Part shown: positions 1 to 55,703 of the stretch, piece by piece
How the letters are laid out: each line of letters opens with the position of its first letter
Position numbering within the stretch: position 1 is the stretch's first letter
Source of the DNA: a virus
IMG/VR virus record: IMGVR_UViG_3300009709_000006
Coordinates: 1-55,703 of that record
Direction: 5' to 3' (one strand)
Length of the DNA: 55,703 nucleotides
Made by a program: the position numbers and the translations under genes
Notes under the pieces: model-generated
Databases searched by the model: none
The model's input: the letters and a program-made list of their open reading frames with translations, nothing else
What the model was told of the DNA's origin: nothing

Positions 1-218
1 GACCGCAAGGCGCTGGCGCTGTAGCCCGCCGACAGCACGTCGCTGGCGCTGTAGCCCGCCGACAGCACGTCGCTGGCGCTGTAGCCCGCCGACCGCACGT
101 CGCTGGCGCTGTAGCCCGCCGACAGCACGTCGATGGCGCTGTAGCCCGCCGACCGCAAGGCGCTGGCGCTGTAGCCCGCCGACCGCAAGGCGCTGGCGCT
201 GTAGCCCGCCGACCGCAG
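1..218. repeat. 30-bp tandem repeat array (coding), left part; continues from 55519-55703
   Basis: Seven contiguous 30-bp units of the form g[tg]cgctggcgctgtagcccgccgac[ac]gca[acg], with point variants. Confidence 0.95.
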
Positions 219-281
219 GGCGTCACCCTGCCGACTGGCGAGCAAATACAGCATGTGGCGCTTGGCCTTTTCTTCAGCCAT
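1..281 (-). CDS. N-terminal part of decapeptide-repeat protein (partial in window; 3' part is 55135-55703)
   Basis: My translation from the ATG at 279-281 gives MAEEKAKRHMLYLLASRQGDALR, then SAGYSAS[AD][LV][RL] units. The ORF runs open off the left edge in the same frame and repeat as the ORF entering at the right edge. Confidence 0.75.
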   Translation of the reverse strand, partial: MAEEKAKRHMLYLLASRQGDALRSAGYSASALRSAGYSASALRSAGYSAIDVLSAGYSASDVRSAGYSASDVLSAGYSASDVLSAGYSASALR

Positions 282-291
282 AACTTCCGAA

Positions 292-798
292 TTATCCACG
301 ATCCGTCTCCCATTTTGAAATTTCAGCGATCACCACTGCGCCATCCTCGCCCGCTTCATAAGCAGCCCTCAGGCGCTCACAGACGGCAGGGGGATAGAGG
401 TTGAGATCGGTCCAGAACTTGGCTTCAGACATTGAGTGCTGAATTGTATGGCTCGCCCTGGTAAGGGGCGCGGCGCGAACGTCGTCTGGCTTCTGGGCCT
501 TTCCGGTGTAACTCCAACCGGCCTCGGGATAGCCTGTTCGGATATGAGCGGCGTCGCATCCGTAGACCATCAAACAAAGGCTGCGAGCCGTGGCTAGGCA
601 GGGAAGGCGCCTGATCCAGGCGAGGTATGCGTTGTCCCGCACGCGCGGCCGGCGCTCCCGCAACGCCCCTTCGGCCTTGTCAGACCGCTCTGGCCTGACT
701 TGGCGGGGGCGCGCTTTCTTCGCTTCCTTGCGCTGGCGAGCTTTGATTTGACGGGCGCGCTCCACCAGGGCGCGGTCTTCGGCTGTGAGCAGGCCCAT
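292..798 (-). CDS. Putative HNH/DUF968-like nuclease (tentative)
   Basis: ORF track 292-822. The internal ATG at 798 overlaps the upstream stop (TGATG). A Cys/His motif CDAAHIR...GKAQKPDD...PL...HxxxH resembles HNH-type phage proteins. Confidence 0.45.
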   Translation of the reverse strand: MGLLTAEDRALVERARQIKARQRKEAKKARPRQVRPERSDKAEGALRERRPRVRDNAYLAWIRRLPCLATARSLCLMVYGCDAAHIRTGYPEAGWSYTGKAQKPDDVRAAPLTRASHTIQHSMSEAKFWTDLNLYPPAVCERLRAAYEAGEDGAVVIAEISKWETDRG

Positions 799-992
799 CA
801 CAAACCCCCACATGCAGGACACGGCATCTCGCCGTAATTCTCACAGATGCAGAGATCACCGCCGCAATAGCAGTTGACAGTTCCCATGTTCTGACAGTCG
901 TCGCACCAATCGTCGGCGGAGTCGTGGTCGAAATAGTCGTCGTCGATTTCAATAGTGTTTTGAGGCGCGTCAGTCATAATCATACCCATCAT
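798..992 (-). CDS. Small Cys-rich (zinc-ribbon-like) protein
   Basis: ORF track. Nine Cys in the C-terminal 35 aa (CDDC...CYCGGDLCIC...CPAC). It sits in the operon; the start among several Met codons is uncertain. Confidence 0.55.
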   Translation of the reverse strand: MMGMIMTDAPQNTIEIDDDYFDHDSADDWCDDCQNMGTVNCYCGGDLCICENYGEMPCPACGGL

Positions 993-1236
993 CTGGATGG
1001 GGTGGATTATCGTTGATATACTTTTCAGCCCTTTCGCACTCAGCCTCGGACATTTGGCGCTTGGTCACGCCGTCTGCGCCAAATGCGGCCACCAGATCAA
1101 ACTCCACCGGATCACCGGGGTCGCCTGGGTAGTTCCAAGACGCCATCGTTGGGCCGCGCCCCCACGACGTAACCTTGTACTCAACAAGGCCTTCTTCGCC
1201 GTCGTCAAACACAAAGTCGATTAGACCGGTCGTCAT
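970..1236 (-). CDS. Hypothetical protein
   Basis: ORF track. It lies on the operon strand and its ends overlap the neighbouring genes. Confidence 0.55.
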   Translation of the reverse strand: MTTGLIDFVFDDGEEGLVEYKVTSWGRGPTMASWNYPGDPGDPVEFDLVAAFGADGVTKRQMSEAECERAEKYINDNPPHPDDGYDYD

Positions 1237-1481
1237 GCTCCAGCCCTCCGGATCATCCGCTCAAGCGGGGACTCATGACGCGCCTGTCGGGGCACATAGC
1301 CATACAGGCACAGATAGGCTTTACGAGCGGCGACCCACACCTTGTAAGGATGATGAGCGCGCTCGCCGAAGGGATAGGCAGCATCGATCACGGCCTTGCG
1401 CTCGTCTAGCGTGGCGGATTCAGGAAGGCTGGCGTGAACCTTTTCGATCACGCACCAGGCTTGGTCTGACCATGAGCCCAT
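1233..1481 (-). CDS. Hypothetical protein
   Basis: ORF track 1233-1526. The ATG at 1481 overlaps the upstream stop by 1 nt (TGATG), so it is the preferred start. Confidence 0.55.
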   Translation of the reverse strand: MGSWSDQAWCVIEKVHASLPESATLDERKAVIDAAYPFGERAHHPYKVWVAARKAYLCLYGYVPRQARHESPLERMIRRAGA

Positions 1482-1690
1482 CACGCAGCCTCCGCCGTCT
1501 TGGCCGCGCCATATCGTTCTCCACAAAACGGGCAGAACGACGCGAGCATTGAGGGAGGCTTTCCGCGCTTCTTATCATCCACTTTCATCGTGTGAATGAC
1601 GCACTTCGGCTCGCCGAATAGTGTCGTCACGAGCATTCCGTTATGCTCGGAAAGCTGAACGTTAACAGTTAAGATGCAATCGCACATCAC
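1481..1690 (-). CDS. Small Cys-containing protein (CxC...CPFC)
   Basis: ORF track. GTG/ATG start; it overlaps the stop of the unlisted ORF 1687-1848. Confidence 0.5.
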   Translation of the reverse strand: MMCDCILTVNVQLSEHNGMLVTTLFGEPKCVIHTMKVDDKKRGKPPSMLASFCPFCGERYGAAKTAEAA

Positions 1691-1848
1691 GCGGCCCCCA
1701 TATCATCAGAGAACTCACACTCGTCATCTTGATTCTCAAAGACGCCAGAAGCGCAGTCTGGACAGACGATGTGGTCGTAGAGTTCGAACAGTTCTGTGTT
1801 TGGCGAGAAGTCGGTCTCACCGCAGCAAGCGCAGGCCTGGGTGTTCAT
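1687..1848 (-). CDS. Small zinc-ribbon-like protein, 53 aa (below ORF-track cutoff)
   Basis: My translation is MNTQACACCGETDFSPNTELFELYDHIVCPDCASGVFENQDDECEFSDDMGAA. The ATG overlaps the upstream stop (ATGA) and the stop overlaps the next start. Confidence 0.5.
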   Translation of the reverse strand: MNTQACACCGETDFSPNTELFELYDHIVCPDCASGVFENQDDECEFSDDMGAA

Positions 1849-2423
1849 GCGGCCTCCGCTCGCTGGAGCGCAGCCGGGGCCACACCGATCATCGCCGCGA
1901 CAGTCTCAAGGACGGCTCGCTTGGAGGCGGCAAACTCTTTGGCGTCCATAGACCGCCGGTTTTGCGACTTGGCCTCCCGCACCACCACGATCGGCCCGCG
2001 GACCACGATGGCGGCGAATTGGTCTTTTGATCGTGCGAAGGCGGCCACCCGCAGCGCGGCGGCTTTTGTGCCCGCATCAATGATGGCTTCGTCGTAATAG
2101 CCGGCGTCGATCAGCGCCCGCTTGCGAAGGTGTTCCGGTGAGGGGAATTGGTCTGTGAGGTGTTCGGGCAGATTCTGCCAGGCCTCGCGTAGCCATGCGA
2201 ATTCATGGTTGTGGGTCGCCTGTGAACGCTGCTTCTCCTCAACCAGGGTGTAGACTTCGCCGATGACGTATTGGGCGTCGGCCTTTCGCTGGTAGCTTTT
2301 GAGCGGAACCATGGCGTCGCCCGTCCAACGCATTGGAACGGGCGCCAGGGCCGCGGAGCCACCAGCGACGGGGTTCTTAGCCCCGCCGCCGTCCTGGCTG
2401 CTATGGATGGGTGTGAAAGGCAT
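1845..2423 (-). CDS. Hypothetical protein downstream of recT (possibly DUF1367-like; tentative)
   Basis: ORF track. The ATG at 2423 overlaps the recT stop. The motif THNHEFAWLREAWQNLPE...LRKRALIDAGYY is recalled only loosely. Confidence 0.5.
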   Translation of the reverse strand: MPFTPIHSSQDGGGAKNPVAGGSAALAPVPMRWTGDAMVPLKSYQRKADAQYVIGEVYTLVEEKQRSQATHNHEFAWLREAWQNLPEHLTDQFPSPEHLRKRALIDAGYYDEAIIDAGTKAAALRVAAFARSKDQFAAIVVRGPIVVVREAKSQNRRSMDAKEFAASKRAVLETVAAMIGVAPAALQRAEAA

Positions 2424-3388
2424 CACGCGGCGTTCTCAGCCATGAATTGCTGATCGGCGGCGGCGAGGCGCGCGCGGGCCTTGTCGATTTCCCTTTTGAT
2501 CTCCAGCGCTTCGCCCTTAGAGCGCGCCCAGAACTCCTTAAGCGGCTGGGCGTTGACGCTTTCGAACCAGGTCAGTTTGGCGGCTCCAGAAACGTCGCGC
2601 AGAAACTCCGATATCCGGTCGGCCACCTTGCCGAGTTGCACGGATTCGATAGGCTCGTGCGGATCGAATTGAAACAGGATGCCGCCCCCGTTGACGCGGG
2701 CGAGGCGCTCTTGGGTTTGAAGGTTTTCGATGGCGTCGCTGGGCGTGACGTCCACAAGGGCGGCGCGATCCAATTCAGCGGCCTCGTAAAGGCCTGAAGT
2801 ATCCTCAGGGAAGGCCTTGCGTAGAGCCTGAGCTTCGGCGCATTTGCAGATCATGATCCGGCCCATTTTTGGCCAGTTGCCGTCAAGCTGCGAATTACCG
2901 GTCGGCAGGCGCTTGCCTTTTTCGTCGTTCCAAGCCCATTCGTCTCGAATAGGCGCGAATTCGTCCCAATAGGCGACGCCGCTTACAGGCTTCCAACCGC
3001 CGTCGCGCTGCGTATCTGCGATGTAGATTTTGACGACGGCCTTTACGATGCCGAGCGGATTTAGCGGCCCTTTGAGCGAAGGGTCATATTCGATCATAGC
3101 CTCTTCTTCGTCCGGCCGATAGCGACGGCTTCGCGCGGCGATCGTGCGCAGACCGTCAATTGTCGTGATGATCGACATGCGCCGCTTTTTCGGATCGTCC
3201 TTGTTAAAAACGATAGCGCTGATCTGCTTTCGAAACGGATCTAAGCCGGCGTTTCGTGCGACTGTGACGAACAGGTTGAACTCGTCATTATTGCAATCCT
3301 TGGCGACGGTGTCCTTGATCAGCTTGAGTTGCGCCGGGGAATAGACCGTCGCTGATGCGTTCAGGGCGACAAGAGCGTTCATGGTCAC
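2423..3388 (-). CDS. recT: RecT/Bet-family single-strand annealing recombinase
   Basis: Motifs TIDGLRTIAARS...Y and MICKCAEAQALRKAFPE..SGLY are typical of RecT/Bet (PF03837-like). Confidence 0.8.
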   Translation of the reverse strand: MTMNALVALNASATVYSPAQLKLIKDTVAKDCNNDEFNLFVTVARNAGLDPFRKQISAIVFNKDDPKKRRMSIITTIDGLRTIAARSRRYRPDEEEAMIEYDPSLKGPLNPLGIVKAVVKIYIADTQRDGGWKPVSGVAYWDEFAPIRDEWAWNDEKGKRLPTGNSQLDGNWPKMGRIMICKCAEAQALRKAFPEDTSGLYEAAELDRAALVDVTPSDAIENLQTQERLARVNGGGILFQFDPHEPIESVQLGKVADRISEFLRDVSGAAKLTWFESVNAQPLKEFWARSKGEALEIKREIDKARARLAAADQQFMAENAA

Positions 3389-3975
3389 TTGCTCCGGATT
3401 GTGAGGGAAGGTGCGGCGTTGGATAGGGTCGCGCCGGGGATTTCAGGAGGCAGGGCGGCTATGGCCGCGTCGCGGGCGTCCCTATCCTGCGGAAGCGCCT
3501 CGATGGCCTTGGCGCGGGCCTTGAGCGCGTCGCCCAACGCCTTTTTGTCGAGCGTAGGGTCTGCCGGTTTCCAATAATCCGCAGGGATGAGCGCCTCATC
3601 AGTGATGATGACTTTTGGCGCCCGAAGGCCCAGGGAAACCGTCGCGATGGCGCGCTCGACTTTGGGGATTTCAGCGATAGACATCGCTTGTTCAATCAGC
3701 GCCCGCCGCTGTTCAATCCGCGCCTCAAATCGGTCCTTGCGGGCGTCCATATTGGACATGACCGAATTGAGCCCCATTATCATGGCTGTGTCGTTTGCTA
3801 TGCCGATCAGCAAACCGTCGATTGCCTCAAACAGGTTGGTTTCGCCCTCCACCATATCGGCTAGGAAGTCTTCATCATCTCCAGCCAAGGCGATCACGCC
3901 TTCACGAAGAGCTTTGGCGGCTTCAGCTTCCTTGATAGGATCAAGAAATACTTGCGGTTTTGCGCGCGCGTTCAT
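3385..3975 (-). CDS. Siphovirus Gp157-like protein (recombination-associated)
   Basis: Coiled N-terminal half. The C-terminal pattern ATVSLGLRAPKVIITDEALIPADYWKPADPTLDKKALGDALK...GATLSNAAPSLTIR matches my recollection of the Sipho_Gp157 family. It lies adjacent to recT. Confidence 0.6.
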   Translation of the reverse strand: MNARAKPQVFLDPIKEAEAAKALREGVIALAGDDEDFLADMVEGETNLFEAIDGLLIGIANDTAMIMGLNSVMSNMDARKDRFEARIEQRRALIEQAMSIAEIPKVERAIATVSLGLRAPKVIITDEALIPADYWKPADPTLDKKALGDALKARAKAIEALPQDRDARDAAIAALPPEIPGATLSNAAPSLTIRSK

Positions 3976-4151
3976 CACATCAGTCCTATGCTATGAAGAA
4001 TGGCCCAACCCAGAACGCCGGCGCCAGCGAGTTCCGCGCCTAGGCGAAAGGTTTCAAGCCAGGGTTTCGGGTCGCCCAAGCGGCGGATGTAGGCGGGGCG
4101 CACCTCGCGCACGGCGAGCTTTCCCAACGGGTCTAGGTCGGCTTCCGTCAT
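3975..4151 (-). CDS. Small protein with hydrophobic C-terminus, 58 aa (below ORF-track cutoff)
   Basis: My translation is MTEADLDPLGKLAVREVRPAYIRRLGDPKPWLETFRLGAELAGAGVLGWAILHSIGLM. A GGGAGGG SD lies 4 nt upstream, and the stop overlaps the next start. Confidence 0.5.
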   Translation of the reverse strand: MTEADLDPLGKLAVREVRPAYIRRLGDPKPWLETFRLGAELAGAGVLGWAILHSIGLM

Positions 4152-4192
4152 GCCGCCCTCCCATGTCGAAGGGTTTCGACCCGCCGCATCGC

Positions 4193-4408
4193 CTAGATCA
4201 ACTCTGCTGCGGCGTTGGCGTGTGGCCGCTGGAGCATCCGCGTCGCCATCGCGTCTGACTGTAGGAAATCCATCTGCAGGCGCTTGTGCATCGCCAGCCG
4301 ATTGCTCGCGTCCTCAAGGGATAGAATGCGCGCCTCGCTATGCGGATCGTCGGGGATTACCTCTATGATCCAACGACCACATGTGGATGGGTGATAGCGG
4401 GAGGTCAT
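4193..4408 (-). CDS. Hypothetical protein
   Basis: ORF track. ATGA overlap with the upstream gene. Confidence 0.5.
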   Translation of the reverse strand: MTSRYHPSTCGRWIIEVIPDDPHSEARILSLEDASNRLAMHKRLQMDFLQSDAMATRMLQRPHANAAAELI

Positions 4409-5109
4409 GACGCTACCCGCAAAGAGCCATCAATATTGAGCGCGTAGGCGACGCCAGGCTCTATCGTGAAGTCGCCATAGGTCTGTCCGACCATGCCGGC
4501 GAAGACGGCTATAAGAGGATAGGCGGCTCCATCCCACTCGCCGTAGGCAGCGAGCATGATGGCGCCGTCTATGCCTGCTTTCGCCGTGCCATTGGGGCCA
4601 AGGGCGGCAGCGATGCTGTGTTTGCCCGTGGTCGCCGCCGCCGAGCCATAGCCCGTGGTCGCCGCCGCCTCGTCTGTCGCCTTGGCGCTGGAGAAAACCA
4701 GATCATGACGAGGCTTGGCGAGATAGCCTAGAACCGAACCCATTCCCGCGGTGCGCGTGGTAATCACCACTTCCATCCATGGGGCTTTGATCTTGCCATT
4801 TAGATCAACCGCAAGGGCCGCATCGTATCGGACAATGCCGAGCACAAGATTGCCGGCGGCGACGTCGTTGAGGTTGCCCAAAAGCGACCAATCGCCCATG
4901 CCGTAGGGGTTGCAATGCAGCCCTTGGCCGCATTCTGGGCGGGGCGACCAATCGGGCGCTGTCGTCCGCGCTTCCGGGGTTAAGTCCCACTGGAAATCTC
5001 CATAAGACTTACCGTCAGAAGCCCATGTGCGAATGCCATAGGCCCAGTTGATCTCGGGTGGCGCTTCCGATTCCGGCGCGGCCGCGGCTGATTTCTTGGC
5101 TCGCGCCAT
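4405..5109 (-). CDS. Hypothetical protein; N-terminal CGxGLH-containing domain plus Gly/Ala/Thr-rich C-terminal half
   Basis: ORF track, with high GC3. Motifs seen are FQWDL...ECGQGLHCNPYG and ATTGYGSAAATTGKHSIAAALGPNGTAKAG. Confidence 0.6.
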   Translation of the reverse strand: MARAKKSAAAAPESEAPPEINWAYGIRTWASDGKSYGDFQWDLTPEARTTAPDWSPRPECGQGLHCNPYGMGDWSLLGNLNDVAAGNLVLGIVRYDAALAVDLNGKIKAPWMEVVITTRTAGMGSVLGYLAKPRHDLVFSSAKATDEAAATTGYGSAAATTGKHSIAAALGPNGTAKAGIDGAIMLAAYGEWDGAAYPLIAVFAGMVGQTYGDFTIEPGVAYALNIDGSLRVAS

Positions 5110-5492
5110 TAGACTTTCCCCTGTTGTTTGAGGCGGTTGACTCTCTGGGTGAGGTAGGCGAACGTCTGTGGCGCAGCGCGCTCAAGATTCGCGAAGCCGG
5201 TTCCGACGCTATCCATCGGAAAGACGACGATGCGGTCAAACTGGAGCGCCAAGAACAAGGGTTTCATATCCTCGTCGATCACTGCGCAGTTGTGGGCGAG
5301 GTCATCGTCGGACCAATATCGGCTCGGAGCCGCGAGTGTTGCGATGCCAACCGCATTGGGTTCGTCTCGCATCTCGCGGGCTTGGCCGCCGTAGCCGACG
5401 CGGGCCTCGTTATCGCCGAACACCCAAAGGACGTCGGGATTGGCCTGGGCGTCGGCGCGGCAGTAGCGATGGATGAAGATCAGCGGCATCAT
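5109..5492 (-). CDS. Conserved-looking hypothetical protein (VFGDNEARVGYGGQA...NAVGI motif)
   Basis: ORF track. It overlaps both neighbours. Confidence 0.6.
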   Translation of the reverse strand: MMPLIFIHRYCRADAQANPDVLWVFGDNEARVGYGGQAREMRDEPNAVGIATLAAPSRYWSDDDLAHNCAVIDEDMKPLFLALQFDRIVVFPMDSVGTGFANLERAAPQTFAYLTQRVNRLKQQGKV

Positions 5493-5683
5493 GCGACCCC
5501 GTTAAAACTGTGGTCGCCGATTTGGCGCGTCGCTTTCCGGCTCAACCGATCGAAGATCGGCGTCAGGGCCGGGTTCAGCAGGCCATCCTGCAGGCGCAGC
5601 GCTTCTGTGGCCGCGCAAAGCTTGAGGTCGGCGGCGCCCATCTCGGCGAACAACCGAGCAAGGGTTTCGTCGGGGCGGTTCAC
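5489..5683 (-). CDS. Hypothetical protein
   Basis: ORF track. The GTG start overlaps the upstream stop (GTGA). Confidence 0.45.
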   Translation of the reverse strand: MNRPDETLARLFAEMGAADLKLCAATEALRLQDGLLNPALTPIFDRLSRKATRQIGDHSFNGVA

Positions 5684-5940
5684 GCTGCACCCCGGACGGC
5701 TTCGCAGAAGAACTTTGGCTCAGCCTTCGCCTCGCGGGCCGCGATCAACTCTTGACCGCGCTTCACGCAGAACTCGCCAATCTGGATGGCGTGCTCGGGG
5801 TTCGCGAAGATGGTGATTTCACCTTCAGCGGACTTGATGTGGATGACCGCACGACCACGCTCCGAACCAGAGCCAAGGTCGAATACCTCGACAGAGTCAG
5901 TGGGTTCGCAAGACAGGTAGAAGGTGACGTCTAATCCCAT
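5680..5940 (-). CDS. Hypothetical protein
   Basis: ORF track 5680-5943. The ATG at 5940 overlaps the upstream stop. Confidence 0.5.
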   Translation of the reverse strand: MGLDVTFYLSCEPTDSVEVFDLGSGSERGRAVIHIKSAEGEITIFANPEHAIQIGEFCVKRGQELIAAREAKAEPKFFCEAVRGAA

Positions 5941-6320
5941 CACGCAGCCTCCGCCTGAGCGGCGCCGACGATGTCAGCTAGGCCGCGCCAGCACTGTTCG
6001 GCGTTCGCATTCCAGTCGCGAGAGGCGGCGGACCGCAGTCCCTCGAGCTGGGCGATCACGAACATGTCGGTCGTGTTGACCGCGTCCAAGGCGGCGAAGA
6101 AGCGACCCTTGGGGGAGACCGCGAAAGCGGCCTGGTCGGCCACGATCTGTGAGGCTTTGGCCCTCAATTCGTCGTCGGACAGTTCAACAGGGCGCTTCGA
6201 AACCATACCGCTGTAGCGGAAGCCCAGGCGAGCCTTGACGTCGTACTGGCGCAGAATTTCCGCTTGCCCGGCCTTGAGGTGGGCGAACCAGAAATCGGTT
6301 TGGGCGTCGGTGGTGGGCAT
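5940..6320 (-). CDS. Hypothetical protein, first gene of leftward early operon
   Basis: ORF track. It is preceded (on the minus sense) by an AGGGA SD and the PL-like promoter. Confidence 0.6.
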   Translation of the reverse strand: MPTTDAQTDFWFAHLKAGQAEILRQYDVKARLGFRYSGMVSKRPVELSDDELRAKASQIVADQAAFAVSPKGRFFAALDAVNTTDMFVIAQLEGLRSAASRDWNANAEQCWRGLADIVGAAQAEAA

Positions 6321-6346
6321 TGGCTTGTCCCTGCGTTGGTAGGGAA

Positions 6347-6394
6347 TAGGTACGATATGTACCCAGTTATGTCAAACACAAAACGTACCCAATT
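6347..6394 (-). promoter_or_regulatory. PL-like promoter with two operator sites (OL)
   Basis: The minus sense reads AATTGGGTACG-N8-TTGACA-taac-TGGGTACATATCGTACC-TA. The 15-bp palindrome at 6349-6363 is the exact reverse complement of 7624-7638, and CGTACCCAATT at 6384-6394 is the reverse complement of 7594-7604. Confidence 0.6.
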
Positions 6395-6451
6395 TTTTCG
6401 ATTTTCTGCTACACTCCTTCAGCCGCGCCTTTGCGGCGAGGGGTCTGAACC

Positions 6452-6829
6452 ATGGATGTGGACGAAAACGAGACGGCTGCTCAGATGGCGAGCGCCAATG
6501 AGGCCGCCGTAGGGATTGCCGAACGGGACGGCTTTCTGACGATATTTTTTAAGGGCGCAAGCGCGTTCGGCGATATGTATTGGCCGATTCACTCAATTGA
6601 CTTGCGAAAGATAATGGAAAAGGAGAAAACCAATCAGTTCATGGTGTGCTTTAATGGACACCTGTCAGATATCCACTCTTCGCCGTGTGCGCCCACCATA
6701 ACGACACCGCAAGATGTCTTTCCGGTGCAATCGTTAAATGACGTAGATGACGGAAAATCCCCGATATGCTCGGTCAACCACACAGAAAAATTCACCATCA
6801 TTTTTACGACTGGGCAGTTAAAATCTTGA
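6452..6829 (+). CDS. Hypothetical protein in lower-GC insert (strand ambiguous; competing minus ORF 6634-6855)
   Basis: 125-aa ORF with a GAGGGG SD 8 nt upstream. The opposite-strand 73-aa ORF shares the same wobble positions and has a TAATG junction with the BamE-like gene, so composition cannot decide between them. Confidence 0.3.
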   Translation: MDVDENETAAQMASANEAAVGIAERDGFLTIFFKGASAFGDMYWPIHSIDLRKIMEKEKTNQFMVCFNGHLSDIHSSPCAPTITTPQDVFPVQSLNDVDDGKSPICSVNHTEKFTIIFTTGQLKS

Positions 6830-6854
6830 TCTATCAGGCGTCTGTAAATCTTCA

Positions 6855-7226
6855 TTATCGCCCTTGGCAGTTCGCCATCATGCTGCAATCGACCTTGGTC
6901 TGACTCGACCATACTTTGGTCAAGACGCCGTCTTTGTCGAAATCAAAACGGTCGGTCGTCACATCCGCTTTTGAGCCGCCTGCGAAAAGACCCATGATCG
7001 GCACGAAGCTGGCGCCCTTGATATGCGTTTTTGTGGTCGTATAGGTCAGCGTCTCGCTCCCGTCTGACGATTTCTCAACCGTCATCGGGTGGCCAAATTT
7101 CGCCTCGACATCGGCCAGAGTTGTTGAGCCCACTTTGAGCGTTGCGAGCTGATCATCTGTGATTTGCGCTAGCGCGGGTGCGGCAATGGATAGAAAAGCA
7201 ATCGCGATAAGAGTTGGTCTAATCAT
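6855..7226 (-). CDS. Secreted BamE/SmpA-OmlA-like small protein (moron downstream of repressor)
   Basis: The internal ATG at 7226 gives MIRPTLIAIAFLSIAAPALAQ, a signal peptide. The mature part LATLKVGSTTLADVEAKFGHPMTVE resembles the BamE fold motif. It starts 14 nt after the repressor stop on the same strand. Confidence 0.55.
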   Translation of the reverse strand: MIRPTLIAIAFLSIAAPALAQITDDQLATLKVGSTTLADVEAKFGHPMTVEKSSDGSETLTYTTTKTHIKGASFVPIMGLFAGGSKADVTTDRFDFDKDGVLTKVWSSQTKVDCSMMANCQGR

Positions 7227-7239
7227 GTATTTGGTTACC

Positions 7240-7572
7240 TTACAGGATGCTGCGGGAGCGCAACGGTGGTGGCGTGAGCGGCGTACGAGATTGCGGATCA
7301 TTTCGACGAGCAAACGGCGCACCGCGGCCGACTACAAGCCATTCAATGTTAATTCCGAACGCTCTCGCATACTTTTCCGCCGTTGAGCGCTTTAGTTGGT
7401 CCGACTGCCGAATCCCATTTTCGTGGCTTTTATATGTACTTTCGTTCCAACCGAAAAATTTGGCGGCCTTGCGCGGGGATTTTAGCGAAGATCCATCCGG
7501 GCATACGTAGGACTCTCGCGCGAACCTTAAGCGGCCGGCAATCGTCGATAGGTCTGGGGGTGCGTCGTTCAT
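7240..7572 (-). CDS. Phage repressor, short XRE-type HTH (CI-like), 110 aa
   Basis: The ATG at 7572 gives MNDAPPDLSTIAGRLRFARES...SPRKAAKFFGWNESTYKSHENGIRQ...AEKYARAFGINIEWLVVG, an HTH_3-like pattern. It is divergent from the Cro-like gene across an operator-rich 76-bp spacer. There is no S24 peptidase domain. Confidence 0.7.
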   Translation of the reverse strand: MNDAPPDLSTIAGRLRFARESYVCPDGSSLKSPRKAAKFFGWNESTYKSHENGIRQSDQLKRSTAEKYARAFGINIEWLVVGRGAPFARRNDPQSRTPLTPPPLRSRSIL

Positions 7573-7582
7573 AATCACGATT

Positions 7583-7640
7583 CGTACCCCACGAATTGGG
7601 TACGATTGGTGTTGACTCAGTTGGGTACATATCGTACCAG
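7583..7640. promoter_or_regulatory. OR region: three operator elements plus PR-like promoter
   Basis: Inverted pair CGTACCC (7583-7589) and GGGTACG (7598-7604). TTGACT -35 at 7612-7617. Palindrome GGTACATATCGTACC at 7624-7638 overlaps the putative -10 (7635-7640). Confidence 0.6.
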
Positions 7641-7648
7641 TTTCTCCC

Positions 7649-7879
7649 ATGGTCAGAAACTTCTCAGACATCATCGACGCGCTTGGCGGCCCGGCCGCTT
7701 TCGCACACGCGATCGGCATGACGCCCAACGCCGCAAAGCGCGCCAAGGCTCGTGACTCGATTTCTTCCGCATGGTTCACCGCCATCGTTGCTGCGGCGGA
7801 AAAGTCCAATCGTGGTGACATCACGCTTGAGCGAATGGCCGAACTGGCGGCTGAGCGCCGTCAAGCGAGCGCCGCCTGA
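7649..7879 (+). CDS. Cro-like small DNA-binding protein
   Basis: 76 aa, divergent from the repressor. The pattern IIDALGGPAAFAHAIGMTPNAAKRAKARDSI is like YdaS/Cro-type HTH proteins. Confidence 0.6.
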   Translation: MVRNFSDIIDALGGPAAFAHAIGMTPNAAKRAKARDSISSAWFTAIVAAAEKSNRGDITLERMAELAAERRQASAA

Positions 7880-8466
7880 TGCGCTACCCCTCGAATACAG
7901 CAGCGGAGACGCGGCCGAACTGCCAAGCGCCAGAAGCTTGTGTCGCCAAGGGCGCAGGTCATTGCAGATCGTGTCATTTATCCTCCGTCGCCAAGACCCT
8001 GCACGCCGACCCTGAGTTCAAGGCGAAGACCGCAGAGCGCATGAGAGCGCTGCACGCCGACCCTGAGTTCAAGGCGAAGGCCGCAGAGCGCATGAGAGCG
8101 CTGCACGCCGACCCTGAGTTCAAGGCGAAAACCGCAGAGCGCATGAGAGCGCTGCACGCCGACCCTGAGTTCAAGGCGAAAACCGCAGAGCGCAGTCGCG
8201 AGCGCATGAAAGCGCTGAACGCCGACCCTGAGTTCAAGGCGAAAACCGCAGAGCGCATGAGAGCGCTGCACGCCGACCCTGAGTTCAAGGCGAAGGCCGC
8301 AGAGCGCAGTCGCGAGCGCATGAAAGCGCTGAACGCCGAAAAAATCAAGAGACTTGGTCTTCGTGATGAAGAAGTAAGTGATTGGCGCATATTCAAAGCT
8401 AAAGGCCTTTCAAGCCTTGAAGCGGCAGAAATCGTTATTGCGTCGCGTCGCGAGCGCGCTGCATGA
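7879..8466 (+). CDS. Tandem-repeat protein (17-21-aa LHADPEFKAK[TA]AERMRA units), NUMOD3-like DNA-binding repeats (tentative), in cII position
   Basis: ORF track. TGATG coupling to cro. It has an N-terminal Cys cluster (CQAPEAC...CRSC) and six near-identical repeat units. Confidence 0.65.
   Translation: MRYPSNTAAETRPNCQAPEACVAKGAGHCRSCHLSSVAKTLHADPEFKAKTAERMRALHADPEFKAKAAERMRALHADPEFKAKTAERMRALHADPEFKAKTAERSRERMKALNADPEFKAKTAERMRALHADPEFKAKAAERSRERMKALNAEKIKRLGLRDEEVSDWRIFKAKGLSSLEAAEIVIASRRERAA
7999..8340. repeat. 51/63-bp tandem repeat, about 6.2 copies, near-identical
   Basis: Units start at 7999, 8050, 8101, 8152 (63 bp), 8215 and 8266 (63 bp), with a partial unit at 8329. They differ by a few substitutions and a 12-bp AGTCGCGAGCGC insertion. 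Confidence 0.95.
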
Positions 8467-8470
8467 TGCG

Positions 8471-8788
8471 CTACCCCTTGGCCGTATCGTCGATCAGCCC
8501 TTCCGCCATCATGTGGGCCTGCACCCGCATGACGGCGGCGGCGTGCAAGCGGTTCTTGCGCAGCTCGTTTTCGGCGTCCGGGTCGGCGCTGCGCAGCCGT
8601 GAGACGGAGCCGAGGGATTCGAGCTGGTCGGCGGCGCGGAGTCCGCGTTGGATCATCCGCGCTCGATCTCGCTTGGGAAGCGCTTGGAGAAAGATCGCCG
8701 CCCATTCTGTGAGCACAAGCATTTCCGCCGATGGAACCGGCAAGCGCTCTTCGATTTCCGACAGGTTCTTTCGACCCCGGTTTGGCAT
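8471..8788 (-). CDS. Hypothetical protein, leftward-oriented in the rightward early region
   Basis: ORF track 8471-8821. The ATG at 8788 has a GGGGA SD 7 nt upstream. It is convergent with the repeat gene. Confidence 0.5.
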   Translation of the reverse strand: MPNRGRKNLSEIEERLPVPSAEMLVLTEWAAIFLQALPKRDRARMIQRGLRAADQLESLGSVSRLRSADPDAENELRKNRLHAAAVMRVQAHMMAEGLIDDTAKG

Positions 8789-8917
8789 AGGAAATTCCCC
8801 ATCTTTCCTTAGGGTGTTCACCCTCGCGAAAGTGAATACCTGTCACAATCATTTGTCCATTCCTGTTGACATACGAATTAAGTATACGCCGCGCGCCGCC
8901 CTGACCTGGGTGGTCGC

Positions 8918-9229
8918 ATGATCCCCGACGTCGCCCAGATCGCTTTAGGCGCTATCGCTGGACTGTTCGTGGCTGGCGTCGCCCACCGCAACGGGTATCG
9001 CCGCGGCTATGAGCGCGGTTACGAGGGCGCCTTGGCTGTCGAGATCGCGCACCGCGTCAATGCTCGCCGCCAGGCCCGCGAGGAAGCCGGCCAAAGCCTC
9101 GCCAAGCGTGACGAACCCGCAGTCGCACCCGTGCCCATGCGGACAGACGGTTTCCTCAACTATCCCGCCGGGATCGTCGCTCATCATGGCGACGAACTCG
9201 TCTTCCAGATTCCAGGGTTCGATCCATGA
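8918..9229 (+). CDS. Hypothetical protein with N-terminal transmembrane segment
   Basis: The plus frame is strongly GC3-rich when read codon by codon. N-terminus is IALGAIAGLFVAGVA. The longer antisense ORF 8945-9442 was rejected. Confidence 0.6.
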   Translation: MIPDVAQIALGAIAGLFVAGVAHRNGYRRGYERGYEGALAVEIAHRVNARRQAREEAGQSLAKRDEPAVAPVPMRTDGFLNYPAGIVAHHGDELVFQIPGFDP

Positions 9230-9452
9230 GTTCGGCTTTGGGGGAATCTTCAGCTCTGATGTTCGGTCGGCCGGGGGTTGGTTCCCCCGCTGATTATCGT
9301 TCGCCGCAATCGGGTTGCCGCCCGGTTTGCGGTAATCACATCGTCCAGGGCAGTAATCACTCTCAACCAGTAAACAAAACGACGCTTCGTCGCCTGCCTT
9401 TTCATGTATCCGGCGCATCCCGCGTCTCCGTGTCCAAGTCACGAGGTGGACT

Positions 9453-9860
9453 ATGACGGAGATGATTGTGGGAATATCGTATAAGAAAGTTCGAAATTCG
9501 ACATTGACATTAGGCGCCGCAAATGCGTGGGCCGCCTATGTTCGGCGTCGCTGGCCGACGAACACTTTAGCCCAAATTCAGTCCGAGTGGGATTTGTCCG
9601 AAAGTCAAGCGCGGACACTTCTCTACGCGAACGGCAGTTTACGCACGTTCGATCAAATTCTGAACCATAAAAACGGCGGCCCATCGCTGGCGCTGAAGAT
9701 ATGGGAAATCCGGTTTGAAGTCACGCTTGAGCAATACATAGAACAGCAAGCGGAGAACGCCCGAAATGAGCGCGCCAAATTTGAAGCCCGCGAGCAATAT
9801 CTTGCGCGTCTTCAGTCTCGCGTTTCTGACGACAGTCGCTTGGAGCGGCTCGATGCTTAG
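9453..9860 (+). CDS. Hypothetical protein (C-terminal coiled coil)
   Basis: ORF track. A GAGGTGGA SD lies upstream. Confidence 0.6.
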   Translation: MTEMIVGISYKKVRNSTLTLGAANAWAAYVRRRWPTNTLAQIQSEWDLSESQARTLLYANGSLRTFDQILNHKNGGPSLALKIWEIRFEVTLEQYIEQQAENARNERAKFEAREQYLARLQSRVSDDSRLERLDA

Positions 9861-9923
9861 TAAGCTTGGGCCAACTGGCCAAGACATGCGCGAGTGGGCG
9901 CTGAAGCGGATGGAGAAGATTGC

Positions 9924-10253
9924 ATGAGACCGATCACAGACGTTTTGCGCGACATCCGAAAGGGCCGCGCTGTGCAGGCGATGAGTGAGGACTTGGCCGA
10001 AGTGGTCAAGGCCGTCCTCGACACTGCCAAGCCTGGCGAGCTCAAGATTACGCTCACCATTAAGCCGCAGGGCAAAAACGACAACGCGGTTATCGTTGGC
10101 GTGAAGTGCGCCACAAAGATTCCGCGCATCGACCTGCCCGACGCGTTGTTTTTCGCCGACTTGGACGGCGACCTTCTGCGCGACGATCCCACACAAACCC
10201 GAATGTTCGCCGAAGCGGTCGATCCCCGCACCGGCGAAATCCTCGCGTCTTAA
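9924..10253 (+). CDS. Hypothetical protein (commonly precedes DUF2303-type genes)
   Basis: ORF track 9894-10253. The ATG at 9924 is preceded by a GGAG. Confidence 0.55.
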   Translation: MRPITDVLRDIRKGRAVQAMSEDLAEVVKAVLDTAKPGELKITLTIKPQGKNDNAVIVGVKCATKIPRIDLPDALFFADLDGDLLRDDPTQTRMFAEAVDPRTGEILAS

Positions 10254-10265
10254 GGAGACCGAACC

Positions 10266-11093
10266 ATGACAACCGAAGCTCAAGCCATCGCCGCCTTGGC
10301 GGACAAGGCGCGCACACCTAGCGCACCGCAAATCGTGGAGCTGAAGGACGGTCGCACGCTCCTGTTTCATGAGGACGATCTTATTCAGATCGACGTAAGC
10401 GACCCTGCGCGCGAGATTGAGCCGCCGCCGTACATCAAGCAGTCTGTTACGCTTCAGACTGTCGATTCCTTAGTGGAGTACGTCGAACGCCAGAAGCAGA
10501 TGCACACGTTGCTGTTTGCCGACATAAAAGACAGCACGATTTCGGCCATCATTGACTATCATGGCGCCAGCGACGGCGGTTTCTCCGGCCACGCCGATCT
10601 GCTCTTTCATCGCGCCAAACTCTCCCTGTCGTACTCGGAGGAGTGGACAACTTGGAAGGGCGCTCACAAGCGTCTAATGGGCCAACTGGAGTTCGCGCGC
10701 TTTATTGAGGAGAACGCAGCGGACATCTTCTCTCCATCCGGCGCCGATCTTCTGGAGGTTACGCGCGATCTCCACGCCCTGCGAAAGGTCAACTTCAAAA
10801 AAGCAGTTCGCACCGCGACTGAAAACGAAAGTTTTGAGTACAGCGATGAAACGGAGTTGAAAGGAAAGAACGCCGTCGAAGTTCCGACCAAGTTCTTGCT
10901 CTCGCTTCCAGTCTATTTTGGCGAAGCGCCGACGTCGATTTACGCCTTCTTGAGGTGGAAGCTCGATGACGGCAATCTGCAGCTCGGCATTGAGTTGCAT
11001 CGAATGGAAATCGTTCGGCAGTCCGTCTTTAAGCAGATCGTCGCCAACGTCGCGGAAGCTACGGGAAGGCCGGCTCTGTTCGGGTCTGTCTGA
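10266..11093 (+). CDS. DUF2303 (YfdQ)-family phage protein
   Basis: The pattern HRAKLSLSYSEEWTTW...MGQLEFARFIEENAADI.SPSGADLLEV...VPTKFLLSLPVYFGE...FLRWKL matches my recollection of DUF2303. Confidence 0.6.
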   Translation: MTTEAQAIAALADKARTPSAPQIVELKDGRTLLFHEDDLIQIDVSDPAREIEPPPYIKQSVTLQTVDSLVEYVERQKQMHTLLFADIKDSTISAIIDYHGASDGGFSGHADLLFHRAKLSLSYSEEWTTWKGAHKRLMGQLEFARFIEENAADIFSPSGADLLEVTRDLHALRKVNFKKAVRTATENESFEYSDETELKGKNAVEVPTKFLLSLPVYFGEAPTSIYAFLRWKLDDGNLQLGIELHRMEIVRQSVFKQIVANVAEATGRPALFGSV

Positions 11094-11094
11094 T

Positions 11095-11247
11095 ATGGCT
11101 CGCGCCGCCCGCTCTGAATTTGGCGATACCCAGGGTTCCGACGCGGCGGCGCGCGCCTTCCGTTTCTCTTCGCGACCTCAATGTCCGCATGACTCCAAAA
11201 CCTCAACTGAGACCGTATCGGTCCTGTTCCATGGAGCGCGCCCATGA
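11095..11247 (+). CDS. Possible small ORF, 50 aa
   Basis: It starts 1 nt after the DUF2303 stop and ends with an ATGA overlap onto the gcrA-like start. There is no other support. Confidence 0.25.
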   Translation: MARAARSEFGDTQGSDAAARAFRFSSRPQCPHDSKTSTETVSVLFHGARP

Positions 11248-11990
11248 GCCAAACCCCTAGCGCTTGGACGGATGAGATCCTTGAGGCCTTGAGGGTTGCT
11301 TGGTGCGTGAAGGGCCAATCCTCGTCTGAGATCGCACGCGATCTGAACCGGCGCTTCGGCACCAAATTCACGCGCAATTCCATCGTGGGAAAAACGCATC
11401 GCGTTGGCTTCGTGCAGGATTATCAGTTGCGGCCCAATTCTCCCACGAACCCCGGTCCGGTTGAGCGCCGGCTGAGGGCGCTTTGGCCCGAACCGATTTC
11501 GCTGGACAAGATTGCCCAAACCCTTGGGGCTGAATTCGGCGGCGAGTTCACGGCGGGCGCCGTTCGGCTCAAAGGTCTGCGCATGGGTTTGCCGGCGCGC
11601 CCACCTTATTGGGCGGTTGGGCCGAATGGGCCGAAGACGCCATCAAAACCTCGCGCGACCGCAGCGCCGAAGCCCGCAAAGCCTACGCCCGAGCCCCACA
11701 AGCCGCCGCCGGTCCTCACCGTCGTTCCGTCCGTCCCGCCGGTGCCTACGCCACCTTACGACGGCCCGACGCTGTCGATTATGGAGCTGGTCTCCACCTC
11801 CTGCAGATTTCCCGTGAGCGGCCATGGCGCCGAAACCCGCTTCTGCGGCGCCCCGCGTGGCGATGGACCATACTGCACCTGTCACGCTCGTATCGCCTAC
11901 ACCTGCGTCTCTCGACCGATCAAGCCGCCCTATGAGGCGACCGTCGTCACCACCAGCCGTGTGCGCGAACCAAAGCGGGCGAACGCATGA
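11244..11990 (+). CDS. gcrA: GcrA-like cell-cycle regulator homologue
   Basis: The N-terminus WTDEILEALRVAWCVKGQSSSEIARDLNRRFGTKFTRNSIVGKTHRVG, a Pro-rich linker, and the C-terminus CRFPV...FCGAPRGDGPYCTCHARIAY match the GcrA family architecture. Confidence 0.8.
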   Translation: MSQTPSAWTDEILEALRVAWCVKGQSSSEIARDLNRRFGTKFTRNSIVGKTHRVGFVQDYQLRPNSPTNPGPVERRLRALWPEPISLDKIAQTLGAEFGGEFTAGAVRLKGLRMGLPARPPYWAVGPNGPKTPSKPRATAAPKPAKPTPEPHKPPPVLTVVPSVPPVPTPPYDGPTLSIMELVSTSCRFPVSGHGAETRFCGAPRGDGPYCTCHARIAYTCVSRPIKPPYEATVVTTSRVREPKRANA

Positions 11991-12280
11991 GGCTCGCCCA
12001 TCTCCTCCGCAAAGACCCAGAACGCCTCTGCATCGCCAACGAAGAGCGAGCGATGCGGCGCCGTGATGAGCGCTTGGCTCGCGCCTGCCGGCCGAACGAC
12101 GGGCCGGAACGCTCCGCCCTCAGTAGCGCAGCCGACGCATACGCCGCGGCTCACGGAACGTTTGAGGCCTGGAACGTCCTCAACTTCATGGCCGCTCGGT
12201 TCGCGCCGCCGGTGCGGATCGAAACCACTGTCGCCCGTGCAAAAGCCGAGCGGCTGTTTAAGCGGGGAGGGCGGGGGTGA
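11987..12280 (+). CDS. Hypothetical protein
   Basis: ORF track. ATGA overlap with gcrA. Confidence 0.5.
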   Translation: MRLAHLLRKDPERLCIANEERAMRRRDERLARACRPNDGPERSALSSAADAYAAAHGTFEAWNVLNFMAARFAPPVRIETTVARAKAERLFKRGGRG

Positions 12281-12540
12281 TGCAGCTCGATCTATTTGCG
12301 CCGCGTCGTGCGCGCCCCATTTCCGTTCCCGAAAATCTGACGTGCGCCACCTGCATGGAGCTAGATCCGACACCGATCGATAGCGGGCTCCGCTATTGCT
12401 GGCGTCGTTGCACCTTCGAATGGCCAACGTCGCCGGCGTGCGCAAGGCACTTGGCCTCCGGACCGAGTTGGCGCCCATCCCGCAGTCAAAGGACTTCGCA
12501 GCCGGGATTCTCGCTCCTAGAAGGGAGGGAAGCGGCATGA
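12277..12540 (+). CDS. Hypothetical Cys-containing protein
   Basis: ORF track. Its start overlaps the upstream stop. Confidence 0.45.
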   Translation: MMQLDLFAPRRARPISVPENLTCATCMELDPTPIDSGLRYCWRRCTFEWPTSPACARHLASGPSWRPSRSQRTSQPGFSLLEGREAA

Positions 12541-12791
12541 CGCTGGCCTTCGAAAATTTTCTCCACTTCGGCGCGTTTGCACCAAGATTTGATGAGCAGC
12601 CTGTCATGGCGCGCTTCACGCCTGAAGAGCGAAAGAGATTTCAAGAACTCGCCGATGCTATCACCAATCTCCGCTTCGGCGGGGTTCTCACGGCGTCTCA
12701 AACGGATCGCGCGAGGAGCAGGCTCGCTAAGCTGATTTGGCAGGCCCTCAAAAGGAAGCCAGCAGCAACGCCTGCAGAGGTGGCCGCATGA
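12537..12791 (+). CDS. Hypothetical protein
   Basis: The internal ATG at 12537 of ORF 12396-12791 has a GGGAGGGA SD upstream and an ATGA overlap. Confidence 0.5.
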   Translation: MTLAFENFLHFGAFAPRFDEQPVMARFTPEERKRFQELADAITNLRFGGVLTASQTDRARSRLAKLIWQALKRKPAATPAEVAA

Positions 12792-12937
12792 ACCGCAAAC
12801 CTCTCTCAACCCACGCCGCTGAACTCCAAGCCCGATACGCCGCCCATCGCAAAGCCTATCGCGAGGCGAACGACCTTCCTAGCGGGAGGATGTCCAGGGG
12901 TGAGCTTCCGAAAATTGGCGAGGTGCGGCCGTCATGA
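12788..12937 (+). CDS. Small hypothetical protein, 49 aa
   Basis: ATGA overlaps at both ends keep the translationally coupled chain unbroken. Confidence 0.4.
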   Translation: MNRKPLSTHAAELQARYAAHRKAYREANDLPSGRMSRGELPKIGEVRPS

Positions 12938-13164
12938 TCTCAAATCCCTCCCGTCACCGCATTGCCGAACTGCCACCCTGCGATGGCTGCGGGCTGCTAG
13001 ACGCCGGCGCCTGGGGCTTCGGGCCGCCCGATTGGCATAGCGAACAAGCCTTCTGCGAGGACTGCACCCCTAGCCGTACAGGATCACTAGGTCTGCCTAG
13101 TGGCGGCGCTGGCGTTGTTGGGAGCCGGGCGGCGCAAGCCGATCTGTTCGGGGGCGCGCTGTGA
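12934..13164 (+). CDS. Hypothetical protein with CDGC...CEDC motif
   Basis: ORF track. It is coupled to the methyltransferase start. Confidence 0.5.
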   Translation: MISNPSRHRIAELPPCDGCGLLDAGAWGFGPPDWHSEQAFCEDCTPSRTGSLGLPSGGAGVVGSRAAQADLFGGAL

Positions 13165-14567
13165 GCAAAATCACGGTGCATCATGGCGATAGCCGCGAGG
13201 TGATCAAGAGCATTCCAGACTGCAGCATAGATGCCTGCGTCTGCGATCCGCCCTATGCGCTGGTTTCAATCTCCAAACGGTTCGGCAAAGAGGGCGCGGC
13301 GCCGGCCACGGGTAATGACGCGTACATGCGCGCGTCCGCTGGCTTTATGGGCAAGAATTGGGACACAGGCGAGACTGCGTTTGATCCGGCGTTCTGGGTC
13401 GAGGTTTTGCGAGTGATGAAGCCAGGCGCCCACCTGATCGCCTTCTCTGGTACTCGGACCTATCACCGCCTCGCCTGCGCCATTGAAGACGCTGGGTTTG
13501 AGATTCGCGACATGGTGGCCTGGATATATGGGTCAGGCTTTCCGAAATCGCACGACGTCGCAAAGTCGATTGACAGGACAGAATTAAACGTCATTCGCGG
13601 GCGAGCCGGGCGACAAGGCGCAAGTTTTGGCCAAGAATATGAGCGCACACCCAAAGGTGAGCCGATTTCGGAGAACGCGAAAATATGGGATGGCTGGGGT
13701 ACGGCCCTAAAGCCCGCGCTAGAGCCGATTGTTCTGGCGCGGAAAGCTTTGGATGGCACAGTCGCCAGCAACGTCTTAAAACACGGCACCGGTGCCATAA
13801 ACATCGCTACTTCTCGCATTGAAGGCGTGCCCACAGCTTGGGGGAACCGGACTGAAGGCAACGGTGGCTACAATTTACACAAGAGGATAGACATAGTTCC
13901 GCCCAGTGCCGTTGGCCGATGGCCAGCCAACGTCATACACGACGGATCGGATGAAGTTGTGGGCGCATTTCCGGTTGAGGCTGGAGGCGGCAAGCCAGGC
14001 AAGCCAGGCAAGCCAGGCAAGCCAGGCAAGCCAGGCAAGCCAGGCAAGCCAGGCAAGCCTGCTGTATCAGCTTTAGGCGAAGGTCTAGGGACTTCTGCCA
14101 TCGGTCACGATGATCGCGGATCGGCGGCGCGTTTCTTCTATTCGGCAAAGGCCGACTCTGTTGATCGGCTTGGGTCCAAACATCCGACCGTAAAACCGGT
14201 TGATCTGATGGGCTACCTTTGTCGCCTGGTCACGCCGCCCGGTGGAATAGTCCTAGATCCATTTGCCGGAAGCGGATCGACTGGAATCGCAGCGATGGGG
14301 CAGGGCTTTGAAGCTGTCCTAATTGAGCGAGAATCTGAGTACGTCGCAGACATAAACCGGCGCATTGCATGGGTGCGCGGACATGGGCGCTTAACGGCTC
14401 AGGAAATGGCCAAAGGGCCGGTTGAACCAATAGACGACTTACCTCTCTTCAGCCAGCCAACCAGCCAACCAGCCAACCACGACGACGCGGATCGGGACGG
14501 AAAATCTACGGCGTGTTCGCCGACGAATGCGCATCGGGCCGATGGGATTGAAATGGTGACGCCATGA
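13161..14567 (+). CDS. Beta-class N6-adenine/N4-cytosine DNA methyltransferase (CcrM/HinfI-like order of motifs) with internal (GKP)8 insertion
   Basis: N-terminal motif IV CVCDPPYA. C-terminal motif I VLDPFAGSGSTGIAA. FFYSAKA and KHPTVKP are typical of PF01555. Confidence 0.9.
   Translation: MSKITVHHGDSREVIKSIPDCSIDACVCDPPYALVSISKRFGKEGAAPATGNDAYMRASAGFMGKNWDTGETAFDPAFWVEVLRVMKPGAHLIAFSGTRTYHRLACAIEDAGFEIRDMVAWIYGSGFPKSHDVAKSIDRTELNVIRGRAGRQGASFGQEYERTPKGEPISENAKIWDGWGTALKPALEPIVLARKALDGTVASNVLKHGTGAINIATSRIEGVPTAWGNRTEGNGGYNLHKRIDIVPPSAVGRWPANVIHDGSDEVVGAFPVEAGGGKPGKPGKPGKPGKPGKPGKPGKPAVSALGEGLGTSAIGHDDRGSAARFFYSAKADSVDRLGSKHPTVKPVDLMGYLCRLVTPPGGIVLDPFAGSGSTGIAAMGQGFEAVLIERESEYVADINRRIAWVRGHGRLTAQEMAKGPVEPIDDLPLFSQPTSQPANHDDADRDGKSTACSPTNAHRADGIEMVTP
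13989..14060. repeat. 9-bp tandem repeat GGCAAGCCA x8 (last copy GGCAAGCCT), in frame (Gly-Lys-Pro)8
   Basis: Counted directly in the sequence. The antisense ORF shows (GLP)8. Confidence 0.95.
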
Positions 14568-16021
14568 CAGCCCAACCCCTATTCCGTCCTCAAGAACCTG
14601 TCTCCCCGCCAGGGCCATCAAGCCTGGAGGCCGAACAAGCGCTCTTGGGCTGCGTGCTCTTTGAGAACGAAACCTATCACCGCATTTCCTCGCTGGCCTC
14701 TGAGGCGTTTGCCGAGCCCCTTCACGGGCGCATGTGGGGGTTCATCTCAGCGCGGATCGACAAGAACCTTCTGGCCGACCCCATCGTCTTGATGGAGCGG
14801 TTTGGCGACGACCCCGCTATGAGGGAGCTTGGCGGCATTGGTTACTTGGCGGATTTGGTTGATCGAGCGCCGGCCGCCGCGAACGCCTACAGCTATGCGG
14901 AAACCATAAGAGACTGTCACGCCAGGCGCAATCTGATCGCCATCGCCGGCGAGATGCTGGAGCGTGCCAAAGCCGATCACGAGACGCCGGCGTCGGATCA
15001 GATCGTCGAAGCAGAGGCAGAGCTCTATCAGCTCGCCGAAACCGGATCGCAATCAACGCAAGGCTTCATCGACTTCGACCAAGCCCTGCAATCCGCCATG
15101 GATATGGCTGCGGCGGCCTACAGCCGGGGCGGACAACTGGTCGGGCTTTCGACAGGCCTGATCGACCTGGACCAGAAGCTGGGCGGCCTACACCCATCCG
15201 ACCTCCTGATCATCGCCGGTCGACCAAGCCAGGGCAAGACGGCTTTGGCCACGAACATCGCCTTTCACGCAGCGCGAGACGGTCGCGCGGTCGGGTTCTT
15301 CAGCCTCGAGATGAGCGCTGATCAGCTCGCGCTACGGATTGTCTCAGACCTATCAGGGATACCTGGGGACCGCATCCGTAAAGGCCAGATCGACGCCCGG
15401 GAGTTCGGGCTGATGACCGACGCCAGCCGCGAGGTAGCCCAAGCGCCGCTCTACATAGACGCCACGGGCGGCATCAGTATCGCGCACCTCACAGCCCGCG
15501 CTAGGCGGGCCAAGCGGCTCCACGGCCTATCCCTGATCGTTGTGGACTATCTCCAGCTCATCACGACCAAGGGCAAGCGCGAAGGCAACCGAACGCAGGA
15601 GGTTTCGGAAATCACCGCCGCCCTGAAGGCGCTGGCCAAGGAACTCAACCTTCCGATCATCGCGCTCAGCCAACTCTCCAGAGCAGTCGAGCAGCGCGAG
15701 GATAAGCGACCTCAACTCGCCGATCTAAGGGAGTCCGGCTCAATCGAGCAGGATGCCGACTGCGTCATGTTCGTCTACCGCGAGGCCTATTATCTTGGCC
15801 GCGCCGAACCGAAGCCGGGGACTGACAAGCACCTCACCTGGCAGAATGACATGGACGAAGCGCGCGGAAAAGCCGAGTTGATCATCGGTAAGCAGCGCCA
15901 TGGCCCCATCGGTACGGTCCATCTAAGCTTCAACGAAGACACCACCAAGTTCGGCAATCTGGCGCGGGAAGGGCGGTACGAGTTCGGCGCAGCACGGTCA
16001 CCGTACCGAGACGATGTCTAA
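14564..16021 (+). CDS. dnaB: Replicative DNA helicase DnaB
   Basis: LEAEQALLGCVL; Walker A GRPSQGKTALATNIA; FSLEMS; VVDYLQLI; LSQLSRAVEQREDKRPQLADLRESGSIEQDADCVMFVYRE. Confidence 0.95.
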   Translation: MTAQPLFRPQEPVSPPGPSSLEAEQALLGCVLFENETYHRISSLASEAFAEPLHGRMWGFISARIDKNLLADPIVLMERFGDDPAMRELGGIGYLADLVDRAPAAANAYSYAETIRDCHARRNLIAIAGEMLERAKADHETPASDQIVEAEAELYQLAETGSQSTQGFIDFDQALQSAMDMAAAAYSRGGQLVGLSTGLIDLDQKLGGLHPSDLLIIAGRPSQGKTALATNIAFHAARDGRAVGFFSLEMSADQLALRIVSDLSGIPGDRIRKGQIDAREFGLMTDASREVAQAPLYIDATGGISIAHLTARARRAKRLHGLSLIVVDYLQLITTKGKREGNRTQEVSEITAALKALAKELNLPIIALSQLSRAVEQREDKRPQLADLRESGSIEQDADCVMFVYREAYYLGRAEPKPGTDKHLTWQNDMDEARGKAELIIGKQRHGPIGTVHLSFNEDTTKFGNLAREGRYEFGAARSPYRDDV

Positions 16022-17124
16022 TGGCCGGAACCACTTGGACCAAGTTCTACTGGTCGGACTGGCTGTCCGATCCAGCAGTAAGAGCTTCATCGCTTCCGGC
16101 GAGGGGGCTTTGGATTGACATGCTCTGCATTGCGGCAGCGCACGACCCGATCGGCTACGTCGCGGTAGCAGGCAGGGGCCTTGATGAAACCGCCATCGCT
16201 CAACTGACCGGTGGGAAGGAATCCGAGGTCGCCTCCCTGTTGGGCGAGTTAGAACGAAACGGCGTGTTCTCCCGTGATCGGCATGGCCGCATCTATTCTC
16301 GCCGCATGGTGCGAGATGCAAAAAAAGCGGCAATTTCCAAGAAACAGGGGAAAGAAGGAGGCAACCCGGATATCCGTCGTGGAGTAGTTCCTAAAGCCCA
16401 GCGGGTGCGTCCTTACAGGCGCAGCGATAATCCAGCCAAAACCCAGCGCATCTTCGCAAAGGGAGGGGGAAAATGCCACTGGTGCAAAACGACCCTTGAT
16501 TGGAGCGAATCGGGACTCTTGCCCAACACGTTCCACGTCGATCATGTGGTCGCCGTCTGCGACGGCGGCACTAATGACGAGTCTAACTTAGTGTCGGCAT
16601 GCGCTTCGTGCAATCACGCAAGAGCCCGTATTGGTTGGATAAATCCATCCGACACTAACCCCGACACCAAGCCCCATATACCAGAAGCCATATACCAGAC
16701 TCCTTCGGAGTTATCTAACTCAGTCCCTATCGGTCCTGAGTTAGAGCGCGCGGGCGCGACGCCGGCTCAACGGGCCATGGCGCTTGAATTGATTGAGACG
16801 GTTCAATCTCCCGAAAAGCCAAAGCCCCCCAAACCGTCACGGCGCGCTCCATCCGCCTGGGCGCCGTCCGCCGCAACGATCCAAACCCTCACGGCAGAAG
16901 GCTACCAGCCGGGCCAGCTCGAACGCGAATTGGCGATTCTGCGAGACCACGAGTTCAAGACAGCACGCTCCGATTGGGACGCGTGCTTCCGAAATTGGGT
17001 TCGCCGATCGGCGCCGCAAAATTTGAGGGTTATCAATGAACAGCCTCGCTACAATAACCGAACGTCCGAATACGTTAGCAAGTTGCAAGATATCGGAGCC
17101 GCTATGGTCGCTGATTGCGAGTAA
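16021..17124 (+). CDS. DUF1376 (YdaU-like) replication-associated domain fused to an HNH endonuclease domain
   Basis: The N-terminus FYWSDWLSDPAVRASSLPARGLWIDMLC matches DUF1376. Mid-protein CHWCK...HVDHVVAVCDGGTNDESNLVSACASCNHAR is HNH. Confidence 0.7.
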   Translation: MAGTTWTKFYWSDWLSDPAVRASSLPARGLWIDMLCIAAAHDPIGYVAVAGRGLDETAIAQLTGGKESEVASLLGELERNGVFSRDRHGRIYSRRMVRDAKKAAISKKQGKEGGNPDIRRGVVPKAQRVRPYRRSDNPAKTQRIFAKGGGKCHWCKTTLDWSESGLLPNTFHVDHVVAVCDGGTNDESNLVSACASCNHARARIGWINPSDTNPDTKPHIPEAIYQTPSELSNSVPIGPELERAGATPAQRAMALELIETVQSPEKPKPPKPSRRAPSAWAPSAATIQTLTAEGYQPGQLERELAILRDHEFKTARSDWDACFRNWVRRSAPQNLRVINEQPRYNNRTSEYVSKLQDIGAAMVADCE

Positions 17125-17533
17125 TGATAAATCACAAGAGCGAGAAGAGGCGCTAACGACCCGCCCGGACTTGCTTGATGAAGTGATCAAGAAGGCGGAT
17201 AAGATACTTGCGGCTAACGCCCCTTGTGGAGAAAAAGCGGTTGTTGAACTGTTAAAATCTCCAGTTCTGGTGTTTGGCGTGGGAGACGCGGCCCGCTCGC
17301 CGGAGTTCTGGAAACCCTATCGCAGCCATTTGGGCGCACTGCCTTACGCAGCCGTTGAGGCGGCGATTCACGAGTACGTCGGCCTGCCGACGTCGGAGTT
17401 TTTCCCCAAGCCTGGCCCGCTCAAGGCTTTGGCCGAAAAGCACAACGCGCTGGTCTGGAAGGCCGTCGCAACCGTTCGCATAGCCCAGCGCCTGCGGGGC
17501 GCCGCGGCGGAAATTGAGGAGAAGGCGGCATGA
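17036..17533 (+). CDS. Hypothetical protein (start uncertain; the ORF overlaps the previous gene by 89 nt)
   Basis: ORF track. The true start may be a downstream non-ATG codon. Confidence 0.45.
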   Translation: MNSLATITERPNTLASCKISEPLWSLIASNDKSQEREEALTTRPDLLDEVIKKADKILAANAPCGEKAVVELLKSPVLVFGVGDAARSPEFWKPYRSHLGALPYAAVEAAIHEYVGLPTSEFFPKPGPLKALAEKHNALVWKAVATVRIAQRLRGAAAEIEEKAA

Positions 17534-17796
17534 ACAAGCCCGACGACACAGCACCCGTCTCAACCGCGCTCTTGGAGCGGATAGCCGCCCACAAGGCGAG
17601 CGCCGCCCAAGCCGCCCAGATCGCCCGTCAGCAGCAAGTGCAAACGCTCCTGGCTAAGTCCGAGATGGCCAAGCAGAACGCGTTTTACCACCAAGGCCAA
17701 GCTCTGGTCTTTGCGGTTAAGGGCCTTGAACTCGCGATGCAGGCCGCGGCACTGGTGGCTTCTGATTGGTCGCCACCTGCACCACCTGCGGCCTAG
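17530..17796 (+). CDS. Hypothetical protein
   Basis: ORF track. ATGA overlap. Confidence 0.5.
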   Translation: MNKPDDTAPVSTALLERIAAHKASAAQAAQIARQQQVQTLLAKSEMAKQNAFYHQGQALVFAVKGLELAMQAAALVASDWSPPAPPAA

Positions 17797-17868
17797 GTTC
17801 ACGTCGCCGAATTCGTGCATCTTCTAATATAAAAATGAAAAGTAGGAAAAAGTAAATGTAAATAAATG

Positions 17869-17896
17869 TTGAAATATTCTAAACTTTGAATATATT
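17869..17896 (+). promoter_or_regulatory. Sigma70-like promoter TTGAAA-N16-TATATT inside an ~85-bp extremely AT-rich tract (17821-17905)
   Basis: Read directly: TTGAAA at 17869-17874 and TATATT at 17891-17896. It lies 75 nt upstream of the ATG at 17971. Confidence 0.5.
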
Positions 17897-17970
17897 AATA
17901 TTTATCGCCGCGCCACTCACTGCATCGCGTCGCTGCTCCCCGCCACGCAAATCAACGCAAGGAATTTTTT

Positions 17971-18564
17971 ATGAAAACATCGGTCGCAACACTCACAATT
18001 CAAGGCCTAACGCCTTATTCTCAATCCTTTAAGCATGATGAACCAAAACTGGAAGGTGAAAGTCTGGACGCATACGACGCTAGAACGTGGCGCGCAAAAC
18101 TAAACACTGCTAAACGTGGCGGTTTATCAACCGTTGTGATTCCTGCTCACGGCCTTCACCAATCTATTGCTGCGGCGGCTAAATATTCAAAACGTCAGAT
18201 ACCGGGGCAGGGAAAAGCGACATGGACCGCTAAATTCCTCTCGGGCATTTCAATGCTTGAAGATCCAGCCTTAAACATTAACCCCGAAGACGTGCCGTCG
18301 ATCACAATTAACGCTAATGCAGATGGTGTGCGAGGGTCTGGAAAGCGCGTAACAAGACGGTTTCCGATCATGAATGATTGGTCGGCAACCTTCGACGTTT
18401 ACATTCTTGACCCCATCATCACGGAAGATGTGTTCCGAGAAATGGTGGATATCGCAGGCCTTTTTATTGGCATCGGTCGTTTTCGCCCCGAAAAAGGCGG
18501 AACGAACGGCCGTTTCAAGATTGAGCGTCTGATTTGGCAGGATAACCGTCAAGTCGCCGCTTGA
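17971..18564 (+). CDS. Island gene A: hypothetical protein, 197 aa, C-terminal Gly-rich motif GIGRFRPEKGGTNGRF
   Basis: ORF track. AAGGA SD. Visibly lower GC than the flanking genes. Confidence 0.7.
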   Translation: MKTSVATLTIQGLTPYSQSFKHDEPKLEGESLDAYDARTWRAKLNTAKRGGLSTVVIPAHGLHQSIAAAAKYSKRQIPGQGKATWTAKFLSGISMLEDPALNINPEDVPSITINANADGVRGSGKRVTRRFPIMNDWSATFDVYILDPIITEDVFREMVDIAGLFIGIGRFRPEKGGTNGRFKIERLIWQDNRQVAA

Positions 18565-18667
18565 TGCGCTCCACTTCGCAACGCTGCTCGTCGCACCGCT
18601 CCGCCCCTCATCGCGACGCCCCGCCACGCAACGTTTCTCTCTGTAAATCAAGACTCAAGAGGGTAAT

Positions 18668-19168
18668 ATGATCGCCACCGAAATCAGCCCAGACGTAGCC
18701 GCTTTAGTCCTTGCGTTTACTTCCGTCAGCCCAGGTCAAAAAATCGCATATAAAAATCTATCCGATGCCGTTGGCCGAGACGTGAGAAGTTGTTACTGGC
18801 TTGTCCTGCAAGCCCAAAAAATCGCGGCGCGCGATCATGGCGCCGTGTTCGCAAATGAGCGCGGGGTCGGCTTTCAGCGGCTGAAAACCGATGAATTGCA
18901 CACCGTTGGCCATACCGCACGGCGCCTTGTCCGTAGGAAGGTTAGACGCGCCGGCAAACTAATGCGCCAAGGCGCCGCCAAGGCCAATGATATTTCGCCT
19001 GAAGCAGGTCGGAAACTGAACGCCGAATTGTCTGCATTGGCGCTGATTGAGTACGCCGCAAGGGACGCTATGGCCGACCCGGTGAAAGTGCACGAGGAAC
19101 GGCCAGAGCCAGTAGCAATCACGGCGCGCCGGATGTTCGACGCGCTTGGTATATCGGTTTCGACTTGA
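18668..19168 (+). CDS. Island gene B: hypothetical protein, 166 aa
   Basis: ORF track. AAGAGGG SD. Confidence 0.65.
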   Translation: MIATEISPDVAALVLAFTSVSPGQKIAYKNLSDAVGRDVRSCYWLVLQAQKIAARDHGAVFANERGVGFQRLKTDELHTVGHTARRLVRRKVRRAGKLMRQGAAKANDISPEAGRKLNAELSALALIEYAARDAMADPVKVHEERPEPVAITARRMFDALGISVST

Positions 19169-19272
19169 TCCTCTCATACCCCTGCGGCCTAGTGTGTGAT
19201 CCCAAAATGTAGCGCGTTAACTTGCAAATCAACGAAATGTGGTAATCTAAACGCCAAATCTGGGGGTTCGCA

Positions 19273-20253
19273 ATGTTGACTCAGCAGCAGGATTTAAACG
19301 ATCAAATCGACGCGGAAAGTAACTGTGAGCCATCGCTTGAAATGATCGGCCCCATTCCGTTCGTGACGCCTCCAGGATTTTCGGCGCCATGGTTTATTGA
19401 TCTGGCGTTAAAAGATATCCGCGCGCGCGTTGACCGCCAATCCCAAGCTGAACAGCCCGATTATCGCGCTCTATCCCAAGAAATTGGGGCAATTGAACGT
19501 CAGATTGGCACAACGGCGGATCACGTTATTCAGGCAACGCGTGGAATGCAATTCGAGGCAGTTTCCGGTCGCCGTTCAAGCTCCGCTAAGCGCCGCGAAA
19601 AGTTGAACAAGACACGTCAACTTTCATCGACGAATTTAAATCCATTACAGGCTAAACGTTTGGATAAGATAAATCGAAAAATCGCGGCTGCGATATCGGC
19701 AAAGGATGAAAGCAACTTACAAAAAGCATTTGCTGAGGCTCGAAGTTTTCAAGAATCACTTTCGGAAAATGCAAATTCGTCTTGGGCGGCTGACGCAGTC
19801 CAGGAAACTTTGACGCTTGCTCATAGGCGAGGGGAAGCTGTACGATCACGGATCGGCGGCGGCGCGGTACGGCGAACCCAATTAAATATTCTGCTCTCAA
19901 ATGAGGAACTGACCCCGGAACAATACGAGGCTGGCAAGAGATACGGACACTTAGTTGAAAAGCTTCTCTCACCTCGGATCAAGTCGTGCCTTGATGACTC
20001 GGGTGGTGGTTTTGGGGTTCGAGCCGCCGAATCGCGCGCCGCCGCTGTAGAGGAGCGCGCGCAGGTTTGGCAATGGCTACGCCATGACGCGCGGATGATA
20101 ACGCTGTTGGATCGCGTCTGCGTCAACGACGAAAGCCTACACGCTATCGCTCGTGGTGACACTAAACAGCGGGCGCGCTTGGCAGAGCGTTTAGTTGACA
20201 CTCTAGAAATTTTGGCCGCCAAATATGAGCGGCCGCGATCAGCCGCTGCATAA
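19273..20253 (+). CDS. Island gene C: hypothetical protein, 326 aa, helical/charged
   Basis: ORF track. Confidence 0.65.
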   Translation: MLTQQQDLNDQIDAESNCEPSLEMIGPIPFVTPPGFSAPWFIDLALKDIRARVDRQSQAEQPDYRALSQEIGAIERQIGTTADHVIQATRGMQFEAVSGRRSSSAKRREKLNKTRQLSSTNLNPLQAKRLDKINRKIAAAISAKDESNLQKAFAEARSFQESLSENANSSWAADAVQETLTLAHRRGEAVRSRIGGGAVRRTQLNILLSNEELTPEQYEAGKRYGHLVEKLLSPRIKSCLDDSGGGFGVRAAESRAAAVEERAQVWQWLRHDARMITLLDRVCVNDESLHAIARGDTKQRARLAERLVDTLEILAAKYERPRSAAA

Positions 20254-20336
20254 TAGTATTGACGCCGCCCCGGTTTTGTGCGACCTATTCGTCTATCGGT
20301 TGTTCCTGCGTTCGCAGGCAGCTAATCCATTCGCAG

Positions 20337-20368
20337 CCCCCGCAGCCTCACAGCGCGGGGGTTTGCGT
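20337..20368 (+). terminator. Rho-independent terminator
   Basis: Stem CCCCCGC (20337-20343) pairs with GCGGGGG (20355-20361), followed by TTTGCGTT. Confidence 0.6.
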
Positions 20369-20495
20369 TCTAAAAACGCCTAGCGCCCCATACGGCGCCA
20401 CGACCAGGGAAGTGAGCCGTCGATCCCCTCCGACGCACGTATCAGCGCGGAATGTCAAATATCGGACGTAAGGCGGCCTAGGCGTTTTAAGTTGA

Positions 20496-20571
20496 TGCGG
20501 AATAGGGAAGTAGCCATCCCGCCTGGTTCATACCCAGGAGATCGCCGGTGCGAATCCGGCTTCCGCTCCCA
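20496..20571 (+). tRNA. tRNA-like element, anticodon CAU (Met/Ile2-type), non-canonical T and D loops
   Basis: Hand-folded cloverleaf. Acceptor 20496-20502/20561-20567 (6 bp plus a U:U at 1:72). U8. D stem GGGA/UCCC. Anticodon stem CCUGG/CCAGG with loop UUCAUAC. Variable loop AGAUC. T stem GCCGG/CCGGC with loop UGCGAAU. Encoded CCA. Confidence 0.45.
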
Positions 20572-20656
20572 CCATCGCGCTCCACAACGCCGACCAATTC
20601 GCCCCCTTGTTGAGCGGCTGACGTGCTGAGCGCGATACCCATACCGGAGCAACGCC

Positions 20657-20974
20657 ATGCTCAAGCCGGTCTCAGACAGCCGTGTCGAGGCCGGCGCCTT
20701 GGCGATCTTCGCCGGTGGAAAATCAGAGCGACCCGCGCGCGCCAAGGCGGCCGCAGCCATGGCGCTTCCGATTGAGCTGGTAGAGCGCCTTGTCGGCCCG
20801 ATGGGCTTGGCCGCCATGATCCGCGACCAGGTCCGCGGCGCGACCTTCCTGCCGATCGCCAGCCTGCGCCGCGTCGGAGACCGCTGGGTGGCTGAGATAG
20901 AGTTCGCCGCTCCCATCGGGCCCGAGCGTCAATCCGCCCTTGTGGTGATGCTAGGCGTCAAAGTTAGGCGCTGA
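20657..20974 (+). CDS. Hypothetical protein
   Basis: ORF track. GGAG SD. The antisense Arg-rich ORF 20455-20916 was rejected. Confidence 0.5.
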   Translation: MLKPVSDSRVEAGALAIFAGGKSERPARAKAAAAMALPIELVERLVGPMGLAAMIRDQVRGATFLPIASLRRVGDRWVAEIEFAAPIGPERQSALVVMLGVKVRR

Positions 20975-21178
20975 CGGAAAGCATGCTTTTTCTGCCAGCA
21001 AATCCATCAAAAGCTTAATCGCGCCCTCAAGCACGCATGGCCGTCCGGCGCACCACCCATCCAGGGTTGACGCCGGCACACGCAGTACCGCCGCCGCCTG
21101 GGTGCGGGTATAGCCCATGCGTTTGATCCAGGCGCGGAGGTCGGAAGAAAATGCGGGTTGGTCGGTCAAAATGACCAC
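20951..21178 (-). CDS. XRE-type HTH protein, 75 aa (antitoxin-like)
   Basis: The GTG at 21178 overlaps the upstream stop by 13 nt. Sequence FSSDLRAWIKRMGYTRTQAAAVLRVPASTLDGWCAGR. Confidence 0.55.
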   Translation of the reverse strand: MVILTDQPAFSSDLRAWIKRMGYTRTQAAAVLRVPASTLDGWCAGRPCVLEGAIKLLMDLLAEKACFPSAPNFDA

Positions 21179-21489
21179 GCCTGGGCTTGTTGGGGGGAGA
21201 ACAACTCGCCAGCGACTTCGCCGGCTTGATAGGTCGTCTCGCCCCAATTGGCCTCATCAAACCAATCGAATTGAGTGATGTCGATCATGTCGTCTTGCTC
21301 GAAAACTACCAACTTAGGCTCCAAGCCAAGCGCGTGGGCGGCGGCGAGGCGGTGCGATCCTTCCAGGGCCATGAAGTGGTCTCCGCAATCCACTACCCGG
21401 ATCGTGGGGGTGCCTAGGGCGGCCATCTCGGATTTCACCGCTTCCAGCCTGTCGGCGAAGGGGGCGTGGATCGAATAAATCGTGGCCAT
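21166..21489 (-). CDS. Stand-alone ParB/Srx-fold N-terminal-domain protein, 107 aa
   Basis: The ATG at 21489 has a GGAG SD. Motif IRVVDCGDHFMALEGSHRLAAAHALG resembles the ParBc core. Confidence 0.55.
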   Translation of the reverse strand: MATIYSIHAPFADRLEAVKSEMAALGTPTIRVVDCGDHFMALEGSHRLAAAHALGLEPKLVVFEQDDMIDITQFDWFDEANWGETTYQAGEVAGELFSPQQAQAWSF

Positions 21490-21587
21490 CTGACAATCTC
21501 CGCTTCGCCATCGGCGACAACCCATACATAGCAGTTTGCTATATATATGCAAGCGGAAAAGTGCAGCGGAGCGCAGAATGGAGAGCG

Positions 21588-21827
21588 ATGTCTAACCTAA
21601 CCCGCGCTCGCGCCAACATACGCCGCGCCGCCCGTGAGCAGCGCGATCCGAAGCGGGTGCGATTGTTTCGATCCGACTTCGACCTGCTGATGGCCGACTA
21701 TCTGCGAATGGCCATCTCTGAGGCCACAGCGGAACGTCAGACTCCCATCGACCACATGATCGACGCGGCGGTCATCCTGACCATCATGCCGCTTCTGGTG
21801 GCCGCTGGCTGGTTCCTGAGGTCCTGA
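21588..21827 (+). CDS. Hypothetical protein with C-terminal TM segment
   Basis: The internal ATG at 21588 has a GGAGAG SD. Confidence 0.5.
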   Translation: MSNLTRARANIRRAAREQRDPKRVRLFRSDFDLLMADYLRMAISEATAERQTPIDHMIDAAVILTIMPLLVAAGWFLRS

Positions 21828-21828
21828 C

Positions 21829-21948
21829 ATGCCGACCGAGCGCGATGCGCCCATGACGCCTCAACAATCCAATGGCGACGTCGTAATGCTGATCGGATGC
21901 ATCCTGATCATCGCTATCGTCTCATTCGGCGCCTGGGTTTCGGGATAA
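21829..21948 (+). CDS. Possible 39-aa membrane peptide
   Basis: My translation is MPTERDAPMTPQQSNGDVVMLIGCILIIAIVSFGAWVSG. It starts 1 nt after the previous stop. Confidence 0.35.
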   Translation: MPTERDAPMTPQQSNGDVVMLIGCILIIAIVSFGAWVSG

Positions 21949-22034
21949 TACCAACTAAAACTTGAACTGAGCCCAGCGAAGCCGGCGCGCTGGATAATCT
22001 CAAGCGCGACGGCTCCGAAAACTGGAGAACTATA

Positions 22035-22766
22035 ATGGCTAGAACAGAGCAGTTCGTCGCGAAAAACGGCCTTAACATGAACGGGGCCGGGTCAACGCAA
22101 GTACCGAACATGATCGTGGAGGCTGCTGGCGCCGTAGCCGCAGCGGGAAACTCCCAAGCGACCTCTACGCAGCTCGGAAGCCTTGAGGTCGTTACCGTGA
22201 CTTCTGCGACTGCGGGATCGGCACAAGGCGTGGCGCTGATTCAGTCAGTTCCAGGCATCGACCAAACCGTTGTGAACGCCACTGGTGTCCCAATTACGGT
22301 CTATGGGGTACAGGGCGGGTCTGACACCATCAATGGCCAGGCCAGCGTTGTGCAGCCGGCTTATTCGATCGTGGAGTACACTTGCGGCGCCGCCGGCTCT
22401 TGGGTCGCGTTGAACCTTGGAACGGGATACAGCACATCGTCAAGTATCCCGACGACATCATCAAAAGACGCGGTAAGCGCGGCTGGCACCACGAGCGCTA
22501 CAGCGTTTCAAATTACCACACAGATGACGCGCGTCACGGTTAACGGCGGTTCGCCGGCCGGCGTAACGCTTCCGCCTGCCTTCCCCGGTTATAGCGGAAT
22601 TGTGCTTATGAACGCGTCCGCGACACCTCTAGTGATTTACGGCGCGGGATCGGATCAAATTAATCACTCGGGCGCGACGGCGGCGACGTATTCCCTTGCT
22701 GCTGGTCAAACCGCTCAGTTTTTTACGACCGTCGCTGGAACTTGGCACGTCTCAGTTAGCGCGTAA
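22035..22766 (+). CDS. Hypothetical beta-rich protein with an internal two-fold duplication
   Basis: ORF track. Both halves end in ...G.W..... Confidence 0.6.
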   Translation: MARTEQFVAKNGLNMNGAGSTQVPNMIVEAAGAVAAAGNSQATSTQLGSLEVVTVTSATAGSAQGVALIQSVPGIDQTVVNATGVPITVYGVQGGSDTINGQASVVQPAYSIVEYTCGAAGSWVALNLGTGYSTSSSIPTTSSKDAVSAAGTTSATAFQITTQMTRVTVNGGSPAGVTLPPAFPGYSGIVLMNASATPLVIYGAGSDQINHSGATAATYSLAAGQTAQFFTTVAGTWHVSVSA

Positions 22767-22795
22767 TCACAATCAGATCAGAAAGGATATTTTGC

Positions 22796-22951
22796 ATGAA
22801 ATCTCCCGAACCATCCCAGCCTCAGATGGAAAAAGACATAAGTGAGCCCAAGATGGGCAAGTCCGTGTCCTCCGGCGCCAAGAAGCCCAAGCATGATGGC
22901 CAGATCAAAAAAGGCCAAGTCACCTACAAGGGCGGAAAGGCCTATATGTGA
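22796..22951 (+). CDS. Possible 51-aa Lys-rich protein
   Basis: GAAAGGA SD. The stop overlaps the next ATG (TGATG). Confidence 0.4.
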   Translation: MKSPEPSQPQMEKDISEPKMGKSVSSGAKKPKHDGQIKKGQVTYKGGKAYM

Positions 22952-23190
22952 TGTCGGCCGACGACATTGCCTTTAGAAATATGTGGCGTCCAAGTCCTAA
23001 CGCTCAATATCCGGCTTGGGTTGATCGCCAAAACGACGATGAATTCGCTCAACGCGAATTGGAATCGCGGGAGGCTAAGTCAAAGCTGTCAGGTTCGGAA
23101 TTTGAGCCATTGACGGATTATGAGGCTGTCGCGTGCGCTAACGCTTTGACTGATTTTTTGATCGGAGAATCAAAGCATGGCCAAGGTTAA
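22951..23190 (+). CDS. Hypothetical protein
   Basis: ORF track 22948-23190. Confidence 0.5.
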   Translation: MSADDIAFRNMWRPSPNAQYPAWVDRQNDDEFAQRELESREAKSKLSGSEFEPLTDYEAVACANALTDFLIGESKHGQG

Positions 23191-23296
23191 GCGATTTGCT
23201 CCAACGAAGCTGCCGAAAACCATTAGCGCCGGCAAGCAGACCGCCCAAGACAAGGGTACTTTGTTCGCAAAGCCAAAGGCCAAGTAGGCGTTTCCG

Positions 23297-23899
23297 ATGG
23301 CGTTTGATTGGGATGCGGTTGAGCGCGAATTTCGAACCGGACAAGATTCCGTGTCGAAAATCAGTAGAAAATTTGGCGTGAGCCATACCGCGATCAATAA
23401 GCGCGCCAAACGTGAAGGGTGGACAAGAAACCTGTTTCCAAAAGAGCAGAGTGAGGGTTTAGCTCCCAAGGTTTCAGCCGAGGTTGCAATTCCGGTTTCG
23501 GCCGCTTTGAAACCTGAAACTACAAAAAAGGAATATCCGAACTTAAAGCGCATTCCTCCTGGCCAAAGCGGCAATCCCGCAGGGCGCCCGGTGGGGTCGC
23601 GAAACAAGCTCGGCGAGGCGTTTATCGAAGCGCTCCACAACGATTTTACGGTTCATGGGCCGAAGGTCATTGAGACTGTCAGGGTCGATAAGCCCGATCA
23701 GTACCTAAAGGTCATCGCCACGATTTTGCCCAAGCAGGTCGAAATTAAAGAGGGCGCTTTTGATGGGATTGGCGATGAAGAACTCGCCGCTCTTCTCGTT
23801 GCAGCCCGATCGGCTCTCGGCGTTAATGGCGGCGATGGAGCGGGAACAAGCGCAGAGAATTTCGCGCAACCGACTGAAACACTATCGAAGCTACATTAA
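23297..23899 (+). CDS. terS: Terminase small subunit (HTH N-terminus, SGNPAGRP motif)
   Basis: SVSKISRKFGVSHTAINKRAKREGW plus GQSGNPAGRPVGSRNK. It lies immediately upstream of TerL. Confidence 0.6.
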   Translation: MAFDWDAVEREFRTGQDSVSKISRKFGVSHTAINKRAKREGWTRNLFPKEQSEGLAPKVSAEVAIPVSAALKPETTKKEYPNLKRIPPGQSGNPAGRPVGSRNKLGEAFIEALHNDFTVHGPKVIETVRVDKPDQYLKVIATILPKQVEIKEGAFDGIGDEELAALLVAARSALGVNGGDGAGTSAENFAQPTETLSKLH

Positions 23900-25211
23900 G
23901 CAGCAGGAGTTTCACGCGGCCGGGGCGAAATTCCGCGAGCGGCTTTTCATGGCCGGTAATCAGCTCGGTAAGACCCTGGCTGGCGGCGCTGAAGTGGCGA
24001 TGCACCTCACGGGACAATATCCCGCTTGGTGGGTTGGGAAACGATTTGATCGGCCGACAACGTGGATTGCTGGGTCGGAATCTGGCGAACTGACGCGCGA
24101 CGGTGTTCAGCGCATTATGCTAGGTCCCCCAAGCGATCAAACGGCGTGGGGGACGGGATGCATTCCGTTTGATGCATTGGTTGATACGAGTTCGCGGCCT
24201 GGCGTTGCTGATGCCGTAGCTACCATCGTAGTTAAACATGTCAGCGGCTTAAATTCGACATTGCTGCTTAAGAGCTACGATCAGGGGAGATCAAAGTGGC
24301 AGGCCAACACCGTTGACGGTGTGTGGTTTGACGAGGAGCCGCCGTTAGACGTTTATTCGGAAGGGCTGACGCGCGCAAACTCTACGTTTGGGCCGATCAT
24401 CGTCACATTCACGCCACTCAATGGTATGTCAGATGTTGTGACGCGGTTTTTGATGCCGCCCGCGGACGATAAAGGCGCCGCTGATCGCGCCGTCATCCAA
24501 ATGACGATTGAGGATGCGGAGCATTATACGCCTGAAGAACGGGCTAAGATTATCGCGTCGTATCCAGCCCACGAGCGGGAAGCGAGATCAAAGGGTATTC
24601 CCACGATGGGTTCCGGTCGGGTATTCCCGATTGAGGAATCGGCGATTACCTGTGAGCCGTTTGCAATTCCAAATCATTGGCCGCAGATAAACGGTTTAGA
24701 TTTCGGATGGGATCACCCTTTTGCGGCGACTAACATCGCATGGGATAGAGACGCAGACTGTGTTTATGTCTGTAAGGAATATGCAGCTCGCGAGACGACG
24801 CCGGTAATTCACGCGGCGTCAATTAAGCCCTGGGGCGATTGGATACCTTGCTCGTGGCCCCACGACGGGCTGCAACACGATAAAGGATCTGGCGAAGAGT
24901 TGGCCAAGCAGTACAAAGCGCAAGGCCTAAATATGTTGCCCGAAAAATCGACGTTCGCCGACGGCGGCAACGGGGTTGAGGCTGGCGTTATGGACATGCT
25001 CGACCGAATGCAAACCGGTCGATGGAAAGTGTTTTCGACGTGCGGCGGATGGTTTCAAGAATTTCGCCTTTATCACCGGAAAGACGGTGTGATCGTCAAG
25101 CTTAAGGATGATCGAATTTCGTCGTCGCGATACGCGCTGATGATGCTGCGTTTCGCAAAGACCAAGCCCCGCAGTTCTCAAATTATCATCCCTAATTTTG
25201 GAGCCGTGTGA
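23826..25211 (+). CDS. terL: Terminase large subunit
   Basis: QQEFHAAGAKFRERLFMAGNQLGKT (Walker A), YPAWWVGKRF, VWFDEEP (Walker B), and a C-terminal nuclease region. The start is uncertain (23760-23835). Confidence 0.85.
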   Translation: MAAMEREQAQRISRNRLKHYRSYIKQQEFHAAGAKFRERLFMAGNQLGKTLAGGAEVAMHLTGQYPAWWVGKRFDRPTTWIAGSESGELTRDGVQRIMLGPPSDQTAWGTGCIPFDALVDTSSRPGVADAVATIVVKHVSGLNSTLLLKSYDQGRSKWQANTVDGVWFDEEPPLDVYSEGLTRANSTFGPIIVTFTPLNGMSDVVTRFLMPPADDKGAADRAVIQMTIEDAEHYTPEERAKIIASYPAHEREARSKGIPTMGSGRVFPIEESAITCEPFAIPNHWPQINGLDFGWDHPFAATNIAWDRDADCVYVCKEYAARETTPVIHAASIKPWGDWIPCSWPHDGLQHDKGSGEELAKQYKAQGLNMLPEKSTFADGGNGVEAGVMDMLDRMQTGRWKVFSTCGGWFQEFRLYHRKDGVIVKLKDDRISSSRYALMMLRFAKTKPRSSQIIIPNFGAV

Positions 25212-25486
25212 TGTATAATGCCTACGCTCCAAAAGGCGGATTTCCGGTCACTCCAAGCGACACGGCCCCGCTGAATCCTGGAACCGGATATGGACCGACA
25301 GCCGGCACGCCGGTTCCGATCGCAACGCAGCTCTATATTGGGGGTGCGGGCAACGTTTCGCTGATCTCCGAAGACGGCAGCCCATTGCTTTACCAGGGTG
25401 TTCCTGCCGGATCGGTCATATGGATGCGGACGGTTCAGGTTAAAGCCACCGGCACAACGGCCACCAACATTTTAGCTCTGTACTGA
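25211..25486 (+). CDS. Hypothetical protein between terminase and portal
   Basis: ORF track. TGATG overlap. Confidence 0.55.
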   Translation: MYNAYAPKGGFPVTPSDTAPLNPGTGYGPTAGTPVPIATQLYIGGAGNVSLISEDGSPLLYQGVPAGSVIWMRTVQVKATGTTATNILALY

Positions 25487-27732
25487 TGAGAGACGAGGAG
25501 CTTTTACAGATTGTTCGCGGAGAGCGAGCGAGGTCGATCGGGTTTGACATTGATCCTGTGTTGCTGGCGGATCGAGAAAAGGCGCTCTTTTATTATAAGG
25601 GCGAGATGCCGGATGTTCCGTATTTGCCGAACCGCTCGAAGGCGGTATCGACCGATGTGGCGGACACCATTGAAACGATCATGCCTGATCTGGTGGAGAT
25701 TTTCACCGGCGGCGATGATGTGGCGAGTTTCATCCCGTCCAATCAGGCCGATGTTGAGGGCGCTCAGCAAGAGACTGAGTATCTTCACCATGTGATTTTC
25801 GGGACCAATGCAGGGTTTATGACGCTGTACACGTTCCTGAAAGACGCGCTGCTCGTTAAAACGGGCGTCGTGAAATGGTGGTGGGAGAATAAGCCCGAAC
25901 CGAAGCTCGAAACCTTCGAGGAGAAGACTGCGGCCGAGGTCGGTATGGCCATGCAGGATGGTGAGTTGGGCGACCTGAAGTTCGACGGCGTTCCCTATGA
26001 GATCGGGGACGATTTGCCGCCGGGCGCCGAAGATGCGCCGCTGTTCAGCTTCACAATGAAGAGCGAAGGCCCAGACGGCCAAGCGAAAATCCACGCCATT
26101 CCGCCAGAGGACTTCACGGTGTCGCGCGATTGCGTAACGCTGGCGGACACCACCTATTGCGCTTTCCGCTCCCGGCCGCGGGCTCAAAAGCTTAAGGAAG
26201 ATGGCCACGACCCAGCAATCGTTGATCGCCTTCCCCCTTATGGCTTGGCGCGAAACGAACAGGTTCAACTCGCGCGCGACACGGCGGGTGAGCACTATTT
26301 CCCCATTGGGTCAGACGGCCCAAACCGCGACATGCGTGCCGTGGAGGTGGTCGAACACTTTGTTCGAATTTACGACGACAAGGAAAAGCGCATCAAGATT
26401 TGGCGCGTGTTCACGGGTGGAAACGAGTCCATTCTGATCGACAAGGAAGAGGTTGATCAGATACCTTTTGCGGCCATCACGCCGTTTGTGGTTACGCACC
26501 GGTTTTATGGCGAATCCATCGCCGACAAAGTCATGGAAATCCAACGCATCAAGACGGCACTGATGCGGGGACAGCTTGACTATATCTACTTCAGCCTTAA
26601 TCAGCGCCATTACGTGGATATGCAGGCGGCAGATACATTCACGATTTCGGATTTACTGGATAATCGGCCTGGCGTACCCGTTCGCGGGAACGGGCCTAAC
26701 GCCGTAACAGCTCTTCAAACGGGTGGGCAACCAGCCCCATATCTTGAGGCGCTTGAGTATTTTTCGACCGTCGCGGAAAGTCGCACTGGCGTCGTGCGCA
26801 ACTCGCAGGGCCTCAACCCTGACACGCTGCACGACACGGCAGCCGGCGCCATGGCGCTCATGAACATGGCCCAACGACGGGTCAGGATGATCGCCCGCAT
26901 TTTCGCCGAGACCGGCGTGAAGGACATGTTCTTAGGCGTTCATGCCCTCATCCGAAAGCACGCCTCGCAAAAGCAAATCACGCGCCTAAGCGGAAAGTTC
27001 GTCGAAGTCGATCCGACCCAATGGGCCGAACGGACAGACATGACGATTGAGATCGGCGTCGGTGCGGGCGGCGCTCAGCAGAAGTTCGCATCTCTTACGA
27101 AGGTGATTGAACTCCAGGGTGAGATCGCGAAGGAACTGCCCTGCTCCGGGCTGGTTACGCCTGAGAACGCTTACAGGGCCATCGTGGATGCTTCCAAGGC
27201 GTCTGGCCTCAAATCTCCAGAGCAGTATTTCACCGATCCCGCGACGACGCCTCCTAAGCCGCCGGCTCCAAACCCTGATATGCTGAAGGTTCAAGCGCAG
27301 TCACAAGCTGATCAGGCCAAGTTGCAACAGAATGGCCAAGTCGAGCAGATGAAGGATGCGCGGGAGAAGATGGCGCTTCAGGCCGCTCACGAGCGTGAAT
27401 CTGCCAAACTCCAAGCGACGCAGCAGATCGACCAGGGGCGCCTGAGTTTGGACGCGCTGAAGCTTCAGCAGGAAAAAGAATTGGCCCTCGCCAAACTTCA
27501 ACAGGAGCGAGAGTTGGCAATCATGGAGATGCGAGCGAAGTACGGTATCGCAGCTATGAATGCCGCGACCCAGCTTCAGGTCCAGGCGTCAGAATCATCC
27601 GACGCTCAGGCCATGGCAGATGCTGATCGTCACCATGACATGACCAAGACGGCTTTGGATCACGCCAGATCGCTCCACGAGGACGTGATGGCTGATAAAA
27701 AGGTGGCAGAACAAAAGTCGGCGCCCCAATGA
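25486..27732 (+). CDS. Portal protein with long C-terminal coiled-coil (barrel-like) extension
   Basis: REKALFYYKGEMPDVPYLPNRSKAVSTDVADTIETIMPDLVEIFTGGDD is typical of P22/podovirus-type portals. The C-terminus is Q/A/K/L-rich heptads. Confidence 0.8.
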   Translation: MRDEELLQIVRGERARSIGFDIDPVLLADREKALFYYKGEMPDVPYLPNRSKAVSTDVADTIETIMPDLVEIFTGGDDVASFIPSNQADVEGAQQETEYLHHVIFGTNAGFMTLYTFLKDALLVKTGVVKWWWENKPEPKLETFEEKTAAEVGMAMQDGELGDLKFDGVPYEIGDDLPPGAEDAPLFSFTMKSEGPDGQAKIHAIPPEDFTVSRDCVTLADTTYCAFRSRPRAQKLKEDGHDPAIVDRLPPYGLARNEQVQLARDTAGEHYFPIGSDGPNRDMRAVEVVEHFVRIYDDKEKRIKIWRVFTGGNESILIDKEEVDQIPFAAITPFVVTHRFYGESIADKVMEIQRIKTALMRGQLDYIYFSLNQRHYVDMQAADTFTISDLLDNRPGVPVRGNGPNAVTALQTGGQPAPYLEALEYFSTVAESRTGVVRNSQGLNPDTLHDTAAGAMALMNMAQRRVRMIARIFAETGVKDMFLGVHALIRKHASQKQITRLSGKFVEVDPTQWAERTDMTIEIGVGAGGAQQKFASLTKVIELQGEIAKELPCSGLVTPENAYRAIVDASKASGLKSPEQYFTDPATTPPKPPAPNPDMLKVQAQSQADQAKLQQNGQVEQMKDAREKMALQAAHERESAKLQATQQIDQGRLSLDALKLQQEKELALAKLQQERELAIMEMRAKYGIAAMNAATQLQVQASESSDAQAMADADRHHDMTKTALDHARSLHEDVMADKKVAEQKSAPQ

Positions 27733-28139
27733 CAATCATTGCCTTTCGTGACGGCGTTGTTGCTGCCGATTCCATGTCGTGCAACGAAAACGGCTATCGC
27801 ACGGGAATTTGCAAAAAGCTCTTTCGGCACGGCGATGAAGTTGTGGCGATAATGGGACGGGCGAGCGAGTCTTACCCATTAATGAAATGGTACAGCGAGC
27901 GCAGGCAGGAAAAGCAGCCTGACGACGGATCAATCATTGTTTTCGCCCAATCTGGAATAACGATTTATGAAAACGGCGGTTGGCAGCCTGAGCATGAGGC
28001 ACCGTTCTACGCATATGCGGCCGGTTCAGAAATCGCTTTAGGCGCGATGGCAATGGGCGCTTTTGCTGTTGAGGCTGTAGAAGCGGCGATCAAAATAAGC
28101 ATTTGGTGTGGTGGTCCAGTTGTAAGCGAGCGGCTGTGA
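27729..28139 (+). CDS. HslV/proteasome-beta-like Ntn-hydrolase-fold protein, 136 aa
   Basis: MTIIAFRDGVVAADS (Thr2 after Met), KKLFRHGDEVVAIMGRASES, YAAGSEIALGAMAMG and AIKISIWCGGPVV parallel HslV motifs from memory. Confidence 0.5.
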   Translation: MTIIAFRDGVVAADSMSCNENGYRTGICKKLFRHGDEVVAIMGRASESYPLMKWYSERRQEKQPDDGSIIVFAQSGITIYENGGWQPEHEAPFYAYAAGSEIALGAMAMGAFAVEAVEAAIKISIWCGGPVVSERL

Positions 28140-28405
28140 CCACAAATGCCGAAGCCAAGGCCATGGCGGACGGCCAGCGCGCACGCGCCGCCATGGAATA
28201 CATGGAACCTATCTTTGCTCGGCTTCGTGAGAGCGCTACGTCGAAGCTTTTCGCGAGTGCGGTCGGCGACGCCGCTTTGCGCGAGGATCTGTATCGCACC
28301 GTCGCCACCATCAACGCCTTAGAGGCGGAAATCTGTCGCGCCATCAAGGCTGGCGAAATGGCCGCTATTGTGAAGGATCACTTTGAGCGCGTAACGCCAA
28401 AATGA
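28136..28405 (+). CDS. Hypothetical protein
   Basis: The GTG at 28136 overlaps the upstream stop (GTGA). ORF track 28103-28405. Confidence 0.5.
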   Translation: MTTNAEAKAMADGQRARAAMEYMEPIFARLRESATSKLFASAVGDAALREDLYRTVATINALEAEICRAIKAGEMAAIVKDHFERVTPK

Positions 28406-28671
28406 CGGCTAAAATTGTCAAGCTTTCTACAGTTACGGCGCCGACGCTTGAGGTTGATGACGACCTCGTTCAGGGGCTGAAAGCGCTCTTGGAAATGGCT
28501 GAAGCGGGCAAAATTCAAGGCTTGGCTTATGTGAGCGTCGCGACATCGGGCGTAGGTCAATACACGGGTTGCGGAACTGGATGGCACGGCCACCTAGGCG
28601 GCGTCCACATCGTTCTCGGCGCTCTGACAATTTTGCAAAATCGGCTCATCTTCGAGGAAAATCTCGCTTAA
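28402..28671 (+). CDS. Hypothetical protein
   Basis: ORF track. ATGA overlap. Confidence 0.5.
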   Translation: MTAKIVKLSTVTAPTLEVDDDLVQGLKALLEMAEAGKIQGLAYVSVATSGVGQYTGCGTGWHGHLGGVHIVLGALTILQNRLIFEENLA

Positions 28672-28803
28672 GCTATTCGGGTGGCGCGCCTAAACGCCCA
28701 AGGCTTTGGCCGATATTCCGCTTTGGCAAGCGGTTTGCCCGAACCATCTAGTCACGCCGCCCGGTCCATCCTGGCACAGCGGCCTATCACTAAGGTAGAA
28801 TCT

Positions 28804-29856
28804 ATGTCCGCATCGGATATGGCCGGCGAACGGCTGTCGATCACTGACGCCGCAAAGCTGCTTTCCCACGGCGCGCCGGCCGCCGCCGAGCCCAATCCAC
28901 CCCCTGCGCCCGTCGAAGCCGCCCAGAGCGCGCCGGAGCCGCAGGAAACCCCCATTCAGGCCGATCCCACGGCTGAACTCGACCTCACAGAGGAAACTCC
29001 AGGTGAGGTCGCCGCGACCATCGAACCGGTATCGCCGGCAGTCGATCCACCGCACTATTGGGACGCCTCGCAGAAGGAGGCGTTTGCGCAGTTATCCCCT
29101 GAACTTCAGCGCGTTGCGGTTGACCAGTGGAAAAACGGCGAGCGCGTCATCAACAAGGCGCAACAGGAGGCGGCTGAAGCTCGTAAGGTCGCTGAAAACG
29201 CGACCAAGCAGGCCGAAGCCAAGGCGGCTGAGGCTACTCAATTCGTTGAGAAGCTGAACGCAATCGTTCCCAAAGCCGAAGAGGTTTTCGCGGATCGATG
29301 GAGCAAGGTGAATTGGGTTGAACTAGCGACGGTTCAGCCCGACGAGTACGTCAAATATCGCGCGATTCACGACGCCGAACAGATGCAACTTCAGCAGCTC
29401 CAAGCTGCCAGGAAGGAAGCGTCTGAGAAGGCCGAAAGTCAGCGTGTCGAGGCCGAAAAGACCGCGCGTCAGCAGCGCGCGACTGAGCAAGGTCAACTTC
29501 TGCGCAATCTGGTTCCCGATCTGGCGGACGCCAAAGAAGGTCCAGCACGTTTGAAGCGGCTAGGCGATTACATGCTCGCCCAAGCCATTACCCCTGACCA
29601 GATCGCCAACGCCGGCGCCCGCGAAATCTCCCTCGCGTACAAGGCCATGCTTTTCGACGAAGCGAGAGCTCGAGCGGCTGCGAAAGCGCCCAAACCTGCG
29701 CCCACGCCGGCCAAACCTGCCGTGAAGCCGGGCGGCGCGAACCCCACACCCACAAAACCAGCGCCAGCGCAGGCGATGGAGCGTCTCTCAAAGACCGGCT
29801 CCCGCAACGACGCCATGGCAGCGCTCAAAGCTCAAAGGATCGCTCAACGTGGCTAA
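28804..29856 (+). CDS. Scaffolding protein (coiled-coil, Ala/Glu/Lys/Gln-rich)
   Basis: It sits directly upstream of the major capsid gene. Long helical low-complexity sequence. The ATG at 28804 has an AAGG SD. Confidence 0.6.
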   Translation: MSASDMAGERLSITDAAKLLSHGAPAAAEPNPPPAPVEAAQSAPEPQETPIQADPTAELDLTEETPGEVAATIEPVSPAVDPPHYWDASQKEAFAQLSPELQRVAVDQWKNGERVINKAQQEAAEARKVAENATKQAEAKAAEATQFVEKLNAIVPKAEEVFADRWSKVNWVELATVQPDEYVKYRAIHDAEQMQLQQLQAARKEASEKAESQRVEAEKTARQQRATEQGQLLRNLVPDLADAKEGPARLKRLGDYMLAQAITPDQIANAGAREISLAYKAMLFDEARARAAAKAPKPAPTPAKPAVKPGGANPTPTKPAPAQAMERLSKTGSRNDAMAALKAQRIAQRG

Positions 29857-30814
29857 CGCTGCAATTGCAAACACCTCTACCACTCTAAACCAAGTCGGTA
29901 TTCGCGAAGACTTGGAAGATATTATCTATCGGGTAGCTCCGGAAGAAACGCCATTTACGAGTAACATCGGGACTGCTACTGCCACGAATGTTAAGCATGA
30001 TTGGCAGACGGAAACTCTCGCCGCTCCCAGTGCTGCAAACGCGGCTTATGAAGGCGGCGACATTTCCACTTTCCAAGCGCCCAACGTCCCGACTCGTCTT
30101 GAGAACATCTGCCAGATTTTCACCAAGACGGCGCTTGTTTCGGGCACTGACGATGCTGTCATCTCGGCCGGCCGCGACGACGAAATGGACCGCCAAAAGG
30201 TGCTTCGCGGCATCGAAAACAAGCGGGACATCGAAGCGGCCTGCACCGTCAACTACGGGTCCAACGCGGAAACCGCAGGCACCATCCCTCGTCGCATGGC
30301 GGGCTGTCTCGCTTGGGGGCAGACCAACACCTCGGTCGGAACCGGTGGTTCCAACGGCGGCTGGAATGGCTCAACCGTTACGGCTGCGACGAACGGCACG
30401 CAGCGGTCGTTCTCGGAATCAATCGTCAAGGCCGGCATGGCGTCGGTATTCGCGGCCGGCGGCAAGCCCTCCCAAGCCTACATGGGCGGCTCGCTAAAGC
30501 AGGAGTTCAGTTCGTTTACCGGGATCGCCGAAATTCGAACCGAAGCGGCTGGCGGCAAGATGGCCACCATCTACGGCGCCGCCGACGCGTATCTGTCGGA
30601 CTTCGGGATGCTGATGCTCATTCCGCACCAGTACAGCTTCGCGCGGGACTGCATCATCATCGACCCGGAAATGTGGGCTGTCGCGACCCTTCGTGGACAG
30701 GAAGCCGTTCCGCTGGCGAAGACCGGCGATGCGGACAAGTTCCTGATCACGGCGGAAAAGACGCTGGTCTCTCGTAACGAGGCCGCGAGCGTTTTCCTTC
30801 GCGATCTCCAGTAG
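29849..30814 (+). CDS. Major capsid protein, HK97 fold (DUF5309/SU10-like)
   Basis: IREDLEDIIYRVAPEETPFTSNIG...HDWQTETLA...YEGGD...RLENICQIFTKTALVSGT. Confidence 0.8.
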   Translation: MANAAIANTSTTLNQVGIREDLEDIIYRVAPEETPFTSNIGTATATNVKHDWQTETLAAPSAANAAYEGGDISTFQAPNVPTRLENICQIFTKTALVSGTDDAVISAGRDDEMDRQKVLRGIENKRDIEAACTVNYGSNAETAGTIPRRMAGCLAWGQTNTSVGTGGSNGGWNGSTVTAATNGTQRSFSESIVKAGMASVFAAGGKPSQAYMGGSLKQEFSSFTGIAEIRTEAAGGKMATIYGAADAYLSDFGMLMLIPHQYSFARDCIIIDPEMWAVATLRGQEAVPLAKTGDADKFLITAEKTLVSRNEAASVFLRDLQ

Positions 30815-30816
30815 GA

Positions 30817-31044
30817 TTAAGGGATGGGGGCGGCTTGGACTGTCGCCCCCGCTTCTTTATCGGCCCTTTCTTGCGCGTATTTATCGGCCAATCTTCCGTG
30901 ATGAACGTGCAATTCAGCAAATTTTTGCGTTAACGTTGTAAGGCCCAAGCCTATTTGGCACCTTTTATTATGTAGCGCGCCATAGTGTTGGTGCCGTCGC
31001 ATATGATAACCGGCGCGTTTAGCAGTATAAAGATTATCTAACAT
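30817..31044 (-). CDS. Possible His-rich small protein (moron, second gene)
   Basis: ORF track. TAATG coupling to 31044-31367. The C-terminus runs through the terminator hairpin, so it is uncertain. Confidence 0.35.
   Translation of the reverse strand: MLDNLYTAKRAGYHMRRHQHYGALHNKRCQIGLGLTTLTQKFAELHVHHGRLADKYAQERADKEAGATVQAAPIP
30826..30860. terminator. Hairpin terminator after capsid gene (potentially bidirectional)
   Basis: GGGGGCG (30826-30832) pairs with CGCCCCC (30844-30850), followed by GCTTCTTTA. Confidence 0.6.
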
Positions 31045-31367
31045 TATGCGACCGACCCCGTTTCTTCCGTGATCAGCAAATAGTCGTTGGGCGCAACAAC
31101 TTCGGTTTGTATCGTCCCGGTTTCCGCGTCGTAATAGCTTCTTAACATGTGGCTTGGCGGTAGTTTTTTTGTTAGTTCAAGCATTTCTTCTACGGCAGCG
31201 CGAGCAAATATTCTAAATGCTCCCACGCCGTAGAGGCCACGCTCAACAGCGTCTTCCCAAGGAATGGTGCGTTCGTTTTCGGCCCAACCAAATGCAACGT
31301 CTTCGGCGTTCCACATCGCCTTAGCTACTCGGTCAATCATTTCGCTAACTAGATCACGATTGCTCAT
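31044..31367 (-). CDS. Hypothetical protein (minus-strand moron inside the structural module)
   Basis: The ATG at 31367 has a GGGAGGA SD 7 nt upstream. 107 aa. Confidence 0.55.
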   Translation of the reverse strand: MSNRDLVSEMIDRVAKAMWNAEDVAFGWAENERTIPWEDAVERGLYGVGAFRIFARAAVEEMLELTKKLPPSHMLRSYYDAETGTIQTEVVAPNDYLLITEETGSVA

Positions 31368-31521
31368 CGCATCATCCTCCCAATCCATCGCCTGACGTCG
31401 ATGCGCCAACGTCCGATCCGTATAACGGCGCCGAAGTAGGGTGTGAGGCGAAACATCCGCAGATTTTACCACCAACCGCCGCCCGGTCCAACGGCACAGC
31501 GGCTAAACTGAAGGAAATCCC

Positions 31522-31815
31522 ATGTCCGAAACCGCCCCCGAGCCCGTGAAGCGCGGCCCCGGCCGGCCGCCGCGCGCGGTTGGTCAAGCGACCATTCCGG
31601 TTGATGCTGTCGAGGTCCGCATCACCAAGATGGGCCACCACAAGGTGTTCACCGGCCACACGCCTGCGCATCGCCGTCCGGAAATGGATGATGAGTTCGG
31701 CGACCCGAAGGACAAGCACTGGTTTCCGACCTATCCGAAGGACACCGTCGTCTCGCTTCCGCGCAACGTGGCGCTAGCCCTTGAAGACAAGGGTTTCGCG
31801 GAGATTCAGGAATAA
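31522..31815 (+). CDS. Hypothetical virion-module protein (N-terminal RGPGRPPR)
   Basis: ORF track. Confidence 0.55.
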   Translation: MSETAPEPVKRGPGRPPRAVGQATIPVDAVEVRITKMGHHKVFTGHTPAHRRPEMDDEFGDPKDKHWFPTYPKDTVVSLPRNVALALEDKGFAEIQE

Positions 31816-32159
31816 TGACCCGTCGTCTCCTTTACCGCTCTTCGGGTGGGATAGACCACTATTGGGTCGGCAACGGAGACGGCACCTACACGATCAGCTC
31901 GGAACAGCGTGTTGACGTCATCCTGGACAAAAACCGGGCCATGGCGAACCACAACAACGGCTACTCTCCGTCTAGGGAAATGCGCCGCGTCGGGTCGATT
32001 CCCAACATCGTGGCTCTAAAATGGCTGAAGGAAGAGGGATGGTGGTGTTTCGAACCCGCTAACGCCGACAAGCTGATGAGGAAGCTGAACGATATCGACT
32101 ACCGGTGGCTTAGGACGGCCCCCGGTCGCCTCGGCATTTCCAACGGCGTGGTGCGATAA
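31815..32159 (+). CDS. Hypothetical virion-module protein
   Basis: ORF track. Start and stop abut the neighbours. Confidence 0.55.
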   Translation: MTRRLLYRSSGGIDHYWVGNGDGTYTISSEQRVDVILDKNRAMANHNNGYSPSREMRRVGSIPNIVALKWLKEEGWWCFEPANADKLMRKLNDIDYRWLRTAPGRLGISNGVVR

Positions 32160-32830
32160 TGGGTCTTTACACCTACACGACCCTGCAAGCGGCCATCGCA
32201 ACGCTGCTTGTGCGCACGGATTTGTCCGCTTCAATTCCTGGCTATATCGCGCTCGCCGAAGCGCAGATGAACCGGGAACTGCGAACCCGTCATCAAGTCT
32301 GTCGCAAACAGGTGATGATTTCGGGCGAAACAATGCCGTTGCCCTGTGAGTTTAGGTCCGTTCTGAGCTTCCGCACGCGCTGGGGAAAGCTTCAGTACCT
32401 TTCACCCGAAGGCATCGCCGAAAAACACGCCCATGGTTATGAGGCCACGGAATATGGCGGTAATGGAACGGGCGTTCGATATTATTCGATCGTCGGCAAT
32501 GAGTTTCTGTTTCACCCCAGACCCGCTCAACCCGTTCCCGCCACCCTGACGGTTCGTCAGACCATTCCGTCTCTCTCCACCTACAATCCGACCAACTGGC
32601 TTCTTGACCGCCATCCCGACGCCTATCTTTATGGCGCGGCTCTTCAGTCCGCGCCTCAGCTCCAGGACGACGAGCGGATAGAGGTGTGGGGCGACATTTT
32701 CTCGACCATCCTGAAGGCCATTTCGGCCGAAGAAATGGGTATGATCGAGGATAGTCTTCAAACCCAGTCGGGAATTTCGGACGGCACTTGGGGCAACGGC
32801 TGGCGTCGATCTGCCGGCAGTCCATACTAA
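32159..32830 (+). CDS. Putative head-to-tail adaptor
   Basis: The position, and the N-terminus LQAAIATLLVRTDLSASIPGYIALAEAQMNRELRTR typical of adaptor proteins (from memory). Confidence 0.4.
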   Translation: MGLYTYTTLQAAIATLLVRTDLSASIPGYIALAEAQMNRELRTRHQVCRKQVMISGETMPLPCEFRSVLSFRTRWGKLQYLSPEGIAEKHAHGYEATEYGGNGTGVRYYSIVGNEFLFHPRPAQPVPATLTVRQTIPSLSTYNPTNWLLDRHPDAYLYGAALQSAPQLQDDERIEVWGDIFSTILKAISAEEMGMIEDSLQTQSGISDGTWGNGWRRSAGSPY

Positions 32831-32842
32831 GGATCATCTCGC

Positions 32843-33217
32843 ATGGCCGACTCCGTCACAACAAATTACGGTTGGGCTTACCCTACCGTGGGCGGAGATT
32901 CCGCAGTCTGGGGCAGCACGCTCAACACAACAATCATCGCCATCGACGCCGACTTGAAAGAGGTGGCGCAGAGCGTTCCGAGCTATACCGCAGTCCAACA
33001 GGGCGGCGGCGCGGGCATGGCGACGACCGGCGTGCAAATCGGCGCCAATACGGCTGGGTCGGCCTTGTTGGCCGAGGTCGGAACGACGCCGTACGGATTT
33101 CTGCTCCATTCTTCCTTTTCGTCGGGATCGGCCAACCAAGGCGGCGCGGTCACAATAAGTGCCTCGGCCCCATCGGGCACGCCGAATGACGGTGATCTCT
33201 GGATAGAGCACGTCTGA
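32843..33217 (+). CDS. Tail fibre/tail-associated protein (TNYGWAYPTVGGD..W...LN N-terminus)
   Basis: This N-terminal motif is common in alphaproteobacterial phage and GTA fibre proteins (from memory). Confidence 0.45.
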   Translation: MADSVTTNYGWAYPTVGGDSAVWGSTLNTTIIAIDADLKEVAQSVPSYTAVQQGGGAGMATTGVQIGANTAGSALLAEVGTTPYGFLLHSSFSSGSANQGGAVTISASAPSGTPNDGDLWIEHV

Positions 33218-33220
33218 CCG

Positions 33221-33658
33221 ATGGGCCTTTCAGTTGGCGTAGGCGGGGCGTGGAAGGGCGTCCAAAGCGCATTTGTAGGCGTTGGTGGCGCCTGGAAGGC
33301 TGTCCAAAACATATGGACCGGCGTGGGCGGCGTTTGGAAGCTCGCCTACAGCGCGCTCAGCGTGACCGTTTCGCCCAATCCAGCGTTTGCTTCTGCTAGC
33401 AGGCCGGCCGTTGTTTACGTTTATCCGACCGCCATCGTTTCGGGCGGCTCCGGGTCTTATACTTATGCGTGGTCATTTGTAAGCGGAACGGCGCTGACCG
33501 TATCGGGAACCAGCACGGCTACTCTGACGGCAGAGCACGTTGTTTCACCTTCCATAAACGAAGTGACGGCAGTGTATCAAGTTCTAGTTTCGGACGTAAT
33601 CACCGGCTCATCTGTCGCAGTCCAAGTTGATATCACCCTCACCTACGCAGGTGGCTGA
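33221..33658 (+). CDS. Tail-associated protein with three VGG[AV]WK repeats
   Basis: ORF track. The repeats are visible in the translation. Confidence 0.5.
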   Translation: MGLSVGVGGAWKGVQSAFVGVGGAWKAVQNIWTGVGGVWKLAYSALSVTVSPNPAFASASRPAVVYVYPTAIVSGGSGSYTYAWSFVSGTALTVSGTSTATLTAEHVVSPSINEVTAVYQVLVSDVITGSSVAVQVDITLTYAGG

Positions 33659-35139
33659 TGGGATCAAGCTTTATTCCGTTGGCCATTCCGCCTGGCGTCA
33701 AGAATGTAGGAACTCCGTACAGTTCAAAGGGACGCTGGTATCTGACGAGCTTGGTTCGTTGGCGCGATGGCGACATGCGGCCCGTGGGTGGGTGGACGCC
33801 TCGTGGGCCTGCCGGTATTTCAGGCATGGGCCGCTGCATTATTGTCTGGCGCGACAACGCCAATAATATTTGGGTCGCGGTCGGAAGCGAGCAGGGCCTT
33901 TACGTTCAAGCTCGAAGCGGCGTCTCATCCACAATCACGCCGTTTGGCTATACGGTCGGACAGCAAAATGCCGCCCTGTCAGCCGGTTATGGATACGGTT
34001 TTTACGGCGCTGGTCTCTATGGCGAAAGCCCGCCTGCGGACAATGAACTCCAAGACTGCACCACCTGGGCGCTCGACACCTTTGGCCCGTATCTGATCGG
34101 CGTGGCCTCGACCGACAATTATATCTATGAGTGGCAGCTTAATATCGCGACTCCAGCCGCAAAAATCACCAATGCGCCGACCTGCTATTCGTTAGTCGTC
34201 ACGGCAGATCACATCATCATGGCCCTTGGGGCGAATGGCGACCCTCGCCAAGTCGCGTGGTGCGACCAGGCCGACAATACGCAGTGGACAGCATCCAACA
34301 CGAACACGGCCGGCTCGAATGAGCTCAGCACAAGTGGTCGGCTGATGTGCGGCAAGAACATTCTGGGGGGCACGCTTCTTTGGACGGACGCCGACCTCTG
34401 GATCGCGATCAACTCGCAAAACCAGCTCATTTACGCGTTCACGAAGGTCGGAGATGCGTGCGGAATTATCTCGCGTCTCGCGGCCGTCACTTTGGGCGCG
34501 CGAGCGATCTGGATGGGCGAAAATAGCTTTTATAGCTACAATGGCGCCATCGTCGAGCCGCTTGACTGCGAAGTCGCCGATTACGTGTTCTCAAACATCA
34601 ACCTTGACCAAAAATCCAAGGTTTCCGCTTTCAGCAATTCGCTCTTCAATGAGATTTGGTGGCTGTATCAGTCCAATGCTGGAACGGAAATTGATAGCTA
34701 CGTCTATTATGACTACCAGCAAAACATCTGGGGCTTTGGCAGCTTGCCAAGGGTTTCGGGGTTTGATCGAGGCGTCCTGAACTATCCCATTATGGTGGGG
34801 GAAAACGGCGTTATCTACGAACACGAAACGGGGTTTTTATGGGACGAGCAATTTCCCTTCGCGACGTCAGGACCGGTGGAAATCGGAAACGGCGATAATG
34901 TCGCCTGCGTCAAGGGCCTGATCCCCGACAACATCCCATTGGGGGATTTGAACGTGTCGTTTTCGGCTCAGATGTATCCGAGCGCCGAAGCAACGCCCTT
35001 TGGACCCTACACGCTGGCGCCCAAGACGGACTTCCTTTTCAACGCCCGCCAAGCCCAGATCGAAGTCTCCACGACGTCGAATGAGGATTTTCGGTTTGGA
35101 ACCTATCGGTTGATCACCGCGCCAGGGAGTAAGCGATGA
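33658..35139 (+). CDS. Putative tail tubular/nozzle protein
   Basis: Size and position. N-terminus IPLAIPPGVKNVGTPYSSKGRWYLTSLVRWRDGDMRPVGGW. Confidence 0.4.
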   Translation: MGSSFIPLAIPPGVKNVGTPYSSKGRWYLTSLVRWRDGDMRPVGGWTPRGPAGISGMGRCIIVWRDNANNIWVAVGSEQGLYVQARSGVSSTITPFGYTVGQQNAALSAGYGYGFYGAGLYGESPPADNELQDCTTWALDTFGPYLIGVASTDNYIYEWQLNIATPAAKITNAPTCYSLVVTADHIIMALGANGDPRQVAWCDQADNTQWTASNTNTAGSNELSTSGRLMCGKNILGGTLLWTDADLWIAINSQNQLIYAFTKVGDACGIISRLAAVTLGARAIWMGENSFYSYNGAIVEPLDCEVADYVFSNINLDQKSKVSAFSNSLFNEIWWLYQSNAGTEIDSYVYYDYQQNIWGFGSLPRVSGFDRGVLNYPIMVGENGVIYEHETGFLWDEQFPFATSGPVEIGNGDNVACVKGLIPDNIPLGDLNVSFSAQMYPSAEATPFGPYTLAPKTDFLFNARQAQIEVSTTSNEDFRFGTYRLITAPGSKR

Positions 35140-35348
35140 GCCTTCAGCTTCCCGCCGCTCCAGCGACCTATGATCAAGCCAACGAAACCCGCACCCGCGC
35201 CCAGCTTCTCCAGGCCGATCGGTTTAACCGAAAGACCGGGCAGAACGTGGATATGAAGGGCGCCGCGCTTTACCTCTACGACTCAACGGGCAAGCGCTAC
35301 ATCGTTGGGGTTTCGACGGCTGGCGCGCTGACTGTCACGGCAGCCTAG
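35136..35348 (+). CDS. Hypothetical virion-module protein
   Basis: ORF track. ATGA overlap. Confidence 0.5.
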   Translation: MSLQLPAAPATYDQANETRTRAQLLQADRFNRKTGQNVDMKGAALYLYDSTGKRYIVGVSTAGALTVTAA

Positions 35349-35350
35349 AC

Positions 35351-35554
35351 ATGAACCTTTCGGTTCACGACCCCAAACTTCAAGAAGCGGGAATTGCTAT
35401 AGAAATCACCGGAAATCACGCGACACTCACCCTTAAAACGGGAATGACCGTGGCGGTATATACAGATGGTCAAACGCTTATGTTTTTGCCCGAGCGTTCG
35501 GTGGGCCAAAGGTATGCTTTAGCCCATATGGGATTGCGGGATTTCAGTTCGTGA
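35351..35554 (+). CDS. Hypothetical protein
   Basis: ORF track. Confidence 0.45.
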   Translation: MNLSVHDPKLQEAGIAIEITGNHATLTLKTGMTVAVYTDGQTLMFLPERSVGQRYALAHMGLRDFSS

Positions 35555-35931
35555 CAGATCGATTTGAGACTGAGTGGGCGCGGTGTTCGCCTTGGATAGA
35601 ATCCGCACTGGTTTATGCAAGGGGAACGCATAGCATCGACGACGTCAAGGCGGCCGTTATCGCCAACAAGGCTTGGTTCTGGCCTGGCGAGCGATCTGCG
35701 GCCGTTACTGAAATCAGGACGTATCCACAGTTCAAAGAGTTTCATATCTGGCTTGTCGGCGGCGAGTTGGACGAACTCGTTCACAAAATGCTTCCCGTGG
35801 GGGAGGCATATGGACGCGCGGCTGGGTGTACAAGAGCGACTTTCGCCGGTCGCCCAGGTTGGGGTCGGGTATGTCGATCAATTGGCTATGAGCCGCTTTG
35901 GAATGTCTGCATGAAGGAGTTTTCGGCATGA
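35551..35931 (+). CDS. Hypothetical protein (possibly GNAT-like; tentative)
   Basis: ORF track. GTG start. Confidence 0.45.
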   Translation: MTDRFETEWARCSPWIESALVYARGTHSIDDVKAAVIANKAWFWPGERSAAVTEIRTYPQFKEFHIWLVGGELDELVHKMLPVGEAYGRAAGCTRATFAGRPGWGRVCRSIGYEPLWNVCMKEFSA

Positions 35932-36479
35932 GTGGCGGCGGCTCTTCGTCCAATTCCCAACAGCAATCGCAGGAGACGTCCGCGATCAATCCGCAGGTGC
36001 TCTCGGACGTGCTGGGAAATTATTCCAATGCGCAATCCGGCATCGGATCTTCGACCTACAGCCCCCTAACGGCTGGGCAGATTTCTACCTACGAAAACCC
36101 ATATCAGTCCGATGTCGTCAACAGCACAATGGCGGCGCTTCAGAACCAAAATCAGCAGCAGACGAGCCAGAATGGACTGGCTGCCGGCGCGTCAGGCGAC
36201 TATAATTCAAACCGCCTGGGCGTTCAAAACGCTTTAACAAACCAGCTTTATAGCCAAACGGCTGCACAAACGCTGTCTCAACTTGAAAACCAAGATTATA
36301 ATCAGGCATCTTCGACAGCGCAGACTGAAAATACGGCAGAAAACCAATATCCATTGGCCATTCAAGCGCTGCTAAACCAAACTCTTGGGCTCGGCACCGC
36401 CAATCAGAGCCAAGGCACAAGCAGCGGAAGCGGAAGTTCGTCGAGCTACAACGCCAATTTTAGTCCGTTTTTCGACTAG
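35928..36479 (+). CDS. Gln/Asn/Ser-rich internal virion (ejection) protein candidate
   Basis: The ATG at 35928 overlaps the upstream stop. Low-complexity Q/N/S composition. It precedes two large ejection-type proteins. Confidence 0.5.
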   Translation: MSGGGSSSNSQQQSQETSAINPQVLSDVLGNYSNAQSGIGSSTYSPLTAGQISTYENPYQSDVVNSTMAALQNQNQQQTSQNGLAAGASGDYNSNRLGVQNALTNQLYSQTAAQTLSQLENQDYNQASSTAQTENTAENQYPLAIQALLNQTLGLGTANQSQGTSSGSGSSSSYNANFSPFFD

Positions 36480-36487
36480 GGGTCGCC

Positions 36488-38629
36488 ATGACAGATGTCG
36501 CGCCCTCGGGCGGCTATTCGCCGACTGGATGGTTTGGTTTGAACGGATCGGCTGGCGCCTTTCCTGATATCGCCAAAGGAACGGGCTCTCCCGTCCTGGA
36601 CGCAATGATCGCGGGATTTCAAAGCGGCGCCCCCCAAAACGGCGCTCCGCCATCGCCGTCGCCGAATTCGCCGAGCGCCGCGCCTTTTGATGCGAACGCC
36701 GACGCCGGCGCCTATGCGAATTTGCCCAGCGCTCAGCAGGCCGCTTTTTGGTCGGGCAATCCTCAAGGCGCACCAGCGGCGCCCGCCAACGCCGCGCCGC
36801 TTGCGCCTGCAATGGCGAGCGCGCCTCCCATGGCAAACCAAGCGCAACCGCAGCTGGTTTCGCCGCAGGCCGGTGCGCCGATCAACAATGGCGCGCAGCC
36901 TATGGGATTGCCTCCAGTGCCCCAGTGGAGCGGCCCCACGGGCGCGGCTGCGGGGCTAGACACGTTTTTTACGCATGGCCGCTTTCGGGCTCAGGCTGAC
37001 GATCAATACGCGCGCCAGCTTCAGGCCTACAGCGTCGCCTTACAGCGCGCCCAATTCCAGCGCGCGGCGTCCTACGTCGATCAAACAGTCACTGATCCGC
37101 AGCAACGCGCTGTCGCCATGGCCGATCCGGTTGGATACGTGTCGAAGATTGAGGAGGCGACCGGCCAAAGGATGCTGCCCTACACCCTAAAGCAGGGTGA
37201 GGAGCGCGGCCAAGGCCAGGGGGGCGGTCCTGCGGACTACAATCCGCTTTTTGATACGTCCAGCGGTCGCTTTGTGGCCCCAGGCGGCCCCACAGGCATG
37301 ATGGCTTCGGCTGGCGTTGGCGGAGACGTGAAGGTCGATCCGACGACGGGCGCAGTCGTCAGTTCCCGTACAGGCGTGGCGGGGTTTGTGCCGGTTCCGC
37401 AAAAGGTCGCTCCCGGCGAAAGCCTGGACGCTTACAACGGCGCTGGCGCTGGCGCCGGCGGAATGTCGCCGGTAGGCGTTCCTGGCCAAATGGGCCTCGC
37501 ACCCATTCCCGGCCAAAACGCAACGCCGCCCCTTGGGACGACGCGGGGCGACCGCAACCTCAACCCGACCAACCTGAAGCCGCCATCGGGGCCGCAGTTC
37601 AACGGAACAGCCGGCGTCGATCCGAACGGCTACCTTAAATTCGACAGCGTCCAAAGCGGCATTCGTGCGGCTGATCTGAACCTTCAGTCCTACGCCAAGC
37701 AGGGCGTCAACACACCTCAGGCCATCGCCCAGCGCTGGGCGCCGAACGCGCCGCCTTCCTATGCGGCGGGAATCGCGAGCGCGGCCGGCGTTGCTCCTGA
37801 TCAGCCTGTAGACCTAACCAATCCCGCCGTTCGCCAAAAGGTGCTGCAGGGCATCATAGCGGGCGAAGGGACCATGCGGGGCGTTGGTGGCGCATCAGGC
37901 GCTCAACCGGGCGCCGTCGCGCCTCAGGGCGGTTCTGGCGCCCCTACAATCACGCCCTTGGTACAAGGCCGCGGGTATAGCGCGCCGCAAACTGTAATGG
38001 GCTCGGATGGCAAGCCGCTACCAGGTCAGTACGTGATCGCGCCAGATGGCAAACCCACACACATCGACGGCACGGGGATGACGCCTTCGGACGCCCTGTC
38101 CATGGGCAAGAGCGTTCGGGACGATAAAAGCTACACGGAAGCGCAGGAATCAAACGCGGCCTATAGCGCTATGATCAACCTCGCTCAACAGCCGCAAGGC
38201 GGTATGCGAGCTTACGCTTTGCGCGACACGTTCGCCCGCACGATCAATCCAGGCGCCGTCGCTCGGGCCGGGACGATCGAAGCGATCAAAAATTCCCAAG
38301 GCGTTCCCGAAAACATCAAGGCCTACTTCATGAACCTCAAGGGCGATGGAGATGTACCGCCCAAGATCGTTCAGCAAATCCTTGATGCCGCCCAGCCGTT
38401 CGCGGCGTCTCATTGGCAGGAAGCGAACGCTCTAAACCAGCGATACGCAGCGGTTGCCCAGCGTAATGGCCTTGACCCCGATTTGGCGACGGCTCCGCTT
38501 TCCGACAAGCCGAAACGCTTCAGTATGTCCGTTGGAAAGGCGCTTCCCGATCAAGGCGACGTGGTCAAGGGTTATAGGTTCTTGGGCGGCGATCCGTCTA
38601 AGCCGCAAAGCTGGGTGAAGGCTCAATGA
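36488..38629 (+). CDS. Large internal virion/ejection protein
   Basis: 713 aa. Pro/Ala-rich N-terminus and a central RGDRNLNPTNLK...F.SVQSGIRAADLNLQSY domain seen in phage virion proteins (from memory). Confidence 0.55.
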   Translation: MTDVAPSGGYSPTGWFGLNGSAGAFPDIAKGTGSPVLDAMIAGFQSGAPQNGAPPSPSPNSPSAAPFDANADAGAYANLPSAQQAAFWSGNPQGAPAAPANAAPLAPAMASAPPMANQAQPQLVSPQAGAPINNGAQPMGLPPVPQWSGPTGAAAGLDTFFTHGRFRAQADDQYARQLQAYSVALQRAQFQRAASYVDQTVTDPQQRAVAMADPVGYVSKIEEATGQRMLPYTLKQGEERGQGQGGGPADYNPLFDTSSGRFVAPGGPTGMMASAGVGGDVKVDPTTGAVVSSRTGVAGFVPVPQKVAPGESLDAYNGAGAGAGGMSPVGVPGQMGLAPIPGQNATPPLGTTRGDRNLNPTNLKPPSGPQFNGTAGVDPNGYLKFDSVQSGIRAADLNLQSYAKQGVNTPQAIAQRWAPNAPPSYAAGIASAAGVAPDQPVDLTNPAVRQKVLQGIIAGEGTMRGVGGASGAQPGAVAPQGGSGAPTITPLVQGRGYSAPQTVMGSDGKPLPGQYVIAPDGKPTHIDGTGMTPSDALSMGKSVRDDKSYTEAQESNAAYSAMINLAQQPQGGMRAYALRDTFARTINPGAVARAGTIEAIKNSQGVPENIKAYFMNLKGDGDVPPKIVQQILDAAQPFAASHWQEANALNQRYAAVAQRNGLDPDLATAPLSDKPKRFSMSVGKALPDQGDVVKGYRFLGGDPSKPQSWVKAQ

Positions 38630-40614
38630 GCGGACCTTGGGACGATTATGCGCCCCAACAACCCACAGGCCAACAAGTCGGCGCGGCGCCACAGTCTGCG
38701 CCGTCACCAACACCGGCTGATGGCGCGCCAGATACCTATCAAGGCGCGCAAAAGGTCGTCGCTTCGGACGGAACGATCGCTTATCGACGCCCGGACGGCT
38801 CGCTTTCGCTAGTTGGTAATCCTAACGGCGCGACTTCAGTCGATCCCGCAACGGGAGCTACTGAGGTTACGATAGGCGCCTCTTCAAATCCCGATGCGCT
38901 TGCGGAATATGACAAGGCGCACCCATACCAAGCGCCCGCGCCAGCCCAACCCAGCTCTGGCGTTCCCGCAGGCGCGCCACAGGACAATACGCCTCCGTGG
39001 GCCGACTATGCGCCGCAGGGCCAATCTCAGGGCGCGCCTCAGAAGGATGATCTTCTGGGTCTCCAATGGGGAATAAAGCGGCCCCTCGACAACGCTGCGG
39101 CATGGGTTGAGAGCGGATTAGATAAGTTGGGCGTTCCAGTTTCAAATACCGAGCACGCCCTTGGGTTTCAGTCTGCGCAAGACGTTCGAAACCAGGATCT
39201 TCAATACCTCAAGTCCAAGGCAGCGCAGGGCATTACGCCAGGAATTGCGGGCCAAATGGCTGGCGACGTCATCGGTACGCTCCCCACGTTGATGCTGCCT
39301 GGCGGCGCGCTTATTCAAGGCGCTGCGGCCGGCGCACTGACGTCCGACGATCAATCGCTTCCTGGTGTTGCGGCGGGAGCGGCGTTGGGTGGCATCGGCG
39401 GCAATGCCGCTGACATGCTTACGTCGGGCGTCATCAACACGGTTGCGCCGAGAATCAGCGCTGCCGCGCAGTCCCTTTTGGATCGAGGCGTTCCGCTTAC
39501 AACGGGGATGATCGCCGGCAGTAAAGGCCTGCTAGGCCGCATTGAGCAACTTGGCCAAAACGTTCCCGTAGCTGGCGAATTGATCCGCAAGCGTGGAAAT
39601 GAAGCGTTGACGGGCTTTAATTCGGCCGTAGCGAATGAGGCCCTTGCGCCTATCGGTGCGAAAGTGGCGCCGGGAACGTCTGGTCACGAACTCTACCAGA
39701 ACGCAAAACAGGCCATCGGTGATGCCTATGACGCGGTAGGCAAGGGCGCGGCCGTTCCTCTGGACGGCCAATATGCCGCCGACATGATGTCGGTTCATCA
39801 TGACGTAAACGGACTGCCAGTCGATCTCCAAAATCGTTTCAGTCGCGTTGTGAGTCGTGAGGTGACAGGTCGCGTCGATCCAACGGTTGGGGGATTTACG
39901 TCCGAAGGCATCAAGGACGCCAAGGCGGCCCTTAACAAGGAAATCGCCAAGGTCAAAAACCCAACGCTTTTCGAAGGCGACTACGCGGACGCTTTGAAGT
40001 CCACGCGCAACGCCCTCACGAGCGCCCTCGGTCGCACGAGCCCAGAAGCACAAGCTCAGCTCGCTGCCGCCGATGCCGCCTATCCTCGTTTCAAGGCATA
40101 CGAAGGCGCCGTCAAAAACTCCACGCAAAACATGACGACGCCCAACGGCTATTTCACGCCCCAGCAACTTCAGGCGGGGATTAATGCCGGCGCAACGAAC
40201 AGCCAACGCGCCGCGGCCGCAAATCCGCTTCAAGCGCTCGCCGAGGCGGGTAAGGAAATTCTTCCACGGCGCTACAAGGACGTCATCAGCCCCATGCAGG
40301 CGGCAATTGAGGGCGGCGTGGGGGCTGGCGTTATTGGCTCGGACGTTCTTGGCGGCCCTCACGCCGGCATGGCGCTAGCGGCGCCCGCTGCGGGGCTTGG
40401 GCTGCTCTATACGAAGCCAGTCCAGGACGCCCTAAGGAAGTCGCTCGTCAAATCTGCGGCCGCACGGAAAGCGCTGGAGGCGGCGCTTGGCGCGCCGTTG
40501 GAGAAATTTACGAACCCACCGGCCCGCTTGCTTGGCTCTGCGAGCACTAATGCTCTCAACGCTGCTTATCTTAATCCGCCCCTCTCGAATCAGGCGCTCG
40601 CGCCGACGCGCTGA
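38626..40614 (+). CDS. Large internal virion/ejection protein
   Basis: 662 aa. Gly/Ala-rich hydrophobic stretches. ATGA overlap with the previous gene. Confidence 0.5.
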   Translation: MSGPWDDYAPQQPTGQQVGAAPQSAPSPTPADGAPDTYQGAQKVVASDGTIAYRRPDGSLSLVGNPNGATSVDPATGATEVTIGASSNPDALAEYDKAHPYQAPAPAQPSSGVPAGAPQDNTPPWADYAPQGQSQGAPQKDDLLGLQWGIKRPLDNAAAWVESGLDKLGVPVSNTEHALGFQSAQDVRNQDLQYLKSKAAQGITPGIAGQMAGDVIGTLPTLMLPGGALIQGAAAGALTSDDQSLPGVAAGAALGGIGGNAADMLTSGVINTVAPRISAAAQSLLDRGVPLTTGMIAGSKGLLGRIEQLGQNVPVAGELIRKRGNEALTGFNSAVANEALAPIGAKVAPGTSGHELYQNAKQAIGDAYDAVGKGAAVPLDGQYAADMMSVHHDVNGLPVDLQNRFSRVVSREVTGRVDPTVGGFTSEGIKDAKAALNKEIAKVKNPTLFEGDYADALKSTRNALTSALGRTSPEAQAQLAAADAAYPRFKAYEGAVKNSTQNMTTPNGYFTPQQLQAGINAGATNSQRAAAANPLQALAEAGKEILPRRYKDVISPMQAAIEGGVGAGVIGSDVLGGPHAGMALAAPAAGLGLLYTKPVQDALRKSLVKSAAARKALEAALGAPLEKFTNPPARLLGSASTNALNAAYLNPPLSNQALAPTR

Positions 40615-40682
40615 CCAAGCCCGCAAGCAGGCGCCGATCGTTCCTTGCGCAGCCCCGACAAACAGTATCTCGCCCCAGTTGT

Positions 40683-41030
40683 TCATCTGGGACTTGTCGG
40701 AACTGACGCTGGAGCGGTGGGCGCTGGAACACAAAGCTGAATCACGCGGGCGGCCAAGTCGAGATCGCCAGCCTTTAGCGCTACCTGCCTAGCGTCCTCG
40801 CATTTTCCATCGGCAATTAAGCGTCCAACTGTCTTTTTTCGTTCTCGATCCGCCAAAACCACCCAAAACGGTTTTCCGCCTCCACCAGCCGAATAACAGG
40901 TAGAGCCGGTAGCCGGCATCATCGGATTGTTTGGGTAGCATTGAGTTTGCGCAACGGCGCCGTGCGCAGTGCAAAAAGCGACAAAGCCGCCAATCATCGC
41001 GCGTGCTGATTTTTTCATTTCCAATTCCAT
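40683..41030 (-). CDS. Secreted small protein (minus-strand moron)
   Basis: The ATG at 41030 (or 41018) gives MELEMKKSARAMIGGFVAFCTAHGAVAQ, a signal peptide. A GGGAG SD lies upstream. Confidence 0.55.
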   Translation of the reverse strand: MELEMKKSARAMIGGFVAFCTAHGAVAQTQCYPNNPMMPATGSTCYSAGGGGKPFWVVLADRERKKTVGRLIADGKCEDARQVALKAGDLDLAARVIQLCVPAPTAPASVPTSPR

Positions 41031-41053
41031 AACCCAAAACTCCCGGAGGCGCC

Positions 41054-41731
41054 ATGTCGTGCGGATCAACGCTGCGCGCCCGAAGGAATGCTGACTTTCA
41101 GCGTGTCTACCAGTTCTATTTCCAGGGGATAGTCCTTCCGCTCACGGGCTACGGGGCCACGTTCAACGTCTACACCGCGCCCGGCACATCCCCGATCCTT
41201 ACGGTGATGACGACGCCTTCTGGAAATGGGTCAGCGATCACATTTACCGACGCAAGCGGATATTTCGAAGTTTATATCGCCAAGGCTGATGTTGCGGCGC
41301 TTCCGACGAACCCCACAAGCAGCCTACCAAATCAGCTTTTCTACGATCTGCTTTTAGAGAACGCCGACGATGTGACGGGCTGTCTGGTCGCGGGTTCGTT
41401 CATTGTCTACCCGTCCGGCTACGGCAATGAGTGTGACGATCAAGAACAGATTGATTTCGACCTTGGCCTTAGCTCAATCCAAATTCAGGTCTACAGCGGC
41501 CTTTCATATATCGACGCCCAAAACGCCGTAACAAGCATATCGGATGCCGAAGCGCTTTTGGCTGAAGTTCAGGCCTTGGTGCTTTCGATTGGCGGCGCCG
41601 GCGCTTTGGCCGGCAAGATGAATGTTGATCTCAGCAATCTTGAGACGTCATCGGTCGAGTCGTCTACCTGGAACGCGATCGGCGCGAACCTGCTGTCTAC
41701 ATCCTCGCTTCCCGGCGTTCTGACGGAATAG
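41054..41731 (+). CDS. Tail fibre-associated protein
   Basis: ORF track. Its position is directly before the fibre gene. Confidence 0.5.
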   Translation: MSCGSTLRARRNADFQRVYQFYFQGIVLPLTGYGATFNVYTAPGTSPILTVMTTPSGNGSAITFTDASGYFEVYIAKADVAALPTNPTSSLPNQLFYDLLLENADDVTGCLVAGSFIVYPSGYGNECDDQEQIDFDLGLSSIQIQVYSGLSYIDAQNAVTSISDAEALLAEVQALVLSIGGAGALAGKMNVDLSNLETSSVESSTWNAIGANLLSTSSLPGVLTE

Positions 41732-41735
41732 CCCT

Positions 41736-44324
41736 ATGAAAATCAAACTGATATGCGCTGCGTTGGGGGCGTGCTTCGTCGTGTCCGAAGCGCAGGCTCA
41801 GACTGCTGTAGGCAACCTGCCGAGCCAGGGAACGCCTGCGGCAAGCCAGGTCGTGCCTTGCTCAACGCCTAACGTAACGGGATCGACCAAGGGATGCACG
41901 CTTACCCAGGTCGTCAACACTGGTCTTGGCGTAACGCCTGGCGCGTTCGGCCTTAGCATTCTGGGTGCGTCAACCCAAGGCGGCGCTCAATCTTTGCTGA
42001 ACCTAGGGACAGCCGCTTATCAGCCCACGACGGCGTTCGACGCGGCCGGCGTCGGCACCAACTCCAGCAACCAACTGAGCGGTACGTTGCCCTCGGGGCG
42101 GTTAAGCGGCGCCTATTCCGGCCTAATTCTATCGTCTGGCCAAATCACCGGAGGACTTGGGTATACGCCGCCAACGCCGACCGGGGGCTATGCCACCGGT
42201 ACGTGGGGCATCAGCATCACCGGCAACGCAGCCACGGCGAGCGCATCCCCACTTTCGGGCATCACCGGCGCGGGTACAGGCGTTTTGACGGCGGCTGGCA
42301 ACGCGATCAACACCGCGGGCGGCTTCGCGACGTCGGGCGGGGCATTTAGCATCGCGGCGGCCACTGGGCTCACATCCTCTCAAATAAATACCGCCCTATC
42401 GGGTCAAACTCTTGTAGTACCCTATCTCGATTCGACAATTGCAACTCTTGGTTCGAACACCTCAACGGGGGGCATTAATGTAAATGGACCTGCTGGATCA
42501 AACCGCGTTTTGTTTTCTGAAAGTGCAGGCGTTCAAAGGTGGGGCATATTCCTCGCAGAAGGAAACGCGGAAACGGGATCAAACGCCGGGTCTGATTTTA
42601 GTGTTATATCCTATACCGATGCTGGCGCTTATCTAGCTACTGTTTTTCAGTGTGTTAGGTCAACTGGAGTGTGCCAGTTTTCTCAAACCCCTACCGTCAA
42701 CGGCGTACCGCTCGCGACCGGCGGCGGCACTACAACCTCTTATTCGGCAGGTGCGAATTTACTTTTAACTGGGACGGTTTTTTCTTTGGCGAGCGCTCCT
42801 ACCGTAAATACTGCGGCCACGGGTACAAACACTACGCAAGCGGCCTCTACAGCTTTTGTGCAAGCACAACTTTCAAGCAGCCTTTCGGCATATGCGTCCC
42901 TTTCTGGGGCGGCGTTTACGGGGCCTGTTTCGAGTACAAGCGCGTCATTTTCAGATGGAACAAACCCACTAAATTTCTCGGGCCTCACGACAGGAGACAC
43001 GATTTACTGGCATGGTTCGGGCGGCAGTGGTGATAATGTTGTGTCTATTATTAAGGCGGGTACTGGAAATTATGCTTGGGTTTTTCCAGGCTCAATTAGT
43101 GGTACGACACTTCAGCTTAGCGGCAATCTATCTGTAGCGGGATCAAGTAATTACACGGGCACGAGCAATTACACGGGCACGAGCAATTACACGGGCTCGA
43201 CCAATACTCAAGCCTGCAACGGTTCATACGCCAACTTCTGCGGAGCTTACTCCACCACAGCAAACGGCCAATCTCAGCAATATGGAATGTTTGTTCAATT
43301 AAATGTAAATCCGAATACACAAGGTGGAACATATGAAGGAGTAGCAGGTCAATTTTCTAGCTATTGCTTTTCTGGAGCGCCCGAATGCTGGGGCTTGGTT
43401 GGAACCGCGACGTTCGGGAGCGGCTCATACGGCGGCTACGCCTTAGAGCTCGATATTGCTAACAGCGTCTGTAATCCAGGCGTTCCCTATTTAGGCGCGC
43501 CAAGCTCCCAGGGTTGCCCTATGCAAGCCGCGAGCGGGTTGCTGATAGATGGCGTCGTGACGTCTGGCACCTATCCTAACCAAGCGGCCATCAATGTGGA
43601 AAACAATGGTCCTTATACGTCCTGGAATGTCGGGCTGCATTTTGGGCAAAACGGGTCAGCTTCTCAGCCAGGTATCGCCGTGGCGACGATTGATGATCAC
43701 ACCTCATCCCCGACGGTATTCCTGATAGGCAATCAACACACCCACTTTTACTCGCCGGATACGACCACAAGCGGACTAACCGCATCCTATACCGGCACGA
43801 TGTGGCACAGCGAGCTGACCGTGGGCGGCTCAGATTTATCAGGCACGATCCTGAGCCTGCAAAACGCCGTAGCGACCTGCCTGCACACGCCCATCACGTC
43901 CTCGGAGACGGTGGCTTGCTCGTCAGACATCATCTGGAAAACCGATATCGCGCCCCCATCGGCCGCGCTGCCTTATTTCCGCAGCATCGTTCTGCACGAC
44001 TACACCATCAAGTCCAACGGCCAGCGCTACTATGACGGCCCCATCGCTCAGGAGCTTGAGGTCTCGCGACCCGAAATGGTGCATGTGGGGCCAGATGGCA
44101 CGCTGCTTGCCGACGAGCCGGCGATATGGCGCGTGGTCGAGGCGATCAAGGAGCTGGACGATGACCATCAGGCCACCGCAGCCCAGATCGCCGCCCTAAA
44201 AGCGCTGAGCCGCAGACAACAATCCCAAATCGCCGCCCTCAGTTCGGGTGCTGCACGAGGGACTGCCGCACCCGCCAACGATAACGGCGTACTCGGCTTC
44301 TTTCGCCGCCTTATCGCTCGCTAG
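41736..44324 (+). CDS. Tail fibre/spike with C-terminal S74 intramolecular-chaperone domain
   Basis: The C-terminus SSDIIWKTDI...HDYTIKSNGQRYYDGPIAQELEVSRPEMV...IWRVVEAIKELD matches the Peptidase_S74 pattern. Confidence 0.75.
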   Translation: MKIKLICAALGACFVVSEAQAQTAVGNLPSQGTPAASQVVPCSTPNVTGSTKGCTLTQVVNTGLGVTPGAFGLSILGASTQGGAQSLLNLGTAAYQPTTAFDAAGVGTNSSNQLSGTLPSGRLSGAYSGLILSSGQITGGLGYTPPTPTGGYATGTWGISITGNAATASASPLSGITGAGTGVLTAAGNAINTAGGFATSGGAFSIAAATGLTSSQINTALSGQTLVVPYLDSTIATLGSNTSTGGINVNGPAGSNRVLFSESAGVQRWGIFLAEGNAETGSNAGSDFSVISYTDAGAYLATVFQCVRSTGVCQFSQTPTVNGVPLATGGGTTTSYSAGANLLLTGTVFSLASAPTVNTAATGTNTTQAASTAFVQAQLSSSLSAYASLSGAAFTGPVSSTSASFSDGTNPLNFSGLTTGDTIYWHGSGGSGDNVVSIIKAGTGNYAWVFPGSISGTTLQLSGNLSVAGSSNYTGTSNYTGTSNYTGSTNTQACNGSYANFCGAYSTTANGQSQQYGMFVQLNVNPNTQGGTYEGVAGQFSSYCFSGAPECWGLVGTATFGSGSYGGYALELDIANSVCNPGVPYLGAPSSQGCPMQAASGLLIDGVVTSGTYPNQAAINVENNGPYTSWNVGLHFGQNGSASQPGIAVATIDDHTSSPTVFLIGNQHTHFYSPDTTTSGLTASYTGTMWHSELTVGGSDLSGTILSLQNAVATCLHTPITSSETVACSSDIIWKTDIAPPSAALPYFRSIVLHDYTIKSNGQRYYDGPIAQELEVSRPEMVHVGPDGTLLADEPAIWRVVEAIKELDDDHQATAAQIAALKALSRRQQSQIAALSSGAARGTAAPANDNGVLGFFRRLIAR
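43146..43199. repeat. 18-bp tandem repeat x3 (SNYTGT hexapeptide) inside the fibre gene
   Basis: agtaattacacgggcacg / agcaattacacgggcacg / agcaattacacgggctcg. Confidence 0.9.
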
Positions 44325-44337
44325 AAAGGAAACGAAG

Positions 44338-44646
44338 ATGGATAAGGATTCTCAGTTTGCCATAGTAGGAGTTGTAATTCTTATTTTGCTATTGGCTGTG
44401 TGGATTTGGTGTTTGTATCAGCAACTGATCTTTTATTATGCTAAAATAAAGCGGCTGCAAACCTGGCCAAGGGATGCCGTGTTAGAAGCTACAAACATTA
44501 TTTTAGATGCAAATATTGATATTGACGAAAAGCGCGCGGCGAGCATTGCCCAGGTCCTCCTTGATGCCGGTTGGCAACCGCCTTTAATTTTACAGATACA
44601 GCACGCGCAAAACGAGGCCGGTCCTCTCACCGAGCCCAACTCTTAG
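44338..44646 (+). CDS. Membrane protein (one N-terminal TM), lower-GC
   Basis: The ATG at 44338 has an AAGGA SD. Sequence FAIVGVVILILLLAVWIWCLY. Confidence 0.55.
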   Translation: MDKDSQFAIVGVVILILLLAVWIWCLYQQLIFYYAKIKRLQTWPRDAVLEATNIILDANIDIDEKRAASIAQVLLDAGWQPPLILQIQHAQNEAGPLTEPNS

Positions 44647-44714
44647 GCGATTGACGACCGCCTTCAGCCGTCAAGCCATAACGCAACCTCCTCACCGTAA
44701 AAGGAAACCGCCCC

Positions 44715-45140
44715 GTGATCTTCGCTCTTATCGCCGCAGCGCTTGTGGCGCTTCCCTCCCCGTCGGTTAAAGGGCGGCCCACGATAGCGCTTATGGCATT
44801 CCCATCCGTCTCGTTTGAAGGCCTGCCCGCGGTGGCCAAGCCTAAAGACGCCATGATTGTAGATTACGGCGGTTTCCATACTTCGGACCTAAAAGTTGGG
44901 TTATATTTCTATATGTTAGAAGACGGTCGCTCGAACTCGTCACCACTCGGATCGATAATAATAAAGCCAGACCCCAGCGGCAAAAACCACGCGGAACACG
45001 ACGTCGTCATCGACGTCCATGGCAAATACGCGGGCTGTTTTTGGGAACTGGTAGCCCCGATCAGCAAAGAGCACATTTGCGCGCTCTGGTACGATGGCGA
45101 AACCGAGACGCCACCTGCGCACGCAGCCGCCAAGCCTTAA
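44715..45140 (+). CDS. Secreted hypothetical protein
   Basis: ORF track. GTG start. N-terminal signal-like sequence IFALIAAALVALPSPS. Confidence 0.5.
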   Translation: MIFALIAAALVALPSPSVKGRPTIALMAFPSVSFEGLPAVAKPKDAMIVDYGGFHTSDLKVGLYFYMLEDGRSNSSPLGSIIIKPDPSGKNHAEHDVVIDVHGKYAGCFWELVAPISKEHICALWYDGETETPPAHAAAKP

Positions 45141-45173
45141 TGCACAAACCCTGACCTTAAAAGGAATGCCGCC

Positions 45174-45461
<288 letters not shown>

Positions 45462-45543
45462 GGCGCGCTCATAAGCGCTAGCCCATTCGCGCGGCCCGCA
45501 GCATTTTCTGCGGCATTTTCAGATGCCTTAATAGGAGCATTAG

Positions 45544-45696
45544 ATGTCTCAAATTCCGCAGAATGCTTATGCCTTGGTTTTGATTGGGCTCGGTGTGTTT
45601 GCCTGCGCTCTCAAAATGCCAGATTGGATTTGCCACGATTTGATCGGCGCGGGGCTGTTGACATTCAATACCCAAACAAAATCGGCGATGCCGTGA
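45544..45696 (+). CDS. Holin candidate, 50 aa, two hydrophobic segments (below ORF-track cutoff)
   Basis: My translation is MSQIPQNAYALVLIGLGVFACALKMPDWICHDLIGAGLLTFNTQTKSAMP. An AGGAG SD lies 6 nt upstream. It lies upstream of the endolysin. Confidence 0.45.
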   Translation: MSQIPQNAYALVLIGLGVFACALKMPDWICHDLIGAGLLTFNTQTKSAMP

Positions 45697-45767
45697 CATC
45701 GGTCAAAATCAAGTCATTAATTCAGAATGACGCCAGACGGCGAACTGTAAAGCGTAAGGGGCCGTCT

Positions 45768-46223
45768 ATGGTCGCCACAAAATTACCAGATAATCCAAAC
45801 CCATCCAATGCCGATATCATGGCCGTTCTTCGTGAAACTCATCGATGTGTAGATGAGGCGCGAAATGAAATGAAAGTCGTAGCGGAGACTGTCAAAACCC
45901 TTGCGGAGACTGTTAAAGATGATCGCATAGCCGCAGCAGCGGCGGTCGATGCGGCAGAAAGCCTTGTCCACAAAATTGATAAGGCGGCCGGCGAGCGGAT
46001 GGCAATTATCGAAACAACGCTCAAGGCTATAAGCGGAAGCATGGGAATAAAGCCCACCGAAGATGGGACGATGCAACCGGTAAAGCGGTTCGGATCGCAG
46101 CCGCCTGGCGTAGTGATAGCGCAGATTGTGGGCGCAAGCGGCGGAGCTATGCTCCTAGTCAAAGCGGTGGGACCGCCGTTTATGAATTTCATTCAAGCAG
46201 TTTGGACGGCGATCGTACACTAG
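45768..46223 (+). CDS. Coiled-coil protein with C-terminal TM (lysis-cassette associated)
   Basis: The internal ATG at 45768 has an AAGGGG SD. C-terminus VVIAQIVGASGGAMLLVKAV. Confidence 0.5.
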   Translation: MVATKLPDNPNPSNADIMAVLRETHRCVDEARNEMKVVAETVKTLAETVKDDRIAAAAAVDAAESLVHKIDKAAGERMAIIETTLKAISGSMGIKPTEDGTMQPVKRFGSQPPGVVIAQIVGASGGAMLLVKAVGPPFMNFIQAVWTAIVH

Positions 46224-46403
46224 CGTGCGCCTGTTTGGGCGCCGCGCCGACCTCGCAAGGAAGCCCTGATACGCGGCGCCCCTTCAGGCGATCAACTCTG
46301 AAGCCCTTTCGGGTTTTAAATCCGCGAACCAAGTGTGCGCGCCGAGACGAGCCATCGCGGGCGATTTTTATACCCGCAAAACCCACCAAAAGCCAGGAGA
46401 TCA

Positions 46404-46871
46404 ATGATGACGACTCCTTATGTCGCCCAAGACATCGGTCATGACGAGGGCGGTTTCAGGTCTGAAGCCTATCCAGATCCCGACACGGGCGCCGCGCCCT
46501 GGACCGTAGGTTTTGGCGAGACCGGACCCAGCATCGGGCCTGACACCACGATGACGCTTGATCAGGCGACCAATTTCCTGAACGCTCAAGTTCAGCAGAT
46601 CGAACATCAGCTCGACCTCGCGATTCCCTGGTGGCGCCAGATGAACGACGCCCGCCAGGATGTCTTTGTCAACATGGCCTACAATCTGGGCGTCCACGGC
46701 CTTCTCGAATGGCCGCTATTCCTCAACGCCTGCAAGGCCGGGGATTGGAATCTCGCCGAAGTCGACATGATCGGCACGCCAGGCAAGCCCGACAAGTGGG
46801 AGCGCCAGGTCAAGACCCGCGGCACGCGGCTGGCTAAACAGCTCGTGAGCGGCGTGCGGGTCGCGCCATGA
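46404..46871 (+). CDS. Endolysin, glycoside hydrolase family 24 (T4/lambda-type lysozyme)
   Basis: AGGAG SD. HDEGGFRSEAYPDPDTGAAPWTVGFGET...RQDVFVNMAYNLG. Confidence 0.8.
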   Translation: MMTTPYVAQDIGHDEGGFRSEAYPDPDTGAAPWTVGFGETGPSIGPDTTMTLDQATNFLNAQVQQIEHQLDLAIPWWRQMNDARQDVFVNMAYNLGVHGLLEWPLFLNACKAGDWNLAEVDMIGTPGKPDKWERQVKTRGTRLAKQLVSGVRVAP

Positions 46872-47221
46872 GGCTGACCGATCTTGACCCCCGCTGGCTG
46901 ATCAAAGACGGACGCCGCGTCGGCTTTATCTTTAGATCGCCAACGAGACCAAGCGAATGGCAGTCGTGCTTTCAACGCCCAACACCATCACAAGAGACGC
47001 AAGCCAAGTTAATCTCTGACGCGCTAGTTTATGCGCAGGAAGATGAATGGGATTGGCCACAGAACGCTCAGGGGTGCGATCCCAACGCTCATTGGGATGT
47101 TACGCCAGACCTCGCCCTCGCCGACTGGAACAATATCAGTGTCGTCCCCTCTTTGGATGGCTCGCGCGGCGGAAACTGGCATGGCTTCATCACCAATGGA
47201 GCGATCGTTGGCGGCCTCTGA
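46868..47221 (+). CDS. Hypothetical protein
   Basis: ORF track. ATGA overlap with the endolysin. Confidence 0.5.
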   Translation: MRLTDLDPRWLIKDGRRVGFIFRSPTRPSEWQSCFQRPTPSQETQAKLISDALVYAQEDEWDWPQNAQGCDPNAHWDVTPDLALADWNNISVVPSLDGSRGGNWHGFITNGAIVGGL

Positions 47222-47249
47222 TGATGGGCGCTGGCGACCCCCGCCTGAA

Positions 47250-47600
47250 ATGGTCGGCGAGGTCCGCCACTTGTCGCTGCGCATCGTTCAAATCGTTCGG
47301 CCGGTCGCCCGAGCTTTGGGCTACGCCATAGCGGTCCACGGCTCTTTAGAGCGAGATTTAGATCTGGTCGCCATCCCCTGGACGGACGAGGCCGTAGACG
47401 CGCTCGACCTGGTCAAGGCCGTTCAAGCCGAAATAACAGCCCATATCGGTGAGTGCTATCGGAGCTGCGATGAGCAGGTCGATCACAAGCCGCATGGCCG
47501 TTTAGCTTGGTGGCTGCACTTTCAAAATGCTGTTTCGACATGCAACGGCGCCTATCCATTCGTAGACCTTTCAGTGATGCCGCGCCGTGACGCCGGCTGA
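47250..47600 (+). CDS. Hypothetical protein (start 47196 or 47250)
   Basis: ORF track 47031-47600, trimmed to the first ATG after the upstream stop. Confidence 0.45.
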   Translation: MVGEVRHLSLRIVQIVRPVARALGYAIAVHGSLERDLDLVAIPWTDEAVDALDLVKAVQAEITAHIGECYRSCDEQVDHKPHGRLAWWLHFQNAVSTCNGAYPFVDLSVMPRRDAG

Positions 47601-48270
47601 AATTCAACTCGCTTTTGGCGGTTCGGTGGCGCTCGCGTTTGTGGGCGCAGCCATCGCGCAGTGCGCCACACGAAAGGAAGCGTCGCTAAGGCCCGCTCCA
47701 ACCGCGCCTTGGGATCACACCGCCCTAGATGCTCTCGGGCCTCCTGAACCTTCCCTCGCAATCCCAACACCTTCCCCGGCGTCGCCCCCGCCGGCAGAGG
47801 TTTCCTCAATCGGGGCAAATAAGGCTATCACCATGTCCTGGTTTTCCAACGCCAAGAATGCGTTTCTCTCCATGGTCGAAGGCAAGTCCGCCTCCACCAA
47901 CATCATCGACAATCCTACCACGCCGCTTGAAATGACAGTCAACGCCGCGGCTTCCGTTCTGCTTCCCGCAGCAGCGGCGCTTACGCCTAACTCCGTCGCG
48001 GTTCCCATGGAAGCGCTGAACGCTGTCGCCCAAGACCTGACGCATCCTGCCAGCGCGTCGCCGGCCGTGGTGGCGACCCAACTTGGCGCCAGCGCCAAGA
48101 CCAGCGTGCAGAACTTCCTTACCTCTGAAATCGGCGCTGGCAATACGCAGCTCGCAGACGCAGGTTTGCAAGCCTTGGCCACGTTCGCGATTTCGGCGAT
48201 GTCGTCGAGTTCAAACAAGACCGAGCAGCAAATCGCTATCGCTCTTGATGGGTTCACTGCCGCGCTCTAA
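47587..48270 (+). CDS. Hypothetical protein with N-terminal hydrophobic segment; last gene before attP
   Basis: ORF track. GTG start. Confidence 0.5.
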   Translation: MTPAEIQLAFGGSVALAFVGAAIAQCATRKEASLRPAPTAPWDHTALDALGPPEPSLAIPTPSPASPPPAEVSSIGANKAITMSWFSNAKNAFLSMVEGKSASTNIIDNPTTPLEMTVNAAASVLLPAAAALTPNSVAVPMEALNAVAQDLTHPASASPAVVATQLGASAKTSVQNFLTSEIGAGNTQLADAGLQALATFAISAMSSSSNKTEQQIAIALDGFTAAL

Positions 48271-48299
48271 CCGCATTGTTCTAGCATCGCACTTACATT

Positions 48300-48339
48300 G
48301 CCCCGCTCGGCTTCGGCTGGGCGGGGCTTTTGGCGTTTT
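48300..48339 (+). terminator. Rho-independent terminator of the late operon
   Basis: GCCCCGC (48300-48306) pairs with GCGGGGC (48321-48327), followed by TTTTGGCGTTTT. Confidence 0.65.
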
Positions 48340-48352
48340 CAGGGGGCATAGA

Positions 48353-48559
48353 CCGTCCAACTCAACCTCAAACACCCTGTAAAAAGTGGGGTGAATATAG
48401 CCGGAACAGTTGGACGACACCCTTAAAATTCAATGCTAAACGTCAGATTTACACCGAGAGGGTCGGGGGTTCGAATCCCTCGCCGCCCACCAGATTCTAA
48501 AGGACTTTTTAGCTTTCGTGGCCAAAGCCGTCCAACTTTCTACCGGGAACCGTCCAACT
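48353..48559. other. attP region: tRNA-derived core flanked by arm-type repeats CCGTCCAACT
   Basis: CCGTCCAACT occurs at 48353-48362, 48528-48537 and 48550-48559, and inverted (AGTTGGACG) at 48408-48416. It lies next to the integrase. Confidence 0.6.
48461..48492 (+). other. 3' fragment of a tRNA gene (T arm + acceptor 3' strand + CCA), no 5' half present
   Basis: GGGGG-TTCGAAT-CCCTC-GCCGCCC-A-CCA. The matching 5' acceptor GGGCGGC, the D arm and the anticodon arm are absent upstream. Confidence 0.7.
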
Positions 48560-48580
48560 TCTGTTCGTGCACGGTTCCAT

Positions 48581-49744
48581 TCACGCCTTGATGAGTCCCC
48601 GCTTGATCTGCGCGTTTCGAGCGACTTGGCTGTCGCGTGGAAGGTACTTTTCCAGAATGTTCGTGGCGGAGCGCAAACTGTGTCCAGTGATCGCGGCGAT
48701 CTCTGGTATTTCGCAGCCAGCGCGTGCGAGCTGGACGACGCAGCTATGTCTCAGCCACCGCATCAAGAGTCCCTTTCTGGCCCCGTCCCTTTCGGCCTGA
48801 TCACGAACTTCGCTGAACACATGGCTAAGCCGATCTGAGGTATAGGCCTTACCTGTCACCTCATCCCGAAACAGAAAGAGCGCGCCATCGCCAGATGCGT
48901 TCAGGAGATCCCTCAGATTGTCTGAGACGGGCAACGTGACGTAGGCATTGGTCTTCTGTTGGCGAAACCGAAACATCCCCTCAGCGGGCAGATATTCGGC
49001 GCCAGGCCTAAATGATCTAACGTCGCCGAGCCGTTGGCCGATTTCCCATTCAAGCAGAATCATGAGCGCGATTGAGGGACGCCCCATGTCGCGCGCGACG
49101 GTGACGAAAGCGTCTATATCGGATTGCTCCCACACGCCGGCCATGGACTTTGGGACGTAGATTTTGATCCCCTCGCAGGGATTGTCCTGGCGCCATTTCT
49201 TTTCTATGGCCCGTTGCATGATCTGGCGCAGCGCGTCATAGGTTGAGCGCTTCGTTTGCGGCTTGTCGTTATAGAGCGCGAGAAAGGCCTTAACGCGGTC
49301 CGTGGTGATGCTGGTCGGGTCTGGGTGGTGGTTCGCTTCTGACCAGGCGAGAATGGCGTTGATGCTGGTGGTGTAGTTGCTCTGGGTCTTGGCGCTAAGG
49401 TGCCCCCAATCGCTCTGCCAAGCCCGCACAAGGGCTTTTAGCGTGCGCCCAGTCTCCTGCGTCGGTTTTCCAGATCGCCGCTCCTGAAGCTCCTTATAAA
49501 GTGCAGCGGCGTCACGTTGGATTTCGGCGACCTCGCGCGCGTCGGTTAAGTCGCCCCGTCGCTTACCTTGGCGGGGAAGCGGGATTGCTGGAGACCAATC
49601 GGACGGCCGGAGCCTTTCGGGAACCTGAAACAGAACCCGATGCGTTCCGTCCCTTCGCGGCTTTAGGACGACGTAGCGCCCGAGTTCGAGCTTCACGGAT
49701 GGCATCGGGATCGACGGCCCACGGATCTGCGTTAAGATTTTCAT
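48581..49744 (-). CDS. int: Tyrosine integrase
   Basis: The C-terminal catalytic region has MRWLRHSCVVQLARAGCEIPEIAAITGHSLRSATNILEKYL (R...HxxR...Y). It is adjacent to attP. Confidence 0.9.
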   Translation of the reverse strand: MKILTQIRGPSIPMPSVKLELGRYVVLKPRRDGTHRVLFQVPERLRPSDWSPAIPLPRQGKRRGDLTDAREVAEIQRDAAALYKELQERRSGKPTQETGRTLKALVRAWQSDWGHLSAKTQSNYTTSINAILAWSEANHHPDPTSITTDRVKAFLALYNDKPQTKRSTYDALRQIMQRAIEKKWRQDNPCEGIKIYVPKSMAGVWEQSDIDAFVTVARDMGRPSIALMILLEWEIGQRLGDVRSFRPGAEYLPAEGMFRFRQQKTNAYVTLPVSDNLRDLLNASGDGALFLFRDEVTGKAYTSDRLSHVFSEVRDQAERDGARKGLLMRWLRHSCVVQLARAGCEIPEIAAITGHSLRSATNILEKYLPRDSQVARNAQIKRGLIKA

Positions 49745-49940
49745 CGTGCGTCATCCCCAGGGCTTTGAGAACCGCGTCGCGGTCGTAAAGTGCGCCTGAT
49801 CCACAGCGATCTATCGGCCGGGGCATTTTGCCCTCCGAAATTCGCTTCGTGAGCGTTGCTGAGCCATAGCGGGCGAGTTCCAACACCTCGCCTTTGGTCA
49901 GGCGCGGCGGCAGCGCCTCCAGTTCTCTAGCGGCCCCCAT
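49563..49940 (-). CDS. xis: Excisionase/AlpA-like HTH protein
   Basis: LTKGEVLELARYGSATLTKRISEGKMPRPID. The ATG at 49940 overlaps the upstream stop (TAATG). The 3' end overlaps the int start by ~140-180 nt. Confidence 0.55.
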   Translation of the reverse strand: MGAARELEALPPRLTKGEVLELARYGSATLTKRISEGKMPRPIDRCGSGALYDRDAVLKALGMTHDENLNADPWAVDPDAIREARTRALRRPKAAKGRNASGSVSGSRKAPAVRLVSSNPASPPR

Positions 49941-50545
49941 TACGCATCTCCCTCTGACCAACCGTCGGGATTCAGTTCAGGGCGTTTCCAGCCAGGGATA
50001 AGGCCGTCGCCGCCAATCTTGAATATGATGTAGTCGCCATAGCCATTCGTTCCGACTGCCAAAAAGCGAGGAACGTAGCCTTCCTTCATCGCTAAACGCT
50101 TGCGGTTGGCGTTCAAAAGCCAGTAGAAGCCATCATCGCAAACCTTGTAGTGAACATCCGCTTCAAGTCCGGTTGGCCAGTCGAGCACTCTGCCCGTTTC
50201 AAGCTCTATCGTCGGGCACCAATCTTCGCCTTGGCGGAGAGGCATTTTCCCATCATCGTCTTGGACGCCATTAAGCGTTCCGTCTTCCCAATAGCGGACG
50301 CCAGCGTGAACCTCTATGAATCGAGCTTGATCAAGATTGTTCACGGGGTACGGCGTCACCACACGGTAGGCGATGATGTCGTATCTACTTTGATTGCTCA
50401 AACGACCCCAAAAAAACATTTCGGCACTGCCTGTCTTAATGCTGCCGTCGCGGCATTTTATTTCGACCTGTTGGTAAGCTTTAACGGGGCGTTCGCCGCC
50501 GCTCCATGTGATCCACTCGGGCTGTTCAGGGTTAAACTGGATCAT
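49940..50545 (-). CDS. Hypothetical protein, 201 aa
   Basis: The ATG at 50545 has a GGAGGG SD and an ATGA overlap with the DUF1643-like stop. Confidence 0.55.
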   Translation of the reverse strand: MIQFNPEQPEWITWSGGERPVKAYQQVEIKCRDGSIKTGSAEMFFWGRLSNQSRYDIIAYRVVTPYPVNNLDQARFIEVHAGVRYWEDGTLNGVQDDDGKMPLRQGEDWCPTIELETGRVLDWPTGLEADVHYKVCDDGFYWLLNANRKRLAMKEGYVPRFLAVGTNGYGDYIIFKIGGDGLIPGWKRPELNPDGWSEGDA

Positions 50546-51042
50546 ACCGGCACCCTCCATTCTGTTATCGGCGTATCGTATGAGAGCATAAGCGGGTGGC
50601 GCGGCTGCCCATCGTTCGCCACGCCTAAACACATCAGCGGCCGGCCAATTTGGCGGCAAAGACCCGCGACCTTGATCCACCGGCGCCGCAACGGTTTTGG
50701 CAGTTTGGCGAGCGGCCCCCAGGCTGCAATGACAGTGGGGGCGCACGCAATGATCTCAGCAAGGTGCGCGTCGTTGTCGGGGCCGATGGGGTCGCGCGCC
50801 GCTTTCAGGTCGCGGACATCGGTCGCCCGAAACGCAAATTTGTTGCCGACAATCGCCCATCCAGCACCTAGGCGGTTGCTAAAGCCAATCACCTTGCGGA
50901 TTGTGGCGTCGTCCATCTGGTCGTTGGCCGTGGACGGGTTGACCATGATCCAAGCAATAGCTCCTGATCCGGCCAAATCGTGGCGCTCAAGGCGATAGCG
51001 ATAGGTTCCGCAGGGAGATATGACGGCGCTTCCGTTTCCCAC
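50542..51042 (-). CDS. DUF1643-family protein
   Basis: CGTYRYRLER...IAWIMVNPSTANDQMDDATIRKVIGFS...AWGPLA...GQPRHPL matches my recollection of DUF1643. Confidence 0.6.
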   Translation of the reverse strand: MGNGSAVISPCGTYRYRLERHDLAGSGAIAWIMVNPSTANDQMDDATIRKVIGFSNRLGAGWAIVGNKFAFRATDVRDLKAARDPIGPDNDAHLAEIIACAPTVIAAWGPLAKLPKPLRRRWIKVAGLCRQIGRPLMCLGVANDGQPRHPLMLSYDTPITEWRVPV

Positions 51043-51045
51043 GGC

Positions 51046-51624
51046 CTAACCCTCCCCGCTCTGAGCAAGGGCGGCAAAATTCAAAATATGAGCCATGATC
51101 TGCTTAATAACGACCCACGGCACGAGGTATGGTTTTTCAAATACCGAAAACTCAAAGCGTCCTTGATACGCCGCTTTAGTAAATTCGGATGGGGTCAGCG
51201 CCTCCTCCAGCGCCCTCACCCTAGCCTCTAAGGCGGTAGCGCGAGCTTCGGCGGCTTCGGCGCGCTCCCGCCAGCCCTCAACTATTCCAGCCGCCTCCGA
51301 CATCTCCAGCTTGCCCTTGGCTTCGCCGGCCTCGCGGGCGTACTTCGCGGTTTCTTTAAGGGCCGCGTCGCGTTCGGCCTCTGCAACTTCGGCGCGCTGA
51401 TTACATTCTGCCACCCGAGATTCCGCGAGCAATGCATCTGTGCGCCATCCGTCCCTTTCGCGCTCCAGCTCCGCTATCCGCTCTGCCGCCTTGGCGAGGG
51501 CGTCGGCGGCGCGCTCTACATATTCGTCCTTCTCAGATAAAAATATCCATAAATTTCTGTGGGAATCATACCGCATTTTTGAGTGCAATCGCAGCAGTTC
51601 GATCAGTTCGGCGTTGTCGCCCAT
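51046..51624 (-). CDS. Coiled-coil hypothetical protein
   Basis: Internal ATG at 51624 (TGATG overlap). Long E/A/R heptad region. Confidence 0.5.
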   Translation of the reverse strand: MGDNAELIELLRLHSKMRYDSHRNLWIFLSEKDEYVERAADALAKAAERIAELERERDGWRTDALLAESRVAECNQRAEVAEAERDAALKETAKYAREAGEAKGKLEMSEAAGIVEGWRERAEAAEARATALEARVRALEEALTPSEFTKAAYQGRFEFSVFEKPYLVPWVVIKQIMAHILNFAALAQSGEG

Positions 51625-51938
51625 CACGCGCTCTCCTTTGGAGGTGAAAGAGGAAACATAAAATGCGTGGGAACGCCGATGACGATTGTGTCGTGTGGGG
51701 TCAGCCAGCAATCGCGGGCAGCGCTATATCGCGCATCGGCCACTCGATAACCGCCGACCCACAGATCGACCAATTCTCCGGTCTTCGGAGCGCCGCTGAT
51801 GGGTAACCACCCATCGCCCAGCCGGGCAAGAATGGCGTCGGCAACCTTATCTAGTCGCTCAATGCCACCAGCTTTGCGTTCTTCTAATGTGCCGTAAAGG
51901 AGGTCTAAAAGCTCATCCCGCGTGATTTCAACCATCAC
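51624..51938 (-). CDS. DUF551-like protein
   Basis: GWLPISGAPKTGELVDLWVGGYRVADARY...CW resembles the DUF551 pattern. Confidence 0.45.
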   Translation of the reverse strand: MMVEITRDELLDLLYGTLEERKAGGIERLDKVADAILARLGDGWLPISGAPKTGELVDLWVGGYRVADARYSAARDCWLTPHDTIVIGVPTHFMFPLSPPKESA

Positions 51939-52858
51939 TCGCCTCCCTGAGCGCGGAGGGCGGGGTGGCCATGAACCGTGTCGTTAGGCCGAAAGTATAT
52001 AGGATAGACGCCCTCGGGTAGGTTCTTAATTACAGCCGTGTCGTAAGCAGGCGCAATGCGCTCAACCCCGCCGAAAATTTCACCGGTCGGACGTGCGGGG
52101 TTATGGTAGCCGAACTCTCGAACGCGCCATTGCCGAACCATCGGGCCTAAATCTTGACCTTGGAACGACGCAACGACTTCGGAGCCGTCTGGTAGTTTGC
52201 ATAGGCGCCACTCACCATCGGTCGGGCAGAGCACAATCGGCAACCAACCGCCCGCGAGCAGCTCTTGCTCCTGTACGGCTGGCGCTGGGTCCGAAGCCAT
52301 GATGTCTGGACCAGCTTCGACGCATAGGTCGCCCTCTTCGGCCGCCTTCCTGCAAAGCCAGTCCGCATCGACTAGCATATTGAGGGGCGCGGAAACGACA
52401 TCACCCATCAACGTCTCGTCTTGAGGCGCGAGCGCTTTTAGCGCGTCTATTTGTTCTGGCGTCAATTCGTCGTCGTAGTCAGTCGGAGAGGAATCTGCAT
52501 CGGGCGCTAACAGAACCTCTAGCGCTTCGTTGACGTGTAGTTCTGACCCTGGCGCGGGCTCGGATGGCGGTTTCTGGGTGGACTGTTCTATCAACGCCTG
52601 AATGCGGCCCAGCGTAGAAATAGGCGTCGGCTCTGCGTTTAAGTCTCCAAACTGCGGGGCGTCTTTAGCGTCAAGCCACGCTTCAATAACCGCCAGTTCG
52701 TTCAAAACGTCATGAGCGGCCGGCTCTACCTGTTGAGCTACGGGCGGTTTGGTCCAGCCGGCGGCGAGGAGATAATCAATGACGCGCTGAGACGGCATGG
52801 GTGCATTAATGTCAGCCTCAAATATATCAATCACCAGCTTTTCTCGCAGATCATCCAT
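51935..52858 (-). CDS. Hypothetical acidic protein with C-terminal DUF551-like domain
   Basis: GGWLPIVLCPTDGEWRLCKLPDGSEVVASF. Confidence 0.45.
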   Translation of the reverse strand: MDDLREKLVIDIFEADINAPMPSQRVIDYLLAAGWTKPPVAQQVEPAAHDVLNELAVIEAWLDAKDAPQFGDLNAEPTPISTLGRIQALIEQSTQKPPSEPAPGSELHVNEALEVLLAPDADSSPTDYDDELTPEQIDALKALAPQDETLMGDVVSAPLNMLVDADWLCRKAAEEGDLCVEAGPDIMASDPAPAVQEQELLAGGWLPIVLCPTDGEWRLCKLPDGSEVVASFQGQDLGPMVRQWRVREFGYHNPARPTGEIFGGVERIAPAYDTAVIKNLPEGVYPIYFRPNDTVHGHPALRAQGGE

Positions 52859-53306
52859 GGCTCTGGTCCTTTGTAAGCTTGAACTTCAAAGCCTTAGCAT
52901 CCCACCAAGCGTTGTGCTGGACGGCGCCCGCTAATTTCGTGGGGTAGGCATCCACGCGATGAACCTCAAACTTCAGGCTTGGGACATCAATCATTGTTCC
53001 TGGCCCGGTCAGCGCCAACTTGCAAAAATAGGCTATGTCGTCAGGCCAGTCAGAAATAATGATTGGGTCTGGGTCGCCGCTTAGGTATTTAGAAATACTA
53101 TCGGCGAATCTGCCCGAATGTATCGAATCTACATTTGTATCCTTGGTGTAAAGAACGGGCATTACATTCTCGTAGACCCATGGATCAGCGGGAACGCCGG
53201 AATCAATAGCGACTAGGTATATTGAGGATTCATTCTCCCCTATCAATGCCAGTGAGATTAGGGGGCCGCCGTAACCGTCAAATTCGCAATCAAGATAGTA
53301 TTTCAT
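52851..53306 (-). CDS. DEDD-type 3'-5' exonuclease (Rv2179c/RNase T-like)
   Basis: YLDCEFDGYGGPLISLALI (Exo I), ISDWPDDIAYF (Exo II) and HNAWWDAKAL (Exo III). Confidence 0.6.
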   Translation of the reverse strand: MKYYLDCEFDGYGGPLISLALIGENESSIYLVAIDSGVPADPWVYENVMPVLYTKDTNVDSIHSGRFADSISKYLSGDPDPIIISDWPDDIAYFCKLALTGPGTMIDVPSLKFEVHRVDAYPTKLAGAVQHNAWWDAKALKFKLTKDQSHG

Positions 53307-53647
53307 CGGCTCTGGTCCTTTGGTTGTGGGGTGAGGGCGGCGCGGAATGTATGTTGGGCATCGTCTATTTCTTCCAATGCTTCAGCGTGGCCGAAGAGGT
53401 TGGACCATTCCGGCGACCTGCCAATGACCAAAAAATACGCTTGGCTTAGCGCCTCTTCAGCGGAATCGCGTTGGTCGATAAGCCGCTCTATCTCCGCATC
53501 CTTGGCCGCGATCTGTTGATACAGGGCGGCGATGTGGGAAAACAATAATTCAGCTTTAGTACCCAGATAGTACCACCGACCAAATTTTAACTGATATCTC
53601 AAATACTCAAAGTCTTCCGCGCTCAGCAGCTTGGGCTCAATGGTCAT
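53303..53647 (-). CDS. Hypothetical protein
   Basis: ORF track. ATGA overlap. Confidence 0.5.
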   Translation of the reverse strand: MTIEPKLLSAEDFEYLRYQLKFGRWYYLGTKAELLFSHIAALYQQIAAKDAEIERLIDQRDSAEEALSQAYFLVIGRSPEWSNLFGHAEALEEIDDAQHTFRAALTPQPKDQSR

Positions 53648-53909
53648 TGCTCTTTTCCAATGCGTCAGCGATGCGGTTCAGGAGATCAACGTTGCGAGTA
53701 CCGGCCTTGAAGTTGACTTGCGCTTCCCTCAACAGCCCCTCTAGCTTGGCGATGCGGGGATTGGGGGCGCGGATGTTCCAATCGGCAACGCTTTGAGCGG
53801 ATGCTCCGCAAGCATTGCAAGTTGGTCCGGTTGCGCTCAGGGACGCCCAGCCTACTGGGTCGATGTCGTCGCTTTGGCAAAACGGACAGGATTTCAGCGG
53901 CTCACCCAT
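53637..53909 (-). CDS. Lar-like small zinc-ribbon protein (restriction alleviation family; tentative)
   Basis: N-terminus LKSCPFCQSDD...GPTCNACGA, typical of Lar-type proteins (from memory). Confidence 0.4.
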   Translation of the reverse strand: MGEPLKSCPFCQSDDIDPVGWASLSATGPTCNACGASAQSVADWNIRAPNPRIAKLEGLLREAQVNFKAGTRNVDLLNRIADALEKSNDH

Positions 53910-54153
53910 CGGCCCGGTCCTCGGCCCGGTCCTCGGCTAAACGACGGTCGCGTAGTTTTCGGCCAAAGTGATCGGCTAGGTGAAATGGGCCAAGCATCAG
54001 CAACAGTATTAAACAAATTGCAAGCATCAGGGGCCATAATACGACCGCTAAAAAACTGTCTTCCTCTTGATTTATTGATGTCAAAACGAAAAGAGTGATT
54101 GGCATACCTAAAAGCCAAGCCGCTACTATGATGTAGGGCAAAAGAGTTTCCAT
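53902..54153 (-). CDS. Small membrane protein (2-3 TM)
   Basis: ORF track. Strongly hydrophobic. Confidence 0.5.
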   Translation of the reverse strand: METLLPYIIVAAWLLGMPITLFVLTSINQEEDSFLAVVLWPLMLAICLILLLMLGPFHLADHFGRKLRDRRLAEDRAEDRADG

Positions 54154-54645
54154 CTATTTCCCCTCCGCAGCGAGGATGACGGCGTGCAATGTATTGGCGA
54201 CTAATCTAAATTTGCCGTATTGAGACGCCAATAATCCCGGAATTTCTAGGATGGATTCAATCGCGACCTTGCTGTCTATAAGCGCCTCCACCAACTGCGC
54301 CTTCTGGGCGCGGAGGGTATTATTTTCCGCTTGCAGCTCCAGTTGGCGATCAAGCGCCAAAGCTCGAGAACTTCCGAGATGCGAAACTTCTTCTCGTAGT
54401 AAAGCCAGTTCTTCGGCCATGGCGGGGGCGCTGGCGATTAGGCGGGCGTTGGCTTCGGCTTCATAATATTGAGCGTTTTCTTCAGAATCATCGCCCAATT
54501 CGCACATATGGTTGTATTCGATTACTAAGTGACTCTCGTGAAAGTTTGTGATTTTTATTGCTTCGCCCATCCGAATTTCGTGTCCGTATTCGGTTTCCTG
54601 AACAATCCATGGTCCCGGCGTATGCGCGCCCGCTTGCTCGGTCAT
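54154..54645 (-). CDS. Hypothetical protein (GPW... N-terminus, coiled-coil C-terminus)
   Basis: The internal ATG at 54645 overlaps the upstream stop. Confidence 0.5.
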   Translation of the reverse strand: MTEQAGAHTPGPWIVQETEYGHEIRMGEAIKITNFHESHLVIEYNHMCELGDDSEENAQYYEAEANARLIASAPAMAEELALLREEVSHLGSSRALALDRQLELQAENNTLRAQKAQLVEALIDSKVAIESILEIPGLLASQYGKFRLVANTLHAVILAAEGK

Positions 54646-55112
54646 CACGCACAGTCCTTGTTTTGATCGGCGACATGGCGGTCGGCGCCCCGGACATAAC
54701 TTTCCCATGGGATGAAGCGGCCATCGTTCCAAAAGCCCCACTCGCGCTCGGTCTTGAGCACGATCACAAGCGTCCAGCACGGCCCCCAGGGCGTAGTGAG
54801 TCGGTGGCGATGTTCGGCGGGGAAGGTGCGCATCCAGGGCGCTCGGTAACGCTTGAACCCCGATGGAGACTCTTCAAGGTATGAGCCCCACAACCCAATG
54901 GAGATAAAACGCTTCGGATGGTCGTGCAGATCGCGTGACCAGTCGTTGCCGGTAAATTTGTGCAGATAGACTTTCCAGTTCGGGTGATCAGCGATAAACC
55001 AGCGCCATAGATAAGTCGGACAACGGTTTGCGCCGTTGATCTGCTCGGGCTGGCCGAAGCGCTTTGTAAGCCAAGATTCCAATCGTTCGCTCACGGCCGA
55101 TCCCCTTCCCAC
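54645..55112 (-). CDS. Conserved-looking hypothetical protein (YLWRWFI...YLHKF...DLHDHP motif)
   Basis: ORF track. Confidence 0.55.
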   Translation of the reverse strand: MGRGSAVSERLESWLTKRFGQPEQINGANRCPTYLWRWFIADHPNWKVYLHKFTGNDWSRDLHDHPKRFISIGLWGSYLEESPSGFKRYRAPWMRTFPAEHRHRLTTPWGPCWTLVIVLKTEREWGFWNDGRFIPWESYVRGADRHVADQNKDCA

Positions 55113-55134
55113 CTTGCGATTTCAGCGATCATAG

Positions 55135-55703
55135 CTATGCCTCCTCAACCGCAACGGCGCCGACCGGAATCGTACCGTTCGCCTCGTGCTCCGCCACCTC
55201 CTCAATGTACGCGAGCGCCCATTCGTCAGGGATTGAGCTGAAGTCTTGGCATGGCCAACCTGGGTGCGCTTTTTGATGGATAAGCGCTCCAGCGGTCGAA
55301 AACCCAAATTCTTTTTGCAGTTTCCAACCGAGCTCGCCGCCCAAGTTAACAAGGTGGCCGGCAGTACACATTGCCGTGTTGCAGATATTTTCCTCTCGGA
55401 TGTAATGGCCAGGACCGAAGGTTGACTGTTTGAAAATACGCTCCCTCGCTTGAATGCCCTTCAAGATTTTTGTGTAGGGATTTTCGACCAGCGGAACTCG
55501 GTCAAACAGTTCTTGCACGTCGCTGGCGCTGTAGCCCGCCGACAGCACGTCGCTGGCGCTGTAGCCCGCCGACCGCAGGGCGCTGGCGCTGTAGCCCGCC
55601 GACCGCAAGGCGCTGGCGCTGTAGCCCGCCGACCGCAAGGCGCTGGCGCTGTAGCCCGCCGACAGCACGTCGCTGGCGCTGTAGCCCGCCGACAGCACGT
55701 CGC
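55135..55703 (-). CDS. C-terminal part of decapeptide-repeat protein (5' part is 1-281 across the junction)
   Basis: ORF track 55135-55698, open at the window edge. SAGYSAS units are followed by a ~130-aa non-repeat domain (QELFDRVPLVENPY...NTAMCTAGHLVNLGG...). Confidence 0.75.
   Translation of the reverse strand, partial: DVLSAGYSASDVLSAGYSASALRSAGYSASALRSAGYSASALRSAGYSASDVLSAGYSASDVQELFDRVPLVENPYTKILKGIQARERIFKQSTFGPGHYIREENICNTAMCTAGHLVNLGGELGWKLQKEFGFSTAGALIHQKAHPGWPCQDFSSIPDEWALAYIEEVAEHEANGTIPVGAVAVEEA
55519..55703. repeat. 30-bp tandem repeat array, right part (6.2 units)
   Basis: Same unit as 1-218. The last 73 nt are identical to nt 1-73. Confidence 0.95.

What the first reader, a model, noticed from the sequence alone, without database searches (positions are those of the whole stretch)
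17821..20368. Self-contained lower-GC three-gene island with its own promoter, shared 5'-UTR motifs and terminator: candidate uncharacterised accessory or defence module
Between the replication and packaging modules lies a visibly AT-richer block (composition judged by eye, not computed). It opens with an ~85-bp extremely AT-rich tract holding a near-consensus TTGAAA-N16-TATATT promoter (17869-17896). It ends at a clean terminator (20337-20368). It encodes three proteins (197, 166 and 326 aa) that I cannot place in any family. The spacers before the genes carry repeated GC-rich elements:
- CCCCGCCACGCAA is identical at 17938-17950 and 18619-18631.
- CATCGCG precedes both of those copies.
- GCAAATCAACG is identical at 17947-17957 and 19224-19234, with a GTAAATCAAG variant at 18643-18652.
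Protein A ends in a glycine-rich motif (GIGRFRPEKGGTNGRF) reminiscent of G-rich loops in RNA-binding RAMP/RRM-type folds. That is only a resemblance. A promoter-gene-terminator unit of foreign composition is the classic moron architecture used by prophage-encoded defence or conversion systems. Alternatively these could be middle or late transcription regulators.
Basis: partly seen in the sequence, partly recalled or inferred. Interest (0 to 1): 0.75.

Follow-up and report, generated by a model that had tools for sequence, protein, structure and literature searches.

The report
Phage VIPR RNA-guided interference cassette
The AT-rich "island" is mostly a 1.4-kb phage cassette of the recently described VIPR type, made of a small CRISPR-like RNA-binding protein, two guide RNAs built from 5-base repeats and a DNA-binding helper; its repeats use C-(G/T/A)-C where the published ones use G-G-pyrimidine.

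Summary

**The three genes**
- Protein A (17971-18564) is a Vipr protein. A profile of its family matches the solved SUSP1 Vipr structure (E = 2.3e-14), and its AlphaFold model matches only Cas7-type RAMPs.
- Protein B is a winged-helix accessory protein that co-occurs with A in 10 of the 11 related loci.
- Gene C is not part of the unit.
  - It has one close homologue anywhere.
  - It is absent from the 11 related vipr loci.
  - It is present in a 95-98% identical phage fragment that lacks 17797-19192.
- The cassette is therefore a 1,396-bp indel flanked by a 12-bp direct repeat.

**The "shared 5'-UTR motifs"**
- They are fragments of two pentanucleotide-repeat tracts, 17904-17958 and 18565-18654.
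- These tracts are the two strongest period-5 signals in the 55.7-kb window.
- Across 706 units in 11 loci, two positions carry no information. The other three read C (92%), G/T/A, C (99%).
- This is the vrRNA guide architecture, but with CDC in place of the published GGY.
- The G-loop aspartate that contacts the first G in SUSP1 is arginine here.

**Limits**
- No natural target was found.
- RNA expression could not be tested.

**Verdict:** a member of a kind first described in 2026, possibly a new repeat-code variant.

The parts
17785..17796 (.). Left copy of the 12-bp direct repeat CCTGCGGCCTAG. It includes the stop codon of the upstream 88-aa ORF.
   Evidence: The repeat occurs only twice in the window, at the two edges of the segment missing from L014.
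17821..17903 (+). AT-rich tract (about 15% GC) carrying a sigma-70-like promoter: -35 TTGAAA at 17869-17874 and -10 TATATT at 17891-17896. The predicted transcription start is about 17903-17904.
   Evidence: The -10 box ends 7 nt before the first repeat unit. Relatives L006-L009 independently have TTGACA-N18-TATAAG ending 8 nt before their first unit.
17904..17958 (+). Candidate vrRNA1: 11 units of NN-C(G/T/A)C. The NN series is AT CG CA AC AT GT TG CC CA AA AA, and the last two units form the conserved 3' handle AA-ATC AA-CGC. The Shine-Dalgarno AAGGA (17959-17963) follows.
   Evidence: It is the top period-5 peak in the window; layout. It is less structured than shuffled versions, z = +2.0.
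17971..18564 (+). vipr gene (protein A, 197 aa): a minimal RAMP with G-loop G167-I-G-R170-F171-R172-P173-EKGGTNGRF.
   Evidence: The family profile matches PDB 36pp_D SUSP1 Vipr at E = 2.3e-14 over residues 13-188. The AlphaFold model has pLDDT 86.5. Foldseek gives 81 hits with E <= 0.001, and the 50 listed are all CRISPR effector-complex structures, mostly Cas7-type RAMP subunits. There are 1,346 homologues, the best 120 at 72-85% identity and 112 of them 197 aa long.
18565..18654 (+). Candidate vrRNA2: starts at the base after the vipr stop codon. It has 13 clean units (18565-18629; NN = TG TC TT AA TG GT AC TC CC AT GA CC CA), three degenerate units, then the handle AA-ATC AA-GAC (18645-18654). 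The Shine-Dalgarno AAGAGGG (18657-18663) follows.
   Evidence: It is the second period-5 peak in the window; layout.
18668..19168 (+). vap-like accessory gene (protein B, 166 aa): an N-terminal winged helix plus a long helical hairpin.
   Evidence: AlphaFold pLDDT is 91.9. Most of the best Foldseek hits are winged-helix DNA-binding domains, probability up to 0.99 but E >= 0.06. A homologue lies next to vipr in L002, L003 and L005-L013 at 33-62% identity, before or after vipr.
19181..19192 (.). Right copy of the 12-bp direct repeat CCTGCGGCCTAG: the end of the 1,396-bp cassette (17797-19192).
19224..19234 (+). GCAAATCAACG, an 11-nt match to the vrRNA1 handle in the leader of gene C. It lies in phage backbone sequence, not in the cassette, and is unexplained.
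   Evidence: L014, which lacks the cassette, has GCAAATCGACG at the same place.
19273..20253 (+). Gene C (326 aa): a neighbouring backbone gene, not part of the VIPR cassette. Its C-terminal ~150 aa are distantly related to a family in which some members match DUF6456.
20332..20367 (+). Hairpin likely to terminate the operon, with a weak U-tail.
   Evidence: The terminator scan did not list it.

Best explanation
Window 17797-19192 is a VIPR (Viral Interference Programmable Repeat) cassette carried by a temperate phage.

**Proposed mechanism**
1. A strong promoter in the AT-rich tract starts transcription at about 17903.
2. The transcript reads vrRNA1, vipr, vrRNA2, vap, and probably continues through gene C to the hairpin at 20332-20367.
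3. Each vrRNA is a run of 5-nt units. Three positions are fixed (C, then G/T/A, then C) and two are free (NN).
4. By homology with the solved SUSP1 complex, one Vipr protomer (protein A, a minimal Cas7-like RAMP) binds each unit.
5. The protomers hold the fixed triplet and present the NN pairs. The resulting filament reads a double-stranded DNA site of about 30-40 bp in a gapped way (NNxNNx...) and blocks transcription there.
6. The winged-helix protein B assists at the DNA.
7. The likely use is to silence a competing phage or prophage, from the lysogen or during infection.

**Shown here**
- The homology and fold of A.
- The winged-helix fold of B and its linkage to A.
- The period-5 tracts, their information profile and their hypervariable NN positions.
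- The transcribed strand.
- The promoter placement.
- The cassette boundaries.

**Inferred from the published system**
- Filament assembly.
- The 1-nt skip rule.
- Repression as the outcome.
- The kind of target.

**Specific to this clade**
- The fixed triplet is CDC, not GGY.
- SUSP1 D177, which contacts G1, corresponds to R170 here. By motif alignment, H17 (PFLSH) corresponds to S19 (PYSQS).
For: **Protein A**
- Single-sequence match to SUSP1 Vipr, E = 0.0036. Profile match E = 2.3e-14, nearly full length.
- The 50 Foldseek hits listed are all CRISPR effector-complex structures, mostly Cas7-type subunits (type VII Cas7, Csm3, Cmr, Cascade Cas7), best E = 7.6e-7.

**Repeat tracts**
- They are the two top period-5 peaks in the window, about 7.5-8 sd above the mean.
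- In 706 units from 47 tracts in 11 loci, positions 1-2 carry 0.03 and 0.01 bit. Position 3 is C in 92%. Position 4 is G 57%, T 35%, A 8% and never C. Position 5 is C in 99%.
- L006 and L008 have vipr genes 98.1% identical in nucleotides. Their upstream tracts share only 32% of NN positions but 82% of CDC positions.
- Tract sizes of 11 and 13-18 units compare with the published 9-16.

**Architecture**
- One tract lies upstream of vipr, and one or an array lies downstream on the same strand, with an adjacent DNA-binding accessory gene.
- This matches the published description.

**Transcribed strand**
- Promoters end 7-8 nt before the first unit, in the window and independently in L006-L009.
- A conserved AA-CNC-AA-CGC handle sits at the 3' end of the tracts.
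- Spacer hairpins in L002-L004 fold at a mean of -27.9 kcal/mol on the vipr strand and -15.2 on the other.

**G-loop and repeat type co-vary**
- SUSP1 has D-W-R with GGY.
- LESphi2 has D-Y-R with GGC.
- phiHSIC has D-F-R with GCA.
- This clade has R-F-R with CDC.

**Other**
- No self-target of 80% or more exists in the window, as the published controls also report.
- The phage context is clear: TerL, SU10-type portal, DnaB, RecT and integrase.
Against: - Expression, processing and the ends of the vrRNAs are therefore predictions.
- No natural target was found. Exact-seed scans under the 1-nt skip rule gave only chance-level hits. Scans for 0-nt and 2-nt skips gave nothing.
- The window's vrRNAs have no structured 3' tail or pseudoknot like SUSP1's.
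- The window's vrRNAs abut the ribosome-binding sites of vipr and vap, so they might also, or instead, act in cis.
- In SUSP1, substitutions in the GGY triplet abolish function. Binding of a CDC triplet by this clade is inferred only from conservation and residue changes.
- B's structural matches are weak in E-value.
Confidence: 0.85

Rival explanations
1. The tracts are cis-acting binding sites, not trans-acting guides. Protein A polymerises on the C-rich leaders directly upstream of the vipr and vap ribosome-binding sites and autoregulates translation or mRNA stability. No DNA is targeted.
For: - Both window tracts end 0-2 nt before a Shine-Dalgarno sequence.
- No DNA target was found.
- The tracts are unusually unstructured, as single-strand binding platforms would be.
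Against: - A cis site has no reason to keep two of every five positions at zero information.
- It also has no reason to swap them wholesale between phages whose vipr genes are 98% identical.
- Relatives carry arrays of up to 8 tracts separated by hairpins, with no gene behind most of them.
- The homologous SUSP1 system is shown to guide DNA binding in trans.
- Autoregulation could still exist alongside guiding.
Confidence: 0.06
2. One reading: a self-contained three-gene (A-B-C) moron or defence island of an unknown type, with shared 5'-UTR regulatory motifs.
For: - Low GC, its own promoter and a downstream hairpin.
- An 11-nt motif shared between the leaders of A and C.
- C also has below-average GC, 0.522.
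Against: - C is absent from the 11 related vipr loci examined.
- C is present without A and B in L014.
- A belongs to a now-described family.
- The motifs are parts of pentanucleotide repeats.
Confidence: 0.04
3. The guides are transcribed from the opposite strand, so the RNA units read G-(C/A/T)-G-NN, closer to the G-rich published motifs.
For: - All published consensus forms contain G.
- The minus-strand reading has two G per unit.
Against: - The promoters face the + strand and end 7-8 nt before the tracts in two independent lineages.
- The conserved handle would then sit at the 5' end, unlike the published vrRNAs.
- The spacer hairpins need G-U pairs that exist only on the vipr strand, -27.9 against -15.2 kcal/mol.
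- Canonical GGC-NN arrays in LESphi2 are on the vipr strand.
Confidence: 0.04

Closest known systems
VIPR systems, type II (Escherichia phage SUSP1, Pseudomonas fulva prophage); bioRxiv 10.64898/2026.04.26.720920 and 10.64898/2026.04.26.720927; PDB 36pp
   Same: - A ~20-kDa Vipr RAMP, homologous at the sequence level (E = 2.3e-14).
- Guide RNAs made of tandem 5-nt units with three fixed and two hypervariable positions.
- One guide upstream of vipr and others downstream, on the same strand.
- An adjacent DNA-binding accessory gene.
- Encoded by a phage, with no CRISPR array or cas genes nearby.
   Different: - The fixed triplet is C-(G/T/A)-C rather than G-G-Y.
- The G-loop residue that contacts G1 is Arg (R170) rather than Asp (D177).
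- The window's guides have no hairpin or pseudoknot tail. They end in an AA-xxC-AA-xxC handle (AA-CNC-AA-CGC in the relatives) that abuts a ribosome-binding site.
- A is only about 25-30% identical to canonical Viprs.
- The targeting rule and the targets are untested here.
Cas7-family backbone subunits of class 1 CRISPR effectors (type VII Cas7, type III Csm3/Cmr4, type I Cas7)
   Same: RRM-based RAMP fold with a glycine-rich loop and a thumb hairpin. These give the top Foldseek matches, at probability 1.0. One protomer binds per short RNA segment.
   Different: - No CRISPR repeat-spacer array.
- No Cas5, Cas6, large subunit, nuclease or adaptation genes.
- A 5-nt rather than 6-nt register.
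- Guide information is spread over NN pairs rather than held in a contiguous spacer.
- Sequence identity is 10-18%.
Prophage morons (promoter-gene-terminator accessory units)
   Same: Own promoter, lower GC, dispensable (absent from a sister phage), and inserted between functional modules.
   Different: "Moron" describes only the architecture. Here the cargo and mechanism can be named, and the unit ends at 19192, not at the terminator after gene C.

Membership tests
VIPR system | Vipr protein: a minimal RAMP homologous to known Viprs | tested here: met
   The profile of A's family matches SUSP1 Vipr (36pp_D) at E = 2.3e-14 over A 13-188 and Vipr 28-191. A single sequence gives E = 0.0036.
VIPR system | RAMP hallmarks: RRM core, glycine-rich loop and thumb | tested here: met
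   - The AlphaFold model (pLDDT 86.5) has a beta-alpha-beta core and a beta-hairpin at 110-134.
- The 50 Foldseek hits listed are all CRISPR effector-complex structures, mostly Cas7-type subunits.
- The G-loop GIGRFRPEKGGTNGRF has invariant residues G167, G169, F171, R172, P173, G177, G180, R181 and F182.
- The thumb is assigned by alignment to the SUSP1 R138 region, not inspected in three dimensions.
VIPR system | vrRNA: tandem pentanucleotide units (9-16 per RNA) with three conserved and two hypervariable positions | tested here: met
   The window's tracts have 11 and 13-18 units. Information per position is 0.03, 0.01, 1.50, 0.69 and 1.88 bit over 706 units. NN positions are hypervariable between near-identical loci.
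VIPR system | Canonical repeat consensus GGY/NN (YNNGG), or a named alternative (NNNGG, YNNNG, NNNNG) | tested here: not met
   - The units read NN-C(G57/T35/A8)C.
- In the paper's notation this is C-N-N-C-D. It fits YNNNG only in the units with G at position 2, and does not fit the CTC-rich arrays of L002-L005 at all.
- The figure with the logos of the other types (fig. S17) is not held, so I cannot say whether this form has already been drawn.
VIPR system | vrRNAs in the intergenic regions flanking vipr, on the vipr strand | tested here: met
   True of the window and of the other A-clade loci, L002-L013; the distant relatives LESphi2 (L001) and phiHSIC (L029) show the same layout.
VIPR system | Adjacent vap accessory gene predicted to interact with DNA | tested here: met
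   B is a winged-helix protein. It is linked to vipr in 10 of 11 related loci; the eleventh, L004, ends inside its array. Homology to a published vap1-6 could not be tested because no sequences are held.
VIPR system | vrRNAs expressed as ~100-nt RNAs that co-purify with Vipr | not testable with these tools
VIPR system | NN code matches natural DNA targets under the 1-nt skip rule, without self-targeting | tested here: inconclusive
   - No self-target: the best match in the window is 64-68%.
- Exact seeds of 9-10 units returned 0-7 hits per collection.
- Extensions of the hits were at chance level.
- Only exact seeds could be scanned, whereas the published method accepts matches of 80% or more.
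Class 1 CRISPR-Cas | CRISPR repeat-spacer array and further cas genes next to the RAMP | tested here: not met
   No repeat-spacer array was found in the window. The neighbours are replication genes, a winged-helix gene and an ORFan. PADLOC gave no hit for A, B or C.

The most novel reading that the evidence does not exclude
This clade would be an undescribed specificity class of VIPR.
- It holds at least 1,346 protein clusters, and the 120 best hits are 72-85% identical to A.
- The protein-held triplet of the guide has switched from G-G-Y to C-D-C, together with changes at the two G1-contacting residues (SUSP1 D177 to R170; H17 probably to S19).
- That would show that the scaffold half of the repeat code evolves, not only the NN half, and would give a second, orthogonal Vipr/vrRNA pair.
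- The cassette would also be a discrete 1.4-kb mobile unit bounded by a 12-bp direct repeat.
- Its guides would double as the 5' leader and the intercistronic spacer of its own mRNA.
Probability: 0.4. Interest if true: 0.75.

Novelty: new member of a known kind. Interest (0 to 1): 0.6.

Why it matters
- VIPR was reported only in 2026, as a minimal, PAM-free, RNA-guided way to bind DNA and a proposed ancestor of CRISPR RAMPs.
- This window gives a compact natural example, and a sister phage lacking it provides a clean presence/absence comparison.
- A very large metagenomic clade appears to use a G-poor CDC/NN repeat with matching changes in the G-loop.
- If confirmed, that means orthogonal Vipr/guide pairs exist. 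It also gives a natural experiment on how the protein reads the fixed triplet.
- In practice, gene callers translate these arrays into false proteins, and no family library searched here names Vipr.

Tried and rejected
- **Family libraries.** Pfam, NCBIfam and PADLOC gave nothing for A, B or C. PHROGs gave only an unknown-function family for A.
- **DNA similarity.** The island matches no known phage apart from a 58-bp stretch over the tRNA gene.
- **Rfam.** No known RNA family or ribozyme was found in the window's tracts or in the relatives' inter-guide spacers, although hammerhead-interspersed arrays are reported for some VIPR types.
- **Tandem Repeats Finder.** It does not detect the tracts, because the NN positions vary too much.
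- **Target searches.**
  - No self-target in the window for skips of 0-3 nt.
  - vrRNA2 seeds against viral contigs: 0 hits.
  - vrRNA1 seed: one independent viral hit, seen in two contigs. It lies in frame with a SNF2 helicase gene, with the skipped bases at wobble positions (IRQTMVWPQ).
  - By my rough estimate that is about what chance gives, and it does not extend further.
  - Five genome hits and seven metagenome hits all had chance-level extensions.
  - Three guides from relative L006: 0 hits.
  - 0-nt and 2-nt skip versions of vrRNA2: 0 hits.
  - All 47 guides against all the loci in hand: no better than shuffled guides, 0.720 against 0.714.
- **Intergenic region 3 (19169-19272) as a third guide.** Rejected, because it has no period-5 signal. 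Only an 11-nt handle-like match remains, and it is also present in L014.
- **C as a vap.** Rejected on distribution.
- **RNA-seq.** Not available.
- **Supplementary tables of the paper.** Not held, so the VIPR type could not be assigned.
Full report
**1. Checking the observation**

The region is as described.
- GC of 17821-20368 is 0.517, against 0.577 for the window. Only 2 of 1,064 windows of that size are lower, and the lowest starts at 17751 and overlaps the island.
- The tract 17821-17905 has 15% GC, the lowest 85-bp stretch by a wide margin.
- TTGAAA-N16-TATATT lies at 17869-17896.
- ORFs of 197, 166 and 326 aa are present.
- The repeated strings sit at the stated coordinates, and the longer ones occur nowhere else in the window.
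- The hairpin at 20332-20367 is strong (-24.5 kcal/mol, z = -4.45). Its U-tail is weak, and the scan did not list it.
- Pfam, NCBIfam and PADLOC do not place any of the three proteins. A matches PHROG 4652, of unknown function.

**2. Protein A is a Vipr**

- A search of PDB sequences with A alone gave one hit: chain 36pp_D, "SUSP1 Vipr protein", E = 0.0036.
- A profile of 33 family members raised this to E = 2.3e-14 over nearly the whole length.
- The AlphaFold model (pLDDT 86.5) gave 81 Foldseek matches with E <= 0.001. The 50 listed are all CRISPR effector-complex structures, mostly Cas7-type RAMP subunits: type VII Cas7, Csm3, Cmr subunits and Cascade Cas7.

Vipr was described in 2026 (bioRxiv 10.64898/2026.04.26.720920; structures in 10.64898/2026.04.26.720927). 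VIPR systems have these published features:
- They are mostly phage-encoded.
- They consist of a ~20-kDa RAMP, an accessory gene (vap) and vrRNAs.
- Each vrRNA has 9-16 pentanucleotide units, in which GGY alternates with hypervariable NN.
- One protomer binds each unit.
- The NN pairs read double-stranded DNA, skipping every third base.
- Binding represses transcription.
- Natural targets are competing phages and prophages.

**3. The "5'-UTR motifs" are repeat-coded RNAs**

A period-5 column-information scan of the whole window puts its two highest peaks at 17911 (2.82) and 18591 (2.71). The mean is 0.66, the sd 0.28 and the next best value 2.07.

Laid out in fives:
- 17904-17958 reads ATCGC CGCGC CACTC ACTGC ATCGC GTCGC TGCTC CCCGC CACGC AAATC AACGC.
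- 18565-18629 reads TGCGC TCCAC TTCGC AACGC TGCTC GTCGC ACCGC TCCGC CCCTC ATCGC GACGC CCCGC CACGC.
- Three degenerate units follow, then AAATC AAGAC (to 18654).

**4. The same architecture recurs wherever A occurs**

- A has 1,346 homologues. The best 120 are 72-85% identical and 112 of them are 197 aa long.
- I fetched 11 loci from different phage backbones. All carry tracts of the same kind on the vipr strand.
- Typically one tract lies upstream, and one to eight lie downstream or in an array upstream. Each ends in AA-CNC-AA-CGC.
- Over 706 units in 47 tracts, the two NN positions carry 0.03 and 0.01 bit. The next three are C (92%), G/T/A (57/35/8%, never C) and C (99%).
- L006 and L008 have vipr genes 98.1% identical in nucleotides. 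Their upstream tracts share 32% of NN positions and 82% of CDC positions.
- Fixed scaffold plus hypervariable pairs is the defining vrRNA pattern. It is not what a cis-regulatory motif or a coding region would show.
- Public gene calls translate some arrays as 183-190-aa "proteins".

**5. Which strand is transcribed**

Four observations point to the vipr strand.
- The window's promoter ends 7 nt before the first unit. In L006-L009 an unrelated TTGACA-N18-TATAAG ends 8 nt before theirs.
- The conserved handle is at the 3' end on this strand, as in published vrRNAs.
- The 44-nt spacers between guides in L002-L004 are co-varying hairpins. They fold at a mean of -27.9 kcal/mol on this strand and -15.2 on the other, because they rely on G-U pairs.
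- The distant relative in LES prophage 2 has canonical GGC-NN arrays on its vipr strand.

**6. A different fixed triplet**

- On that strand the triplet is C-D-C, not G-G-Y.
- The paper names NNNGG, YNNNG and NNNNG as alternatives. CDC fits YNNNG only partly. The figure with the logos is not held.

The structure paper says how SUSP1 Vipr holds the triplet:
- G1 is held by H17 and D177.
- G2 is held by R138 and W178.
- Y3 is held partly by R179.

Aligned G-loops and their repeat types:

| System | G-loop residues | Fixed triplet |
|---|---|---|
| SUSP1 | D-W-R | GGY |
| LESphi2 | D-Y-R | GGC |
| phiHSIC ORF22 | D-F-R | GCA |
| This clade | R-F-R (R170 in at least 90% of members) | CDC |

- Anchoring on the conserved proline, SUSP1 PFLSH17 corresponds to PYSQS19 here (inference).
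- Aspartate goes with G at position 1 in three lineages, and arginine with C in this one.
- This supports the strand call and suggests a real change of specificity. It remains an inference.

**7. Protein B**

- The AlphaFold model (pLDDT 91.9) has a winged helix at about 8-71 followed by a long helical hairpin.
- Most of the best Foldseek hits are winged-helix DNA-binding domains, with weak E-values.
- B homologues (33-62% identity) sit next to vipr in 10 of 11 loci, before or after it.
- This fits the "vap" of the VIPR types whose accessory genes are predicted DNA binders.

**8. Gene C is not part of the unit**

- The word-indexed search found one homologue, at 99% identity.
- An exhaustive search found 33 distant relatives, mostly of its C-terminal ~150 residues. 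Three of 30 scanned match DUF6456.
- C is in none of the related vipr loci.
- The contig with the 99% homologue (L014) matches the window at 94.7% up to 17795 and at 98% from 19181 onwards. It lacks what lies between.
- The missing segment is bounded by CCTGCGGCCTAG at 17785 and 19181, the only two copies in the window.
- The cassette is therefore 17797-19192 (1,396 bp, GC 0.512): promoter tract, vrRNA1, vipr, vrRNA2 and vap.
- Insertion with a 12-bp duplication and deletion between the two repeats cannot be told apart.
- The 11-nt GCAAATCAACG in C's leader is also in L014, with one change. It remains unexplained.

**9. Targets**

- No site in the window matches either guide at 80% or more, consistent with the published absence of self-targeting.
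- Public collections can only be scanned for exact patterns, so I used seeds of 9-10 units.
- vrRNA2 gave nothing in viral contigs. It gave seven metagenome hits with chance-level extensions.
- vrRNA1 gave one independent viral hit.
  - It lies in frame in a SNF2 helicase gene, with the skipped bases at wobble positions.
  - One hit is roughly what I estimate chance gives for 18 specified bases; the collection's size was guessed, not measured.
- vrRNA1 also gave five unconvincing genome hits.
- Guides of relatives and other skip lengths gave nothing.
- The targets are unknown.

**10. Context**

The window is a temperate phage, with a DNA methylase, DnaB, an HNH/replication protein, TerL, an SU10-type portal, RecT and an integrase. 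Identical 30-bp tandem repeats at both ends suggest a circular or terminally redundant genome.

**11. Verdict**

- The finding is a VIPR cassette (confidence about 0.85), not a three-gene island.
- Its kind has been known since 2026, so I file it as a new member.
- There is a fair chance (about 0.4) that its CDC/NN code with the D-to-R G-loop change is an undescribed variant.
- Expression, processing, the skip rule and the targets are inferred, not shown.

Noticed in passing
window 1-217 and 55515-55703: The same 30-bp tandem repeat (unit GACCGCACGTCGCTGGCGCTGTAGCCCGCC) is present at both ends, 7.2 and 6.3 copies. The contig is probably a circular or terminally redundant complete phage genome with a ~13-copy array of unknown role.
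   Followed up: no
window 20496-20571: A tRNA-Met (CAT) gene lies directly after the operon's hairpin. The only DNA match of the region to a known phage is a 58-bp stretch at 20520-20577, overlapping this tRNA gene.
   Followed up: partly
L014 versus window 17785-19192: A 95-98% identical phage fragment from another metagenome lacks exactly the VIPR cassette. The 12-bp repeat CCTGCGGCCTAG marks both edges. Whether this was an insertion or a deletion is unresolved.
   Followed up: yes
L002 8675-9060, L003, L004: The guides in these arrays are separated by 44-nt co-varying hairpins (GTCGC...GGATGGGCGAC). The hairpins fold far better on the vipr strand and match no Rfam family. They are candidate processing elements; the L006-type arrays have different spacers.
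   Followed up: partly
L002 8594-9145; L003 8594-9166; L029 2706-2987 (phiHSIC ORF21): Public annotations call protein-coding genes across vrRNA arrays: 183 aa, 190 aa, and ORF21 on the opposite strand. These are very likely spurious.
   Followed up: partly
L001 5387-6390 (Pseudomonas phage LESphi2, OQ594955): LES prophage 2 carries a distant Vipr homologue (P21_9). Three canonical GGC-NN tracts lie upstream of it, next to cI and a gene annotated as a sigma factor.
   Followed up: partly
L029 2093-2985 (Listonella phage phiHSIC, AY772740): ORF22 is a Vipr homologue with G-loop GFGDFRP. It is followed by three tracts of NN-GCA units, a third repeat consensus.
   Followed up: partly
window 19224-19234: GCAAATCAACG in the leader of gene C is identical to the 3' handle region of vrRNA1. 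It lies in backbone DNA, and L014 has it with one change. It could be chance, a remnant or a binding site.
   Followed up: partly
window 7999-8339 and 13989-14059: There are 51-bp tandem repeats (5.8 copies) between 7999 and 8308, where ORFs lie on both strands, and GGCAAGCCA x7.9 inside the methylase ORF.
   Followed up: no

Follow-up and report, generated by a model that had tools for sequence, protein, structure and literature searches.

Here we describe the only tRNA gene of a temperate, SU10-like podovirus, represented by positions 1 to 55,703 of IMG/VR virus record IMGVR_UViG_3300009709_000006 (the 55,703-nucleotide stretch that was analysed, hereafter the window). Pfam SU10-type domains are present in the portal, capsid and adaptor proteins, and the window encodes a RecT (2423–3388, − strand) and a tyrosine integrase (48581–49744, − strand). 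The tRNA gene separates the replication module from the packaging/late module: upstream, at 13.1–17.1 kb, are genes for a DNA methyltransferase, a DnaB-type helicase and an HNH protein, and the large terminase (23760–25211) and portal (25486–27732) genes lie downstream. The ORFs immediately flanking the tRNA obtained no function from Pfam or PHROGs. The portal protein was matched on only one metagenome contig (Logan SRR5829574), where several of the window's ORFs are 100% identical. In cultured phages, portal homologues are at most 40% identical and no near-identity match to 18–23 kb of the window was found; the phage thus has no annotated close relative. The features at the locus are as follows.

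20332–20369, + strand: G+C-rich hairpin CCCCCGC...GCGGGGG, then UUUGCGUU (minimum free-energy (MFE) fold of 20320–20660; weak)
20496–20571, + strand: complete initiator-type tRNA gene, anticodon CAU, 76 nt including the templated CCA (ARAGORN, RF00005, MFE fold)
20496–20502, + strand: acceptor stem 5′ strand UGCGGAA, with U1 (20496) opposite U72 (20567) (alignment, fold)
20505–20520, + strand: D arm, stem GGGA/UCCC with G11:C24, loop AGUAGCCA with A18 (20512) and G19 (20513) (RF00005 alignment)
20522–20538, + strand: anticodon arm, stem CCUGG/CCAGG, loop UUCAUAC, anticodon CAU at 20529–20531, U32 and C38 (alignment, fold)
20544–20560, + strand: T arm, stem GCCGG/CCGGC; G55 (20550) and C56 (20551) lie in the loop, UGCGAAU (sequence, alignment)
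20561–20571, + strand: acceptor stem 3′ strand UUCCGCU, discriminator C73 (20568), templated CCA (20569–20571) (sequence)

A full-length tRNA gene

ARAGORN called 20496–20571 (+ strand) as a tRNA-Met with anticodon CAT and found no other tRNA within the window. The Rfam tRNA model RF00005, whose gathering score is 29, gave the gene 54.4 bits (E = 5.5e-09, whole window searched), with 1:72 as the sole non-standard pair in the model alignment. The MFE structure, computed with ViennaRNA and no constraints, is the cloverleaf (−29.9 kcal/mol; z = −2.09 vs shuffles), in which nucleotide 1 and the 3′ tail are unpaired. By gathering score and by fold the feature belongs to the tRNA family; it is a genuine tRNA gene, and more than tRNA-like. 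A first-pass annotation, made from the letters alone, had drawn a 76-nt cloverleaf by hand at 20496–20571 and had named ARAGORN and covariance-model scores as its checks; the ARAGORN match has exactly these coordinates, and the score is above, not below, the threshold. The same annotation had read a U:U mismatch at 1:72, a G at position 55 and an encoded CCACCA run, all of which are present: the mismatch in the sequence, the alignment and the fold, the G at 20550, and the run in the sequence, its second CCA (20572–20574) lying beyond the end of the gene.

A relic att-type fragment had also been suggested. Such a relic, or a decaying pseudogene without function, would account for altered bases at the normally invariant positions 18 and 55 and for the 1:72 mismatch, and temperate phages do carry attP tRNA fragments. 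However, the gene is full length, scores far above threshold and lies 28 kb away from the integrase, and a partial 3′ tRNA of the attP kind is found elsewhere: a canonical tRNA 3′ half (GGTCGGGGGTTCGAATCCCTCGCCGCCCACCA) occupies 48458–48492, about 90 nt from the integrase gene. Moreover, an identical tRNA occurs on a second contig (L003), although the neighbouring ORFs there are 85–100% identical to those of the window, and the deviations from the canonical tRNA are coupled and recurrent (see below), not random. We therefore consider a relic or pseudogene extremely unlikely.

The G+C-rich hairpin follows the upstream ORF (19273–20253) and precedes the tRNA. As a weak possibility, it could be a terminator, in which case the tRNA would be transcribed separately or arise by read-through. 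A consensus terminator scan did not call the hairpin on the + strand, and a consensus scan of 20150–20750 found no sigma-70-type promoter (a result of little weight, as the consensus may not be that of the host).

Initiator-type determinants

The gene was compared with three E. coli K-12 reference genes taken by coordinate: metZ (initiator), metT (elongator tRNA-Met) and ileX (tRNA-Ile2). A blastn search of the window tRNA against E. coli genomes gave no match; identity is 65% to metZ, 52% to metT and 50% to ileX. Acceptor positions 2–5 read GCGG in both the window tRNA and metZ (G2, C3, G4 and G5), GCUA in metT and GCCC in ileX. The window tRNA and metZ also agree in having G at position 26; pair 11:24 is purine:pyrimidine (G11:C24) in the window tRNA and metZ, and pyrimidine:purine in metT and ileX; and the T-stem 3′ strand CCGGC is common to the window tRNA and metZ. 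With its CAU anticodon (20529–20531), a 1:72 position that is not Watson–Crick (U1/U72, where the canonical bases are C1/A72), G2:C71 together with C3:G70, and G11:C24, the tRNA thus displays the initiator features of the acceptor stem, D stem and anticodon. Two further initiator features are absent: the three consecutive G:C pairs at 29:41, 30:40 and 31:39 (the window stem is ua/GC/GC) and A73 (the window tRNA has C73). The marks of an elongator tRNA-Met (Watson–Crick 1:72 and Y11:R24) are lacking, as is the tRNA-Ile2 body seen in ileX (G1:C72, acceptor GGCCCCU, Y11:R24).

Fmt recognises its substrate mainly by the mismatch at 1:72 in combination with 2:71 and 3:70 (PMC5389676). Of the G:C pairs in the anticodon stem it is the middle one that is crucial, alphaproteobacterial initiators naturally have A:U as the first pair, and a '1st UA' tRNA-fMet, which has the ua/GC/GC stem, keeps E. 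coli without initiator genes alive (Shetty et al., PMC5389676). Templated CCA is most frequent in initiator tRNA genes (PMC5143459). The E. coli tRNA-fMet structure contains a Cm32–A38 pair and an A37–(G29–C41) base triple (PMC2528185); the triple cannot form as such in the window tRNA. C73 for the usual A73, U29:A41 for G29:C41 and U32/C38 for Cm32–A38 count against the initiator reading. The first-pass annotation had hedged on the absence of the three G–C stem pairs, which holds for 29:41 (U:A) and fails for 30:40 and 31:39, both G:C.

Relatives were gathered by pattern scanning, three times over IMG/VR and once over GTDB genomes, followed by ARAGORN and a custom position parser. Scan 1 (CAU loop and G55 T loop) returned 13 viral contigs. 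Scan 2 specified a G55 T loop and CCA and left the anticodon, the D loop and 1:72 free; scan 3 (hereafter elbow-blind) specified the window's anticodon arm alone and left the elbow free. The figures from scans 2 and 3 cover the matches listed. We defined tRNAs as initiator-like by acceptor stem and anticodon (CAU, G2:C71, C3:G70 and non-Watson–Crick 1:72), and the first pools contained at least 69 unique tRNAs of this kind.

Among the matches listed, G30:C40 is present in all 69 initiator-like tRNAs, and 11:24 is R:Y in 58 of them (Y:R in 69 of 80 other CAU tRNAs). Their anticodon stems include ua/GC/GC (12 cases) and au/GC/GC (14), and GC/GC/GC in only 9. Position 1:72 is C/A in 30 of the 69 listed, U/U in 13, G/A in 9 and C/U in 8, with A/A (4), C/C (3) and two others as rarer states. 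U/U is thus a common way to leave the acceptor stem unpaired at its top in these tRNAs, and the persistence of the mismatch while its bases vary (C/A, U/U, G/A, C/U, A/A) points to selection for non-pairing. The mismatch had rightly been put forward as an initiator hallmark. U1/U72 recurs in at least eight viral contigs with G55, in 7 of 58 elbow-blind matches listed and in Bordetella phage PHB09; C73 occurs in 6 of the 69 initiator-like tRNAs listed, including those of phiCbK and locus L219. The reservations raised earlier over 1:72 and A73 consequently lose their force: phage initiator-type tRNAs repeatedly show U/U at 1:72, and C73 as well. At least 58 further viral CAU tRNAs, all distinct, have the anticodon arm of the window tRNA. 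Among the matches listed, CCA is doubled in 2 of 102 unique initiator-like tRNA genes that template it, with 1.6 expected by chance; a role of the CCACCA run as a degradation or processing signal was rejected on this chance-level frequency.

RNAalifold recovers the cloverleaf from an alignment of 25 relatives; double changes that preserve pairing occur at 14 of the 20 pairs, and 1:72 stays open. G2:C71 is present in 24 of the 25, C3:G70 and G30:C40 in all 25, and pairs 4:69 to 7:66 covary freely. Invariance or near-invariance at 2:71, 3:70 and 30:40 is the pattern that would be expected under selection on formyltransferase and P-site determinants.

The nearest homologue (L219, 87% identical) has the same U/U, C73, T arm and elbow, and differs from the window tRNA by double changes at 7:66, 13:22 and 28:42. 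Its contig is phage-like and was binned with a Stakelama (sphingomonad) MAG, the one hint of a host for the phage; upstream of the tRNA this contig encodes a methyltransferase and a primosomal/replication protein, and the window tRNA likewise follows methyltransferase and replication genes. Besides L003 and L213, none of the tRNA-bearing loci shares genes with the window. A Nitratireductor match (L271) was rejected as a relative, being a chance match without a tRNA. A tRNA is almost never present in the 80 terminase-related viral loci, and the lineage can thus do without the gene. That most terminase relatives have no tRNA, and that the sigma-70 scan has no match nearby, count against the initiator reading. 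Two related phages (L074 and L075) carry another CAU tRNA at the syntenic position, with a normal elbow, Y11:R24 and two acceptor mismatches, which likewise counts against the initiator reading; because this tRNA is of a different type and has a normal elbow, it is uninformative on the elbow of the window tRNA. Four cultured phages encode initiator-like tRNAs.

Caulobacter phage phiCbK: C1/U72, C73; initiator-like tRNA-Met
Bordetella phage PHB09: U1/U72; tRNA unannotated in the record, upstream of the terminase genes
Ochrobactrum phage POI1126: A1/A72; tRNA unannotated in the record
Phage CBW1004C-Prop1: C1/U72, A18/G55; unannotated, just downstream of antiterminator Q and upstream of the terminase genes

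Several cultured-phage examples of the elbow or of the initiator type thus lack annotation.

Two other CAU tRNAs have to be weighed. An elongator tRNA-Met would serve internal AUG codons, with U/U at 1:72 as a tolerated defect. The plain tRNA-Met label from ARAGORN, C73 and an anticodon stem one G:C pair short of three are compatible with this, and the UUCAUAC loop is also found in some CAU tRNAs with G1:C72 (7 of 80 listed). However, the 1:72 mismatch, G2:C71 with C3:G70, R11:Y24 and G26 match the initiator instead, identity is 52% to the E. coli elongator and 65% to the initiator, and relatives keep 1:72 mismatched while its bases vary; we judge an elongator quite unlikely. A tRNA-Ile2, in which TilS would turn C34 into lysidine so that AUA is read as isoleucine, was an option offered by the first-pass annotation. 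The anticodon is compatible with it, and phages often encode tRNAs for rare codons, AUA for example. Identity to ileX is nevertheless the lowest among the three references (50%), the acceptor reads GCGG and not GCCC, 11:24 is R:Y and not Y:R, and 1:72 is mismatched, as opposed to G1:C72 in ileX and in the elongator-type CAU tRNAs of these loci. With acceptor stem, 11:24 and position 26 all on the side of the initiator, tRNA-Ile2 is very unlikely.

The gene is probably a functional, phage-encoded initiator-type methionine tRNA. From these determinants we infer its charging, formylation and use in initiation. Host MetRS would charge it via the CAU anticodon. The unpaired U1/U72, with G2:C71 and C3:G70, would make the Met-tRNA a substrate of the host formyltransferase and a poor EF-Tu ligand, and G30:C40 and G31:C39 would allow P-site selection on the 30S subunit. 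The phage would supplement the initiator tRNA pool with its own copy in lytic growth. The proper annotation of 20496–20571 would then be initiator-type tRNA-Met, neither a tRNA-like oddity nor an att relic.

A coupled change at the elbow

Positions 20512–20513 (A, G) align under consensus G18 and G19 of RF00005, and only G18 is replaced, by A. The D loop had been described as lacking G18–G19: there is indeed no GG in its sequence, but G19 is retained and can pair with C56. On the sequence evidence, the two loop deviations that were listed separately in the first-pass annotation are one coupled change, which had been overlooked there. When positions 18–19 were assigned geometrically over the 1,075 unique tRNAs listed, the combinations at 18–19/55–56 were GG/UC in 541, AG/GC in 444, GG/GC in 14 and AG/UC in 6. 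The window tRNA (A18 and G55, with G19 and C56 kept) belongs to the A18/G55 class, which has 444 unique members among the matches listed. In the viral loci listed, G55 goes with an AG D loop in 87 of 99 tRNAs and U55 with GG in 455 of 477; in the genome loci the corresponding counts are 385 of 449 and 122 of 126. Among the elbow-blind matches listed, G55 is accompanied by AG in all seven cases and U55 by GG in essentially all of 48, and the coupling holds in 25 of 25 sequences of the alignment of relatives.

G18–ψ55 is taught as a near-universal tRNA tertiary contact. In the crystal structure of E. coli tRNA-fMet it is a one-bond imino–carbonyl contact, and G19–C56 is a Watson–Crick corner pair (PMC2528185). 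The natural reading of the coupling is that an A18–G55 contact, of a geometry that we infer, substitutes for G18–ψ55. On this reading the altered D and T loops are not damage, and the G19:C56 corner pair is retained. Conversion to pseudouridine is impossible at G55. Clustering at 85% identity divides the G55 initiator-like tRNAs among the matches listed into 29 groups, so the swap is present on many backbones, and the alternative elbow may have been fixed repeatedly, on differing tRNA backbones. We found no description of the A18/G55 elbow in open-access papers or bioRxiv.

The frequencies of the elbow were counted in samples chosen by pattern and do not stand for population values. In the elbow-blind matches listed, G55 is present in 7 of 57 initiator-type tRNAs and in 2 of 153 co-resident tRNAs, an enrichment, within this pattern-selected sample, with an odds ratio of 10.6 (Fisher p = 0.0018). 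Similarly, where a G55 initiator-like tRNA is present (33 viral loci among those listed), only 9 of 226 other tRNAs have G55, and the co-resident tRNAs of three loci (L004, L005 and L006) are canonical. The elbow in phages thus appears to favour initiator-type tRNAs. In the GTDB scan, loci of Patescibacteria (CPR) typically comprise three tRNAs, with G55 confined to a CAU tRNA; this tRNA is of the C1/A72 initiator type in several loci and has G1:C72 in others. Verrucomicrobiota loci contain arrays of up to 22 tRNAs in 8 kb, with G55-type T loops in nearly all isoacceptors, and some of these arrays sit on chromosomes of 5–9 Mb.

Published work on the elbow and the anticodon loop frames the possible roles. 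The N-terminal domain of IF3 touches G19, ψ55, C56 and A57 of the initiator in P-site accommodation, and disrupting these contacts lowers initiation fidelity (PMC9723500). A CDI toxin cuts tRNA between the conserved T and ψ of the T loop (PMC9086364); VapC toxins, including one from the alphaproteobacterium Bosea, cut tRNA-fMet at the anticodon stem–loop junction (PMC8522696); and a counter-defence role has been put forward for phage tRNAs whose loops are mutated close to nuclease sites (PMC10264068). The window tRNA departs from canonical tRNA-fMet at two such surfaces, the anticodon loop (U32/C38) and the elbow (A18/G55). The elbow surface that IF3 contacts is also recognised by TruB, TrmA and T-loop nucleases.

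A decoy or sponge is a further candidate role for the gene: the tRNA would titrate or block a host tRNA-directed nuclease, or a defence protein that binds the elbow or anticodon loop. Three protein-read surfaces are non-canonical (U32/C38, the 18/55 elbow, and 1:72 with C73), and the VapC and CDI cleavages and the proposed nuclease-blocking phage tRNAs provide a setting for such a role. However, charging, formylation and P-site determinants are retained and conserved across relatives, and a pure decoy needs none of them; we judge this candidate role quite improbable.

For the elbow of the probable initiator, a neutral, structurally equivalent alternative is the default. Adaptive re-wiring through A18–G55, by escape of a nuclease or of a modification requirement or by altered IF3 proofreading, is possible although on the unlikely side. 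If it is adaptive, a G55 initiator could give the phage a privately controlled initiation channel; U32/C38 together with the elbow could also resist VapC-type cleavage of tRNA-fMet; and the Verrucomicrobiota G55 arrays could be complete 'shadow' tRNA sets of a like kind. The tRNA elbow would then be a phage–host battleground beside the anticodon loop, with phage control of translation initiation at stake. If it is only isosteric, the swap would still be a clean case of covariation in nature, by which the structural rules and the annotation of tRNAs are refined. In either case, a strict alternative, A18–G55, is found on hundreds of distinct tRNAs, and in the pattern-selected phage sample it is about ten times commoner on initiator-type tRNAs than on their neighbours.

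Comparison with known systems

Eukaryotic cytoplasmic initiator tRNA has an initiator-specific T loop (A54, A60), and is thus a precedent for a class-specific T-loop or elbow signature that is distinct from that of elongators. It involves positions 54 and 60, whereas the window tRNA is altered at 18 and 55, and it belongs to another domain of life; a common origin is unsupported. In the Staphylococcus non-proteinogenic tRNA-Gly of cell-wall synthesis, the D-loop GG and the T-loop U55 and C56 are not conserved (PMC4574755). That tRNA has U19, has lost the corner pair and is diverted from the ribosome, whereas the window tRNA keeps G19:C56 and has its translation determinants intact. An analogy of mechanism with this tRNA-Gly was rejected on the fate of G19, lost there and kept here.

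Phage tRNAs have been proposed to evade anticodon nucleases by mutations in the anticodon loop; that work (van den Berg et al., eLife 2023, PMC10264068) deals with elongator tRNAs and states that, in the Shigella context, tRNA-fMet is one that phages generally avoid carrying. Like those tRNAs, the window tRNA has non-canonical loop nucleotides flanking the anticodon (32 and 38). Unlike them, it is of the initiator type and its most distinctive change is at the elbow.

The E. coli initiators (metZ/metW/metV and metY) share with the window tRNA the CAU anticodon, a non-Watson–Crick 1:72, G2:C71, C3:G70, G4:C69 and G5, as well as R11:Y24, G26, G30:C40, G31:C39, the T-stem CCGGC and a templated CCA. 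The differences are U1/U72 for C1/A72, C73 for A73, U29:A41 for G29:C41, U32/C38 for C32/A38 and A18/G55 for G18/U55.

Phage-encoded initiator-type tRNA-Met is already known from cultured phages. The initiator-like tRNAs of the four cultured phages listed above share the acceptor design N-GCNNNN with a mismatched 1:72, and three of the four have the UUCAUAC loop; the A18/G55 elbow is present among them only in CBW1004C-Prop1. These phages are unrelated to the window, and none of them has the combination of U/U, C73 and the elbow that is common to the window tRNA and its nearest homologue, L219. The window example therefore adds a new combination to a known class of phage tRNA.

Sequence context of the initiator-type tRNA

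Directly upstream of the initiator-type tRNA-Met(CAU) gene (window 20496-20571, plus strand), approximately 93 nt are enclosed by a perfect inverted repeat, the right end of which lies 7 nt before the tRNA 5' end.

20374-20384 and 20478-20488: perfect 11-bp inverted repeat, arms AAAACGCCTAG / CTAGGCGTTTT

In the minimum free energy fold of the region (z = -3.87 for 20320-20660) the repeat forms a long hairpin, and this could serve as a structured leader. On the minus strand, a terminator-like site (20400-20381) overlaps the left arm of the repeat.

A CAU tRNA is found at the matching position, approximately 3.2 kb upstream of the terminase gene, in two terminase relatives of the phage (L074 and L075; 59% identity).

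L074, 5049-5124: CAU tRNA
L075, 6782-6857: CAU tRNA

This tRNA differs from that of the window in having a normal elbow (GG in the D loop and U55) and Y11:R24, and the first two pairs of its acceptor stem are both mismatched (C1/C72 and G2/A71).

A tRNA 3' half next to the integrase gene

A second tRNA-derived element is located approximately 90 nt from the integrase gene.

48458-48492, plus strand: 3' half of a canonical tRNA, with T arm GGGGG-TTCGAAT-CCCTC, then GCCGCCC as the 3' strand of the acceptor stem, and ACCA
48581-49744, minus strand: integrase gene

The 3' half is likely to be the attP core, and the phage would therefore integrate into a host tRNA gene with the 5' acceptor strand GGGCGGC. 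Against Rfam, the element gave just a weak match to the 3' end of tmRNA (12.4 bits, E = 0.03); a tRNA is the more likely source than a tmRNA, because 3:70 would be G:C.

At the window edge, an ORF on the minus strand (55135-55698) strongly matches the Pfam 'Decapeptide repeat region' (PF25296, 69 bits) and has no relation to the tRNA.

Initiator-type tRNAs in other phages and viral contigs

Four GenBank records of cultured phages contain initiator-type tRNA genes that are unannotated, and these are annotation gaps.

Initiator-type tRNA genes detected by ARAGORN, with no feature annotated
L288, 2977-3052: Phage CBW1004C-Prop1
L289, 2978-3052: Bordetella phage PHB09
L290, 2974-3048: Ochrobactrum phage POI1126
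L291, 1577-1652: Xanthomonas phage DoCa5

Initiator-type CAU tRNAs of three viral contigs (L339, L352 and L395) combine C55 (T loop TCCGAAT) with a normal GG D loop, and their near-identical counterparts (L387, L400 and L312) have U55. C55 is a third state at position 55, with position 18 unchanged.

The alternative elbow in cellular genomes

In loci from Patescibacteria/CPR and similar MAGs (L230, L233, L234, L246, L249, L253, L265, L266, L272, L273, L281, L284 and L285), the A18/G55 elbow is present on canonical C1/A72 initiator-like CAU tRNAs; in some A18/G55 initiator-like tRNAs of these loci, 1:72 is U/U or C/U. Two normal-elbow tRNAs accompany the A18/G55 CAU tRNA in most of these loci, which suggests that the elbow belongs to the putative native initiator of some CPR lineages.

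Verrucomicrobiota genome loci (L214, L220, L223-L225, L228, L229, L232, L254, L256, L258, L262, L264, L267-L269, L276, L277, L280 and L283) contain dense arrays of up to 22 tRNA genes per 8 kb, some of them on chromosomes of 5.2 Mb and 8.9 Mb. Nearly all isoacceptors in these arrays have a G55-type T loop (TGCGAAT, TGCGAGT or AGCGTTA), and the D loop has AG in place of GG. Each array has the appearance of a full additional set of tRNAs built on the alternative elbow. The published work on long tRNA arrays consulted here (PMC8421152) makes no mention of the G55/AG elbow of such arrays.

Follow-up and report, generated by a model that had tools for sequence, protein, structure and literature searches.

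A PPH-family proteasome-like threonine hydrolase gene between the portal and scaffold genes of a probable Caulobacterales phage

Described relatives of the phage protein

Proteasome-like proteins of phages have been described as the PPH family, whose definition and features come from Fuchs et al. 2021 (PMC8665760). Members are about 140 aa long, begin with Met-Thr, keep a core with the equivalents of proteasome Thr1, Asp17, Lys33 and Gly47, lack helix H2 and the C-terminal S12/H5 elements, and are encoded by tailed phages or prophages of proteobacteria. In the published cluster map, the family radiates from BPH (beta-proteobacterial proteasome homologue; PDB 5OVS, 5OVT and 5OVU), which the authors consider not to be regulated by an unfoldase. 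BPH, at about 200 aa, contains both helices of the first pair, has a long acidic pore loop, and is encoded by a bacterial chromosomal gene. HslV (ClpQ), which also has the Thr1 N-terminal-nucleophile (Ntn) fold and a Met-Thr start, is about 175 aa long, contains both helix pairs including H2, and is encoded together with hslU.

Classical prohead proteases are unrelated to these proteins in fold and nucleophile; they have either the herpesvirus-protease fold (HK97 gp4, T4 gp21) or are ClpP/S49-like, as is lambda gpC. In phage SPN3US, the PPH homolog gp1 occurs alongside an essential classical prohead protease, gp245, which accounts for all mapped head cleavages. For pSal-SNUABM-04, it was noted that phages encode only the HslV-like part, without HslU (PMC7823757). 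A literature search for experiments on the PPH or HslV-like proteins of phages found none. Because the family has been described only computationally, no function can be transferred from it to the copy analyzed here.

Fold, family membership and active site

The DNA analyzed is a stretch of 55,703 nt, hereafter the window, which encodes an integrase and RecT in addition to the terminase large subunit (TerL), portal, scaffold and major capsid protein (MCP), and which belongs to a temperate phage, probably of Caulobacterales. An earlier note had drawn attention to a 136-aa ORF that starts in an ATGA overlap with the portal gene. We found this ORF as described, at 27729..28139 on the plus strand with an ATG start, and its product contains all of the motifs that the note had quoted. 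The frame is open from 27699, and the ATG at 27729 is the earliest usable start past an in-frame stop; because no earlier start is available, the product begins with Met-Thr and has no propeptide. The identical protein was called on an independent Logan contig.

The ORF was matched by phrog_1040, "peptidase HslV family", in PHROG (E = 1.3e-25), and a family HMM scored the window protein at 4.7e-42, with a match to the family from end to end. Structure prediction with AF2 yielded a pLDDT of 96.4 and a pTM of 0.89 from a 113-sequence alignment, which was used in place of a 10-sequence run that gave a pLDDT of 57. Searching the PDB with Foldseek returned, all with a probability of 1.0 and with TM 0.67-0.77, BPH (1.7e-8), HslV (about 1e-7; TM 0.69-0.77) and 20S beta subunits, and the BFVD contained a match to the "proteasome subunit beta" of CcrBL9 (TM 0.91). 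A sequence profile compared with PDB sequences pointed the same way, with BPH at 4e-9, beta5i at 6e-8 and HslV at 1e-7, so that BPH is the best match by both structure and profile; it shares the FYAxGSGxxxALGAM region with the window protein. These results bear out the proteasome/HslV-type Ntn fold that the earlier note had proposed. Other searches were less informative: NCBIfam (E <= 10) and Pfam (E <= 1), including their HslV and proteasome models, gave no match, single-sequence phmmer against PDB sequences gave weak matches together with a spurious designed TIM-barrel, and a scan of viral contigs with the window protein as single query gave no match.

The AF2 model corresponds to the core fold only and carries no capsid-targeting extension. 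A single helix (residues 45-57) lies between strands S4 and S5, H2 is absent, and profile alignments place 15-30 additional residues of HslV and beta5i opposite this gap. The model ends in a strand (132-135) straight after helices H3 and H4, and S12/H5 is absent. The estimate that the protein is some 40 aa shorter than HslV was therefore right, and the missing H2 and C-terminal elements account for the difference.

These features place the protein in the PPH family, as assigned through proxies (phrog_1040 and phage homologs labelled HslV or proteasome) that stood in for the authors' reference set (e.g., WP_042125023.1). The window protein combines a length near 140 residues, an Ntn beta-sandwich core, a Met-Thr start without propeptide and the catalytic equivalents with the loss of H2 and S12/H5 and a setting among genes of Caudovirales phages. 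PPH homologs have a median length of 145 aa, and 109 of 113 aligned homologs start with MT. At E <= 1e-3, the family comprised 11,320 cluster representatives (clusters at 50% identity), nearly all of them 137-160 aa long and matched from residue 1, and members often carry the label "HslV family peptidase". The window ORF is thus genuine, and its product is a compact threonine hydrolase of the proteasome/HslV-like kind that belongs to an already described family. The suggestion that a threonine-protease fold would be unusual here is not supported as worded, since PPH has been catalogued (PMC8665760) and occurs in many phage genomes; the fold was called correctly, and the finding is interesting rather than unprecedented.

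The fold evidence also bears on the possibility that the protein mimics HslV, with PPH rings docking on the host HslU (ClpY) hexamer and either redirecting ATP-dependent degradation to substrates chosen by the phage or titrating HslU away from host HslV. The presence of HslV among the top structural matches, the precedent of phages that encode an HslV-like part without HslU, and the lack of an unfoldase among the products of window ORFs of 380 aa or more would fit such an arrangement. Against it, no curated model of HslV or the proteasome matches the window protein. Compared with HslV, the protein also has Ala-Ala-Gly in place of the serine-containing G-S-G region and no gene for an ATPase partner, and the K-K motif at Lys33 is common to both. 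In addition, the missing H2 and C-terminal elements and the radiation of the family from an enzyme deemed unfoldase-independent argue against docking on HslU. We regard this mimicry as very doubtful.

The primary catalytic set is intact. Thr2 (codon ACA, 27732..27734), the predicted N-terminal nucleophile, aligns with the mature Thr1 of beta5 and beta5i, and the position is occupied by Thr in 314 of 319 homologs and by Ser in the other 5, which agrees with the nucleophile proposed earlier. Asp14 (27768..27770), aligned with the beta5i "AVDS" segment, corresponds to Asp17 (Asp in 316/319), Lys30 (27816..27818) to Lys33 (Lys in 318/319), and Gly43 (27855..27857) to the oxyanion-hole Gly47 (Gly in 314/319); all of these codons lie on the plus strand. 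The "Gly-Ser" pair named in the earlier note, read from AAGSEIALGAM, does not line up with the family G-S-G motif, and at the true equivalent of Gly128-Ser129-Gly130 the window has Ala97-Ala98-Gly99 (28017..28025, plus strand).

This substitution is part of a second shell that differs from most PPH proteins, in which Ser, Asp and Ser/Thr occupy the places held here by Ala98, Ser124 and Cys127. At position 97, Gly occurs in 318 of 319 homologs and the window has the sole Ala; at position 98, 261 have Ser, 14 have Thr and 17, like the window, have Ala. Further along, Ser124...Cys127 (28098..28109, plus strand) replaces the family Asp...Ser/Thr (Asp166...Ser169). At position 124, 238 of 319 homologs have Asp and 26 have Ser, and at position 127, 133 have Ser, 107 have Thr and 77 have Cys. 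The full Ala98/Ser124/Cys127 combination has eight members among the 319 homologs. An S-[VI]-W-C-G-G-P motif, which includes Ser124...Cys127, is conserved in a minority subclass, and because it has been kept among members that are only 35-40% identical, selection is favored over decay.

In the proteasome, Ser129, Asp166 and Ser169 protonate the Thr1 amine and are described as necessary for efficient proteolysis (Huber et al. 2016; PMC4792962). With their equivalents replaced by Ala, Ser and Cys, activity or chemistry may differ from that of a typical PPH, and the window copy could, judging from these residues, be weakly active or perform a different chemistry. A stronger version of this idea is that the copy is not a protease at all, being catalytically impaired or re-purposed as a connectase-like ligase/transpeptidase, a small-molecule amidohydrolase or a structural ring. 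The loss of the protonating residues and the unique Ala97 would be in line with this, as would the membership of the ligase connectase in the proteasome-like superfamily (PMC8665760). Against it stand the intact Thr/Asp/Lys/Gly set, the frequency of Cys127 among homologs, and the conservation of the variant residues as a motif of the subclass, from which a functional active site seems likely. We consider a non-proteolytic copy rather unlikely. The G97A and S98A substitutions are also the only features that would suit a spurious ORF or a pseudogene, an idea that carries almost no weight and is effectively refuted by the intact full-length frame, the end-to-end family match, the very confident AF2 model and the overlaps that tie the gene to both neighbors.

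Operon position and occurrence in related head modules

The PPH gene lies inside a late operon that runs from the terminase small subunit gene (TerS) to MCP, with all of the genes given below on the plus strand. TerL (23760..25211; Pfam Terminase_6N and Terminase_6C), which probably begins further inside this ORF, is followed by an SU10-type portal gene at 25486..27732 (Pfam SU10_portal, 3e-167; phrog_1216). An ATGA at 27729..27732 contains both the stop codon of the portal gene and the start codon of PPH, which suggests translational coupling, and no Shine-Dalgarno-like motif was seen by eye near the ATG at 27729. The gene had been placed ahead of the scaffold and capsid genes; it is upstream of both but not directly, because two orphan ORFs of 89 aa lie in between, both attached through 4-nt overlaps. 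The first (28136..28405, from the gene call on the Logan contig) overlaps the PPH stop through GTGA and had no family match in Pfam, PHROG or PADLOC searches; the second (28402..28671) overlaps the first through ATGA and had only weak PHROG matches (E ~0.04). The scaffolding protein gene follows at 28804..29856 (350 aa from the called ATG; phrog_3927, 6e-20); its longest ORF opens at GTG 28681, and its product is homologous to the scaffolds of relatives. The SU10-type MCP gene at 29849..30814 (Pfam SU10_MCP, 1e-79), which by length comparison with relatives has no N-terminal extension, is succeeded by a terminator-like hairpin at 30825..30851, with a 10-bp stem containing 8 G-C pairs and then a T-rich tail, at the end of the operon.

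A scan for promoters and terminators inside the TerS-to-MCP operon revealed no signal above chance, and we rejected the idea that PPH is a self-contained moron with its own signals. PADLOC gave no match for PPH and the small ORFs, and hence no link to catalogued defense systems.

Classical prohead proteases occupy the same slot, between portal and scaffold/MCP, and are likewise co-expressed late, and embedding between portal and scaffold genes also sets the window gene apart from the PPH family as described. One reading, adapted from that of the earlier note, is that PPH is made together with the portal and degrades scaffold, or trims portal and scaffold, during or after procapsid assembly, so that a protease-less SU10-type module would gain a threonine-protease maturation or scaffold-clearing step. 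The gene order of portal, PPH, small ORFs, scaffold and MCP with 4-nt overlaps is what such a role predicts, including the coupling to the portal. The same slot is filled by PPH in three other loci (L054, L053 and L025), the order TerL-PPH-portal occurs in L020, L030 and L061, and the nearest homolog of the window PPH lies two genes upstream of a T7-like portal. In T7-like modules, PPH is found between scaffold and MCP; in L067 it comes after the portal and before Mu-F, and in L011, L028 and L044 after Mu-F. PPH thus recurs in protease-less, scaffold-bearing head modules of SU10-like, T7-like, Mu-F/P22-like and phrog_156-portal types. Among the annotated head modules adjoining PPH, all have a separate scaffold and none has a classical prohead protease.

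The comparison with close relatives speaks against this reading. Ranked by MCP identity, the six closest head modules stand at 70, 61, 60, 60, 56 and 55%, and only the one at 56% (L054) has PPH. The gene is absent from L090-L095, with MCPs 55-61% and TerL up to 75% identical, and from the Caulobacterales prophages L097 and L098 (MCP 70% and 60%), as well as from L003-L005; a profile HMM did not find it in LUZ24, a Bradyrhizobium phage and a Microcystis phage. Because five of the six closest head modules have no PPH, assembly does not require it, and in contrast to classical prohead proteases it is not conserved across related head modules. Moreover, the SU10/LUZ24-type head module normally has a small ORF and no protease in this slot, so that the premise of a prohead protease usually sitting here is not supported. 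MCP length is 316-335 aa in modules with PPH versus 316-318 aa in those without, and there is no MCP propeptide to remove. Neither the core-only protein, which has no capsid-targeting extension, nor the variation of the PPH slot between lineages fits a head-assembly protease.

The wider distribution of the family also speaks against a head role. Some 100-170 genomes of cultured phages have an annotated PPH, which mostly lies apart from the head genes, and large phages that have their own protease carry it far from head genes, at up to four places per genome. It was near head genes in 30-51% of IMG/VR loci, a set whose contigs were selected on hallmark genes and also supplied the search seeds. 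In metagenome-only loci, this proximity was not reproduced (0-11%; 2 of 28 loci at a distance of up to 500 nt and none of 13 at up to 3 kb), and among IMG/VR contigs of at least 35 kb a rough count came to about 7 of 30, close to the random expectation by our own estimate. We therefore rejected, as unproven, the proposal that PPH is enriched beside head genes. The commonest neighbor of PPH was phrog_1745.

Taken together, the reading of PPH as a prohead protease is weakly supported, and we judge a head-assembly protease unlikely. We take PPH not to be an obligatory capsid-maturation protease; in close relatives, the capsid pathway of this lineage, which has a separate scaffold and no capsid propeptide, works in its absence.

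The gene also does not appear to have descended with the head module. The PPHs in the same slot (L054, L053 and L025) rank only 85th to 167th of 319 in similarity to the window PPH, and its closest homologs (44-48%) were found in other gene contexts. Vertical inheritance with the head module was consequently rejected, since the same-slot copies are not the closest relatives. The GC content of the PPH gene is 0.518, compared with 0.566-0.619 for the flanking head genes. Homologs of the small ORFs between portal and scaffold, which were sought in related loci to define a transferred cassette, were not found, and Pfam searches of the cargo ORFs of L097 and L098 were uninformative.

Probable role and meaning for phages

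On balance, we consider it reasonably probable that PPH is a minimal proteasome-beta/HslV-like Ntn hydrolase carried as an optional, horizontally mobile accessory phage gene. Under this explanation, Met1 would be removed by the host methionine aminopeptidase, which we infer because Thr is a permitted second residue, and the freed alpha-amine and hydroxyl of Thr would form the catalytic center. The subunits may assemble into an HslV- or BPH-like ring or double ring, an expectation drawn from homologs only, and late in infection the particle would cut peptide bonds in polypeptides that are unfolded or loosely folded. Cleavage would proceed without a phage-encoded ATPase; none of the window ORFs of 380 aa or more encodes an unfoldase. 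Both the oligomeric state and the activity are thus inferred by analogy with these homologs.

A more specific idea concerns scaffold-bearing, protease-less phages of SU10-, T7- and P22/Mu-F-like types, in which PPH might be a portal-associated threonine protease that clears or trims scaffold or internal proteins, possibly as a six-fold ring docked on the 12-fold portal. The argument for docking would be one from the symmetries of HslV and portals. We consider this idea quite improbable. If it were true, the head proteases of phages would gain another class, of the proteasome type, and the Ala/Ser/Cys subclass of the window would be a specialized form of it.

PPH is carried by phages that range from temperate ones of 40 kb to jumbo phages of 350 kb. 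The present locus is a compact case, with PPH overlapping the portal gene by 4 nt and with close relatives that lack PPH as natural controls. The subclass with the Ala/Ser/Cys second shell is likewise a natural experiment on the "second triad" of the proteasome. If PPH acts on head proteins, capsid maturation would gain a threonine-protease class; if its targets are instead host or defense proteins, it would represent a new type of late host-takeover tool.

Fold, active site and family of the 136-residue protein

The intact ORF at 27729..28139 (+) encodes a protein of 136 aa that an earlier note had called an Ntn hydrolase. Searches of Pfam and NCBIfam returned no match, and the protein matched phrog_1040 ("peptidase HslV family") of PHROG end to end at 1.3e-25. 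A profile of its homologs retrieved from PDB sequences the beta-proteobacterial proteasome homologue (BPH, 4e-9), immunoproteasome beta5i (6e-8) and HslV (1e-7). Because AlphaFold2 modeled the protein poorly from a 10-sequence alignment, a 113-sequence alignment was used instead (pLDDT 96.4, pTM 0.89). Foldseek matched BPH, HslV and 20S beta subunits in PDB with probability 1.0 and TM-scores of 0.67-0.77 (query-normalised), and its top match among viral models was the "proteasome subunit beta" of Caulobacter phage CcrBL9 (TM 0.91, rmsd 1.6 A). The Ntn/proteasome fold is thereby established, as the note had proposed.

Residue equivalences were taken from profile alignments, and conservation was assessed over an alignment of 319 homologs to the family HMM. 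Thr2 corresponds to proteasome Thr1 and is Thr in 314 of the 319 homologs and Ser in 5; Asp14 (proteasome Asp17) is Asp in 316, Lys30 (Lys33) is Lys in 318 and Gly43 (Gly47) is Gly in 314, so that the Thr and Lys highlighted in the note are indeed conserved. The family G-S-G at positions 97-99 aligns with proteasome Gly128-Ser129-Gly130, and D124...S/T127-G-G with Asp166...Ser169-Gly170. According to Huber et al. 2016 (PMC4792962), Ser129 and Asp166 make up a second triad, which protonates the amine of Thr1 and is required for efficient proteolysis. Across the homologs, positions 98, 124 and 127 vary in a correlated fashion, with classes S-D-S (110), S-D-T (98), S-D-C (12), A-S-C (8, including the window sequence) and V-S-C (5), and Ala97 occurs in the window sequence alone. 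The window protein thus combines an intact primary triad with a remodelled second shell. Because the motif S-[VI]-W-C-G-G-P is conserved in its subclass among members only 35-40% identical, the sequences lead us to read this shell as a probable selected variant rather than decay, and its Ala/Ser/Cys composition may lower or alter activity.

The gene adds a new member, belonging to a minority active-site subclass, to the known phage family of proteasome-like hydrolases (PPH). Fuchs, Alva and Lupas 2021 (PMC8665760) defined PPHs as proteins of ~140 residues in Caudovirales, and also in bacterial genomes with flanking phage genes, that belong to group I near BPH and HslV, have no propeptide, lack helix H2 and the C-terminal S12/H5 elements, and retain the Thr1/Asp17/Lys33 triad and Gly47. 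The window protein agrees with this description, on which the assignment is based, in every feature tested. At E <= 1e-3 the family numbers 11,320 representatives, of which 7,603 remain at E <= 1e-10; almost all are 137-160 aa long and match from residue 1. Using tblastn, PPH was found in 97-171 cultured-phage records, mostly genomes of 115-350 kb (phAPEC8-like, phiCbK-like, SPN3US-like, Aeromonas, Vibrio, Rhizobium, Brevundimonas), frequently labelled "HslV family peptidase", "proteasome subunit beta" or "Ntn hydrolase", and some with up to 4 matching places. A literature search for experimental studies on these homologs found none. In the jumbo Caulobacter phages CcrSC, Bertelyvirus sp. and C2 (NC_048048.2, OP620777.1, MZ574430.2), a single genome has as many as 4 distinct PPH-like places, implying paralogous expansion.

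Insertion of the gene into the head module

The PPH gene begins in an ATGA overlap with the stop of an SU10-type portal gene (25486..27732; Pfam SU10_portal 3e-167, phrog_1216). No start codon precedes ATG 27729 in the open frame, so the product starts Met-Thr; an identical copy of the protein is present on an independent Logan contig. Logan gene calls extend the 4-nt overlaps from the portal (ATGA) through the PPH gene (GTGA) and an 89-aa ORF at 28136..28405 (+; ATGA) to a second 89-aa ORF at 28402..28671 (+). The note had described the portal overlap correctly, but these two orphan ORFs separate the gene from the scaffold (phrog_3927, probable start 28804). The SU10-type major capsid protein (MCP) gene follows at 29849..30814, with a strong terminator-like hairpin (30825..30851) directly 3' of it, and a promoter and terminator scan inside the operon gave matches only at chance level. 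Neither orphan ORF matched Pfam, NCBIfam or PADLOC, PHROGs matched only at E ~0.04, and no homolog was found in related loci, including those of the closest PPH homologs.

The note placed the gene in a slot normally occupied by a prohead protease; however, this type of head module normally has none. Phages with related portals (LUZ24, Bradyrhizobium ppBeUSDA76-2, Microcystis Mvi-Yong1342-1) share the order TerL-portal-small ORF-scaffold-MCP with no protease. The five closest PPH-less head modules, ordered by MCP identity to the window, are a Caulobacteraceae MAG prophage (L097, 70%), IMG/VR loci L091/L092 (61%) and L090 (60%, TerL 75%), a Caulobacterales MAG (L098, 60%, portal 54%) and IMG/VR loci L093-L095 (55%); a PPH profile HMM matched none of the six-frame ORFs of L090-L095, L097 and L098. 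L090 reads portal-75-aa ORF-scaffold-MCP. The PPH gene has a GC content of 0.518 versus 0.566-0.619 in the flanking head genes, the same-slot PPHs of L054, L053 and L025 rank 85th-167th of 319 by similarity to it, and the homologs most similar to it (44-48% identity) come from other contexts, namely 5' of a T7-like portal and a structural operon of a myovirus; together these findings point to independent capture at this junction. The PPH gene is therefore an accessory gene inserted beside the portal of a normally protease-less head module.

Other observations concern the surrounding genes. In L098, whose head module is 54-60% identical to that of the window, portal and scaffold are separated by ~3.7 kb (2141-5858) whose genes, on both strands, are unannotated; the same junction therefore takes other cargo. 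Between TerL and the portal, a 92-aa ORF (25208-25486, +) matches phrog_12296 "tail fiber protein" (1.4e-11), an odd label for a packaging-module gene, and has a 33% identical counterpart at the same position in L093-L095. The longest TerL ORF (23760-25211, +, from TTG 23760) overlaps a TerS-like ORF (23297-23899, +) by 140 nt, and the true start is probably an internal Met at residue 23 or 26. Immediately after the MCP terminator lies an isolated antisense gene of 143 aa (31044-31475, -) within the late region, with no match in PHROGs or Pfam.

Relation to head maturation

Could the PPH nevertheless act as the head (prohead) protease? PPH does recur within head modules: L054 (portal 49%, MCP 56% identical) and L053 read portal-PPH-small ORF-scaffold-MCP; L020, L030 and L061 read TerL-PPH-portal (phrog_1216)-small ORF-scaffold; the T7-like loci L079 and L039 read scaffold-PPH-MCP; L067 reads TerL-portal-PPH-MuF-scaffold-MCP; L011, L028 and L044 have MuF-PPH; and in lambdoid Pseudomonas phages PPH lies just 5' of the terminase. 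Every annotated head module adjoining PPH encodes its scaffold separately and lacks a classical protease. A head or packaging gene lies within 0.5-3 kb of PPH in 30-51% of dereplicated IMG/VR loci, compared with 2 of 28 metagenome-only loci at a 500-nt cutoff and 0 of 13 at 3 kb; because IMG/VR contigs are hallmark-gene-selected and seeds were taken from IMG/VR, these figures are biased oppositely, and enrichment near head genes is not demonstrated. The commonest PPH neighbour is phrog_1745 ("DNA transfer protein", ~500 aa, no Pfam match; IMG/VR loci L011, L028, L029, L036, L043, L044, L045, L063), which sits at +1 or +2 in the majority of 9 loci and often occurs alongside a Mu-F-like gene or phrog_332 portal.

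Besides the protease-less relatives and the signs of independent capture, other evidence speaks against this role. MCPs measure 316-335 aa in PPH-carrying modules versus 316-318 aa in those without PPH and hence bear no capsid propeptide, and the modeled protein is the core fold alone, without a targeting extension. In large phages PPH has unrelated neighbours: ParA/ParB and helicase genes lie nearby in Rhizobium RHph_N1_10, NUDIX, NAPRT and ligase genes flank the PPH gp158 in phiCbK, and tRNA genes adjoin the PPH gp1 in SPN3US. SPN3US also encodes an essential protease of the classical kind, gp245; its A-X-E motif explains all mapped head cleavages, and the main text of the proteomics paper on this phage does not mention gp1. 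On present evidence a threonine protease has not replaced a prohead protease here; given recurrence without demonstrated enrichment, a head-protease role is a live minority hypothesis that we consider unlikely.

Host element and proposed mode of action

The gene content of the window suggests a temperate phage or prophage: it encodes an integrase (48581..49744, -), RecT, a DnaB-like helicase, a methyltransferase and an HNH endonuclease. A tRNA-Met (CAT) gene (20496-20571, +) lies between the early and late regions, the latter spanning ~22 kb to ~44 kb. Caulobacterales MAGs contain the nearest prophage head modules, which makes a host from this order likely. The window ends (1-73 and 55631-55703) are an identical 73 nt consisting of a repeat of ~30 nt (GCTGGCGCTGTAGCCCGCCGACAGCACGTC...), reflecting either circular assembly overlap or a break within a tandem repeat.

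The late-operon position, the 4-nt portal overlap, the proteasome-like fold and the intact Thr/Asp/Lys/Gly set are shown; the mechanism proposed here is extrapolated from what is established for Ntn hydrolases and for the HslV, BPH and 20S particles. The overlap suggests that translation of PPH is coupled to that of the portal gene. Methionine aminopeptidase, which tolerates Thr in second position, would take off Met1, and Thr1 would then serve as nucleophile and general base. All window ORFs of 380 aa or more were scanned and none encodes an unfoldase, so cleavage is proposed to be ATP-independent. By analogy with the known particles, PPH subunits may form rings, and the resulting particle would cut accessible polypeptides without ATP.
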